Part shown: positions 1-64,000 of the stretch, one piece after another
Layout: each line of letters starts with the position of its first letter
Position numbering within the stretch: the first letter of the stretch is position 1
NCBI GenBank assembly: GCA_904063045.1
Contig: CAJFCJ010000076.1
Location: 74,253-138,252 of the forward strand
Source: Dimorphilus gyrociliatus
Lineage: Eukaryota; Animalia; Annelida
Direction: 5' to 3'
Length of the DNA: 64,000 nucleotides
The notes under the pieces: generated by a model
Databases searched by the model: none
Told to the model about the DNA's origin: nothing
Seen by the model: the letters and a program-made list of their open reading frames with translations, nothing else
Position numbers and translations under genes: made by a program

Positions 1-3000
1 CCTAATGGATTATGGTGCTCTGGAAAATTAACTGGATCTCCAGCCCATGCCCTTGAATTATGTCAGTATAGTTATGTTGAAAATCCAGCATCGCCCAATA
101 GTTGCTTAGGTATTTCTTGAACAAAATATTCAATTACTATCTTTTACTTTTGATTTGATTGACCTAATTTTCGCCATAGAAATACAAGATTCTTGTATCG
201 ACTGGAGCAATACAGAGGGAGCTTCTGGAAAAGTAACATGTTCATCTTGCTTTAGTTCACATTTGACTACAGGCCAGTGTACACCTTGCACAGACAACTG
301 TGTATCTTGCATTGTAGATGGCCCTTCTCAATATTGCTTAAAGTGTATAGATGGTATGTCAGGAAGGAACTGTGCACCTGGTAAGGCCACATGTACAGAG
401 AAGCCACCCAATTGTGAGGAAATTTTACAAGAGAAGAGGGGTTCCGTATGTGAGTGCACTAAATGCTTAAGTGGATTTGCAATCAAACAATTTCATGCTC
501 TATTTGGTTCTGCTTATAGGATTGGACTGGAATGTGACCCAGAGACCACATCATCAGTAATACCTGGTTGCCATCAAAAGTATAACAGCCCAACAGGAAC
601 TATATGCACTAGGTGTACTGATAATTATGTTTTAGATTCCGATATATGTCAACCAGGAATTCCCAATTGTAAAGCTTCATATAGCTTTTATAAAGATCCA
701 GCAGGAGGATCATCAAAAGTTCCTGGATGTAAGGTTGCAAAACCTAATTATATTCTAACTCCTGGAAGTACTAGTTCTATTATTGCTGTTCCAACTGCAA
801 ATCAAGGTGGCACTGCCTGTAAAGGTTATGTAGCTGCCTCCGGTTCTTTTGCAGCAGATAAGAGTAGATGTGGAGCTTGTACTGTTGGGCATGTTCTTGA
901 CTCTGGAAATGCTATTAAATACGAATGTTTCCCTTGTTCTGCCTCAAATCTGGATCATTGTATATTTGCAGTGGTATCAGAAGGTAAATGCCTTTGTGGA
1001 AGATGTAGAGCTGATACAGCCGATAAAATATATTTTAAACATCCAAGTCAACCTGGTTGTATTGAAACTTCAAAAATTACTGATTGCACAACTCACAGCA
1101 TCAGATTGAAAAATGGTCAATACAGTGTGAGTTGTTCTCAGTGCTCAACTGGTTCTGTCGCTAATGACTACTTTTCATGTATTCCATGTACAAAACTATG
1201 CACTGGAGGAACAAAAGTTGGCTGTATTTGCGATTGTTCTGCAGTTGGTTTCGTAAATAGCCAACAGACTGACTGCATCAGTTGCTTAGTAGCTAGTAAA
1301 CCATTTTGCGCAGAAGTAGAACTTGATAACAACATATGCAAATGTAAAAAATGTAACCCTAATTATGCACTAACAGCTGATAGGTCAGGCTGTGTTAGCT
1401 GCCAAACTGGTCCTGGTGGTGCAACATCTAATTGTGAAGTTTGTAATTTAGCTGTGACCAGCCCACTAAATGAAGTTATTGCGTGCACACAATGCAGTAG
1501 CGATTATACAATATTGCAATCTTCGTCACCTGCAACAAATCCAACTTGTACTAAATGTCACGAAGGCTGTTCAAAATGTAGTGCTGATTCATCTGGCAAT
1601 ACAAAATGTACCATTTGTAAAGTTGGCTACATATTGAGCAATTCTGGTACTTGTATTCAATGTCCACAAAGTCCGGCACCATGCACTGAATGTAGGTTGG
1701 ACCCTTCAGATCAAACAAGAGCAATATGTTTAGCTTTTGGCTGTTCAACTGGAGCTTTTAGAGATGCAGATTTCACATGTGAATCATGTACAATAAGTGA
1801 TTGTGAAATTTGTATTAGAAACATTGAAGGCAATTTAAAATGTCTGAAATGTAATAAAGGAAATTTTTTGGAAAGTAGTGGCTCTTGTCAAAATTGCGTA
1901 GCCGGATGTGATTTTTGTCTAGATGCTACTTCCTGTATTCCTAATGGCTGTAAACTTGGATTTACAAGGCACAGAACAAATGGACAGTGTATACCATGCT
2001 CAACAGATAATTCTGTTGCAAGATGCTCTTATAAAGATGCAGTTAATGAAACACTCATACCAGAAGAGTGTATGAAAGGATACAAATTGAACACAACTCA
2101 ATCTCCAGCATCGTGTAACAGTGTGTATTTTACTTTTGGCATTTAAAACAAACAGTCGAAAATTAAAAATTTTTTGAACAGGTTGTAGTCCAAATTGTGA
2201 AAATTGCGAAATAAATGGACAAGGTAGATGCGATTCTGGAAACTGTAAATCTGGTTATTTTTACAATGATGACGATCAACAATGCTACGAAAAAAGATAC
2301 GGTTGCTTAAATTCAGTAAGAAAGAATGATCAGACTGTGTGTACTTCTTGCGATCTATCAACTCGTGTTTTGGTTGGTAATTCTTGCATTTTCTGTCCAA
2401 CTGGCTGTAATGGATGCTCCTATGATTTCACAATAAAAAAATTTACTTGCTCCAATTGCAATTCTAAATATTACAAGACAGATGAGAATTTATGTTCATT
2501 ATGTCCAGAAGGATGTGAAGATTGTTCATTAAGTGATGGAACTGTTACCTGTACAAAATGTCTTCCTAAGTACGGATTGAAAGGTTCAATTTGCAGTAAA
2601 TGCGGATATAAGGAATGCCAATCTTGCGAAATGATTTCCGGTAGCACAACTCTAGTATGCTCAACATGTTCAAACAGTTATTATTTAAATGATGTTGAAT
2701 GTGGACAATGTCCAAAATTTTGTCAGGAATGCTCCTATAATGAAGAATATAAATGCTCTCAATGCTATGATAAATATGTTCTGGCAAATGATGGTAAATG
2801 TCTACCTTGTCCATCAAATTGCCAAACTTGTATAGTTGACTCGACCAATACTGTAAAATGTACAAAATGTCTATCAAACGAGTTTTCACTCCAACCAACT
2901 GGGATTTGTTTGTCATGTTCAGCAGCAACATTTCCTAAATGCGTTACATGCAGTGAAACTCCTACAAATGGACAAGCAATATGTCATAGTTGCGAAAAAG

Positions 3001-3561
3001 GTTACAATTTATTAGGCAATAATAAGGTTTGTCAATCATGCGAAATTGATGGTTGTAATCAATGTATATATGGAAAAGTTTGTGAATCTTGTAAACCAGG
3101 TTTTAATCTCCATAATTTCAATAGACAATGTTCCAGTGAGTAGTATTTCTTTAAAATTTACCTTTAAACAATAGAATTTTGAATAATTTTATCTTTTAGG
3201 GAAATGTTTTGAATGTAGAGGAAGTTTGGAAGATTGCGGAAAAGATATATCAAATTTGCAGAACTCAACAGATAAAATTCGCTTAATTGATTGCGGAATA
3301 GGGGATTGTTGGGCTCACAGAGTATCAACAAATTCATTGTTAACATTTGAAAGGAATTGTTCTATTGATATCTGCACATCTTCAACAACAAATGAGCATT
3401 GTAAATCTGTTAATGGTGTAACTCAATGTTCCAAGTGTTGTTCAGGAGAGAAATGTAACATTTGGGAATTGGATGGAAAGGCAGGTGTAGAAAGATGTGC
3501 AAGTTTCTCAATGTTTATAATTTACACATCCTTTATCACTTTTACATATTTATTATATTAA
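1..3561 (+). CDS. 5'-incomplete CXXC/furin-like cysteine-rich repeat protein with C-terminal Ly6/uPAR (three-finger) domain and GPI-anchor signal; exons <1-109, 180-2120, 2182-3135, 3200-3561
   Basis: Three phase-1 GT-AG introns (110-179, 2121-2181, 3136-3199) join the ORFs in frame. Dozens of CxxC repeats. Last exon reads KCFECRG...DCG...DCW...RNC...C...C...CSKCCSGEKCN, then a hydrophobic tail with no cytoplasmic region. Confidence 0.85.
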
Positions 3562-4029
3562 TTTTTGAGATTAAATTTGAGTTAAAATGTCTTCAATGTT
3601 GTAGAAGGAGGACACTTCTCTACGAAAGAGAGATTGTAAATTAACAGTTACTGATTATGTATGTTTTATTCCTTTCAAAAATCCTGCACTGTGATCCATA
3701 AAACAGTAGCCACCTTGATCTTAGAATTTCATCAGGAATTCCAAAGATTTATTTTATGTAGTCATCCTAAAGATAGATAGTTTGTATTAGCAGGTTACCC
3801 AGTTACCAAACTAGAATCTAACATTAAAGTTTAGATTATTATTAGATTATTAGAGGAATAATAGCAAAAATCTATTACTTATAGTGCAGGAGGAAAACTT
3901 TTCCATTAACCACCCATTGATGGTGAATCTCTTGCTACGATTAAGTAAAACTGTCACTGTTGACACATATGGAAAAAAAATATGATAATGAATGTATTGA
4001 AGAGGTATTATACTATATGTTAACTAAAG

Positions 4030-4700
4030 AAAAGAATAGATAATAGCAATAAATACAGTATAAGAAGTCTGGATTAATAATTCATCATATAATATCCTTC
4101 CAAGCCTATAATCATCCCAGAATTAAGATATTTTCTTCTCTATATCACCATATTTTTTCTCTGATATTTGATTATCTTCTTCTCAGAGACAAGTTTTTCA
4201 TAAATGCAAACCATATCAGCCTCTCTTTTCAATTCATCAATCAACAAATAGAATGATCCTTTTCATTGTACTTTATTATTTATTCTATTGTGCCATCCTT
4301 CCATACTATTATTAGTCCTTATTGATAATCCAAATATTGACCAATTCAATGTTTTCCAAGTAGAATTCAAAATCCAAAGACTTTCAAAATATTCCAGCAA
4401 GTCTGAAAATTTTCTCTTTTCTTCCATCAACCCCTAATTATCTGAAAATTGTAATCCATAACTTCTTGGCAAGTATAAACCGCATTGACTGATATTTCAT
4501 CATTTTTTGCATTTGAATCTCTCAGACCATCACTTTTTCTGTTATCTGTTGCCTCTTCCTCAATCTTATCATCTTCATTCTCATCCAATGCAAATCTTTC
4601 ATTCCTTGATCTTCTAGTCTCGTCCTTTGAAGAAGACACTGTCTTTTTTCACAATCCAGACAAACTAACAGCCTGGAATCTGAAAGGAAATAAATGTATA
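4030..4700 (-). mobile_element. Internally deleted MULE (Mutator-like) transposase remnant
   Basis: Minus strand reads an acidic N-terminal part ending YNFQIIRG, joined at ~4432 to LMEEKRKFSDLLEYFESLWI...WSIFGLSIRTNNSMEGWH. Closely similar to 58030-58455. Confidence 0.75.
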
Positions 4701-5219
4701 TTTACAATTGACCAGATGAGAGTAGAATATTTTGAAATATTGATTGATAATATTGGTGAACAAAATCTAAAGTTTTATTTATCATGATATTTTTATTTTC
4801 TTAAAAAAATTCATTTAAAGTTTTTTCATCATTCTATGAAGTTGTCAATGTCCAAATTTTTTGTTTGGGTTTTTTCTCAAACTCTTTTATTAGATAATTA
4901 GCTGAAAAGTATTCTTGAAATAATAAATAATACAGTTGTAACTCTTTTTTCTTCATATAATTGGAAAAGAGTTTTCTTAAAAATATTCCCTTTCTCTTTC
5001 CAAATATAGAAAAGAATCATTGGTAAAAGTGGTACTTGACAAAAATTTTGTTTCTTTGGATATTTCTTGACAACATTTTTAATAAATTCAAAAACATTTC
5101 AGAAGAGTTTTGAATTGAATATTATTCCAACCTGTTAATTCAAATGCATAGTCTCAAGTTGTTATAATCTGTTTACCTTTCCATTTTCTTTCTAGAAAGC
5201 CATTCTACTATTATCAAAA

Positions 5220-6093
5220 CAGTGTGTGCAATATATTCTATTAAACTATCCATAGATATTGTTATTTGCTACCCAGCATTAGTATCACAGTTTAATAATC
5301 TTTAAATTTATAAATTTCAATCAAAAGCAGTTCAATTAAATATCAATTATGCTTTAATTCTATTTTCTTTAAAATTCTTTTTTTAAATAAAGAGTGGAGT
5401 CTACTCAAGAGTTTATTTACAAATATATAGATTTTAAATTCTAAAGTGTATTATGTGAAACAAGTAGGCCATATTTTAGGCTTAGTTATTTGTTAAATGT
5501 AATAATTGTTTTTATTTTTTGCCAAACCGACTTTTATAGAAAAATCTTGCATCAAAATTCTTGAAGTAATTTATATTAAAATGTCTTTGAAATTTTACAC
5601 CCATTGATAATGACTTTGTAAGAAGATTTAGTAAGTTAAAGAAAACTTACCCAATTCAGTCCTATATTTACAAGGCTTGTTCTGTTATTGGCAACTAGAA
5701 TTTGAATAGTGTTGATCAACACTGTAGCCATGTCAACACATCAATAGTTGGGAATGTTGACAAAGCACTCCAAAGAAAATCTCTATAGGCCTATTGGTAA
5801 CAAAGTAAAAGTAATGTAGTTTGTATACATACATTTGTCAGCTATACCCTACAATAGATAAGTAGTATTGAACCAGTATTGTACTATGCACATAGCACTG
5901 ATGGAGATAAGCAGTATTCACCTAATTTAGAGAAGGGCACTGCATATACAGTGTGCAACAATAAAACCTGTTAAATTATATATGGAATATTGCTATTTGC
6001 AACCTAGCATTAATATTACAATTTATTAATCTATAAATTTATGAATTTCAACTAAAAGCAGTTCAATTAAATATCAATTATGCTTTAATTCTA
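5220..6093. repeat. ~145-bp diverged direct repeat (5220-5362 and 5949-6093)
   Basis: Both copies contain AAAAGCAGTTCAATTAAATATCAATTATGCTTTAATTCTA and similar upstream sequence. Confidence 0.75.
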
Positions 6094-6149
6094 AGTTTAG
6101 ATTATATTCACTATTCAACAGTATTGTATACACAAAATCTCAGAAGAAA

Positions 6150-6570
6150 CAGTGAAAAATGCTAGAGAAGCTTCACCCTGACCATTTGGGAGGAGGAAAT
6201 AAATTCTTTTTTACAATGGTCCCTGAATTCCATAAAAATAATATTCACAATCACCATGGTCCCAGAATGACATTACAAATAATTACAAAGACCTTTTGGT
6301 ACCCAAAATTAAAGATTACGATTGAGAATTCATTAAGGATTGCACTTTGTGTGAACAAATGAATGGTAGAAGTAGAGTATACCCTTTGGTAGAAATATTT
6401 CATCTTACATCACCAATGGAGTGGTGGCCATGGATATAATTGGACCTTTACCCATGGTTATGTCATACAGATTCATATTTGTGGTAGTGGATCATTTCAG
6501 TAGATACACAGTTCTATATGCACTAAAACAGCAAACCAGTAAAGAAATTGCAAATCTTCTTTTCAACATA
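6150..6570 (+). mobile_element. Gypsy-type integrase fragment (zinc-binding region plus start of rve core)
   Basis: HNHHGPRMTLQIITKTFWYPKL followed, after a frame change, by VAMDIIGPLPMVMSYRFIFVVVDHFSRYTVLYALKQQTSKEIA. Confidence 0.85.
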
Positions 6571-6574
6571 TGTG

Positions 6575-7860
6575 AGGAAGGAAATTAATCAATTAGTGGA
6601 GGAAGAAAATCAGCAAACCTATCCTTGATTCAAGAATTTTTGAACCAATCACCTGTAGGAAGTACAGGACTATCACCACAAAAAAATATTCTGCTACCAT
6701 CATCCAAAAAGAAAAAAATTTCCATTGTGGAAGAAAAAGCCACGACCACTCACAAGTGAAAATGTTGAAAAGCAGATTGTCATTAGAAATGATATCAAAG
6801 AGAAATCTGCTAATGATATTAAATCATCTGGAAAAAGACTAGCTGAAGAAATTCTTTTCAACATTCTCATGGAAAGTGAAGTTTGCACAATTGCAAAGAA
6901 GTGGCCAACTACACAGGAGAAAAAATACACTAGCTGAACCAAATGATTTAAATTTTCAACTTGATTTAACTTTTGTGCCATTTGAATTTTTGAAGAAAGA
7001 TATTTATTCTGGCAATGAAAGAAGATTAGTTTTTGCAAGTGATCATCAGTTAAAACTCTTGTCTATGGCAAAGATATGGTACATGGATGGTACTTTCAAA
7101 TTTGCAAAAGATATATTTTTCAAATGTTTTCAATGGCTTTTTAAAGAAAAATGGAGAGTTGAATCAGGTGCCATTGCTTTTTTCATTCCTAAGCTCAAAA
7201 AAGAAAAGATATAAAGTATAAATTACTTTTCAAGATAAATTAGGTTTATAAATACTTGAATCAATGATAATCTGTGCATTTAGGCTGTAAATGAGCTAAT
7301 TGACAACGTTTCTGTTCAAAATATTGTTTTGGACTACAAAAAGGCAATATAGAAAGGTATCAGAGATACTTGGACAGATAGTTTAATGGTTGGTTGCTCT
7401 TTTCACTGGTCACAAGCAATATTCCGAAAAATTCAGGTTAGGAAAAACATTGAACAGTGTAAAAATGTAATCTAACTTTATTGTTTTATTTAAAGGATCT
7501 AGGGTACAGTTCAGAATTTGAAAAGAAAGGAGAATGGAAATTGATGAAAATGAATTTGGCCTTACCCTACCTTCCTCATACTTTGATTGCAAATCAATTC
7601 AGCAACATAAAATATGACTTAGTGGAAAGAAATAAACTTGTTGATTTGATTGAATATATTGAAGACAACTGGATTAAAAGTAGCTTTTGGCCTCCAGAGA
7701 CTTGGTCTATCTTCAACCAAACAATAAGAACTAACAATGATTTAGGGGGTTTTCATCATAGATGAAATAAAAATTTAGGTTTAAATTTGTCATTTTATTT
7801 AGTTGTCCATGAACTAAAAAGAGAAACTGACTTAATTATTAAGTGAGAGAATTATTGTAA
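6575..7860 (+). mobile_element. Decayed MULE transposase
   Basis: RLVFASDHQLKLLS...WYMDGTFK and LIEYIEDNWI...WSIFNQTIRTNNDLGGFH; contains stops and frameshifts. Confidence 0.85.
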
Positions 7861-7869
7861 GATATCAAA

Positions 7870-8110
7870 AAAGTTATAATTCAATTAACCTCCCTCAATA
7901 TTGAACCTTGTAACATCCTGTTACTAAAGATAAATGTGAGCTACACAGTTCAGCAACTGTAAAGTGATGATTGGATATCAGAGGCAAACCTCAAAGTATA
8001 TAAATACTCAATATTTTCATTGTAAGTGTTTCTATCTGGACCCAAGGACCTGGAAAGATAACCTGGAAACAACCTCCACTAGAATTATTTACTCTAACAA
8101 ACCTATCTCT
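7870..8110 (+). repeat. Dispersed repeat with LTR-like features; related copies at ~10575-10760 and ~59120-59390
   Basis: Shared TGTAACATCCTGTT...GTAAAGTGATGATTGG...GAGGCAAACCTCAA(A)GTATATAAAT, including a TATA-like box. Confidence 0.55.
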
Positions 8111-8827
8111 AATGTTGTGAGAAAATGCTATTATCATCAATAATAATTCATTTACCTTTATTTTATAAACAATTAATTATTATTGGTGGGGTAGAATATA
8201 AAAACTTTTTCTTTTTCTTTATAAAACACCATTTTGCTGCTTCATTACATCTCTTTGGTATTAAATGCATTACTACTGTGTAGGATTAAAAAGTTTCATC
8301 GACTGTTTAAGCCTTTCGTCACTTCCAAAAGGATTTTTTTAGAAAATAGGCCAAGGTTAGCTGCTATAAACACCTTAACCTCTCTCCTCTATATTAACAA
8401 ACACATACATATGGAATTGGGATGTGTACATACAGTGGAAATTTCACTTTCTGAAATAAATTTTCATTTTACAAGATTGGCTAACCACTCACAGCTCACA
8501 AATGCAAGATGTATTGTTACAATAAATGTGACAGTGAATTGTACTCATTCAATATATTGAAAAGAAAAATATATTAATTGAACAACAACAGCAAAAATGA
8601 ATGAGAAGGCAAAGACAAAAAAAAAGGAAAATTGAATAGAAAGACAAATATAAATGACAATGACATTATGTTAAAATTGGAAATATTAATAATTATAATA
8701 ATACTTTAATTTCAATACAAACCTTACTATTGTCAAAGATATTTAGTCAATAAAATATTATCTTTAAAACAATTTTAGCCAAGTAGATTTATTCTCTTCT
8801 TTTTCTTCTTCTTCTTTATAACTCAAA

Positions 8828-10200
8828 ATGGCTAAATATTTCTTGTATCTTTTCTTCTTATCATTCTATTTTAAACCTCATTTTTCAAGTAAAAAAAATT
8901 AAAGTATTTCGATTTCAATTTACTATTTTTCTTTTCTTGTTTTTAAAGGAGGCTGCTCTTCGGACAGTGATTGTATATTCTTTTATGAAAAATGTGTTGG
9001 AGAACATTGCCAATATGATAAACTTTCCCATAGTTTAATGTATAATGGAGGTAATTTTTGAATATCATTAAGAAAAGAAACACTGTTTTTTATTTCTGTA
9101 TTAAATTCTAGATTATATAATTTCAAAGTTAGATTGCATTGGAAATGAAATTCCCCCTGAAACTACTATAACAGAAGAATCTGGTTCAATTTTAAATGCA
9201 ACCTTTCAATGTCTTAATAAATGTCTGAATACATCAAATTGTACAGTCATTTCATTGGCATCCATTCAAGGAAATGATAAAACTTTTACCTGTTATTTTA
9301 AAACTTCTTGTTATGTTAAAACATTTGAACCAACTGATTTTCATTCAAGTATTTATTCTTTGGTTAAAACTGGTAAAAAAAAAACAATTCATAAACATAT
9401 TCAAAATAGTAAACTTTTCTTGTATTAGATGAGTTTTGCAAGACGTATTCTTCTGAGTTTAGGGATATACAATCTAAATTATGCATTATTACTTTGTGGA
9501 GAAGATATTCAAAATGCTCTTCAAGTGATTTCTGGTTAAGAAGATATTATGATAATTTGACGCAGGCAACTTCAATAGACCAAATAAAACAATATATTAA
9601 AAACTTTTCAGTCATCAAATTGCAACTCCTGAAAATGTCTATGCTAAACATCATTTAACTGATGGCCTACTCAACTCCAATCTTAATTTAGGTGGTTGTA
9701 CACAAATAATTAATTTTGGCCCTGGTTCATCAGATTCTAATAAAATTTCGATTGCTATTGATTTGGTTAAAAAATATATAATAAAAGAAGTAATTATATA
9801 TCCTCCTAATATTCCAGGCTATATTTTTGATATCTCTATCTCTCACTTATTCAATATTTATCTTCTAGGATACAAGAGAACTATTGAAATATCTGTTACA
9901 AACTCTTCTTCTCAAAATAATTCTCCTAATTTATGTCTTGAAGATTATGATGATGACAGCATAAACATAAAAAATCCATCTTTAACAACATCATTCTCAG
10001 TGATAGCATCAGGGCTTGAATTTAAACTTACCTTTAATACATTTCTTATGAATCATTATCAAATGGTGGCATACTTGGCATTTTTCTTTATGCTATCTTC
10101 CAAACATTTTTTCCTTGCATTTATAGCAATATCCCATTATCTCTCAACAAGAAGTGAAAGTTATCAAAAAATTGTTTGCTCAAAATTTTCAAAAACCTGA
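8828..10200 (+). CDS. Secreted protein: signal peptide, small Cys motif, PAN/apple domain, F5/8C (fucolectin)-like domain; exons 8828-8888, 8949-9050, 9112-9372, 9429-9534, 9612-10200 (3' structure uncertain)
   Basis: MAKYFLYLFFLSFYF signal. Phase-compatible GT-AG introns. CLNKCLNTSNCTVISL...TCYFK is PAN-like; LTDG...GC...IAIDLVKKYIIKEVIIY is F5/8C-like. Confidence 0.7.
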
Positions 10201-11132
10201 TTTAGTTAATGATAAACTTACCTTAAATTGATAAATATTTAAAAGACCTATCCAAAGATACTCAAATTTTTCCATTATTGCTATGTTTTGTAATTAAACT
10301 TAGTAAATATCTTTTACAGATAGTATTTTAACAAAACTATTTTTTTGAAAGGAACCAAAACCAGGTAAACATAAACAAGCAATAGTTCCTCAACAAAATG
10401 GCGGATCTATCATTGCATAATTTTTATAATCTCAAAAGCTTAAAATAACATTTAGACCTAATTATCTATACCAAATATTAATCTCTAAACCATTGTTCAT
10501 ATAAAAAATTACTGTTGATGTTTTCTCCTGTGGACGTTTTCTCCTGCACACCTAATTTTTGGGCCTGATAACATTCTTTTACAAACATACATAAAAATGT
10601 AAAGTGATGACTCGATAAAAGAGGCAAACCTCAAAGTTTGAGTGTTTAAACTTACTATTCTACATCTGAGTGGCATCATAATCTAATTATTGAGGAAGAT
10701 CGCCTGGAAACAACCCTCAATGAAACAAACTCTCTAGATATTGCCAATGAAATTTGCATGGTACAGGAGAAAATGTTCACTATAGAAATTTAATGTATTA
10801 AAGGAAATATTTGATGTAGGAGTTATTATGATAATTTAAATAAGAAGAATTGAAAATATTTCAATCTGAAAAAAGTAAACTTCATAAAAAAATGGACACC
10901 ATAAAATTTGATAGGCTAACTTTCAATTTTTTTTCAAAATATATTTTATATATAACAGTTTTTCATATTTTTGTTACATGAGAATTATGAGACCATCAGA
11001 TTTCAATATTGTAATCCTTTGACCACTAGAACCCAAGCTTTGGTAAATGTATAAAAGGAAATGCATTTCCCCAGCTTATGTCATTTCTCAAATTGCTCTT
11101 AATTGGATAATATGTATATTTTATGGGATCAA

Positions 11133-13597
11133 CAGAAGTCGCCCAGAACTAAAGCAGAACTCGCCCTGTACATTTATTACACTTCCATCTAGTGAAGATT
11201 GTTTAAGTGAATAGTATATTTAGACAAAGTTGAATAAAGACTATTTTTCCTTGTACATTTTAAACAGAACAATACCAAAAAAATATTGATTACAGTTGAA
11301 AGTGCAACAATTATTTGCAATTATTCATTTAATTTCTGAATAAAGTATAGAACATTTTTCCAAAACTTCTGATGAAGTCAGCTGATGATTGTCAAATCTC
11401 TGCCAAATTTTAAATATCTCACTTTGCATATTTTTGTAATGCTTTCTCTGGTACCTCAATATCTTTTTCTCAGATAGCATTCTCTGATAAGCTGGAATAA
11501 GATCTGCTTCTCTTTTTAATTCGTCTATTACTGAATAGAATGATGAATTTGCTCTTAAGTTTCCATTTAATCGATTATGGAATCCCTCCACATCATTATT
11601 AGTTCTAATTGCATTTTGATACACTGACCACTGCTTTGGTGACCAAATATTATCTATAATCCAAGTTCTCTCAAAGTACTTTATTAAGTCACCAAGTTTA
11701 TTAATGGATTGAAGGTAATCTTTTATTCTTCCAAATTCTATTGGAGTTATGTGAGATGGAAGAAATGGTAATGCCATAATCTGTCTCATTTCAAACCATT
11801 CTGCCCTTTTTCTATTGAAATCTGATGAATATCCAAGTTCCTAAAAAGTTAACAACTATAGATTAAATATATATTTTATTTTACTTTTCCACCTGTATTT
11901 TTCTATAAACAGCTTGATTCCAATGAAACAAACAACCAGTTAGTGTAACATTTTCCCAATTGTTTAAAACAGCTTTCCAGATAGCTCTTTCAAAATCCAT
12001 CACAATTTTCTTTGGTGTTTTGAATTCCAAAAGTTCATTTATTGCCTGCAAATGAACTTTATCAATACCAATAATTCTTTAACTATATTTTACAAACCTT
12101 AAATAGTATATTGTAAGCTTTCTTCTTCTTTGATGTCATAAATGCAAACATTAAGGGGACCTGTTTCATTTCTCCTTCTTTTTTCAAAAATGAATGCAAA
12201 GAAAATAATTGTTTGAAAGGATGTTTTACAATTTTAAAAGTTCCATTCATATACCAAATTTTGGATGATAAAAGCAGATCAAGTTGTTTTGATGTGGAGA
12301 AGATAATAATCCTTTCACCATTTTCAAGAATATCTTTTCTTAAAAAGTCATCTGGTATGTATGTATTATTTATGAGAAATTTTTGTCCAATTGGTTCATT
12401 AGGTTGATTTTTTCTTCTATGATAATTAATCATTTCTTTGCAAGTGTTTACTTTTACAACATTTCCCATATTTGCATATGGAAGTATTGCATTTTCAGCT
12501 AACCATTTGCCACTAACATTACTTTTAGACTTTCCATTATGTTTTGCATTTACTTAAATTTCAATGTTTTGTTCTAAATTCTTTTTTGGTGGATGGATGT
12601 GTTGTTTAGAACCAAATTGAAAACTGTTACATCTTTGAATAACGCTGGCTGGGCATCTCATTTTCTTATTTCATACACTACATATCCAAATAGTACTATT
12701 CTTGTACTGTCCTTTTACAGTAAAAGAGTTACCATTGTGTACAAGTAGTTCTTTTTCTCTTTGGCTTCCATTTGGAAATATTTTGAATTTACCATCTCCC
12801 TCATAGTTTTCTTCTGCTATGCTTTCAAATGAATCTTCATTCATAGTTTCTGTTATGAGATTTAGATTTGGAGCTTGGTTGATTTCTGATATTTCATTAT
12901 TCTTTGACAGCAACTCATCTGATTCAATATTGCCAACTAGAATGTGAGTAACAACTTCCTCTTCATGATCAATATCCATGGAAGACATTTTGAAATTTTC
13001 TACTTCATTGGATTTGTTGGTGATATTATTTAGAGGCTCTTTGTCATTTTCTTCAACAGTTGACTCTTCAACCATATCTTGAGTTTTAGAATGCTCATCA
13101 CACCTTCTCAAACAAATTCTCAATGTTTGATTAGTAATAGATGAGCATATAGAACATAATCCATCTACAATAAAAAAATCTTAGATATTGATATTAATCA
13201 GTAAATATCTAACCTGATAAACACATCTAGTGGAGTTTATGTAAACAAAGAAGGCATTTGCCTTGCTTTTTTTTGTTAATTATCTTACAGCATCCATAGC
13301 AGAGTACAGGGATTTTCATAACATTCTTTCTTCTAGCACCTTTTGGAAGAAAAAATGTATAACCTATTTAACAACCTCAAGACCAACAATTGTATTTGAA
13401 GATAATAGGATGGTAAAAATGTCCTATGTAAAATAGAAACTGGTATAATCATTTCTTGTTTTATCACTCAAAAACTTAAATAAAACAACAAGAAAAAAGA
13501 TATTTTCTCACTCACTGGGGCAACTTCTACCTTTGCTCTGGGCGACTTCTGCCTTAGTTCTGGGCGACTTCTGTCCTGGGCAACTTCTATAGTATTC
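11133..13597 (-). mobile_element. Near full-length decayed MULE with terminal inverted repeats; PHD-like, acidic, FLYWCH and DDE regions
   Basis: CAGAAGTCGCCCAGAACTAAAGCAGAACTCGCCC at ~11133 is the inverted copy of GGGCGACTTCTGCCTTAGTTCTGGGCGACTTCTG at ~13540. Internal ORFs give WYMNGTFK and RTNNDVEGFH. Confidence 0.9.
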
Positions 13598-14704
13598 ATA
13601 TTTTATGATAAGTGAAAGTAAATGATTTTAATATGAAATGAAACAATTATGAGGAAAGCATGTATTCCATTAAGGAGAAAGTTTGAATTTAGGAAATATT
13701 TAAAAATTTCTAGACAAACTTGATATTCTATTTCTATGAGTATTTTGGTGTGTTACTAAATAAGGAATATAGATTTTCTCAGTTGGAACAAGAATGATAT
13801 TTAGAAATCTTCAAGAAGGAACTCTACACTCTACATTTTCACTCATTTGAGGTCAAGTACTTTCTTGTACTGTAAGTGAAGGAATTTCTGTTTTGTTACA
13901 AGTGTAATTGCCTTTCCAATTTGCCAAAGTACTGGTCCAAATAGACATTGAGTTTATCCATAGAATGAACACTTGCAAAACCTCAGTATCTAGTTGAATA
14001 TCAAAAAGTTGAACCCTAACTCTACTACTCAATTCCTCAATTGTTGCTCTAATGTTACTTACTTGAAATGCTTTTGACTTCCAAAATTGGTTCCAAACTA
14101 GGGCTATAGGGTGAATTTAGAAATAATGACCATCTTTGACCTCTTGTAAAAATCTTTTGTTTAAAAAGCTGAGAAGCTATTGACAAAAATAAAAATAATA
14201 AATCTGGATTTAGTTGTTTGCTAGTGGCGCCCCCTGTGCAGAAAATTTAATCCATATCTGAGCAACCTGATAAAAAATCTAATTTGTGCAGCAACATTAC
14301 AGAAATTGTAATCATATTAATTTCTAAAGTAGTGAAATGACTGTAAATTTACAGATAATAAACTGGAAATAATATGATATGGATGTATGCTCATGGTAAA
14401 TATTTGATCAGTAATTGATCACTGCAATTTCTTAATAATGAAAAATTTGCATTAATTATCAACTTTTACTAATTTATTATATTTTTTATGTCAAATTTCT
14501 GAAACAAAAAACTTTTCATTATTGTTTAGATTTAATTTGTGTGAGGTATTCAATAGTATCTATGTTTGTTTCTTAGGTTTGTCGTAATTCTATATTGATA
14601 TTCAAAAATTATGTTTTAAACAATAGAATATTAGAATTCTATTGAATAGGATATAATTTTAAACTATATATAACACAGTTTTGTTTGACAAACAGATTGA
14701 AGCA

Positions 14705-15556
14705 ATGAAAAGACAAGATTTTACAGTTACTCTTTCTCTGAAATACCTTCTTTTGGTTATGCAATTTCATTGTTTCCATAGCAATATTTGTAATATACCC
14801 AAAAATTTACGGGTAAGAGTTGGTGGTAAGTAGAATTATTAATTTATTTATTCAAAATTTTCATTCATTTTTATATAAAACAAAGATAAAACAGATACTT
14901 TATCCATTTGCCAATCTGGAGGATTATGCTACGAAGCAAATTATGGATGTTTCCCTAGTAAATACTACTATTGTTTTTTAATTCTTAAATTTTAATAGGG
15001 AAAATATTTTCAGGCACTAAATTTGAAAACTATGAATAAAAACTATGGAGAAACAACATGCATTGTTGCTAATTTGATTGAAGATGAACAGAGTACATTA
15101 ATCAATTTTACACTTGAACATATTGCTTTTGATAATAGATACGAAACTTGTCATAATGCCAGTAGTTTTCCATTTAAAGTAAGATTCCCTTGGCCTACTT
15201 ATGCAAATAATGTAAATGATATCTTCAATGTGAATATAACTGGTAGTAATTTAATCTGTGACCGAAAGGATAATGTAATTTTAAAACAAAATTTATTTGT
15301 CTATGTTCTATTAGATCATCAAATCAATGCTGAATTTTCAGGAAATTTTTACCATTGTAATTTGAATATTAACACCAAAACTTTTTGTCAATTTGAATGT
15401 AATTGTAAAGGAGAAATGTGTCAAGCCGTTTATATTAAATATTGGGATGAAAATGAAATTCTGAGTATATGCGAAATATCAATAAACTTTCAATTTGTAG
15501 AAATAATAATACTTTGGTTTATTGTTAATTATCTGGCACCTTGTTTACCATTTTAA
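14705..15556 (+). pseudogene. Secreted Cys-containing beta-domain protein (FPWP...G.NL.C...C.F.C.C...ICEI family), apparently frameshifted
   Basis: Signal-like first exon from 14705. The ORF 15023-15556 domain is homologous to 35262-35640 and 39150-39470. Splice phases do not reconcile near 15000-15050. Confidence 0.5.
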
Positions 15557-15899
15557 ATACAAGTAGGATTTGGTCAGTAATTACTCTTTACCAGCATATT
15601 AAAACACCTTCTTATCTAGGCTTTACCTCAATAGCCCTTATAAAAAAAAGTCAATTGTACAGAACATTTCTTTCAGGATTGTAAAAGTCTTTTATTGAGG
15701 TAAATCACGGATAATTCATACAAATTATTCTGTCTTCTACTGTCAATTGTCTTTGGAAGTTACTTAACAATATAGTTTTTGTTTGGATTAACCTTTTAAT
15801 TGTTTATTAAAAAGCAGAGATGTTAATTTTTTAAATAGTTTACAATTCAGAATAATTTTTGACCTCTTAAGCTCATTATTTCTAATACAAAATACTTTT

Positions 15900-18130
15900 C
15901 AACAGGTAAAATAAGATATAGGGAACAATGAACTTTTCCTCATAAATTTGTAGACAGCTAATAATGGATTTTGTTTGATGATTGTTGGTTTGTGTTAACT
16001 CATTGTATTATGGACAGGACTGACTACTTCTAGGATAAAAATATTGATTGTAATAATATCTTAAATACATTGAGCTGGTTTTATGACAAAGTTTCAAAAA
16101 TTAAAAAAAATGTCAACATACTTCCTGCTGCGGGTAGTTCTCTCACTTTCTCTTGTGCATTTTACTGCTTTAACCTCTAAATCAGCTGTGTTTATTTTGT
16201 ACACATTGGTTAATATGTTTGTCACAGGTTGGTTCAATACTTGACATTCCCTTTGATCTGTTAAATCCAATGCTTGCTGTCTTGCTGTCCATTTTAGTAT
16301 TGAATAGGAGGTACAAATTTTAAAGTGACGTTAGCACCAGTTGTGAATTGGTTTGTCATTGTCAATGGTAATAACATAAATATTATCATGATGAGAGGTA
16401 TTACCTCTATAATTGGAAATAACATTTATGGCTTTATCCTATTTTCAGTATCAACATGATTAACTGTCACATCTATTTCTTGGTTATTAGCCAATTTTAA
16501 TCTTGTTGCATAATATTTTCTTCTGCCATCTTCATATAATTCTACTTCATATAAACATTTGGTTACATCTGCAGCTGTTATCTCATATGGTCCATTCCAT
16601 TTAAACTTGGTATCCTTTCTATACATCTGTGAATATTTTCTCTCCTAATATGTACCTACCTAATTGTCATCTTTATAGGTTGGTGGTTTTCTCATCAGGG
16701 TTATATTAGCTCTATTCCTGTATTCCTTTTTCTTTATTACTGATTTACATATTGCAGTTGTCCTTAATTCATCCATGTCTTGCTTTCTATCAAATAAGAA
16801 TTTGGTTGTTGGCTCTATTCTTGGAATTGTTAGCAATGTATCCAACATGTTTTGATTTCTAAGCCCATATAGTAATTCATGGGGAGTTTTTCCTGTACTT
16901 ACAACTGGAATTTGGTTGAGGCAGCCTTGAATAATTGGTAACTGCTTTACCCAATTGGTATACCCTTCTATTACCAGTAATTTATGTAGTGCTCCTCTTA
17001 CTTCCAAGTTTCTTCTTTCTACTATGCCATTGCTTTGGCTATGAAAGGCTGTAGTTTTGATTTTCCTTACACCCAAGGATGTGACAAGCTCAGCAAATAT
17101 CTCACTTAAGAAGTTTCTTCCTTGATCAGTTAACATTTCGTCTGGTAGACCAAAATTAGGAAAATAATTATAAAACAAGTGTTTTAGAATCTCTTCTGAA
17201 GTTTGTCCCTTAAGAGGATACTGGTTTGTAAATCTTGACATATGATCTACAATAACCAAAATGTGCTTGAATGTATTATGTCCATTAAGAGGTCCAATAA
17301 TATGCATGGTAATTCTTTGTAGAGGCTCAACAGGATGTTGTGTTTCCATCAACTCATACCTATGGCTTGGTGCTCTTTTCTCTTGATTTGTTCCAGTACT
17401 TTTGTCAAAGCCACTTTATGTTCTTCTAAAGTGTTATTAAATATGATAATATCATCTATATAATTGAGGTAAAGTTTATCCATTCCATTTAAAACAAATG
17501 CTGCCATAACATAGCTGAAGTGAGGTGGGGTATTTGCAAAACTAAATGGCACTCTATTAAACTCAAAGAGGCCAAATGGAGTTATAAATGCTGTTTTCCC
17601 TTTATCTACTTTTATCTTAATGTGGTGGTAAGCACTTGTGAGGTCAAGTACAGAGACATATCTATTTTCTCCACCTAGTTAATCAAATAAATCTTCTTGA
17701 TGAGGGACTGGATATCTGTTTTTCTTAGTCTGCTTGTTGAATTTTCTATAGTCAACACAAAAACTTTTTTTGTGTTCCTTCTTTCTTTTGTGCAAACACT
17801 TTTACCTATTCTAATAATTCCACTATTCAGTAAGTCATTAACTTGCTCTTTACATTCATTCATGTTTATAGGTGGTAATCTGTATGGTCTTGAATGGGGT
17901 GGCTTCTTCAAAAAGAGAGGTGGTAAATCAAGTGTGCCAATATCTGTTTGATCTTTAGCCACAATCTCTTGAAATTCTGTAACAATAGTTATCAACTTTC
18001 TTCTTTCTTTTTCAATTCTGGTTAATTGCACTACCTTGTCTGAATTCTTTTGATTTCTGATCACTTCCATTGAGGTTTTATCCTTAAGAGTAAATAATGT
18101 TTTTAAGTAAGTTTCTTTTCCATTCTCTTC
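15900..18130 (-). mobile_element. Internally deleted Gypsy/Ty3 retrotransposon remnant: RT N-half, integrase core with GPY motif, downstream env-like ORF
   Basis: PYRLP...CVDYRKLN...DLTSAYH...TAFITPFGLFEF..VPFSFANTP...YIDDIII (RT); HIIGPL...ILVIVDHMSRF...TDQGRNF...SNGIVERRN (rve); KWNGPYEI. Confidence 0.92.
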
Positions 18131-18489
18131 TGTATATTAAATAATAATTTTTCGAAATTAGAATCATAAACAATTATTTTTTCTGGAAAAAAGAATGGTG
18201 GACAATGATAGATGGAGCCACTACTGAATATACTGCCCATGCAACAATTGTAAAATTTTACTATAAATTGAAATTATTTCTTTCTCTCTTCTTAACACAG
18301 TAAATGTGATGTTTCTATATCTTTTAAGTCTTTCTTTATTAAATGGTTTGTTCCAATTTTATTTTTTAACATTTGACAATTTTTATGAAAATTTTTTAAT
18401 AATTCTTTAAACCTAGTTGGCGGCATTCAAAAAGGTTAGGCAAAAGCAAGGTCTAGATTAGGGTTAGGATAAAATCATACATTTATGGC

Positions 18490-18830
18490 CACTTTCTACT
18501 ACATCCAAAATACATGCCACCACTCTCCATATTTCATCACCTGAAGTCCTTTTCATTATTGGTAGTCCATGTCCTAAAATCATCAGGTCTACTTAAAGAG
18601 AATCTAGCCTCATCCTAAAAATAAGTCTTGACCACTCTAGATTTTCACTAATTTTTTTGGGATAATAATATTTTCTCCATTTACAATCTTTAGAGGTGAG
18701 ATCTGTTCTTTGCCTGATTCTTTTGTATTTGTAGTACAGATGTCTCTTAAGCATTTGATAAAATTTAACTGCCTAATATATAACCTTAAAAAGTTTCAAA
18801 TCAGAAGGAATACATTCATTTATCTTTGTT
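18490..18830 (-). mobile_element. Tc1/mariner transposase fragment
   Basis: EWSRLIF / DEARFSLSRPDD...GGMYFG across a frameshift; matches the W..VIFSDE.RF.L.GPDG region of Tc1 transposases. Confidence 0.6.
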
Positions 18831-18949
18831 CTTTTATTGTTAATAACTGCTGTTTTTATAATTATAATTGAACTTCTCTATCCAAAAAACATTATGCAGA
18901 AATAATAATCCCATGGACATTAGATGACAGAAATATTCCATTTTTAACC

Positions 18950-19055
18950 GGATGCGACAGAAAACATCAATAAATCACTGCTTTTACCCTAACCATAATC
19001 CAGCCCTTGTCTGTACCTAAACATTTTCCATTACCCCTAACCCTTAGATGAGACT
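18950..19055 (+). mobile_element. Partial copy of the 207-bp MITE family
   Basis: Begins GGATGCGACAGAAAACATC...CTTTTACCCTAACC, as in the 27611 copy. Confidence 0.8.
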
Positions 19056-19541
19056 GAACAATGAAGATTAACAGATTTTACAGTTGTTATTAATCTTTGC
19101 TTTTCAGCAAAAATTTGAGTTCCTTGATTTACATAAAAGATTTACTTCTTTAACTCTAATAAATTTTGGATTAACATTTTTAAAAATGTTGTTGAAGGAA
19201 GCTTGAATGATTCCTGAAGAATTCTTTGCCTTCAGATTTTTTATTATAATGTTGATGAATATCATTCCTCTGTAGTCTTATCTTAACAGAATGCGGGAGA
19301 AGCAAATACCCAAATCTAGCTAGGGTTAGAGAAAATACTGAAAGAAGAGCAATTCAGATAAAATTATAAAATTATTCTATATAATATAACATATAATACA
19401 TTCCATATGTTCATATTTCATATTAACTTTGTAATGTTAATTTAAAGGGGATAATCAACCTAATTTTATGATATTGCTTAGGTATTTCATGACTAGCCTT
19501 CTGCAGTGAAAATTTTGATATTTTATTTAACAACATCAATA

Positions 19542-22500
19542 ATGACAACAAAATGGTGCTCTTATCAATTTGGTTTATTTACTCTTCTATTTCCTTTAAT
19601 TGATAGTTTTCTCTGTGACTTCAAAGGAAGAATATTGTCGCACAACCTAGACAGCGAGACTACAGCAAATTATTCAATGAGAATACTAAAAGAAGACAAT
19701 GTATCTGTCTATGGCAAGATTTACATAAGTGTAACTCCAGCAAGGGAAAAGCAAAGTCTGGCCTTTGGTGTTGACATAACAGCTGAATTTCATAGAAAAC
19801 TTTGTAGACATTTAGGTTATGATACTATACATTTTATTGCTGAAGTATGTGATCCACAGAATGGAAAGTATCACCTCGTCTTTTCACTTTTTTTATATTA
19901 AATTTTTAAAAATTAATTAAATAGAAACTTTAAAACTGATAATAGTAAATACTCAAGGAAAGCATGTTTTGTAAGATATCAGCAATAGAATATCTTATCT
20001 CTCACTCTATAGATATATAACTGTTTCTTGTTTTTAACAGAAGAGCAATTGTCAACAAATATAGAACCATTGCTTCGTATTGTTTAAAATGCTTTAAAAT
20101 TAAATCTCCAAGTAAGAGTAGTATTATTGAATGTTTGGCAACAGGAAAAAATGTCCACTAGAATGCAAAATAGTTTGTCACCTGGTAGACATTTTATTCT
20201 GGATTCATTGAATTTTTGAATTAAGACTACTTTGCTATTTCTTGAATTTTGCAGTTGTGTTTGCAATTCTTAATACTCAATATCAAAAATACCTGCTTTT
20301 TGTTAGATATAAAATGAAAATCTATTTATTATTACAAAAAAAACATTCAAATAGAAGAATTTGTGACAAAATTCAATTTTATAAAAATAGATTGGATTTT
20401 GCAGTAATTGAAAACAAAAGATTTGCTGTACAGTTTACCAATGAAACAATGTTCTTGAAACTTGTTGAAAATTCTTCACTCACCTATGAAGTCATAAAAT
20501 GCAGTAAAAATGAACTTCAAGGTGATTAAGCTATTGAAAAATAAAAAAAGACTGTCATTAATATAATAATTACTTTTTTTTAGATATTACGTCACTTCCT
20601 ATGTCAGAATTTCATAAATTATTTATTTTTGAACAAAAATTACAAAATAGAATATCATTTATGTTTTTGTCAAAAACTCTTGGTTATTTTCCAGTTATAA
20701 TTAAAGATTTAATTTCACATTCTCACAACAGCATTCGTTTGATGTGTAATATTGGAGGGAAAATACACCTTCCATTTTCAACAATTGTTGAAAGAATTGC
20801 AGAAACATTTGGATCAAAATGCCCAACATTAAGTTACAATGTTGAGAATTTACAAGTTGGAATATTACGCAATTGTAAATGGAATACTGAACCATACAGT
20901 GGTTGCGAAATGCATTATGGATTTAAGATGGGTTATGTTATTGCTGGATATTGTCAAGAACATTTTAAAAAAAATACCAGTTTGAACATTAAATTCAATT
21001 TGTATTTCTTTTGTAGTTTGTAAAAAAAATATGTCAGATGATACTTTTATGTTGTTCAACTCTATAAAAGAATATACATTGGCGGGAAACGAACGGGACC
21101 GAGACATCCTTCGTGGAATGCTCTTCCTATACCATAATAATTCTTGGTTCCGGCCAATCATTAAGAATTTAAAGAGTTTTGAGGTTGAAGCAGTCTGCGT
21201 ATTGTTTGGTTATAAGAATGGTCTATTAATAAAGGGCAACAATTCTCTTGATCTAAGAATCAGGGCCCATTATGCTTTCACTTTATCTTGTCCAAATCCT
21301 TTGAGTATATCAGAATGTGTTAGAAAAGTTAATTATTCCTTTACAAGGTAAAAAAATAAATTCTAAATTTAAAGAAAAGACAAACTTTTTGATAGTCAGG
21401 ATAAATTTGGAGGTTCACCAAGCCTATACTCCCACTATAATATAGAGTGTAATGATAACGAAAGTAAAATGAGAAATAAGACAGATTCTTCAAACTAATA
21501 ATCAATTTTTTAATAGATATTAAATGCCAAAATAGAAATGCCTTTAATTTTGATAGTGGCTGTTACATTCATGTTGAATATAATAGAACAATGTCAATTG
21601 ATGATTCAGTAAAAGAATGTGAAAAGAGAAATTCATTTCTACCATATTTATCATTCAAAGAATATTCACTTTTACATTGGTTAACGAAAGGTGTTCAACA
21701 ATCCATTTTCACAATTAGCAGGATTATGCCCGGAAGTACGTAAACAGTATATATTTATATATATATATATATATAACTATTTCTTTAACAAACATATTGA
21801 AAGTATTAAAATTGGTCAACGATTCAAGAGAACAACAGCATCTTGTATATGACGACATGAAACCGTACAACTTTCATGGTTTTACTCTCAATTTTCAAAC
21901 AAGGTAAACAGTAATTTTGAAATAAAATATGATTAATTAATTAGGATATATTTTTCAAGATTTCTCGATTCCTGCTTCTCGTTATTCAGGCTAAAACCTT
22001 TCCAAATGTTTTTTTATCCAAAATCCGATTTAAAATGCTTTTATTTAGAAAATATCAACAATCCTAGTTTAATATCATATATAACAGTCGATTTTAGTTG
22101 CCATCAAAGAATAATGAAAGATACTTTTTGTAAATTTCCATGTTAGTATGATTTTAGATTATGTTTTTTATGGAAAAGTAGACGCCTAATCCTTCTTATC
22201 GTAAACAACAACAAAAAAATAGACGACTTCAACTTTTCGCTATCAATAGAAATGGAGAATAAAACTTTTGTTGGATGTAATGGAAATTTTTTTCATTGTA
22301 TTGAAGATGGTCTATGTGTCAATTCGATAAATGTTTGCGATGGTGTGAAAGATTGCTTTTCCGGTGAAGATGAGAGAAATTGTTCAGATAATTCCGTATT
22401 CTTTTGCGATTTAAATACAACAATTCCTAGCCGATACGTTTGCGATTACGTCTACGATTGCCATAATAAACTGGACGAAATTTTTTGCAGTATGATATTT

Positions 22501-25500
22501 AAATTGTATAATCTATAAAACTTGTTTTTTTTTTTTCCATTTTCCATAAGAAATGACAGATTGTAATCTTCAATTTCGGTAAAAAGATAATATGAATACG
22601 TTGATAGATTTTATATAAACTCACCATTTTTTTTTTTTAACACAGATGCGATAATATGCAATGTATCGATAAAAATCTAGTTTGCGATGATGAGAAACAC
22701 TGTTTCGATTCAAGCGATGAAAAATGTTCAATAGAAGATTTTAATACTAATCATTTACCAAAAGAAGGTTTTCAATTGTAAAAAGTTCATTTTTATATTA
22801 ATAAAACATTTTCTAACTCACAAGTTTGTGAAAAATACAACAAATTTCAATGCGATAATAAGTGTATATCGAAGAGTAAAGTTTGCGATTTTTATTCTAA
22901 TTGTTACGATGAAAAAGATGAAAAGACTAGTGAATGCCAATCTTTGGATAAATTCAATAATTTTGATTGTTCCGCTTTAAAAAATTTGACAGAATTCAAA
23001 TGTCAAGTTGTTTATACTTCGATGGGAAAGCTTTTAACTAAAGTACACTTCCCTTTCTTAGCTTTGGATGAATGTAATAGAAAAGATTGTCCAATTGGTC
23101 AATACTTGTGTAAACTTAGTAAATACTGTATATCTATTAAACAAGTATGCGATGGAATTGTACATTGTACTCATTACGATGACGAATTTAATTGCGGTAC
23201 AATCCTTTTACATAGTTTTTTTTAGCCAAACATCGCAAATAATACAAAGTACTCAATTGATAGAAAATTTTAGACCAAAAGGCTACTTAAAATGTAGAAA
23301 TGAGCATCTTTTTGTTCCTTTAAACAACATTTGCAATGGTATAATTGATTGTAAATTTGGAAATGATGAATTATATTGTAATTTAAGCATAAATTGCCCA
23401 AGTAATTGTCTATGTAAACAATTTCACAGCATTGAATGTTCAATGAAAACTAATGAATTAAATCTAAAGACAATTCTTTCAAGTCATTTTAAAACTATAG
23501 AAATTTCAGACAAAGCCAATAATGTAAAATTTCCATCAATTGAAAATACTTTTGCAACTGTGTTGTCATTTCAAAATTCTTCAATTTTCAATTTTCAAAT
23601 ATCAATTAATTTTCCAAATGTTATTTATCTGTCTTTTAAAGATTGTAAATCATTGAACATATCTAGAATACTTTTAAATCCATTAAACAATTTACAACAA
23701 TTATATATTAGAAATTCAATTATAAAAATGGATAATTTTACATCATTAAAAAATGCTAGAAATTTATTATCCATTAATTTTTATTCAATAAATTTGAATT
23801 ATTTAAATGAAAAATTTTTGTTAAATTTAAGAAAACTTGAAAATTTAACAATTGAAAATTGTATTATAAATGATTTTCATAGAAATATATTCAATTCTTT
23901 AACGTCTCTTCAACGTTTATTATTAAAAAATACGAAAATACCAATGAAATATAAAAGTGCGTTGATAAAACCATTGAAATCTCTTCGAGTATTGCATAGT
24001 GAATATTTTTCATTTTGCTGTTTTTCCTGGCAATATACAAAACATATTAAAAAGTGTTATCCAACGCAATCTTTATTCAATTCTTGTAGCGATCTCCTCG
24101 AATCGAAATCGCTTCGTTCAGTTCTTTGGATTCTATCAATTTGCGCTATCATTGAAAATTTTATATCAATTTGTTTTAGAGGATTAATTTCGAAAAAGCA
24201 GAAAAATTGGTTTCATTTGACCTTGTCCCTTGCTGATTTTTGTACATCAATATACTTGCTTATTGTTGGAAGTGTTGACGCATTCTACAGAGGTGAATAT
24301 ATAGAAAATGATTACAATTGGAGAAATAGCGTCTTCTGTAAAGCAATTGGATGGTTTTGCAGTTGGTCAATATTACTATCATCTCAGAGTCTTTTTCTAA
24401 TAACAGTAGAAAGATATGCAATTATCGTTCATCCATTCAAGAGAATATTTGCAAGACCAATAATATTTATATTCATTGCTATTATGTTTATAATTGCAGG
24501 ACTGATATCGGCAATTCCATTATTTGCATATAATGTAAGGGCTAGAAATACTGGAAGATAAATAAGTTATGATATTTTATGTCCAATATATTAGACGTTC
24601 TATTCCAAAAGTCCAGTTTGTTTTACCTTGCACATCTCTAGTGAAAAGGTAGAAGGATGGCTGTATTCTTTTCTAGTTTTTGGGATATTAATGTCCGTTA
24701 CGTGCTTAGTCATTTTTGGTTTATATTTAAGAATTTGGAGAGAGACGCTCAAGGCAAAACAACTAATCAATAACAAAGAATTTTATAAAAATCAGCAGAA
24801 AAAGTTCAAATTAAATATATTTTTAATAGTAACAACAAATTTATGTTGCTGGTTTCCGGTTTCAGTTTTAGGTATACCCCTTTTTTAAACATCTTATGTA
24901 AAGTTATTTCACCTCAATTAACTCAATTCTCTTCTATTACATGAAATGGAACAGGAGTATACACTACATTCTTTAATTTAATTATTAAGAAAGATATCTA
25001 TGTTGCCATAGTGATTGTTATATTACCTTTAAACTCTGTTATAAATCCACTATTATATACTCTAAGAGATATAAAGCTCTATTACTCATCATTGAGACAG
25101 AAGGGAGAAAAGAAGATGTAATTAAATATAGATTTTATTAAATGATAATTAATCTTAACTTTTACAGATTGAATCAAATTAATGACGTCGTAGCGTTAAA
25201 TCTTTCAAATTGTTTTTATTAGAATAACATAAAAATAAAACTAGTTAGGAAATTTCAATACTGTTTTCTCTTTTCCAGATTTATCATATATTCAATTATT
25301 GAATAATTGCTTAGTGGATAAAAATTCACTAATCTTTTTAGAAAGACTTAGGAATAATCAAAAATTTTACAAAATGGAAAATATTTATGAAATTGGAAGA
25401 GATATTTGCAAACTTTTAAAAGTTGCTCATAAAAACAATCTCTCTTACAATGGTTTTATTGATTTTTCAAATATTTACCTAATTGTTTGTATATTGTTTT

Positions 25501-25684
25501 ATTTATTCATTTTAGAATGACTTTTCTCCATATTATATCTTTGTAGGTAAATAGAAATGGTAAATTTTATAATTTAACAACTAAACATCTGGTTTCCGCA
25601 AAGGAAGAGGAATTAAAGAAAGATATGATCAGTTTTGGTACATTTTTAAAGAAAGTCCTTCAAAAACGGATACACTTCATTTAG
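19542..25684 (+). CDS. GRL101/LGR-like receptor 1: signal peptide, SRCR-like regions, C-type-lectin-like domain, multiple LDLa, LRRs, rhodopsin-type 7TM, kinase-like cytoplasmic tail
   Basis: LDLa motifs (CDGVKDCFSGEDERNC). LRR exon ending FCCF...KCYP...SCSDLL. TMs with ITVERY, CWFP and LPLNSVINPLLYT. 3' exons traced: 24595-24871, 24955-25117, 25168-25211, 25279-25484, 25547-25684. 5' exons traced only in part. Confidence 0.85.
21746..21774. repeat. (TA)n microsatellite; similar short tracts at ~43666-43688 (TA) and ~48779-48800 (GA)
   Basis: Direct reading. Confidence 0.8.
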
Positions 25685-27610
25685 ATTATAATTTTGCTGA
25701 TATGACAAATTTTTTCATTTAATAAATAATTAATGTCATTAGTAAAATAATTTAAATTAGTATAAAAAGACTCCAAATAGACTTCTTCCAATTCCTTCTA
25801 AAAACCATAAAAGACAAATATATCCATATATGAAATATACTTATCAAATTTTGGTACCAAAGAGAATTTTCAACTTTTCAAGCTCATTCGTAAATGTCAT
25901 GATAAAGAAGAAATCATCAAAGAAAACATTTCTTAAAATTAGAGTGCTTTCTAAAATATCTTGCTTTGCTCTGTTGTCCTTTGTAGTTTTAAAGAATTCT
26001 ATCAAGTATTTAGCCTTCTAAGGGAAGAATTACAGGGGACCAATGATTTAAAATCATTAAACATTGAAATGTTTTCCCTCTTCCAGTTTCAGTAGATTAT
26101 TGTTTTCTTTTTAAAAATGCGAGCCTGCAGCAATATAAGAAAGATAAGAAAGGTCTAATTCATCAATTATTCTTCTTCTAATGTCAACATACACCATTCT
26201 CTCTTCAATACTAGCAATAGAACTATACATCTATGTGAGCTATTATTTGAACAATCCATCAACAGAAGATGTTGTCTTTTTGAAGAAAGAAGCCCTCCTC
26301 AATTTCATTTATTCTTACCAAAATTAAGGCTTAACAAAAGCTTAAGGACTAGACAGGAGAAAAGACTTTATGGACTGTATGGTTAGGGCTAAAAATTTAG
26401 AAAATGTACTTTTTACTTGAAATTAAATGATAAGCTAATCATAGAATTTGGCAAACTGAATGTAGACTTATTTCTCCATCTGGATAGGGTGTCAGTAATG
26501 TAGTATCAAATTGCATTGGTTCTGCTTCTGCTGTTCTCTGTCCCCTAATTCTGTCTTGAGGCATTCGTACACTTGAACTACCAACTTGCATTTCATGACT
26601 TGAATTTCCATACTTAGTGGAGTTTTCAGGAGATTTTAATAAAACATACTGGTCGTGTTTCATAACCAAAGCTTCACTATCAATAGTAGCACCAAAATTC
26701 TTTGTTCTCTCTCTGTATATTCTTCCATTTTTAGCATTAACTCACTAATTTCCTTGTCATCTTTAATTGTTTTATTGGTAGAGGGGTCATTTCCTGCACT
26801 AGACATAGTAAGAAGATGAGGATCCTGCAACTGCATCAAGTATGTGCTTTCCTGAAGTAGGGTTGTAGGTAAGTATTGATCCAAATAGAGCGAAATTATA
26901 AATGAACCCCTTGGAAAGGATATTTGAGTGTGCCCACTTTATACAATTTGAGCTATTCTGACAAACTTTTCCCAGTCATAAGAGTATGGCCTAAGAAGAA
27001 GGATTTGAGTTGTCTATAATATACCTTATCCTATTCCTTGTGAAGGCATTTGGTTTGGCATCTGTATTTTGTATCTGTCTGAATACTGCATTGTTGTCTG
27101 TGTGAAAGGTAACCTCTATTCTTTCATAATGAATTCACATGGTTGACACAATTCATCTGGATTTTTTAATAGAAAATACTATTACAAATATAATTTTTAT
27201 CATCTTTCACTTCATAATAATGTGACACTTTCATTCAGAGCTAAAGGAAATATAAATCTACAATTGAATACAACTGTTGATGAGCATCCTGAATAAAATG
27301 GTACACTAAATATGAAACAGTTTTCTTGTTGAATATTTATATATTAACTCCATTTCAGAATCAAATAAAACCACTTCAACAGTTCCATTTGAAAAAACAA
27401 AGTCATCTATAGTATCTTCTCTAATTCCAGAAAGATCAACTAATCGTCTAATAGGTACTATTTTTGAGAATACATTGGAAACAGATGCCATGGCATAACC
27501 ATCAACTCAAAGATATATAACGTCACATGATCATGGTGAAAATGAATGAATTTCATTGTATCTCTTGCATTTGAGAATGTGACAGGCAAAGTTTATCAAT
27601 TACCATGCAT

Positions 27611-27817
27611 GGATGCGACAGAAAACGTCCACAAATTGGTGCTTTTACCCTAACCCTAACCCAGCCCTCGGCTGTTTCTAACTTTTTCCATTAGCCCTAA
27701 CCCTTAGAGGAGACCCTCCTAAGTACAAATCAGTTGCTCTCTTCTTCTTCCTAACCATTTCTTAATCCAAAATTTAGTCTTGAAATTTCTCATTTGTGGA
27801 CATTTTCTATCGACCCC
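27611..27817. mobile_element. 207-bp MITE (MULE-type) with degenerate 9-bp TSD
   Basis: TIRs GACAGAAAACGTCCACAAAT / ATTTGTGGACATTTTCTATC. Flanks ACCATGCAT and AACATGCAG match at 7 of 9 positions. Confidence 0.88.
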
Positions 27818-28049
27818 AACATGCAGATATAATATCATAATGATAAAGTCAAAAAATGTACTCTCTGTAATGGAAGACTCCTCTGTTGCATTGAAATATC
27901 TGTCAAGATGCAATATGATAATCTTTTCACAAACGCAGAAATCTTTTGCAGAAATGAAGAGATAACAATAAAATCCATTAGCCATATGATAATATGGAAT
28001 AAGCTATTGTTGAACTTCTGAAAACAAATAAATGTAAACTGTTAAACAA

Positions 28050-28812
28050 ACTTACTTTGTTTAAAGCAGCCTATTAATTTACAGTTTTGCCTGTGAAAAC
28101 AGATTCTCTGCCAAATGTTGATTATTCGAAAAGAGTGGCTAATTTTACAAGGCAAAAACTAAGGCCAAGTGAACCAAAAGAAGTACACTTTTATTTAAAT
28201 ACAGATTTCATCCCAGATGATTTTTTGAAAGATGCCATCTGTGAAAATAAAGAGAGAATTCTTATTTTTGGTAGCAGCCATCAACTTAATTTGCTTGGTC
28301 AGTCAAAACACTGGTTCATTGATGGGACATTTAAAATGGTAAAGGATCCTTTTTATCAGCTCTTATCTATATGCAGCTATGTCCAGAAAGATGGTGAAAT
28401 GAAACATATTCCATTGGCATTTATTTTTATGACATCAAAGAAAAGAAAGAGTTATAAAAAAGCATTTAAGGTATCATTTTGAGAAATTCATTCTTTAACT
28501 ACTTTCAGATGAATGTTTCATTCTTCAGAGTGTCAGACACATGACTGGTATGCCACAGCCTGAGAAGATGACAATTAATTTTGAGATGGGTCTGTGGAGA
28601 GCTGTATCCAAAATATATTCGGAATCACAAATTCATGGATGTGTATTCCATTTTATATAGCAAGCAATATATAGGAAAATACAGGTAAAACATTTAATTT
28701 AACCTTTAAGGTTTGTCTTTACAATTATGATCCATCAAGTCCCTTGGATACTCTGGAAAGTATATGGAGAACGGAGAGGACTGGAGAGACATGAGAAAGC
28801 TGATGGCTTTAC
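28050..28812 (+). mobile_element. MULE transposase fragment, cut by the assembly gap
   Basis: RILIFGS...WFIDGTFKMVKDPFYQL...HIPLAFIFMT, then MENGEDWRDMRKLMAL. Confidence 0.9.
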
Positions 28813-28822
28813 NNNNNNNNNN
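28813..28822. other. Assembly gap (10 N)
   Basis: Run of n. Unrelated sequences lie on either side. Confidence 1.
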
Positions 28823-28851
28823 ATTTGACTCAAATATTTCCCTTCTTCCAG

Positions 28852-31648
28852 ACTGTAATCCGGTAAACCAGTATAAATGCAATGAAGAGTGTTTCCCAAG
28901 AACTATAGTTTGTGACCAAATCCAGAATTGTATTTCTTCAGGAGATGAACAGGAAGATATTTGCAAAAACTTAATCCATCCAAATTCTTATACAGATAGA
29001 GATTTTCATTATAGCTCTTTTGGAAATGTTTATGTTAAAATTCCAAATATTTATAGATTTGCCCTAACAGAAAATAAAACCTGTAAAATTGGTTTCTATA
29101 AATGTATATTTCAAGAATTTTGCATTTCAATTGAGTTGCTTTGCGATGGAATTAATCATTGTTTTTTAAAAGATGACGAAACTAGTTGCGGTAGATAAAA
29201 AAAATCAATCAAAACAAACCAATGTGAAATATAATTTTTTTAAGAAAACTTACATTTTTATGGTTATTTCAAATGTCAAAATCAGAGTTATTTTCTAGAA
29301 ATATCAAGGATTTGTGACGGTATCGTTGATTGTCGGCTTGGAAGCGATGAAATTTTTTGTGGAAATGAATCAGAATTACCTAAAAATTGTTTACAATTGT
29401 TGCCTTTTGAATTGGAATGTCAACTTTTACAAACAAAAGAAAACAAAAATAAACTAAGTGTTGTCCCAGAAATTTTTTTAACTGATTTTTTCAAAAGAGT
29501 CAACATTTATGGAAATTTCAATATAAAAAATAAAAATAGATTAATTAATTTAATTATTTTAAAAATTGAAAACAACTTCCGGTTGCAAAATCATAAATTA
29601 TCAATTCCAAATCTGGTTTTCCTTTCTTTAAAAATGAATAACATTACAAACTTGAATTTCATCATAGATAAATATCATAATAATCTTTTACAATATCTTG
29701 ACGTATCCCATAATCCAATTTATTCAATTCAAGAATTAAATAGTCTGTTTAGTAAATTTCTGCTATACTTGGATATTTCATATACAAAAATTTCAGTATT
29801 ATTAAATCACCATTTTAATGGCACAACTCATATAAAAGTGTTTAGAGTTAAACATTGCAATATAAAAAAAATTGAATTAAACAATGCAAAGTTTTTAGAA
29901 AGTTTATTTGAATTGAATTTTCAACATTCAAAATATTCTTTTAATATTGAGTTTCCTTTTCAAAAAATGACAAATTTAAAAATTTTCTACGCAAATAATT
30001 TTCGTATTTGTTGTAAAATTTGGAAAGTAATAGGCAATTTTGTAAAATGTCAACCTTCTACTTCACTATTTAGTACATGTTCAAATATTTTAAGTTCAAA
30101 TTTATTGAAATATATGTTTTGGGGTTGTGGATTAATTGGGAATATTGCCAATATATTTTCATTATTTGTCATTATATTTTCAAAGTTTAAAGGAAAATTT
30201 TACAAGTGTAGTTTAACAATTGGAAATTGTTTCACCTCTGTCTATATGATTTTGATTTCAATTGTTGATTCTTACTATAATGAACGATATTTGGAGAATG
30301 AAAAGTATTGGAAAAATAGTATTTTATGCCAATTTTGCGGTGTTTTAATGACTTCCGGTTTACTTATATCCAGTTGTAGCCTATTGTTTATGTCAATTGA
30401 CAGAATTTTAGTGATAAAAAATCCATTTCAAATTTCAAGATTTTCAGATTTTTCAATAATAATATCAATTTTAATTATTATTCTTAGTTGTTTACTAAGT
30501 CTCTTACCAGTTTTCATATATAAAGTTTCAATTTTTTGTTCTTTTGCTTTAAATAGATTATAATAGGCAACTTTTCTTTTTTTCCAGGATTATCATTCTC
30601 AATATTCAATTTGTTTTAATATTCAAATTGGTGGTAAAAATTTTACTGGATGGATATTTTCAACTATTGTTTTTGGTTTTTTTGAATTTTTAATAAATTT
30701 AATAACTTTAATAATTAATTTAATCCTATTAAAATAATTATTAAATCATTAAAAATGAAAAATAGTATTAAGAATAGAACTGTTAAAAAATCATTTGTTT
30801 TTGCTATACTAACAAATGTTTTATGTTGGTTTCCACTTTCAATTTTAGGTTGATATAACATTTTTTTTTTAAAAAAAACAAAAGTAAACTTTTTTGTTTT
30901 TTTTTTTTTGTCAATAGTTTTTTCATCAACACTAAAAGAATTGACATTGCGTAATAACGCTAAAGTTTTACTTGTTATATTCCTTATTCCTATTAATTCT
31001 GTAGTAAATCCATTTATCTTTACAACAACTTCAATATATCAATTTTATAATATAAAGAAAGATGAATTATTAAAGAGAGGGTTTGATAATTTTTTTTCTC
31101 TATTTAATCATATAAAAAATTATCCTACTACTAAACAGGAAGGAGAATGTAGAAGATGTTGAATTGGCAGTTAGAAAAAAATGTTAGTAGGCCTAGTTTT
31201 GTTTTTGTCAATTCACCTATCAATTAGAAATTTAATTTTTTTTTAGTTATCTCATGCTTAAATGATTATGATGATTTTCATATATGTTTTACACAACTAT
31301 TTAGAAGGTTACCATCTTCCAACTCCTCAATAGAGTACTATTTATTTAAAGATAACAACTATTTTCAATGTATTAAACAAATTTCGATTGCCTGTTGCTT
31401 TTTACATTCACAACTGGTATCATTTGGAGGATTATTAACATTGGATAATATCATTTATCATGTAAAATAAATACAAAAAAAATGAAAGAAAAAAAAATTT
31501 TTTTATTTTTTAGACAGAAAAACGGAAATTTTATGTTTATTGGAAAAAGTATAAAATTTTTGGTAATTTTCATGAAATTAATGATATTTATGCATTTGGA
31601 AAATTCATTCAACATATTCTATATTTGAGAAAACAACTTTTAAATTAG
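28852..31648 (+). CDS. GRL101/LGR-like receptor 2 (5' part lost in the gap): LDLa, LRR, 7TM, kinase-like tail; one apparent 1-bp frameshift at ~30732
   Basis: Exons 28852-29190, 29245-30524, 30588-30848, 30918-31080, 31139-31182, 31247-31461, 31514-31648. MSIDR, CWFP and IPINSVVNPFIF motifs. An A4 run gives AAA TAA, whereas one more A restores KIIIKSLKMK...CWFPLSIL. Confidence 0.82.
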
Positions 31649-32297
31649 CAAGAAATTTCTGAACAAAAAAAGTTTTCTCTGATTATTTTCTAAAATTTTT
31701 TCTTTTTGTCTTTTGTATGATTCTTTTGATATAATACAAAACTTTTTTCTGTTGGTATCAGATAGTGTTTAGTCATATCTCAACTGAATGTTTGCAATTT
31801 TAGGTTACTTATTGTATACTGTGTAAATTAGTAAACACAGAACAATTGCTCATTTTTTAAACAATATACTCAGGGCTATGTTTAGTATTTGTTTTTTTTT
31901 GTTGATTTCCTACCTACAAGACCTACGGTGTTTTCATCTCTTTCATAATTTATATAATACTCTTTAGGGTCAGTTACTGAAATGTTTTAAAGAGGTTTTA
32001 GGGTCAGGTATCCAAAAATGGTGTCGATTAAGGCATAACAAGTATATTTGAAGCTTTGATAATTCTTTGTATTTGGTCTCAAAAGTATATACTGGTCCCA
32101 TCAGGCGTACGCAGAAAAGACTATACTGCAACAGAATCCAATGGAAGATAATTCACCTTTCCACTCACTCAATGTACAAAGAAGAACTGAAACAGTTCTT
32201 GATATTTTCAATAGGCTTGTTAGTGTTATACTGTCAGCATCATTCCATTTCTTTGAAATATCACCCAATACTGCACCCAGGCGCAGCAAACACATAT

Positions 32298-32463
32298 GGG
32301 GTCGACAGAAAACGTCCACAACTGAGAAATTTCAAGACTAGATTTTGGATTGAGAAATGGTTAGGAAGAAGAAGACAGCAACTGATATATACTTAGGAGG
32401 GTCTCCTCTAAGGGTTAGGGTTAGGGTAAAAGCACTGATTTGTGGACGTTTTCTGTCGCATCC
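32298..32463. mobile_element. MITE copy (opposite orientation, ~41-bp internal deletion)
   Basis: GGGGTCGACAGAAAACGTCCACAA ... TTTGTGGACGTTTTCTGTCGCATCC. Confidence 0.9.
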
Positions 32464-32859
32464 ATTTTAAAATTTTAAGGATAAGGGTCCTTTGAGATTT
32501 TCATCCCGAAGTGTGGAGATTTTGTCCAAATTATTCTTTTTATAACTCTGAATACTAACAAACTACCAAAACCCTTTTTTTTTAATTCAGTAAATTTAAA
32601 GGAAATCATAGCAGAGCAGGAAAAAAGAACTGTGAGAAGAAGATAATATGTGGAATTTTATGACATAGTTCCTGATGTGCAAAACCAGATTCAATAAAAT
32701 TTGTAAACAATTCCTTTTTCAAATTTTTCTTCAACTTATTATTGGATGATAATATTTTCCTTGTTCTGCTAATTCCAAATCAGATTGTTTTTCAAACAAA
32801 GTTGATGGTGAGAGTGGTTGCTGAAAACAAGTGTCTGTTAAAAAAATACAACTATTTAT

Positions 32860-33324
32860 CTACTTTTGAAAAAAATTCACAGTATTCAATATATATATAT
32901 ATATTCTAAAATTATGTTTGTTTTCTTTATGAATGAAAATAATTTTTTCCCAAATTTCTATAGTATTTAAAAAGAAATTTGCAGAATGAAGAAATAGCGA
33001 AATTGACCTTTCATAACTTTCAATATATTGTCTTGGAATTTCCAAATACATTGCCAAATTATTATTAAAATCAGTTTTATCTTTTGAATAAAGTATATGG
33101 CACATGTTATTCTTGAACAATTCCATTTCTGATGTAGCATTCAATAAAAATGAATAACTCTTCAGAGGAATTAGTGTCTTTATTAATTGTTTGTTTTTAT
33201 TGAAAGAGGAAATAAATGTATCAATAGTTTTATCATTCTGGAAGAGAAAACACATTGTTTGAATAGAAGAATGTAATGATTTCAAAACCAGCTTTGTATG
33301 ATTGTAGTATTTTGCTAATTTCAT
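32860..33324 (-). CDS. Helical ORF with weak resemblance to a Dbl-homology (RhoGEF) domain; isolated fragment
   Basis: MYLEIPRQYIESYERSISLFL resembles the DH motif YL..P.QRI..Y.LLL. By-eye match only. Confidence 0.3.
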   Translation of the reverse strand: MKLAKYYNHTKLVLKSLHSSIQTMCFLFQNDKTIDTFISSFNKNKQLIKTLIPLKSYSFLLNATSEMELFKNNMCHILYSKDKTDFNNNLAMYLEIPRQYIESYERSISLFLHSANFFLNTIEIWEKIIFIHKENKHNFRIYIYILNTVNFFQK

Positions 33325-35261
33325 TTTCTGATTTTGTTCTTACTAAATTAAGAGCATCTATTAGCAGATATTTGTATTTGTCGACATTAGAATTGTCAGT
33401 GACATTAAAATATTTTGCTGAATGAATGGAATGAATGAGAAGACAAATAATTGAATAAATTACTAATATATAATACCTATAACTTGTGAAATAGACTTAG
33501 TAATTTCTTTTACAATTGTACTCTATTGTAGTTATATTGCTGGAATAGGGTTTGTAAAGGTTTTTTGTTGACTATGTTGAAAAAGAGAAACATAATTCTC
33601 ACATTTCAAGAGTGCCAATTGATTTTGGGTAGCAGTCAAAGAAAAAATACACACCAAAATCAACATTTTAAGAAATTTCAAACAGAAAAATTCTTCTTTT
33701 CAAAAAATTTTAATAATTAATATTAAAGTTAATTTTTACATGACAATCTTAAAGATATACCAGTTTATATGTGAACATAAAAACAGAATTTGACAGTGCT
33801 ATAACTTTTAAACTGTAACGGATAATTTAGTTCTGTAAAATGATTTTTGATTTTTATATAACAGTGTTAAAATATAACCTTCAAAGAAAATCATAGCTCA
33901 GTTATTACTTGGCTAATTTTGATAAAATTTGAAGCAAAATCATTGGTTCTGAAATAGATTTTGTAACTAAATGACAATCAGCTTATTGTGGAAACTATTT
34001 CTCCCAACAATCCAAAAAATTGGAACCACATTATATTGAAACTGAAGATGAAATCTCCATTGAAAATGAAAATGTTCAAAATAATGAAAAGTTAGCCAAT
34101 CTAGCCAAAATGGATGTTGAAGATGTTTCTGATGTATCAGAAAGTGCCGTTTGGAAAACTTTACAAATTAATTGATGCTGCCTTGATGATGCTAATCACC
34201 ACTACTATGTTAAAAAATCCAACATTTAGTATGGCAAATTAAGTTTAAATTTGGCATGATTTCAACAGATATCACTTTTGTTTACTTTATTTCCACAAAA
34301 AGGTTGTATCATATTTTGAAAACATAAATTAAATTTTTTGGGCGCAGGAGAAAACATTCACCAGAGGTGTACTTTGTTGTATTTTAATTATAGGAAATTC
34401 TGCTTCTTCAGAACGGTATTCATCATTTCCAATCATTTATCAACTCACCAAAGTACTCAAACAAATAAAACCTTTTTAAGTTTGTGCACAATTAGACTTA
34501 AGAAATGTAATTTTGAAAGAAATTAATCAACAAAACACCAGTATTTTGTGCAAAGAATATGTATTGTGTAAATGAGTTTTTAGTTCTAAATAAGCAAGTT
34601 TAAACAGCCAGCTAATCATTAGAGAACTGAACTGACAAGCTGGGGAAATGCATTTCCTTTTATGATGGTCTTATAATTCTCAAGTAACAAAAATATGAAA
34701 GCCTGTCATATCAGACATATAAAATATAATCTTCAGATTAGGTCCATGTGGCATTCAATACATTTTATCTTTCTTTGTCATGAAATACACCTGGTAAACC
34801 AGAGTTTGATATCTACAAGTTTTCCCAAAAGCAGAGCTTTAGTTTGCTAACTAGTATAACTCCAAATAAGGTTTCTCATTTTATAGTAAACAAATTATAC
34901 ATAATTTTTTCTATTTCTTTTAAAAATGATAAAACTTGCTCTTGGAAAAAAGGGATGAGTTATCCCAAAAAGGGAACAATTTTTTCCAGGGAGAAGTATT
35001 CCCGGACCTGATAAAGGAGAGGAATGAAAGTAGAAATAAATATATATTGTATATTGAGAATACAATTCCACATAAATGCACACAAACAGATATTGATACG
35101 TCTATAAAGAGGAAACTGCAGGAGAATAGTATGCAAGTGAGTGACTGTCAAAAAAACTGGTAACAAAGTTGAAATCTTATGGTCTTATAATTCTCAAGTA
35201 ACACAAAAATGTAGTTTAAACAGTTGGTCAAATTGATTAATTAAGATTTCTCTTTGTTTGT

Positions 35262-36088
35262 TTAAAAATTTGTTATCTGATAATGACAAATTTTCATATT
35301 TTCACTTGAATTTTCAAATGCTTTGACATAAACAGCTTGACAATATTGTAATTTACAACCACATGAATATGTACAAAATGAGTTGTCATCTCCAGATATT
35401 AATAAACAACTGAGGAATTTTGCATTGAATATTGGGTCAGGTTGAGGATCCTCTGCAACATATACTAAAATTTCAGCTGTAGGTAATTCTTCCGTTTTGT
35501 TACACACTTTTTGAAATGATGTCCTGAAATTTCAATTTCAAAATCAGGATATAAATGATCAACAGATGGCCATGGTATTCTTAAGGTAAATTCATTTGCT
35601 AAAGTGACATCAATGCAAGTTTCAGAGTCTTTATTATCAGTAATTCATATCAATTTTTCGTCCTTTTGTCTATTGGTGTCTTTAAATATTGGTCCATCAA
35701 AACAGCTAAAAACATAATTATTATATTTGATTGAATTGGAAGAGAGGTCACAAGTATTATCATTTTTAGTGGTACATCGGATTGGACGATAATCATTTAC
35801 ATAAACAAAATATTTGCAATAATTCTCCGATTGGCATTTATCTCTACAAGCATATAGATCTGGCTCAGCAAATTCATTGTTTGAACCACAGTCTGATGCA
35901 AAACAAGTTATTGACTTGAATGCAACTCTGTCATAGGAAACACTTGCAGAATTACCCTGAGCCATGCATACTTGAGAACTTAAAACACACTCAATAGTTT
36001 GAAAATTGTAACTAAAACATTTGCAATTTGACAATGATAAACATTTTGCAGAACATTCTTCCAGACTTACAGAAATGTCAACTTTCAA
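35262..36088 (-). pseudogene. PAN/apple x2 plus IPWP beta-domain protein; one nonsense codon (35645-35647) and one frameshift (~35505)
   Basis: CSAKCLSLSNCKCFSYN...CVL and CRDKCQSENYCKYF. The frame continues past TGA as ITDNKDSETC...LRIPWPSV. Confidence 0.75.
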
Positions 36089-36598
36089 AATTGTTGTGAA
36101 TTGTGCTTTTCTTCTGGAAAACAGTTTTTATCCATGTGATTTTAAAACTAATAGATTTGCCTAATAAAGAATACATAGACTCTAACTTAATCATATATTC
36201 AATAATCCATTTCTATTGCTTGTCATTGTTTACGTATTATTGCTTTTTGATCTTTTCAAAAATCCATATTCAGTTTTTTATTTAAGTACAATTTGAATCA
36301 ATAAATTACTGTTACAGCATTTTAATTTATTCAAACTTTAACTTAGTACTTTTTTGAAAGAATAACTGAATGATTAACAATAGCCTTTAAAGTTCTTCTA
36401 AAAGAATACACTGGATGGCGCTTACCAATTGATTTATTCATTAGGTTTTAGAGTTGTAATATTATGCCAAAATAATTCATCATCATTAAAAAGTTGCACA
36501 AATTTAAATTCAGAAGTAAAATAAAAAAAAATTTACTTTCAGCAACAATTGAAGATTGACTTTGCTTTATATTTTTGCCAAAAAAAACACATAAATCA

Positions 36599-38282
36599 TT
36601 AATCTGAGTCATATTCAAGCTCTATAGAATTTCTTGATAATTGAAATTTATGATAAATACCAAGAATACCATTTCTAATATTTGGATTTGATGTTAGATT
36701 TATTCTTTTTAGTTTTGGACATTTCGCTGCCAGATTCCCAATATCAACACATATTTTCTCATCTAAATTACAATCGGATAAATGAATTTCCTGTAGGGTG
36801 TCTGCGGAATACATCAATCCTTTACATATTTTAGACAAACCCTCTCCCATATTTCTGTTCATTGTTAAATCTATTGTTTGAATTGTAGAGAAATTCTTCA
36901 GACCTTTTCCAATATCTTCACATAATTCCTCATTCAAATCGCAATAACTAATAATAAAATCTTTTAAACCAATTGATAATTGAGAGAGGTGATGAAAAAA
37001 TGAGGAAAATGTAAGTCCATTATGGTATTTGTCTGTCAAATGTATAGTTTCAACTTTTGAGGATTTACATAATAACATTCCAAAATTTCTCCACAAAGCT
37101 TCATTTGCAATAAAGCTACAGTGAAACCCTACTGCTTGTTTTTTACGAGACATATTAATCCATTTAAAAAGAAATGAAATTCCATCTCGAAGACCACTAT
37201 TGCCTACTAGATTTATTGAGGGATTATTGGACAGTTTACTTCTCAATAGATGTTTAATATAAAACCAAATATTCCCATCTAGGCCACAATATGAAAAATC
37301 AATTTCCTTTAGAGAATGACACAATGTTTCAAGCCCCATCACAAATTTTTGAAATGGAATGTTTTAATTTTGAATTCTTTGATAGTTTAATGATTTGAAT
37401 GTTTGTACATTTATTCAAAAGATTTCCCAAACTCTGGCACATATTCTCATTTAAATTACATTCTACAAAATTGATTTCCCTTAAAGTATCTGATGCTTTC
37501 TCAAGCTTATCGCAAATAAGCAAAAAATCATTTTCTGTATATAGATTCATACTCAGGTCAATTACTTCAAAGTGGCAACCTAAAGCTGAGAAGTCATCAA
37601 TACATTAAAGGATATTCTTGGAGGAGAGGCAGCCTCTAAAACCAACTTCTTTAATGACTTTTGAAGACATTTGAAGCTTTCTCAAAATAGCTGCTAGTTC
37701 AATTGATCCATTTTCATTTTCATTTAGGCGTATTATGTCAAGATGTTGACAATTTACTAACAAATTTCCAATATGAAAATACAAAGTTTTGTCAATATGG
37801 CACTTTGAAAAAGTGAGTTCTCTTAAAGAATTTGAAAATGATAACAGAACTCGACATATATCAATTGATTCATCAGCTGGAAAAGAACTGTCAATTATAA
37901 TGACCTTTTCAACTTTAGAACATTTTATCAATACACTCTCTAACAGTTTTCTCTCTTTTTCATCCATGGTCAAATTTTCAATTTTGATTTCCTTAAGAGT
38001 ATCAGACCACTTAGAAATCACATTATAAACACTTGATAGCCAAACATTATCATTCCATATGTATCTTAGATGTATTGTATCAATTGGAAATTGATCAGTT
38101 AAATCCATTAAGGAGTTGACAATATTTAATTCATCCAAAGAAACACACAAGATGCTATCATTCACTTTTTTTAGAATAATGAATACATCTCTTATCCTGT
38201 CATGGAAACAGGAGAGTAATGATTGAATATCATCATTTCCATTAAGTTTTATTGTTTCAAAAGTTGAAAAATTTGTCGACAA
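36599..38282 (-). pseudogene. Ribonuclease-inhibitor-type LRR protein related to 53766-56159; nonsense codon at 37605-37607 and frameshift near 37335
   Basis: Repeats such as LREINFVECNLNENMCQSLGNLLNKC and IDLTMNRNMGEGLSKICKGL. The first two ORFs share a frame, separated by one TAA. Confidence 0.8.
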
Positions 38283-38759
38283 ATTCCCAGTATATAACTT
38301 TATCTGTATATAGAATTTGTTTTGTTCATAATCTACTCTTTCTAACGATTTCGATGAGTTGTGTAGACCTTTACCAACAAGTGTCCGGATAAAATATCTA
38401 TATAAAGTTTAGGGCTAGGAAAAATTCAATTTCATTATTTTTAGTCTATGTTAAGGCCAAACAGAAGGTTAAGGACGGAAAAGGAGAAAAAATGTTAACC
38501 ATTTTTGGGTTAATGTTAGGGTAAAAATACAAAACACGGGATTACATCTTGTGTTTATCAATTGAAATATAAAATTAAATCTATTTAACATTCAAACAAC
38601 ATGGCGTCGAATAGTTTATTTCGAAAAAGATTTGACTTGATAAGAATGAGGAAGCACTAGAAACTCTGAGCAATACTGAAAGATTGAACTAAATTTCTGG
38701 TGGAAAATCCAGACATTGAAAATTATAACAGAAGAAGATAATGAAGAGAAGAGATATGT

Positions 38760-39470
38760 CATTATCTAAAGAACAGCATTCTGAGTTCTCAAGCTTGTCT
38801 AGCCCGAGGTGCCACTAATAGCACCTCTTCATACCAAAGAGTCGGGTTCCAATCAATTCACTTGCTTTAATTCAAACTGTGGTGTTAAAAATGAGCATGA
38901 TACTATAGATATACCTGGCTGTAGGGATTTTTGCGCTACTGAGGGCTGTGATTACTTTATGAATGTCCATGACGATTGAACAAAGAGATGTACTACTAGT
39001 GATAATTTTCAATGTGAACTTTATCTAGACTAGGCCCAGATGGACAATTCTATATTTACATGTTTTAGTGGTCCTATCCTATAAGATATCATCACTCAAG
39101 AAGATCCAAAATTAGTAGCTGGTACTGATAGCAAAGTACCAGAAACTTGTTTTGATGTTGCCTTGAAGTTGGAATTTAGTCTACGAATACCTTGGCCATC
39201 TGTTGACAATGTCAATCATGATTTTGAAATTGAAATTTTAGGATACAATTTCAAAAAGTGTATTGATAGATTAGACATTTTGTAACCAGCTGGAATTTCT
39301 GTCTATCTTCCAGTAGGTACTCAAGTTGATCTAATTTTTATGGATCATTTTTAGGTTGTTCATTAGTATCTGGTGACAATAACTCCATCTGAAAATATTA
39401 GTGTAGCTGTGAAATATTTTCAGGCGGTGTATATAAAAGCATTCGACGATATAGACGAAAATATGAGAGT
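38760..39470 (+). pseudogene. Decayed paralogue of the 35262-36088 PAN/IPWP gene
   Basis: SSQACLARG...YQRVGFQSITCF..NCG...CRDFC...PETCFDVALKLEFSLRIPWPSVDNV; several stops. Confidence 0.75.
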
Positions 39471-40026
39471 TTGTTTTCAACGATCCTGATTTTTCAACGG
39501 ATTGTCTAATTTATGCAAGATATTCTAATTAAGGGTTAACTAAGATTAACTAGTTAATCCTTATTGTGTTATTACTCTTTTCTCACAATATAATGTAGTT
39601 TTCTCCAAAAAATTGCAAAACATTCTTGAATAAATGGTTTTAAAATATCATCAACATTAATTAGGCAACATTCTTGTTTGTTTCTCTCTAATTTTTTTCC
39701 CTTTATTAATTTGTTATCAATGTCAATTGATATATAATTTGATCCAATTTTACCATCAGATTGAACTTGTGAGTGAAATTTAAATGTCTTTTTCCCAATA
39801 TCACCAATAAGTCCATCCATTTTGTCATAATCTTTTGGTGAAAGTTTAAAACTTGTATCCAAGTGAATTTCAGATAAACATTGGATGGATTTCTGTATTT
39901 AAATTATTTTTTCTGCATGTTCTAAAGATTTTATAAAGATATGATTTCCATTGATCAAACATTCAATTTTTTTTTATTCAAAAGTGAACCAACTTTAGAT
40001 ACTACAACAGTACTATCATAAGGTAG

Positions 40027-41065
40027 CAGGTGAAACCGTACCCGAGTGAAACCGTGCCCATAAAAATATTATATTTTTTTAATTTTATTATTTAGAATTA
40101 TAATAATGGAACCTACAAAAATAAAAACATTGTTGAAATATAAACTGACAGCCATTTTAAAAATGAAGAAACTGAAGTTAACTTTCACTTTGGAAAGAAT
40201 TTACTTTGGAAGTTAAGCTTTTTTTGATAATTATATTTGGGCAAAGATTATCATTTTAGATTTAACAGAGGTAATTTCATGTGGATTGTAATCTAGATTA
40301 ATGTTATATTCATATTTTGAATACATGTTTTTTAATTTTGTGAAAAAATCCAATTTATTTGAAAAATAATTTTCAGCCATTTTGAATAATTGTAAGTATA
40401 CCTTTCCAATACTCATTTCAAATCAAAATATTATTGTTCTTTTATTGATGTGTTCAATAATATTATTTTTCATTTATTCACTAATTACATTTAATATTTT
40501 CAGTCTGGTATAGAGAATTATTCATAAAACATGTCAGTCAAATGTAAGAATTGTAAGCTTTTTGTATATGAAAGACAGAAGAAAATGTCTTGTGTGCTTT
40601 GCAATGAAATTATTCATCAAAAATGTGTCATAAGTATGATTCTATATTCAATATGGCATTTATAAATATTCAGCTATTTCAATCAGATTCTAAGGTGTCA
40701 GTTTGTCTTGATTGTGAAAAAAACAGATTCCTTCTTCAGATGAAGAGACCAGACTATCAAATTGTAGAAACTGGTGATGTGTATGGAAAATTACAAAATT
40801 CAACTAATCTTCAAAATGAAGATGGAGAAAGTCACCAAGTTTCAAATGAGCCAGAGTTTTGTGATGATGGCAATTTTGATAACTGTCATATGAATGGAAA
40901 TGAAATGAATGAAAATTTAAATGAAGATGTGGTTGTAGATGCAAATGAAGGTGTGATGGATGCAAATGTGAATGACAATGGAATATTGAGCAATGAAAAT
41001 ATTGAACACTTGCAGGAACTGATCCATGACAACTTTCAAATAGTTAAAGGTGGAAGTCAAAAATA
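40027..41065 (+). mobile_element. 5' end of a MULE: subterminal repeats, PHD-like exon, acidic region, truncated at FQIVKGGSQK
   Basis: GTGAAACCGTACCC repeats as at 59730 and 61784. MSVKCKNCK...CVLCNEIIHQKC from 40531. Confidence 0.78.
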
Positions 41066-41069
41066 TTTA

Positions 41070-41530
41070 TATTTTTCCCATTTTTGGTAACAAATCTGGC
41101 TGCAGTTTTATAACCTTTTAAGAGCATTTGTTTATTCTTTTCCAAAATTCATATTCAGATTTGAATTGTGGACTGTCATATACCAGGTTTTTGGTAAGGT
41201 GGCACGAATACAACAGAAAACGTCCACAAATGAGTGCTTTTACCCTAACCCTAACCCAGCCCTTAGCTGTACTTAACCTTTTCCATTACCCCTAACCTTT
41301 AGAGGAGAACCTCCTAACTACAAATCAGTTGCTGTTTTCTTCTGCCTAACCATTTCTCAATCCAAATTTTTGTCTTGAAATTTCTCATTTGTGGACGTTT
41401 TCTGTCGACCCCAGGTGGCACATGTTCTCAATTGAGCTGAGATTGATGCCCTTTGCTGGCCATTCAAGAGAATGGATTTCTTTCATTTCAAAGGCTCTTT
41501 TAATCGTCCATCCTTACACAAATAGAATCT
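41070..41530 (-). mobile_element. Tc1-like transposase C-terminal fragment interrupted by a MITE
   Basis: With the MITE and one TSD removed it reads LEWPAKGINLSSIENMCHLTKNLVY...QFKSEYEFWKRI, similar to WPxxSPDLNPIENLW. Confidence 0.75.
41206..41412. mobile_element. 207-bp MITE with perfect 9-bp TSD AGGTGGCAC
   Basis: TSD at 41197-41205 and 41413-41421. TIR core ACAGAAAACGTCCACAAAT / ATTTGTGGACGTTTTCTGT. Confidence 0.95.
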
Positions 41531-41539
41531 CCAGTTCGT

Positions 41540-41930
41540 CCACAAAATACTAACCTTTTACAATGCATTTGTCTCCTTTACAGCATATTACACACTACAC
41601 TCTGTTTTTCCATCTGCAGTCTTGCAAGTTTCATTTGAACATCCTCTAATATATTCTATCTGATCAGAGATTGCAGTTCTATATGCCCAACAATCTCCAA
41701 TGGAACAATCATTAATTTGCATTTTAGATGTATTATTGTTAATACTGGAAATCTCTTTTCCACAATCAGCTTTATTTCCTTTGCGCTTATAAAAGAATTG
41801 AATGAGATAAGAGACATTTGTTTACCCATTCTTTCTTACCCTTTACAAATTCTACAAGAATGTTTTCTCTTTCTAATTGACAATTTGAGGCTAAATTTTG
41901 TAAATTTATATCCACTGAACAATTGATAAT
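41540..41930 (-). pseudogene. Fragment paralogous to the Ly6/uPAR last exon of the 1-3561 gene
   Basis: DCGKEISSINNNTSKMQINDCSIGDCWAYR...RGCSNETC...CSVICCKGDKC aligns with DCGKDISNLQNSTDKIRLIDCGIGDCWAHR. Confidence 0.75.
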
Positions 41931-44215
41931 ACTATGAAGAATATTTTCCATCAACAATGGAGAAATTCATAAATGGGTTAATTAATGACCAATTTCTTTT
42001 GAATATTGTAAATTATGAACTGCATAGCCAACTTTATAAATTACACCTGGAATTTGTTGTTGACCAATTGAAGGAACTGCACTAAAAGTGACAATATTCA
42101 TAATAATATGTGTCTGTTGAAAGCCTATCCTGGTAGATAACGACTTAAAAATTTTATCTTTTGCATATTCTCTGAACTTATATAGGCCTATAGATTTTTA
42201 TAAGAACTTTAAAAGCCTTGGTTTTCTCTCCATATGTTGTACTCATGTTTAAGTTATATCCTTAAGTATTTACCAGAGAATGATCCTGAACATATTAGTT
42301 AATAAATGACCAAATAGCTTTCAAGTTAAAACATGAAGCAAAACGTATGGGTAAGCCAGATATAACTTCAAGAATAGCTTTATTAGAGCTAAAGACTTGA
42401 GATACCTGTAGAAGAAGATATAGAGGTTGTTTACAACATGAAGAAATGACAACTTCATTCATCATATTTTCTCTACCCGTGGAAAGATAGCATTGGTGTA
42501 ATTTTAATAGTTAAGAATACTATTACCCATTATTCTTTCTTGAGTACTTTTCTCATACTTCACATACAAGCTTTAAATATGAATTAAATATTATTTTTGG
42601 GGTTGGGTGCAAAAGCACCTAATAGGTCTCCCTAAACGTTATAGGTATAGCTTCTTTAATAAAGAACATAAGGGTTCTAGTATCACATAAGGCAATGAGC
42701 TCTCTTCCATTGTGGTTTTTCATTCCAAATTGAAAATGTTCTCTCCCTTTTACCTGAAATGTTCAAGTTTGTCCTCTCTAAGGTTAAAGATTGCCACTGT
42801 TCCTTTAGAAGTTTCTCTATCAGTGGGTTCCTTAGGTTTAGTATGTATCAGTCTGTTGAAGGTGCCTCTTTCCATTCCTGTGTCTCCCATTCTTTGATGT
42901 GGTTGAAATCTATTTTGGGTAAAATTTATGTTTGGATTAATTAGCTTGTTGTCTAATCTTCTTTTAAATTGTTTGAATTCCTTTTCATCTTCTTTTCATC
43001 TTCTTTTCTTGCATTGTCAAAAACTTTTAAAGATTGTTCAGCATTGGAGGATGTTGATTTTACTACAAATTTTTGGGAGATCAATCTACAGAGAATATGA
43101 AATATAGCCAAATATCAATATCTGCATCAACATTTAAAAAGCAATACTTTTTTTCCCCACTAAAGAAACAAGAAAAGAAATCAGACATTGTTTCTTGACA
43201 TTCTCTTTATGATTATATTCTTCAATATCTGAGTATTTAATTTTATATTATTTTTGATTTAAGACTACTCTGCAATCAAATTCATTTTCTCAAAGTTTAT
43301 ATAGCTGTTTGGACTTTTCATAATTAACCAATTTAGTTTTTTTATGACGAATATTTTTGATTGGTATAAGCCAATAACAGTGTCAAAATGGAACATTAAA
43401 GAGAATCCATATCTCAGCAAACCACTGGACCGATTTTGATCAAATTTGAAGAAAAATTAATGGCAAGAAATAATATTAACAAATGGTTATATTTTTCTTA
43501 CATGAAATAAATAAATTGTAAGTTAAATATTGAAAACATTATTTTTTTTGTGAAGAATATTTTTTTCTATACATTTAAAGGCTGAAGAAAATTTATTTTT
43601 TGCTACAATTTTTTGATGGGTAAGAAAAAAAGATGAAGAAAAGAACACATCACTGCATATTTAAATAATATATATATATATATATATAAATTTTATGTGT
43701 TTTTTTTAAATATTAGTTGGGGTAATTACTTAGTATTATTTTTCTTTTAAAAATATATGTAAAAAAAATTGTCCACTGTGATTTAATAATTTAATATTTC
43801 TGCCCAAAGCATTTAAGTATTAATTTTAAATATAAGTAATTTATGGAATTAACTAAAGTCAAGTTTTGAAGGAGAACTAAACTACTTTGTAAGTTTAAAT
43901 TAACTTTGTTTGACAAGAGTGAATGTATTCAATAGTTAATAGTTGTTTTGTGAGTGCTTGCATATTATGTAATAAGGTGATCAATGGAAAGATCACCAAA
44001 AGCCTTTTCAATTGTTTGGTTAATTAAATTGTTTACAGAAAAAAACTCTTAAACAAGAAGATATATATAAATATAACTGGGTTTTTTTAATATTCAATAA
44101 ATCAGTCTGAGGTTTGACTTTGGAAAATTGGTTTACTTTTTTCTGGAAATTTTTTTGTAAGTTGTACAAATACACTTAGAAATTATTCTAAAAATTTTTT
44201 TTACACAGCATTACA

Positions 44216-45735
44216 ATGGAAATTAATAGATGGTGTATTGCAATTTTTGAAGATCCTACTCAATCAATTGATTTTACTGAAAAAAATTTAAAACTTCAAA
44301 TTAGTTTTCTATTTCATTGTTACTACAATGCCTACTATAGCAGATTTCATGTAACTTTTGATTCTGCTATCTGTAAACAATTCTTTAAGTATCAATTATT
44401 AAGAGGATGTTGTATTAAAGAGGCATTAGCTGACCCTTCAGAAAATGTGGAAGAGCTAAAAGTTATTTTTAAATATATTCAAAAACTAACATCTGTATCA
44501 AAAAAATCTATGAGAAAATTTTATAAAAAGCAGTTAGACTTAAAAAATTATAGATTCTTAAAAGATTTAATGAAAACAGTTAAAGAGGAGGATGCTTTTA
44601 AAAATATTTTGGACTTTTATGAAAAGAAAGTGTTAAATATAAATAAAAAAAATTGGAAATCATTGGAGAAAGAAGTGATAAAGTGTTCAGCAACTGGAAA
44701 AAAAGTTACTTAAGTTCTATAATGACTGCCATGCTCCAACTCCATCTAAAGAAACAACAGCAACAACAACCAACCCTATCCCTCAATCATCTGCAACTGA
44801 AAATGAAATGGAAAATGAAACAACTCCAGCAGAAAACACAGACATTATTGTACCTGCACAGCCAACTGCTACTACTGCAAGAAGATTTTCAGAGGAAACA
44901 ACAATTATTGAACATAGACAACAATCTGGAATTGAAACTGTTACACCACAACTATTTGAATCAAGATAAGAATATTTTCAAGAACAAGAAATGGCTATAT
45001 CAGCACTGCAGTCAGAATTGGAACCACTTACAACAGAAATTGAATCTGCACAACCAACAACTGGAATTGAATCTGCAGCACTATCAACTGGAATTGAACC
45101 TGCACCACCAACAACTGGATTGGAATCTGAGTTACCATCTACAAATTGTGAAAATATTGAGGAAATGCATATGGAAATCTACAATCAGATGGGTCTTGGG
45201 GAGAATTTGGAAGTTGGAGAAATGATGCAGTTGGATGAGGATGTCCAGAATGATGATGCTGTAAGTAGACAGGATTTTTTTTTAAAGAGTTGCAAAGAAA
45301 GAATGAAAGGAAATATAAATTATGTTAATTATTCCAAGAACAATCAATACTTTCAATGATCCTGATTTTTCACAAAAAACTCAACAGAACTTCCTTAAAG
45401 AAACAAAACCTTTCCATGATATTTTATCAGATTATACAATTTTAACAAATGATTTTCTAAAATTAGAAAATGGTAAATTCTTAAAGGCTAAAAATATGCT
45501 AAAAATTGATAAAAGCTTTCAGGTGTTTAGTATTGAAAATTTAACAATTCAAGATGTCTTTTGTATAATTAAGGGATGGAATTTAACAACAAATATTTTA
45601 ATTTACTTGAAAAATATTTCTGTAGATTTTGATATAAAAAAAGCAGTAAAGCAATTGCCTTTTTCCAATCATCATTTATTTTTTGTTAAAAAATCATTTA
45701 ACAAGGAGATAACAAATGATTTAAAATTATTATAA
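44216..45735 (+). pseudogene. Unidentified disrupted ORF: basic N-terminal domain, Thr/Glu/Pro-rich linker with 4 x 27-bp repeats (45030-45137), C-terminal domain
   Basis: Segments 44216-44713, 44712-45359 (one internal stop) and 45322-45735 look like one frameshifted ORF. Repeats read TTEIESAQP / TTGIESAAL / STGIEPAPP / TTGLESELP. Confidence 0.5.
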
Positions 45736-46499
45736 TGTAAATTTATTTCTGCACCAAATGAATTGTGTAAAAGAGGAAACAGCTTTTATCAGAATGATGA
45801 AGGAGTTTATTAAAGTAGCACATTAATAACATATAGCTTATATATATATTTTCTTGAAGTTTTTTTCTTATAAAAAAATATTGTATTTTTGTCTATGTCT
45901 AATGTATTTTCATGTTTTTCATTTTGCAAATAAATTTGAAAATTTGAAAATTTTGAAAAAAAAAATCTTGTTTTTTTTTGATAATACAAAATACTTGGAG
46001 TGAGAAAATTATTTAAACATTGTACAAAGCAAAAGAAAAAATAATCACCTATTGACCCATTCATCTAGACATATCACTTTCACTTGCAAACAGATTAAAC
46101 AAATTATGTAACATTATGTAAGAGTGAAAGTATTGTTTCCTAACCTTTGTTTAACCTTTGACTTGTTGAGGATTGTGAAATTTTTCAATTTTATATATAC
46201 TTATATACTTTTATTTGAATTTAAATATACAAGAATCTACCTTAACTATGTCTTTTGTTACTTTTCTATTTATTGTAAGATATAAATTGCTTAGATTTTG
46301 AAAATTTGAAAATATTTTTTTGACTATAATTCTTTATATATTTGGTATCAAATTAAAGTATATTTTGTCAGGAATTATTATTGATATATATAACTTTATT
46401 ATTATTTTCAAAAAATAAATTATTTTAGAAAATAAATATTTAACATTATTTCTTTTTAATTCCAAAGTTGACTAATAGGTGGAGGTGGTGTAGGGTAAG

Positions 46500-46536
46500 A
46501 GCCAATCACAGTAGAGAAATTCTCAACAGCCAATCA
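46500..46536 (+). promoter_or_regulatory. Tandem CCAAT (NF-Y-type) boxes
   Basis: AGCCAATCA at 46500-46508 and 46528-46536, preceded by a G-rich GGTGGAGGTGGTG tract. Confidence 0.55.
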
Positions 46537-46930
46537 GCACCCAGCTTTCATCAGTGTAAGAAAAATTATGGACCAGGAAGGTTCATTTCCCAACAAGCCT
46601 TTATTGAGGTAGGATGTCTGTGCATTTTTTCAAAGAAAATTTTTTAATTGTGATTTTTGTGTTTTTGTGTTTCATGTTTCTACCTGGACTATTACCACTA
46701 CGTATGGACCAGTGCTTGGAGAATACATTTGTTAACTACAACTTCTTTAAGGTTATGTACTAATGTAATTAGGTTGTAACTTAAATAAATTTAAGTTTAG
46801 GATTTAAATTGTAAATGGTAAAAAAAAAGTAGGAAACTTAAGTTTAGGTTAGGGATCAGTAATTTAAAGGTAAATTAAAGTGTAACTTGTATATTTAAAG
46901 TAAAATCTTCTTTTAATAAGTAGGGTTTCT

Positions 46931-47781
46931 TGCATTTTGAGTTGTAATCTTTTTTTGAGGTAACCACTCCTAATGCTAATTTTTTAAGAGTTCCTTAGGA
47001 TAGGATTTGTAGGATTTCCTGCATTGTTGAGTCCTAATCTTTTTTTGAGGTGAGTACTCTCAATGCAATTTCTTTTGGTTTTAGGTTAGGTTAGGCTGTG
47101 TAAGGTTTTCTGGCATTTTTGAGTTTTAATGCAAATTTTTTTCAATTTCTTTTAAATTAGGCTATATAAGGTTGTTAGCAAACTGGGTTTTAATCCTTTT
47201 TTGGGGAGACTACTCTTTTTGCAATGTTTTTCTGGTATATTAGGCTTTGGTATTTAGGCTGATTTATAAATTTTAAGATAGGTTTAAAGGTTAAAAAATA
47301 TTTGAGGTTTAGGTATGACAACATGAATTTTGATCCTGTATGGGAAAACTATTCCATGTTGATGAAAGGGTTTTTTATTTAAAACAAATTAATTTTAAGT
47401 TTAGGTATTACAAAAAAAATTGTATTGTAAGGTTGGTGCAAACTGGGTTGTAATCTTGTTCTGAGGTAACTACTCTGATTGCAAATTTTTCTGGTTTTTA
47501 GGTTTTGGTATTAGAACTTAAATTAAAATTAAAAGAATAGGGTTAGGTTAGGTTTAATTTTGGCTTTGTAATTTAATTTTAACTTAGGAGTTAAAGTAAC
47601 TAGGTTTTTTAAATATTTTTAAATATTATTAAGTTTAGAAATTATTTTAAAGTGTTCTTGCAAGTGGGGTCTTAATCTTTTTTTGAGATGATTACTCTAA
47701 TTGCACTATTTTTCTAGGTATTTAACTTAAAATACAGCAACAGGGATTTTAATCTTGTATGAGGAGACTATTCTATGTTGC
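46931..47781 (+). ncRNA. Array of seven structurally conserved bulged hairpins plus one internally deleted unit; putative structured RNA or ssDNA element of unknown class
   Basis: Units at 46931-46977, 47020-47067, 47178-47222, 47319-47361, 47437-47483, 47659-47705, 47737-47781; deleted unit at 47113-47132. Compensatory substitutions occur in three stems. Transcription is not shown. Confidence 0.6.
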
Positions 47782-49459
47782 AAAAAATTAAAATTAAGAA
47801 CTGTTAGGACTGCAGGTTGTGTAATATTTTATATAGATTATATTTTTTTTCAAAATGAGGAGTTGTAGTTGATAAATAAACTTGTTATGCTAAGTATCTT
47901 TTGGAAAAAAAAATCTCCGAAAAAAAGGTCAAGTATTTTTGTTAAATGTTGATGTAAAGGAAAATATTCAACTTAATTTTATTTTTCATAAATGGAAGCT
48001 ATATTGGAATTTGAAAGAGAAGACTGCTGGATGGACTGAAAAGAAATTTGTACCTTTGGACTTGGCTATCTACAAGAATTATCCTTCTCTTCCACTATGC
48101 TTAAGAAATATCTTCAAAGAAAATGTCATGTGATATGTTTTGTAAAATTTTTTTGTTTATACTATGTTTTACTTGAAACAAATCTATCTGTGTGACTTAA
48201 AAATATCAATGTGCCAATAAAAAAGTGAACTTACTTGTTGTGCTAAAAAATTAAAAAATAAATGTACATTTTGTTTTTTTGAATTTGAAAAAAATATATA
48301 TGAATTGTGATAAAAAACAAATATCTCTTCAAAAGATGTAAAAGTTTAAAAACTAAAAATAATGTTTTTCTATGGTTTTAAAATTATACAAAACTTTAAT
48401 GCCAAATGTCTCAAAAATGATAAAAGATAATTAAATTCTGTAAACAGATTTAGGATTGGCAGGTGTAAATTAGTCTATATACAAAATTTCAAAACCCTAT
48501 CTTAATTAATAACAAAGTTAATTTTTGCATGACGAATGTTTTGTATTGGCTTATATGCCACAATATTGACCAAACTTTACGGCGTCATAACTCATGAACC
48601 ATAAGAGATAATTGAATTCTGTAAAAAGATTTGACATCAGTGTAATGAAATTGAGCTATATATGAAATTTCAAATTCCTACAATTATTAACAACCAATTT
48701 AGTTTTTACATGACCAATATTTTTTATATAGGCTTGTATACCAAAATATCAAACTTTACGGTGCCATAACTGAACTGCGAGAGAGAGAGAGAGGAAGAGA
48801 TAAAGGGGAAGATTGTGGTTAAAAGCTTTTAACTGAACCTATCTTAAAGTTCTTTTTAGCTTTTTGTTGAACATCATAAGATAGATTACAATCTGAAAGT
48901 TTAATAAAGTCTTTTGGACTATTTTTAGGTCAATTACCAAAGAATTTCAAACTATTTCTCATCAGTTTGTTTTTTTGCCATTTTTTTTCATCTAAATTAG
49001 TACTGTACAGAGGCGCAACCAATTTGGCTCTGTTAAGAACTGTACTAATTATTTTAGAGTCAGAAAATTGTATATAAAAAATGTTTAAATCTGAAAAATA
49101 AAACAAATTAGTCTCACGATCAAATATGAATATTCAACTGGCTTGAATTCATTTTTGCTTTTTCTGTTGTTTTTTCTTAAAATCGAAATATTTTGATTTA
49201 AAAATGGATTGTATGGTTGTGAAAATTTTTTTCTGTAGGATAAATGATTTGTGAAACATCATGCAAAATTTCAGATAAATATCTATATTTTTAGAATCAG
49301 TTTTGAACCCTGTTCATTTTACCTTGTTGAAAATACCTATAGCCAGATCTATTTGTAATAATCTAATAAAGAAATACAAAGTAAATAAACTTGTTTATTA
49401 CTTAAAGATGGTGTTGGCTCTAGCTTATCTTTTATGCTTTATACAGAGTGCACTACACA

Positions 49460-49689
49460 GATATGAAATTCAACCAGACGAAATCTATAATCTTGATCCT
49501 CAAAGTCCTTTTAAAGTATCCTTTGATGTAGCCGAATACATATCAGATGTTGATGGTATGGGTGTACTAAGTTTTTTTGAAGCAATTAGAGCTTGTAAAT
49601 TAAGTTGTAAACTTAAATTTTATCAAGCTTCCTTGAGTGAATTATATGGAAAAGTTAGAGAAATTCCACAAAACGAGTATCTTGAATAG
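49460..49689 (+). pseudogene. GMDS: Isolated GDP-mannose 4,6-dehydratase fragment
   Basis: [34 protein letters not shown]...[19 protein letters not shown] matches the recalled GMD segment [30 protein letters not shown]...KFYQASTSELYGKVQEIPQ. Confidence 0.85.
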
Positions 49690-50058
49690 TCTATTAAGTG
49701 AGTAGTTTTAATCTAAAAGCTAGCTTTCTTATAAAGATTTATGAAAGAAAATCCTGCAGCTTAGAGTCTCCTTCAGCATATCCTTCTATATTAATTGATT
49801 TATTTCAGAATATTTCAAAATCAATTTTACAATTATATGAAATATCTCTTCAGAATCTTTCATTTGAAAATGGAGAGCTCAATGAACAAAGGGCAAACTT
49901 TTGCAATAATCAAAAACAATTAAAAATTGATCTGTAAATTATTAGAATAAAAGAAAGAAAGAAAACTACTCCATTATCAGAAAATATCAATGTTTAAAGT
50001 TTTAAAACAATTTGAATCTGTTGAACTGTCACACATATGGCAAGTCAAACCTTCAACG

Positions 50059-51147
50059 ATTGGCACAATTTACTTTAATTCACCCGACGATAGCGTTGCA
50101 GGTGTACAAAATAGGTTTGAAAACAATTCTTTTTTTCAATGAAATACACGGGATAATCTACATTTTTCATTCTCCATTATACAGAGTTGGAGTTTTTTTC
50201 TTCTTAGCTATGAATCAAGCGTTTATTAATTTATCGGCGCTAGAACTTTTTATTAGGGAACGCGTTATTTTTAAGTAAGTATTAGAATTACTAAAATCCT
50301 GTTATCTTATCATATACTCTTCGTACTCTTCAGACACGAAAACGTTAGCGGCTTCTATAGATGTTCGACTTATTATTGTTTGAAAATTATCTGCGATTTA
50401 CTGCCAATAAGAGCTTTGCCGTTGATTGTTTTCAGTGTCATAGTATATTGGATGCTTGGTAAGAATCTGAGAAGCAGCTGTTTTGGATTCTGACTTTACT
50501 TTTTATTTTTTGCATAGATTTATCTTCTGATGCTGGAAAATTCTTTTTCTTCTTACTTACCCTCTATTGTACTACTATTACCGCTTGCGCCATCTGCTTT
50601 GCATTCAGTGCAACGTTTGAAACTTTTGCTATTGCGAATATTGCAACTGCAATGTCCTTTGTCATAATGATGGTATGATAAACACTGTTTCCATTATATC
50701 TGTCTCATTTCTTGTTTTAATGTTTATAGTTATTCAGTGGAATGCTTGTAAAGTTGGATTCTATTGGTAATTGGCTGGAATGGGTTAAATATCTATCGCT
50801 GATGAGATATTGTCTAGCGGTTTGTTAGCTTTATTTTATTTATTGTCAAAATTTTCATGATCTATTATGTTTACAGGCCTTGATTATTAACGAATTTAAA
50901 GGATTGGAATTGCAGAAGAATGGCACTAGTGAAAAGTAATAGATAAAATTTAATTAAAATGTTGTATTTAATTACCATAACCTTTCAACTTTAGGGCCTT
51001 AGCAGAGAGATTTACCTACAAGAGCAAAAGATTGACTATGAAACGGATTGGGATAAATGGGTCAATATCCTAGCTTTATGCCTAGTGGCCACTGGATACT
51101 TTATTATTGGTTATATCCAATTGAGAAGAATGAAGAAATTGAAATAA
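50059..51147 (+). pseudogene. 3' (transmembrane) half of an ABCG2-like half-transporter; exons 50059-50114, 50185-50274, 50334-50458, 50518-50672, 50730-50819, 50877-50935, ~51003-51147; no NBD exons seen upstream
   Basis: IGTIYF...GVQNRVGVFFFLAMNQAF..LSALELFIRER.IFKHENVSGFYR...DLLPIR...FSGMLVKLDSIGNWLEWVKYLSLMRY...NEFKG. All introns GT-AG and phase-compatible. Confidence 0.85.
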
Positions 51148-51251
51148 CTGAAACATTAGACATTGTATTTGCTTGAAACTATAATTAGACTAGTGTACAA
51201 TATTCGAATTTACCATCAGAACACTTGTATACAACGTATTTAATATATATG

Positions 51252-52330
51252 TCATATGTATAATAATATGTAAAGCCTATCATCTGGTTTGAAGTGTATA
51301 CTTTGACAAACAATACATGAATCAGGAAAACATTCCATTACAGTTTCTGTAACATTTTCACCCTGTCCTACATTGAGGACAGAATCTGTTGAAACAAAAT
51401 AATCATCATTTAAAGATACATGTTTCCAGATAGCCTTGCCATAAACTCCATTATTTTGTCCAACATAATTTATATCCATTTCTTGGAGAAAAGCTATTTT
51501 CAAGAAAATATTTCTTCCACAATCCCTTCAAGTTCCCACTTGGATGTACTGTTTTTATTAGCACAACTTACAATGTCTTTCCTCTGGCTGGAGAGCATTT
51601 GAGAATTACAACAGGACAAAACATCCGCTGAGGGTAAAGTTTAGGGCTCGGTTTGGGGTATTTTTATGATTTGGAAAAGGTCTACTTGTCAACATTATAT
51701 CTTGGAGATTGATTTCTTTATACTCTAAAAAAGAGGGTACTGCTTTAAGAGAAAAGATAAAACTTTAGATTCTCCTCAACCTGTTTCACTGTGAAATGTT
51801 CCATCAATATCAATATCACATAATTCCAAAGGTGATCCATTAATTGTTTTTGTTATAGTTAGAAAAGAACCAATAACATTTTTTTCTCTGCAGTCAAAGC
51901 ATTGGTAGTTTGAAAATGAGTTGGATACAGGATTTTTTATTGGACCTTCCACATAATTACAAAATGAATTGTCCTCTTGTAAGAAGTTTTCCACAGTGAT
52001 ATTAAACTTTTCCAGAAAATTTTTTTAAATGGGTTAAAACTCTAAAACACTTAAAATTTCAATCTTTTCAATATAATAGTAAAACTAACCAGCCTTTCCA
52101 CTTAAAAGACATACTTTGCCAATGTTGTAATTATTATCCAAATCAACTGCAAACCAAGAGAAACCTTCTAGGTCAGACTCAGTTTTTGAGCAACCATAAT
52201 TATTCTTTTTCAAAGATTATCATCTAGTTTAAGAGGATCATTAAGCTAAAATTATAAGAATATTCTTACCCCTGTTGCTGAATTATCAATAGAAATTTCT
52301 GAATCAGTTGCATACAATGGCTGAGAACAA
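51252..52330 (-). pseudogene. Decayed F5/8C (fucolectin)-like multi-exon gene fragment
   Basis: GCSKTESDLEGFSWFAVDLDNNYNIGKVCLL and ...INGSPLELCDI; contains stops. Confidence 0.5.
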
Positions 52331-52859
52331 AGTTTTGTTTAACTAAATTGAGTTCTTAAAAACAATGGAAAATGATATACCAGACTGTGAATATGTTATT
52401 ATTCTTATTATTTTTGTTCATAATCTCTAATCCTTAATCCTCCATTATCTAAGGCAATTGGACAAAAATAATATATGGACAAGAAAAAGGTACAAAATCA
52501 ACATTGTACCATAATTATGGAGTTTGTTTCTATCTATTTGAATTGGAAAAGAATAAATTCACTATAAATGAGATTATTAATTAATGTACAGAGAAAAATT
52601 TGAATATTTTAGATTTGGCTTTCAATGATGTACATCTCATATTTTATAAGTATTTAATGTCTTATACAAGCCATTCTTTTGAATATTCATTTCCAAGTGG
52701 TAAATATAACTATCTAAATAAATAGCACATATATTATTATATTCTATATAGCCAGTGGTTATGTCAACATTTCTAGTGTAGAGTATACTTGTTCTTCAGT
52801 TTCTTCACTTTATCCTGTACAATACATGAGACAAATGTACAAATTTGGAACAACAGGTG

Positions 52860-53245
52860 TTGAAGACAAATGTAAATATTTCTATAAGAATATTTAAAAT
52901 ATTTCCATTCAACCTAAAAACATCAACTGCTTTTCAACAATATTGGATTTGGTTATGTAAACTTCAACTATTGTGAAGCACGTCTAAAATCTTCAAATAC
53001 ATTGAAACATCTTTATTTGCAGTCATCTACTTTGAATAAAAAACAAAGTGAAAATCTGAGAAAACTTCTTACAAAATTGTTCACATATAGAAACTTTAAA
53101 TATATCTAAAAGTTTTGGAATTGGTATGGGAAACTTCAACTTTTGTGAAACACTTCAAAATTCTTCAAATACTTTAAAGCACCTTGACCTACAATCATGT
53201 AATTTGAATGAAGAACAAAGTAAAAATTCAGGATTTAAAAAGGAA
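52860..53245 (+). pseudogene. RI-type LRR fragment of the TRIM-LRR family
   Basis: SSNTLKHLYLQSSTL...CSHIETLNIS...SSNTLKHLDLQSCNLNEEQ with a frameshift. Confidence 0.7.
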
Positions 53246-53765
53246 AATCTATTATCTTGAAAAATGAGTCTGACACTACTCATCACATTCTTAGTTGGAT
53301 GGTAAAAATAAAAAAAAGCACTGCAAAGAAATACATCAACATGTGAAGGGAAGAGAGCAGAGGGGAGAATCTACAAATCTACAATCTACTTGTATAGAAA
53401 TTTGACATTTGCCAAAACCAACCTACCACTTGACAAAAGACTTTCCATTTCAAAGTGTCTAACTCCAATTTTAACCCTAACCCTAGTCAGAGTGTGATCA
53501 GATTATAATTTTCCTAACCCTACCTGATCTCGAGTTGTTGACCTGTCTTTCTCTCAAAAATACTGAATATTTTTGAAATCTTAGAATAGATTTATAAAAT
53601 TTCATAAAACATAATCACAATTTTATTATCAATCAACCTATAAGCATTAAAAAATATTCAAATTTTTCATTTTTTTGGTTTTAAATTAAACCTAAGATTA
53701 TGAGTTTTTTTAAAAATCAAATTTAAGAATAAGAATGTTTATAATATTCCAAAACAAACAACTTT

Positions 53766-56159
53766 TTAAAAAACTTGTTTTTTTAATTTCATCAAATTTT
53801 CTATATTTTCAATTTCTTCTTCACTCAAGTTACATAGGCTTATATTAATATATTGTAATGTATTTACTGCTATTAAAAGCCCTTCAGCAATATTCTTAAA
53901 TCCATTTCCAATATTTCTATTCCATTTTAGATCAATTGTTTCTATTTTATTGCAAATTTCTAATAAATTTCCGATATCATTAGCTTGATTTTTATCTAAT
54001 TCACAAAATTCAAAACTGATATGTTTCAATGTGTTTGATGATTGTTGAAGACCATTACAAATATTCTTTACACCAGTTTTCATATTTGAATTATAGCCCA
54101 AATTTATTTTTTCAATTTTTGAACATTTTTCCAAAAGTTTTCCAATTGAAAAACATTGTTGTTTACTAAAATTGCATGAGTTAAGATTAATACTTTTCAA
54201 TGCCTTAACTGAAGGTAAAAGTCCATTACAAATATGTTCTACAGCATCTGATATATTTCTATTCTCTTTTAAGTTAATTGTTTCTATCTTGGAACAATTT
54301 TTTAAAAGCTCTCCCAAGTTTATACAACTTTCTTTGTCAATTTGGCAACATTCCAAATTAATATGTTTCAAGCTATTTGATGATTTAACAAGTCCTTTAC
54401 AAACATTCTGAAATCCATGTTCCATTTTTGAGTTACTTTTAAAATTAACTGCTTCTATTAAAGAACAATATTTAAATAGGTTTCCTATATAATTACATTG
54501 TTCTTCATTTAGATTACATTGCTCAAAATTAATAATCTTTAAACTATTGATGGATCTTTGAAGCCCATGACAAATGCTTTTTATTCCATTATCTCCCAAT
54601 TCAAAATTACCTTTTAAATTGACATTTTCTATGTTTGAACTTTTACTAAACAGGTGACCTATCCAATAACATTTTTTAGCATTTAGATTACAGTTCTCAA
54701 AGTTAATTTCTTTCAAGTTAGTTGCCGATTCTATAAGCCCCTGACAAAAATTTATTATGCCATTTTTCATATTTAAATTGAATCCTAAATCAATCCTTTC
54801 TAGTTTGGAATAATATTTCATTATATTTCCAATCTTTTTAAACTGGTTTTCATCTAAATTACATTGATTCAGATAAATATTCTTTAATGTGGATTGTGAA
54901 TAAAATAGTCCAATACAGAACCTTTCTAAGCCATTTCCCATTCTTTTATTCCAATCTAGATTGATTGATTCGATTACGAAGCAATTTTTAACCAAATTCC
55001 CAACATTTATGCATTGATCTTCATCTAGATCACATAGTCTAAAATTAATGTGCTTCAAAGAATTTAATGAATTTAAAAGTCCTGTACAAATATCTGCTAA
55101 TCCATTTCCCATTTTGTAATTTCCTTCCAGCCTTATTGTTTCAATTTTGGAACACTTTTTAAGTAGGTCACCTATCCAAGTACATTGTTCTTCATTTAAA
55201 TTACACCATGCTAGGTTGAAATTTTTTAATGAATTTTTTGATTGGGTAAGTCCATTACAAATGCTACTTAATCCATTTCCCATTTTGGAATTCCATCCAA
55301 GATTAACATTTTCAATATTGTTAGAGATTTGAAATAGGATACCTATCCTTATACATTCATGCTCTCCTAAGTTACATTGGCTTAGATTAATTTTTATCAA
55401 ATGTCCATTTGTTGATTGTATTTCTTTGTTAATAATTTCTATTTGTTTATCTTGAATGCAATTGCGTGACAAATCAATCATTTTGAATGCCTTACCATTA
55501 TCTTCCTTTTGGTTTAAGAAAGAATTCTGAATTTCAAAATCAATTAGGATTTCATCAGAAATTTGTATATCTAAATTATTAATGTTTCGCTCCAATTGAT
55601 ACAGTTCATCAGTATTAGTTTTACTTAACATTTCATTGAAATATTCTTCTCTCTTTCTAATCACGTGTTCAACCCTTTTTTGGATAATTTCAAATTGTTT
55701 GTAAAAGTTACCAAGAGCTTTTAATTCAGCTTGCTCAATTTTACGCATAATAATTTTGTTATGTCTTTTCTCTTGAGCAAGACAATTCTGAATTCTTTCC
55801 TTTGCCTCTTTAAGAGTTTCATTTGACATAACTGAGCAACTTTTATGACTTTCCTCCCAACATAAAACACATATACTTCCATGCTCTTTGCAGTATAAAC
55901 ATAATTCTCTTTCATGCTTTTTACACAAATGTGTATTCACCGATTGTGTTTCTGATAATTTTTCAAACTTATACTTTCTTAGCCAAGCAATGCCTCCTTT
56001 TGGCAATTTGTGATTTTTTTTGCATTGAGGACAAATGATGTAGTTATTCTGTGATCCCAATTTTCTTAGACAGTTATAGCAAAATATATGTCCACAAAAC
56101 AGTTCTCTTAAATCACTGAAAACCCATAATTTTAAGCAAAGTGTACATTTTGGGTTCAT
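53766..56159 (-). CDS. Intronless RING - B-box - coiled-coil protein with ~20 alternating ribonuclease-inhibitor-type LRRs (797 aa)
   Basis: CTLC...CGHIFCYNC...CPQC (C3HC4 RING); CKKH...YCKEH...CVLC...H (B-box); helical linker; ten ~56-aa double repeats LKxINLxxCNL / IExINLxxN. Confidence 0.92.
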   Translation of the reverse strand: MNPKCTLCLKLWVFSDLRELFCGHIFCYNCLRKLGSQNNYIICPQCKKNHKLPKGGIAWLRKYKFEKLSETQSVNTHLCKKHERELCLYCKEHGSICVLCWEESHKSCSVMSNETLKEAKERIQNCLAQEKRHNKIIMRKIEQAELKALGNFYKQFEIIQKRVEHVIRKREEYFNEMLSKTNTDELYQLERNINNLDIQISDEILIDFEIQNSFLNQKEDNGKAFKMIDLSRNCIQDKQIEIINKEIQSTNGHLIKINLSQCNLGEHECIRIGILFQISNNIENVNLGWNSKMGNGLSSICNGLTQSKNSLKNFNLAWCNLNEEQCTWIGDLLKKCSKIETIRLEGNYKMGNGLADICTGLLNSLNSLKHINFRLCDLDEDQCINVGNLVKNCFVIESINLDWNKRMGNGLERFCIGLFYSQSTLKNIYLNQCNLDENQFKKIGNIMKYYSKLERIDLGFNLNMKNGIINFCQGLIESATNLKEINFENCNLNAKKCYWIGHLFSKSSNIENVNLKGNFELGDNGIKSICHGLQRSINSLKIINFEQCNLNEEQCNYIGNLFKYCSLIEAVNFKSNSKMEHGFQNVCKGLVKSSNSLKHINLECCQIDKESCINLGELLKNCSKIETINLKENRNISDAVEHICNGLLPSVKALKSINLNSCNFSKQQCFSIGKLLEKCSKIEKINLGYNSNMKTGVKNICNGLQQSSNTLKHISFEFCELDKNQANDIGNLLEICNKIETIDLKWNRNIGNGFKNIAEGLLIAVNTLQYINISLCNLSEEEIENIENLMKLKKQVF

Positions 56160-57599
56160 AATGTTGAGAAGGTTGATTTTTCCGCGGCTATATTAAAATG
56201 TCTGTCTACTTTCGTTCTCCAATTGTATTTGTTGATTGAGGCTGAATCATATTAACTTTCTTTTTATCCAAATACTGATAGTCTATATTTTCAATATGCT
56301 AAAGATAAGATAACCAAACTTTCTATTGTTTAGTAGCAGTATGCAATGTTGTATTACAGCCTTAGGTTTTAAAGTTAGGGTTTTACACCCTGGAGTTGTA
56401 TACTCTCTTTGCTCTAGTGTGATAGACCTGGATGGAAGAAGTAATTTCTTTGAAAGGAATGCCTGCTTTTGTCAATTAGGCTTAGCGCCTGGTCTGTTCA
56501 CTCCTGTTTGGAGACGGGATGAGATAACTCCAAGCAATGGAAAATTGCGTCCATTAAAGGCAAAAATGGATTTTCAGTTGACAACATGGTGTATTGAGGG
56601 ATTTCAACTCACGCCTTGTCAAATTTATGGAATCATTATCCGTGAACTGTTTAGCACATTTGATTCTAAATGTTAGCTGTTGCTTTCTATAAATTACTGG
56701 TTAAGAGGTTCAGGCATAAGCCATAGATATTAATTTTTTAAAGCCTATTAACATTAAAATCTTGATGTATTTTAAAATACTCTTTTTCATTACATTGGAA
56801 ATGTAAGTCATACTATAAAATGACTTCCTTGGTTTTAAGATTTTTGAAATGATGTATTTCTGCCATGTATTTTCAGTGGGTTTGTTCAAAAGTTCTTACA
56901 ATTCCAATAGCAAATATTAAACTTTTTTTTACAGAAAAAACATGTAAAAAAATATTTTGATAAACAGTGGGTGTTCACTTTATATGAAAGTTAACATCAA
57001 CAAGGCAAGCATAGGGAGGGAATGAGCTAAAAAAACATTAAATTCAAAACATAACAATAACCTTGGATATTAATTCTTATTTTACAATTGTGTTTAAAAA
57101 AAATCCTTCAACTTAAATATTTATTAATTGATTAAAATAGAATCAAGTAAAATCAATTTTGCTCTAAATTACAAAAATATAATATAGCTAAGTGTATCTT
57201 TTATGACATGGCTATTGTACTTTGTTGTATTGTAATTGTAGGAATTTCTGGCTCATTATAACTGCAATCATCCTTTTCAATTATTTACCAACTTACCAAA
57301 GTACTGAAACAAACAGAACGTTTAAAGTAATTTAGGTAGAAATTAATCAACACAACCCCAGTATTTCATCCAGAAGTATCTGTATTAATAAGTAAATGAG
57401 CTTCTAGTTGTAAACAAGCTAGTTTAAAGAACTAGCTGACAGTTAGAAAACTGAACCATCAACTGTTAATTTTGTAGTGTTTATATACTCTTTAAAGGGT
57501 TGATAGTTCACAAATTTCAATGTTCACAAAAACAAAAGTAACATTTTAAGACAAAAAAAACTGTAATCAAATTGGAAATTGTATTGAAGAAGCATTTGG

Positions 57600-57855
57600 A
57601 TAACAAAAGAATCTTAAAAATTTCAAAATTGCTGAAATTAATATAGAAGATGATGTTGGGTGGAATATATTTGGAAATATTGAAGAAAATTGCTGTAATA
57701 GTTCAAAACTTAAATTTGAAAATGGTGAATTTACAACAGATATTGGAAATGTTTTAGGAGATACAATTGGCCAACAAGATAGACTTCAAGAATTAACATT
57801 CTCCAACAATCAATTAGCAGATACTGTTGGAATTATTTTTCTGAAAACTGCATGA
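57600..57855 (+). pseudogene. Short RI-type LRR fragment
   Basis: LGDTIGQQDRLQELTFSNNQLADTVGIIF. Confidence 0.45.
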
Positions 57856-58029
57856 GTGAATGAAAATAGACAGTCATTTGTCAGAGTTACAACAAAATAC
57901 AATGTGTAATCCAGGTTTTAGTAATACCTTTTTACAATTATTAGTTTTAAAAAAAATTTCATTCCTTTTTGTTATAAAATATATTTTTTTATAACTATGA
58001 ATTTAGAAACTCTACTGAAAAACCCTAAT

Positions 58030-58900
58030 AAAAATTCATCAGCTAATATCCTTCCAAGCCTATAATCATCCCAGATTTCAAATCTTTTCTTCTCTATATC
58101 ACCATATTTTTTTCTCTGAGAGAAGTTTTTCATAAATATAAAAACAAACTGAATCAAACTCTCTTTTCAATTCTTCAATCAACAAATAAAATGATCATTT
58201 CAATTGTACATTATTATTCATTCTATTTTGTCCTCCTTCCATACTATTATTAGTATTATTGATAATCCAAAGATTGACCAATTCAATGGTTTCCAAGTAG
58301 AATTCGAAATCCAAGTCTTCCAGCAAAGCAGAAAATTTTCTCCTTTCTTCCAGCTGACTTTTCAAGCTAAAAAATGTAGGAGTAATAATATCTGTGGGTA
58401 TGAAAGGTAGAGCCATCAACTTCATCAGGTCTCTCCAGTCCTCTCCTCTCTCCATATATCTTCCAGAGTAGCCAAGAGAAATGAAACGTTTAATTTATTA
58501 TTTGAAAACCAGTGGAAAACTTTGAAACACATATTTATAATACTGTACTGCTCTTGCTTGGCAAATTTATGTGTTTTCAAGTTATAACGATACTGGATCT
58601 ACTTGAACCTTTAAAAAAATGTTTAAATTAAAACAGTTTATTCCCAAAAAAAATATTTAAACAAGTAGTAATATGAGAGTTTAATACCAGAGTAGATAGT
58701 TTCTAATAGCATAAAGCAAATGAAAAGATATTGTTCCTGTTCTGACCTTTTTCAGACAGTTTGTAAATTATTAAATAATCATCAGATTTTGAAAAGGCAA
58801 CTTTGAAAGCAATATCATCAGTTTGTAAAAATGCAGAAATTAGTGGATGTTTGTTTCATTGGTCTCAGACTGTAGTACTTGTAGGAAATATGTTGAGCAA
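58030..58900 (-). mobile_element. MULE transposase C-terminal fragment
   Basis: MERGEDWRDLMKLMALPF...NTNNSMEG. Same subfamily as 4030-4430. Confidence 0.8.
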
Positions 58901-59729
58901 TTTATAGTTTAAAAATCTGTTGTACAACTTTGGTTATATTTAACATGCTTGAACTCTACTATTTTATGCAACTTATACATGTATCTCTTAAAACCTACAC
59001 AAAAAAAATGCTATAACAATGACCAAACACAGGTCTGATTAGTCAGCTTGAAGGCTCATCTTTAAATACCAGTAAAAATTTGGCCAAGTTATAATTTAAT
59101 TAACTTGCCTAAGGTGTGGCCAAGTTATAATTCAATTAGCCTTGCCAAATGTTGAACTTTGTAACATCCTGTTGCTAAACATAAATATGAACTAGACATT
59201 TTGGCAGCTGTAAAATGATGATTGGCTATTGGAGGCAAACCTCAAGTATATAAATCCTCACTATTTTCATTCGAAGCATTCCTATCTGGACTCAACAACC
59301 TCCACTGGAACCATCCATCTACTCCTCAACATTGGAAGACAGTTTGGTAATTTGGCAACCTGCTATAACCACACTATAAAACTTTCATATTGTTACTTGC
59401 TTAAGTATTATTATTTTGAATAAACTGTTTTAATTTAAACATTTGTTTAAATGTTTGAGTAGAGCCAGTATTGTTGTAACTTGAAAATGCATAAATTTGC
59501 CAAGCAAGAGCAGTACACTCTCTGCCATCAATGTTTTTACTCTAAACAATTCTAGTACATTTCTTTATAAACATGTAAAAACTCATTTTTTTCACTGTCT
59601 CTATCATTTCGATATAAAGTATTATCATTTCAAATGCTATTATACAATTTTTTTGTAATGTGATAGTTAAGTATGTTGGGCATTTTCAACAATCCCCAAA
59701 ACTAATAATACCAGTTGCTTAGCATAAAT

Positions 59730-61783
59730 GAATAGGGGTGAAACCATACCAGGGTGAAACTGTACCCCAGTGAAACCATACCCATAAAAATATTAGGCTT
59801 TTTTTAATTTTATTACTTAGAATTATTTTCTTTCAGAATGACAAAGTTAAATATTTCGAGTATCAGAAAAAACACTGCTGGGGAAAAACATCCCAGGGTG
59901 AGAAAAAATGTCCCAAGGTTGGGGAAACATCCAAGTAATGGGAAAAGATATTTGACTTTTAAAAAAATTGCTTTATTTTGGGAACCAATTGCAATATACT
60001 GAGAATATAATAATTAATAATGAATATATGTTTATTGAAATGATTTAAAAATAAAAAAGCTAAGAATGTTTTACAAAGTTTAAAAGTTACTAGAATAAAG
60101 TAAAAAGTATGTTAAAACACTAAGAATTATTTTGAATAGATTAATGCAATCTTCTGGACGAGGACAACAGATATAATCATTCCCAATTTGTATTCATCCC
60201 AAACAGCAAATACTTGGTTCTGCATCTGGATCACACTTTTCTTCTGATACTTCTTTAGCCTTTTTTCTGATAGAAGTTTCTCTGCAATTGGAATAAGACT
60301 TGATTTCTGTTTGAAAATATCTATGAGCATATAAAATGAGCCTTTTGCAGGAGTCTTTTCATTTATTCTTCTGTGCCATCCTTCAACATCATTGTCAGTC
60401 CTGATGGCAAGACCAAATACAGACCAACAATCTGGTGTCCAAATTGAATGCTTAATCAAAGTACTTTCAATGTATAGGATAAAATTCAAAAATTCATTTC
60501 TCTCAAAGGCTTCATTTTTTAGCATGTAAAAACTGTTTAGAATAGCCTCTTGTAGAAGAAAAGGTAATGCCAAAACTTGTTTCAGCAGTCCTGCCTTCTT
60601 CTTTTCCCTATTATATTGTTGTGTGTATCCCAAATTCTACAATAATTTAATAATAAGGCCAACCACTGAATTTAAATATAAGCTTACTTGAATTTTTCAG
60701 TAGAGAGCTTGTGTCCAATGGAAGACACAACCTTGAATAGGAATATTAGGGTAAACTGAGTTAAGAGCACTCCATATACCTAATTCAAAATCAACTACGA
60801 ATTTGTTAGGTTGAAAACCATTTGTCAATTTTTGAATTTCCTTTTAATAAGATGAAGTTAATGACATGGAACTAAATAACAAAATTATACTTTAAGAATC
60901 ATTTTGTACACTTCTTTTTCTTTGATGTTAAAAAAGCAAATGCTAATGGAATTTGTTTTGCTTCTCCATCATTTTTAATAAAAGAATGAACAGAAAAAAG
61001 CTGTACAAATGGATCCTTGACAACCTTAAAAGTGCCATCTACATACCATACTTTACTTTTACATAATAAAGACAGCTGGTGCTTAGAAGCAAATAGTAAA
61101 ACTCTTTGATTTCTTACAACAATATCACTTTGAAGAAAATCATCTGGTATAAATGTCTGCATTACAGATTGCTCTCAATTCTTTTCTAGCAGAAATATTC
61201 TCAATAAGGCTTTTCCTTTAGTTATGATTGTGTTCATATTTACTCTTTATGAAAATATTTCCTTTTTGTTAAATAACAACTGGACATTGAATATTCTTAT
61301 TTCTAACAGATTATCACCAGATGGTTCTCTTGTCACTTCTAGATTTTATATTAAAAGCATAGCCATTGTTGGTCAAAATATCTTTCCTCTTTTGACTTCC
61401 ACCAATAATAAATTTGAAATTTGTCTGAGTTCTCAGTATTCTCATTTTTTCAGTTTCATTTTCAAGCAATAAATTTTCCTCCATATTAGAAGTATTGTTA
61501 ATTTCATTAAGACTACAATTGTCTTTAACCATGTTATTATGAGTACAACTCAGAGCAGCTTTTACAATGGGGTCATCATTGATCACATCTGATAAACTCA
61601 TGAGACAATATCTTTCACTGAAACTCTGCATGAAGAACACTTATCATCTTTCATTTCTATAAAATTAAGCAAAGTTAAATAAATGTCTGTTTTTACATAG
61701 TAAATATCACCTTTGCAGATATGATGACAAAGTGAACATGTAATTTCTTCAATCCTGAACTTTTCTGCACAATTATTGCAAAA
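59730..61783 (-). mobile_element. Decayed MULE with one terminal repeat at 59730; 5' PHD-like exon interrupted at 61783
   Basis: GAATAGGGGTGAAACC end. ORFs give GGSQKRKDILTNNGYAF, WYVDGTFK and RTDNDVEGWH. Confidence 0.88.
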
Positions 61784-64000
61784 GAATAGGGGTGAAACCG
61801 TACCTGGGTTAAACCGTACCCATAACGGGGTTAAACCGTACCCATTAAGAAGTTAAACCATACCAACTTTAAAATAATTAACATACATTAACAAATGTAT
61901 TACTTTGAATAATATTATATATACTGTATAAATTGTTAAATTAATTCCATAATATTCTGTTACTTAGAATATACCAGTTTTTAATATTTTTACTCATTTC
62001 AAGTCAGCCATTTTGATATATTTGTGATATTGATTTTACAGAATTCTCAGTGAAATATTATTTTGGGAATCTATCCAAAATAAAACAAAGGTAACTGAAT
62101 TATTATTGATGATAATAGCACTTTTTCATAACTTTGGAAATAAGTTTATTAGAGTAAATCATGAAATAATAATTGTCTATCATTTGGTCTTTTGCTACAT
62201 GGCATTAGGTAAAGGGTTTAAATATTTTTAAATATTGATTCCCTTTAACTGCTTTATGAAATTTTTATTACAGAAAACTAATGTTTTATGTGTAATAGAT
62301 CCAGATTATAAATGAAATGTAAAAATTACAAACTTATTCTATATGGGAGACATAAATGGAAACTTTGTGTGCTATGCAATGAAAAGATACATGAAAAATG
62401 TTTACTGAGTATGATATTTAAATGCACATCTTAATTTGTAACTACTTAACTCTTGTCTTCTAGATTCAAAGGTATCAGTTTGTCTGGACTGTGTAAAGAA
62501 GCAGTTTCTTCTGCAGGTTAAAAGATTGAAAGATGATGATAACCATATCATTGACAGGGAAATTATGCAGATTGATCAACACAGGGAAATGGACGAGAGT
62601 GACATTAATGGTGCAAATGAACATCAAGATATAGAAGCAAGTCACATTAATGAAAGAAGTCAAAATCAAGATACTGAACAGCCTGCTCTTATTTGTAGAA
62701 ATGAAGATCAAGATCTAGAAGAGAGTAATGTGACTGGAAGGATGGATGAATTTTATGTAGTAAAAGGTGGAAGTCAGCTTGGCAAAGATTTACTAATTAA
62801 TAATGAGTTTTCCTTCACTCTGAAAACAAAAAATTCAAAAAGTAGCATATGGGTATGCAGTGTCAGAACTAATAAAAAAAGATGTCCAGCAAGAATTCGT
62901 CAACAAGGCAGTATCTTTGTTAAAGGAAGTCAATAATCATGAAGGAAATAAATATCTAAAAGTTGGTGTTGAAATAAAAAGGGAACTGAAAAACTTATGT
63001 CAAAAAGATTTTGCTACAAGTGGAAGAAAGCTGGCTGAAACAGTTCTTCTTAATAACCAGGAAAATACTGATTTCTACCAAACCTGCAATATTTAAAAAG
63101 GATGGCCAATTCAACCAGGCAAAAGAACAGGCCAATAGAACCAAAAGATTATGACTTTGAATTAAATATGGATTTCATACCAGATAACTTTCTGAAGAAA
63201 GACATCTGTGAAAACAATGAAAGGATTCTTATATTTGGAACAGACTATCAGTTTGAATTGTTGAGTAAATCAGGGCATTGGTTTGTTGATGGAACATTTA
63301 AAATTGTAAAAGAACCATTTTACCAATTATTGACAATCCAATCTTATGTGAAAAAAAATGGGAACATGAAACATGTGCCCCTGGTCTTCATTTTCATGAC
63401 ATCAAAACACAAGAGAGCTTATAAATTGGCATTTATTAATAATATGTAATAACTAATTATATTTTCAGTTTGTTAACTTTTAAATAATTTTCTACAGACT
63501 ATTAAGAAAATGATTAACATGTCAGAGCCTGAAAAAGTCACTTTAACCTTTGAGATGGCACTATGGAAGACAATAACAAAAGTTTTTCCAAATACAACAA
63601 TACATGCATATGTTTTTCATTTCACTCAAGCAATTTACAGGAAAATTCAGGTAGATCTAATATTTAAATCAATATCTTATTTTATAATTAATTTGTTATT
63701 ATCAGTCTCTTGGATATTCCAAACAATACATGGAGAAAGGAGAAGAATGGAGAAATCTAAGGAAGAGCATGGCATTACCATTTCTGCCATCTGATATCAT
63801 CATTTCAACATTTGGTAGACTCAAGTCTGAACTTTTGCAACAACAGAAATTTTCTGACCTACTGTTGTATTTTGAAAATACATGGATATGTAATTCTTTG
63901 TGGAAACCTGAAAATTGGTCAGTGTTTGGTCTATCAATTAGAACAAATAATAGTCTTGAGGGTTGGCACAATAGGATGAATAGTCAAGTGAATTCAAAAG
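61784..64000 (+). mobile_element. MULE running off the window: TIR, PHD-like exon, acidic region, FLYWCH, DDE
   Basis: GAATAGGGGTGAAACCGTACC at 61784; CVLCNEKIHEKC; GGSQLGKDLLINNEFSF...WVCS...CPARI; WFVDGTFK; RTNNSLEGWH. Confidence 0.9.

Follow-up and report, generated by a model that had tools for sequence, protein, structure and literature searches.

The locus lies on contig CAJFCJ010000076.1 of the annelid Dimorphilus gyrociliatus (assembly GCA_904063045.1). The whole stretch of DNA that was analysed, 64 kb in length, is referred to as the window; a contig position is the window position plus 74,252. The window is AT-rich, with a G+C content of 26-39%. An array of seven full hairpin units, all on the + strand, occupies positions 46931-47782, and is accompanied by one internally deleted unit (u3) and two decayed ones (Table 1). 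The array region is G/T-skewed, with a GC skew of +0.26, and no gene is annotated over it in GCA_904063045.1.

The units are described by the pattern GRRT-NN-TRATCY-loop-GRGR-(4-6 nt)-AYTC, the consensus given in the initial annotation. In a search of all 64 kb this pattern has seven matches on the + strand, starting at 46939, 47029, 47185, 47325, 47445, 47667 and 47744, none on the - strand and none elsewhere. Successive units, u3 included, are spaced by 90, 92, 65, 142, 118, 222 and 77 nt. Tandem Repeats Finder reported no array for the hairpin unit because this spacing is variable, and a regular satellite DNA, which would have a constant unit period, was rejected on both counts. Metagenome contigs were scanned twice with a degenerate form of the unit. 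The first scan gave no match, and the second gave seven single chance matches lacking outer stems and arrays. Four of these seven are one identical sequence, and one of the four contigs that carry it also has a tRNA and a match to the plant miRNA MIR5294. The set of sequences compared below consists of paralogous units at one locus of one genome.

Upstream, the nearest coding gene stops 1.2 kb short of the array. Between the two lies a promoter-like block, which has a higher G+C content than its flanks and is positioned about 300-400 nt upstream of the array. It is followed by a candidate short first exon. On the other side of the array there is a candidate acceptor, an exon-like block at 48.0-48.13 kb, and then an AATAAA. 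The promoter, splice-site and poly(A) assignments are consensus readings in AT-rich DNA. None of the downstream acceptors extends the frame of the candidate first exon beyond 37 codons, and the putative transcript is therefore probably non-coding. In a protein comparison the flanking open reading frames, including the exon-like block, showed neither a protein family nor a look-alike. A protein-coding host was rejected on the strength of these two results.

In the neighbouring ABC gene, introns have a length of 57-60 nt and loose donors (GTAAGA, GTATGA, GTTTGT and GTAATA). The median intron of D. gyrociliatus is 66 bp, and short introns are the ones spliced best in this species (PMC7854359).

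Table 1. Features of the hairpin array and its surroundings, in window coordinates.
Feature	Position	Strand	Basis
Promoter-like block: CCAAT 46502-46506 and 46530-46534; initiator-like TCAGT 46551-46555	46502-46555	+	read from sequence; putative function
Candidate short first exon: ATG 46568; end GAG/GTAGGA, GT 46609-46610	46568-46610	+	read from sequence
Bracketing helix, 5' strand; 21-bp core 46727-46747	46709-46770	+	pairing run, duplex energy
Telomere-like tract TTTAGGTTAGGG, leader	46843-46854	+	read from sequence, repeat and motif counts
Hairpin unit u1, GCATT type	46931-46977	+	pattern, fold, covariance model 66.6 bits
Hairpin unit u2, GCATT type, outer stem 7 bp	47020-47067	+	pattern, covariance model 66.6 bits; dG -18.0
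Telomere-like tract (TTAGG)x3, linker	47081-47095	+	Tandem Repeats Finder, repeat comparison
Unit u3, apical half deleted; outer stem and GAGT retained	47113-47132	+	fold no better than shuffles, z -0.14
Hairpin unit u4, GCAAA type, apical stem TCC/GGG	47177-47223	+	pattern, fold, covariance model 60.7 bits
Hairpin unit u5, CAACAT type, GAAT/ATTC, TCC/GGG	47319-47361	+	pattern, fold; held-out 17.7 bits
Decayed 5' parts of CAACAT type (two)	47402-47421; 47505-47524	+	direct-repeat family D3
Hairpin unit u6, GCAAA type	47437-47483	+	pattern, fold, covariance model 68.9 bits
Telomere-like tract TAGGGTTAGGTTAGG, linker	47538-47552	+	direct-repeat family D11
Hairpin unit u7, GCAAG type	47659-47705	+	pattern, fold, covariance model 67.7 bits
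Hairpin unit u8, GCAACA type, GGAT/ATTC	47736-47782	+	pattern, fold; held-out 33.1 bits, E 7e-7
Bracketing helix, 3' strand; core 47857-47877; overlaps AATAAA 47875-47880	47836-47905	+	pairing run, duplex energy
Candidate acceptor AG 47997-47998, exon-like block, AATAAA 48216-48221	47997-48221	+	read from sequence; candidate sites

The hairpin fold and its covariation

When folded singly, the seven full units all adopt one hairpin, with dG values from -11.4 to -18.0 kcal/mol and z-scores from -2.5 to -4.3 relative to dinucleotide shuffles. The - strand of the units folds much worse, with four of the seven at z-scores of 0 to -0.8. The hairpin is 43-48 nt long, typically 47, and has arms of about 21 nt and a U-rich loop of 4-5 nt. 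Its outer stem consists of 5-7 pairs, the inner three positions of which vary freely (U-A, A-U, C-G and G-C). The second stem has four pairs, GRRU/AYUC, one of which changes from G-C to A-U in u5 and u8. The apical stem, AUCYU/GRGRW, is composed of A-U, U.G, C-G, Y-R and U.G pairs, and here C-G takes the place of a U-A pair in u4 and u5. Seven of the eight units (u3 counted) are followed by a T run of at least 5, as had been noticed at the outset for most of the hairpins.

The second and apical stems are separated by a 4x4 internal loop, in which Y-N-U-R stands opposite R-A-N-Y. The U and the A never vary, and the positions flanking them are without exception a pyrimidine and a purine, respectively. 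The loop can be drawn either as a continuous helix with Y.Y and R.R mismatches or, as in the initial annotation, as one Y-R pair that separates two opposed bulges of 3 nt. In four units UAA is opposite GAN, an arrangement that presumably resembles the known UAA/GAN internal-loop RNA 3D motif.

A covariance model was trained on five units, with u8 and u5 held out, and the whole window was searched with it. This search, of a kind that had been proposed together with the consensus, recovered both held-out units at the scores listed in Table 1 (the E value of u5 being 0.025). Nothing further in the window scored above 13 bits, save the - strand images of the units themselves.

The covariations that had been quoted for the array proved genuine: TCT pairs with GAG and TCC with GGG, GAGT pairs with ACTC and GAAT or GGAT with ATTC, and the outer stems differ in sequence while staying paired. 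In an alignment that was itself fitted to the structure, standard pairs occupy 87.1% of the pair cells, compared to 78.5 +/- 2.1% in within-column shuffles, none of 500 of which reaches the observed value. When the 3' partners are slid out of register, 42-48% of the cells are paired. Two-sided changes are found in 8 of the 18 pairs, compared to 0-3 in the slid versions. A neutral simulation on a FastTree tree of the seven units, a tree that rests on 49 columns and on paralogues exclusively, gave 58 +/- 5.5% paired cells, and 87% was attained in none of 1000 runs. It had been cautioned earlier that the G/T skew makes G-T pairs easy to obtain by chance. This concern is answered in part, in that the pairing observed is well above that of the dinucleotide shuffles, the slid partners and the tree-based neutral simulation alike.

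Of the pairs in the stems of the seven units, 92 are Watson-Crick and 16 are G.U, and A.C does not occur; the structure therefore exists on the + strand only. The poor folding of the - strand agrees with this, as does the earlier suggestion that the G-T pairs favour a single-stranded plus strand. Another of the earlier suggestions, that the T or C after GRRT tracks the R of RAN, holds in so far as all seven units have a standard pair at this position; taken alone the tracking is not significant (about 0.29), because C-A is the sole combination that would fail. The view that structure is conserved rather than sequence was overstated. The mean column identity is 76% and 18 columns are invariant; therefore sequence is conserved too, and not just structure.

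Some of the compensatory differences are between units with homologous flanks: C-G against U-A in u6 and u7, G-C against C-G in u1 and u2, and U-A against C-G in u8 and u5. Compensatory changes between such neighbours point to selection at the locus itself. The comparison of the units thus supports the conclusion that the pairing of the hairpin is maintained by selection.

Linkers and the bracketing helix

The similarity of the units extends beyond the hairpins. About 25 nt upstream and about 35 nt downstream can be aligned among units, and the array therefore grew via duplication of blocks of 90-140 nt. For some pairs of units the similarity of the flanks comes close to that of the hairpins (in u4 and u6, 27/35 in the downstream flank compared to 37/47 in the hairpin), so that part of the similarity is simply due to recent duplication. 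Together with the compensatory changes between neighbouring units, these alignments speak for an origin of the hairpins by tandem duplication and selection in place, rather than by repeated insertion of a mobile element; a composite element is possible.

The units alternate with short TTAGG or TTAGGG tracts, which have one orientation throughout. TAGG occurs 26 times in the linkers, about five-fold more often than the 4.9 +/- 2.2 expected from shuffles, and does so on the + strand only. The TTAGG runs that had been pointed out in the spacers are equally real (18 occurrences compared to 2.3 expected, again on the + strand only). Three of the tracts, each 12-15 nt long, are telomere-like.

The array is enclosed by two segments that can pair with each other over a long distance. 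The core of this bracketing helix has 21 contiguous pairs on the + strand, compared to a longest run of 12 on the - strand. Four of the 21 are G.U pairs, which restricts the helix to the + strand. The helix came to light on inspection, and its statistics are for this reason post hoc: a run of 20 is reached in three of 500 shuffles, and among 380 genomic controls with matching geometry the longest run is 19. The extended duplex has an energy of -38.0 kcal/mol, compared to -15.8 kcal/mol on the - strand and -19.5 +/- 3.8 kcal/mol in shuffles (z -4.8), and none of 382 genomic controls is as low. Enforcing the helix costs 0.7 kcal/mol relative to the free minimum of energy. No target-site duplication was seen at the bracket ends when the sequence was read there.

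Known RNA classes and rival explanations

The array could initially be assigned to no RNA family, and comparison with Rfam leads to the same result. Searches at gathering thresholds on the window and at E values up to 10 on the array gave no real match, the only hits being two chance matches, to a fragment of a lncRNA and to a plant 5' UTR. Box C/D and H/ACA snoRNAs were rejected: CUGA is present in u6 only, a C box and a 3' ACA are present in no unit, and Rfam shows no match. The same is true of self-cleaving ribozymes, as the unit is a single unbranched hairpin that matches none of them in Rfam at E values up to 10. A Y RNA or stem-bulge RNA would have the terminal stem and the U run that are present here, but neither Y_RNA nor sbRNA is matched in Rfam. 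In a U7-like RNA the order of motif and hairpin would be different. ARAGORN finds no tRNA, and the A- and B-box-like strings of u4 overlap each other, which excludes a tRNA or a tRNA-derived SINE. Individual polymerase III genes were rejected as well, since upstream promoters could not be accommodated within a spacing of 77-90 nt and, again, the box-like strings overlap. The units do not fit the 3' ends of Helitrons either, CTRR following three units only and the hairpin being far longer and more AT-rich than those of Helitrons. An array of micropeptides was dismissed, there being no ATG within the units on either strand.

A spliced-leader or SmY RNA was considered in view of a GTAAGG upstream and an Sm-like tail. 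The tail, AWUUUUUCURG, is found in u4, u6 and u7 only, and no second stem-loop follows it. Furthermore, D. gyrociliatus has no spliced leaders (PMC7854359). This reading was given up for two reasons, the absence of trans-splicing in the species and the restriction of the tail to three of the units.

Of the broader explanations, one holds that the unit is a neutral tandem repeat, palindromic by chance, and that its pairing is a product of recent duplication and G/T-rich composition. The skew of the region does favour G.U pairs, the units are paralogous, so that the pairs they share are not independent, and some flanks have diverged hardly more than the hairpins. However, dinucleotide shuffles fold less well than the units, neither the slid partners nor the neutral simulation comes near the observed pairing, two-sided changes affect eight pairs and separate neighbouring units in some cases, and G.U pairs are not accompanied by a single A.C. 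A neutral repeat is thus considered improbable. That the hairpins are clustered precursors of small RNAs, of miRNA or mirtron type, is rather unlikely, but this reading has more to recommend it. The hairpins would be freed by Microprocessor, or as mini-introns of about 57-81 nt with tail trimming, and would then be diced to RNAs that are about 21 nt long and have diversified seeds. A miRNA cluster typically consists of paralogous hairpins arranged in tandem on one strand, and the arms of about 21 nt, the loop of about 5 nt and the imperfections of the stem are miRNA-like. Most units have a GT 10-20 nt upstream and a CURAY-like site, a U run and an AG 10-35 nt downstream, and the introns of the ABC gene next door are 57-60 nt long with donors that are equally loose. 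Against this, the hairpin falls short of 49 nt, the length of the shortest curated miRNA precursor (the mean being 60 nt; PMC11701709). The basal stem of about 11 bp that is required for Drosha (total stem about 35 bp) is missing from all units, as 30-nt flanks extend the stem inconsistently. The first 8 nt of either arm, where the seeds would be, vary among the units, whereas the invariant columns are those of the apical half and the internal loop. Length, basal stem and pattern of conservation together exclude a canonical miRNA. No miRNA family in Rfam is matched. The mirtron version fails because the hairpin ends do not coincide with splice sites, the nearest GT and AG being at the distances given above, and the mini-intron scheme demands exons of 0-20 nt.

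The other explanation that has to be weighed derives the array from a mobile element, as a relic or an internal repeat of it, or else from a repeat of subtelomere type. The hairpin would then serve as recognition structure, either in a retroelement RNA or in transposon DNA in single-stranded form, the TTAGG tracts would be telomeric, the bracket would represent the termini of the element, and the pairing would have been selected in the element and not for the host. In favour of this are the three telomere-like tracts in the linkers, the inverted repeat that flanks the array, the truncated and decayed units, and an inverted-repeat element with TAAGGGTTAGGGTTAGGG that is present at 32.3 kb of the window. 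However, the window contains no second copy of the unit, and neither a reverse transcriptase, a transposase, a ribozyme nor an LTR is adjacent, nor is the locus surrounded by direct repeats of LTR type. Pairing of the bracket is confined to one strand, which is unexpected for a terminal repeat at the DNA level, and the bracket ends lack a visible target-site duplication. The linkers are homologous between units and were therefore duplicated in place, not added independently. In the telomere-primed model, known from Athena-type elements, the antisense of the element RNA is on the G-rich strand, contrary to the situation here, where the folding strand is the G-rich one. Finally, transposable elements make up a low share, 4.87%, of the D. 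gyrociliatus genome (PMC7854359). On balance a mobile-element origin is judged unlikely.

A putative structured RNA and its likeness to known systems

The array is probably an undescribed, putative structured RNA. The reading that we prefer, with a probability of roughly one half, is that of a lineage-specific structured RNA domain, in which seven selected hairpins, UAGG-rich linkers and a closing long-range helix would be parts of a putative non-coding transcript or of its long intron. The role of the domain would be that of a multivalent platform to which proteins bind, or of a precursor that yields hairpin RNAs about 47 nt long.

A putative polymerase II transcript would start at the CCAAT-box block near 46.55 kb and traverse the domain of about 1.15 kb, which would most likely represent a single long intron, the host gene being short and non-coding, or else the body of an unspliced lncRNA. 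On the + strand, the helix between 46709-46770 and 47836-47905 would close the domain, with the seven paralogous hairpins inside. The most likely mechanism is that the repeated hairpins are docking sites for one RNA-binding protein that is specific for both sequence and shape, while the UAGG linkers may bind proteins of the hnRNP A/B type. The RNP platform created by hairpins and linkers together would be multivalent and could be compared to the Xist A-repeat or the hsr-omega repeats. A second possibility is that the hairpins are excised as small RNAs of about 47 nt. In either mechanism the bracketing helix would fold a long insert away, in a species in which splicing is tuned to introns of about 66 nt.

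A bolder version of the structured-RNA reading is put forward as a tentative proposal. The units may represent a new class of small or modular animal RNA, i.e. structured RNAs or docking modules of about 47 nt that are present in multiple copies in one looped-out long intron of a dedicated non-coding gene. They would be recognized via the 4x4 internal loop and the wobble-rich apical stem, and the UUAGG linkers would recruit hnRNP A/B or telomere-repeat-binding proteins. Such an array would be the annelid counterpart of architectural repeat RNAs, in a genome shorn of most non-essential DNA. The genome of D. gyrociliatus is 73.8 Mb in size, with short intergenic regions and few repeats. In a genome this compact, a non-coding array of 1.1 kb in which pairing is kept through compensatory change is unlikely to be idle DNA. 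If transcribed, the array would rank among the rare structured non-coding RNAs that are built from repeats in organisms other than flies and mammals, and its protein-recognition surface would be defined well enough for the partner to be fished out. The array would, moreover, illustrate how an insert of 1.4 kb is accommodated, by means of a closing helix, in a species tuned to introns of about 66 nt. If, on the other hand, it is part of a mobile element, the array defines the recognition hairpin of that element.

Several known systems share features with the array. Like snoRNA host genes, the putative host here would be short, non-coding and spliced, and would carry the functional RNA in an intron. 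However, the units have neither C/D nor H/ACA boxes nor a match in Rfam, and seven of them are found in one candidate intron, in contrast to one per intron in snoRNA hosts. Clustered miRNA genes and mirtrons likewise consist of tandem, paralogous, imperfect hairpins on one strand, with arms of about 21 nt and, as is probable here, an intronic or non-coding host. The units differ from them in size (43-48 nt compared to at least 49 nt), in the missing basal stem, in a conservation that is not centred on seeds and in ends that are not set by splicing.

The array of iron-responsive elements in the 3' UTR of the transferrin receptor mRNA consists of several small hairpins with a conserved loop and bulge and covarying stems, which are bound by the same protein. 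Here, too, one hairpin is repeated across an AU-rich non-coding stretch, and binding of a shared protein is predicted. The sequences of loop and bulge are different, however, and the upstream coding gene ends 1.2 kb away from the array.

Like the Xist A-repeat and Drosophila hsr-omega, the putative transcript would be composed of several short structured or motif-bearing units joined by variable U-rich linkers. Unlike in these two RNAs, which show no similarity in sequence to the array, the unit of the array is a hairpin of 47 nt and three helices with covarying stems, and the array spans only about 1.1 kb. The hsr-omega repeats contain (A/T/C)TAGGTAGG motifs, which are bound by homologues of hnRNP A1 (bioRxiv 10.1101/695486). 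These repeats diverge fast and yet keep their UAGG-type nonamers, and the gene has a short open reading frame and one intron (bioRxiv 10.1101/695486). The five-fold enrichment of UAGG in the linkers of the D. gyrociliatus array is reminiscent of these nonamers.

Neighbors of the hairpin array

Upstream of the array of seven hairpins, four ORFs overlap in different frames, and a coding repeat is present within the region that they occupy. Only the 122-aa ORF is annotated, and none of the four belongs to a Pfam family. Together, these ORFs possibly represent a fast-evolving or mis-annotated multi-exon gene. The bracketing helix, the long-range pairing around the array, includes the first AATAAA 3' of the array in its 3' strand and would therefore mask this AATAAA if it forms.

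The two copies of the tandem repeat are 74-77% identical and are positioned between the exon-like block, which follows the candidate acceptor downstream of the array, and a lone piece of GDP-mannose 4,6-dehydratase, the size of one exon. This piece, annotated as a 93-aa protein, covers only positions 73-143 of the 332 in the Pfam profile. No further dehydratase exons were seen between it and the next gene, and it is probably a gene fragment.

Features of the window and their positions
Feature	Position	Strand	Details
Integrase core domain ORF	16660-17352	-	Pfam rve, E 1.7e-9
Inverted-repeat element	32290-32460		~130 nt between arms
Overlapping ORFs	44216-45735	+	165, 190, 122, 137 aa
Coding repeat	45023-45129		27 nt, x4
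AATAAA	47875-47880
Tandem repeat	48388-48700		~181-nt unit, x2
GDP-mannose 4,6-dehydratase piece	49279-49686		Pfam E 2.5e-20
ABC2-type transporter	~50.3-51.15 kb		Next gene after dehydratase piece

Integrase ORF and inverted-repeat element

The integrase ORF is a retroelement remnant. The inverted-repeat element, whose arms are GTCGACAGAAAACGTCCACAA and TTGTGGACGTTTTCTGTCGC, does not resemble the hairpin unit of the array. The DNA between its arms has TAAGGGTTAGGGTTAGGG at its end, and the element looks like a copy of a telomere-repeat-carrying MITE family.
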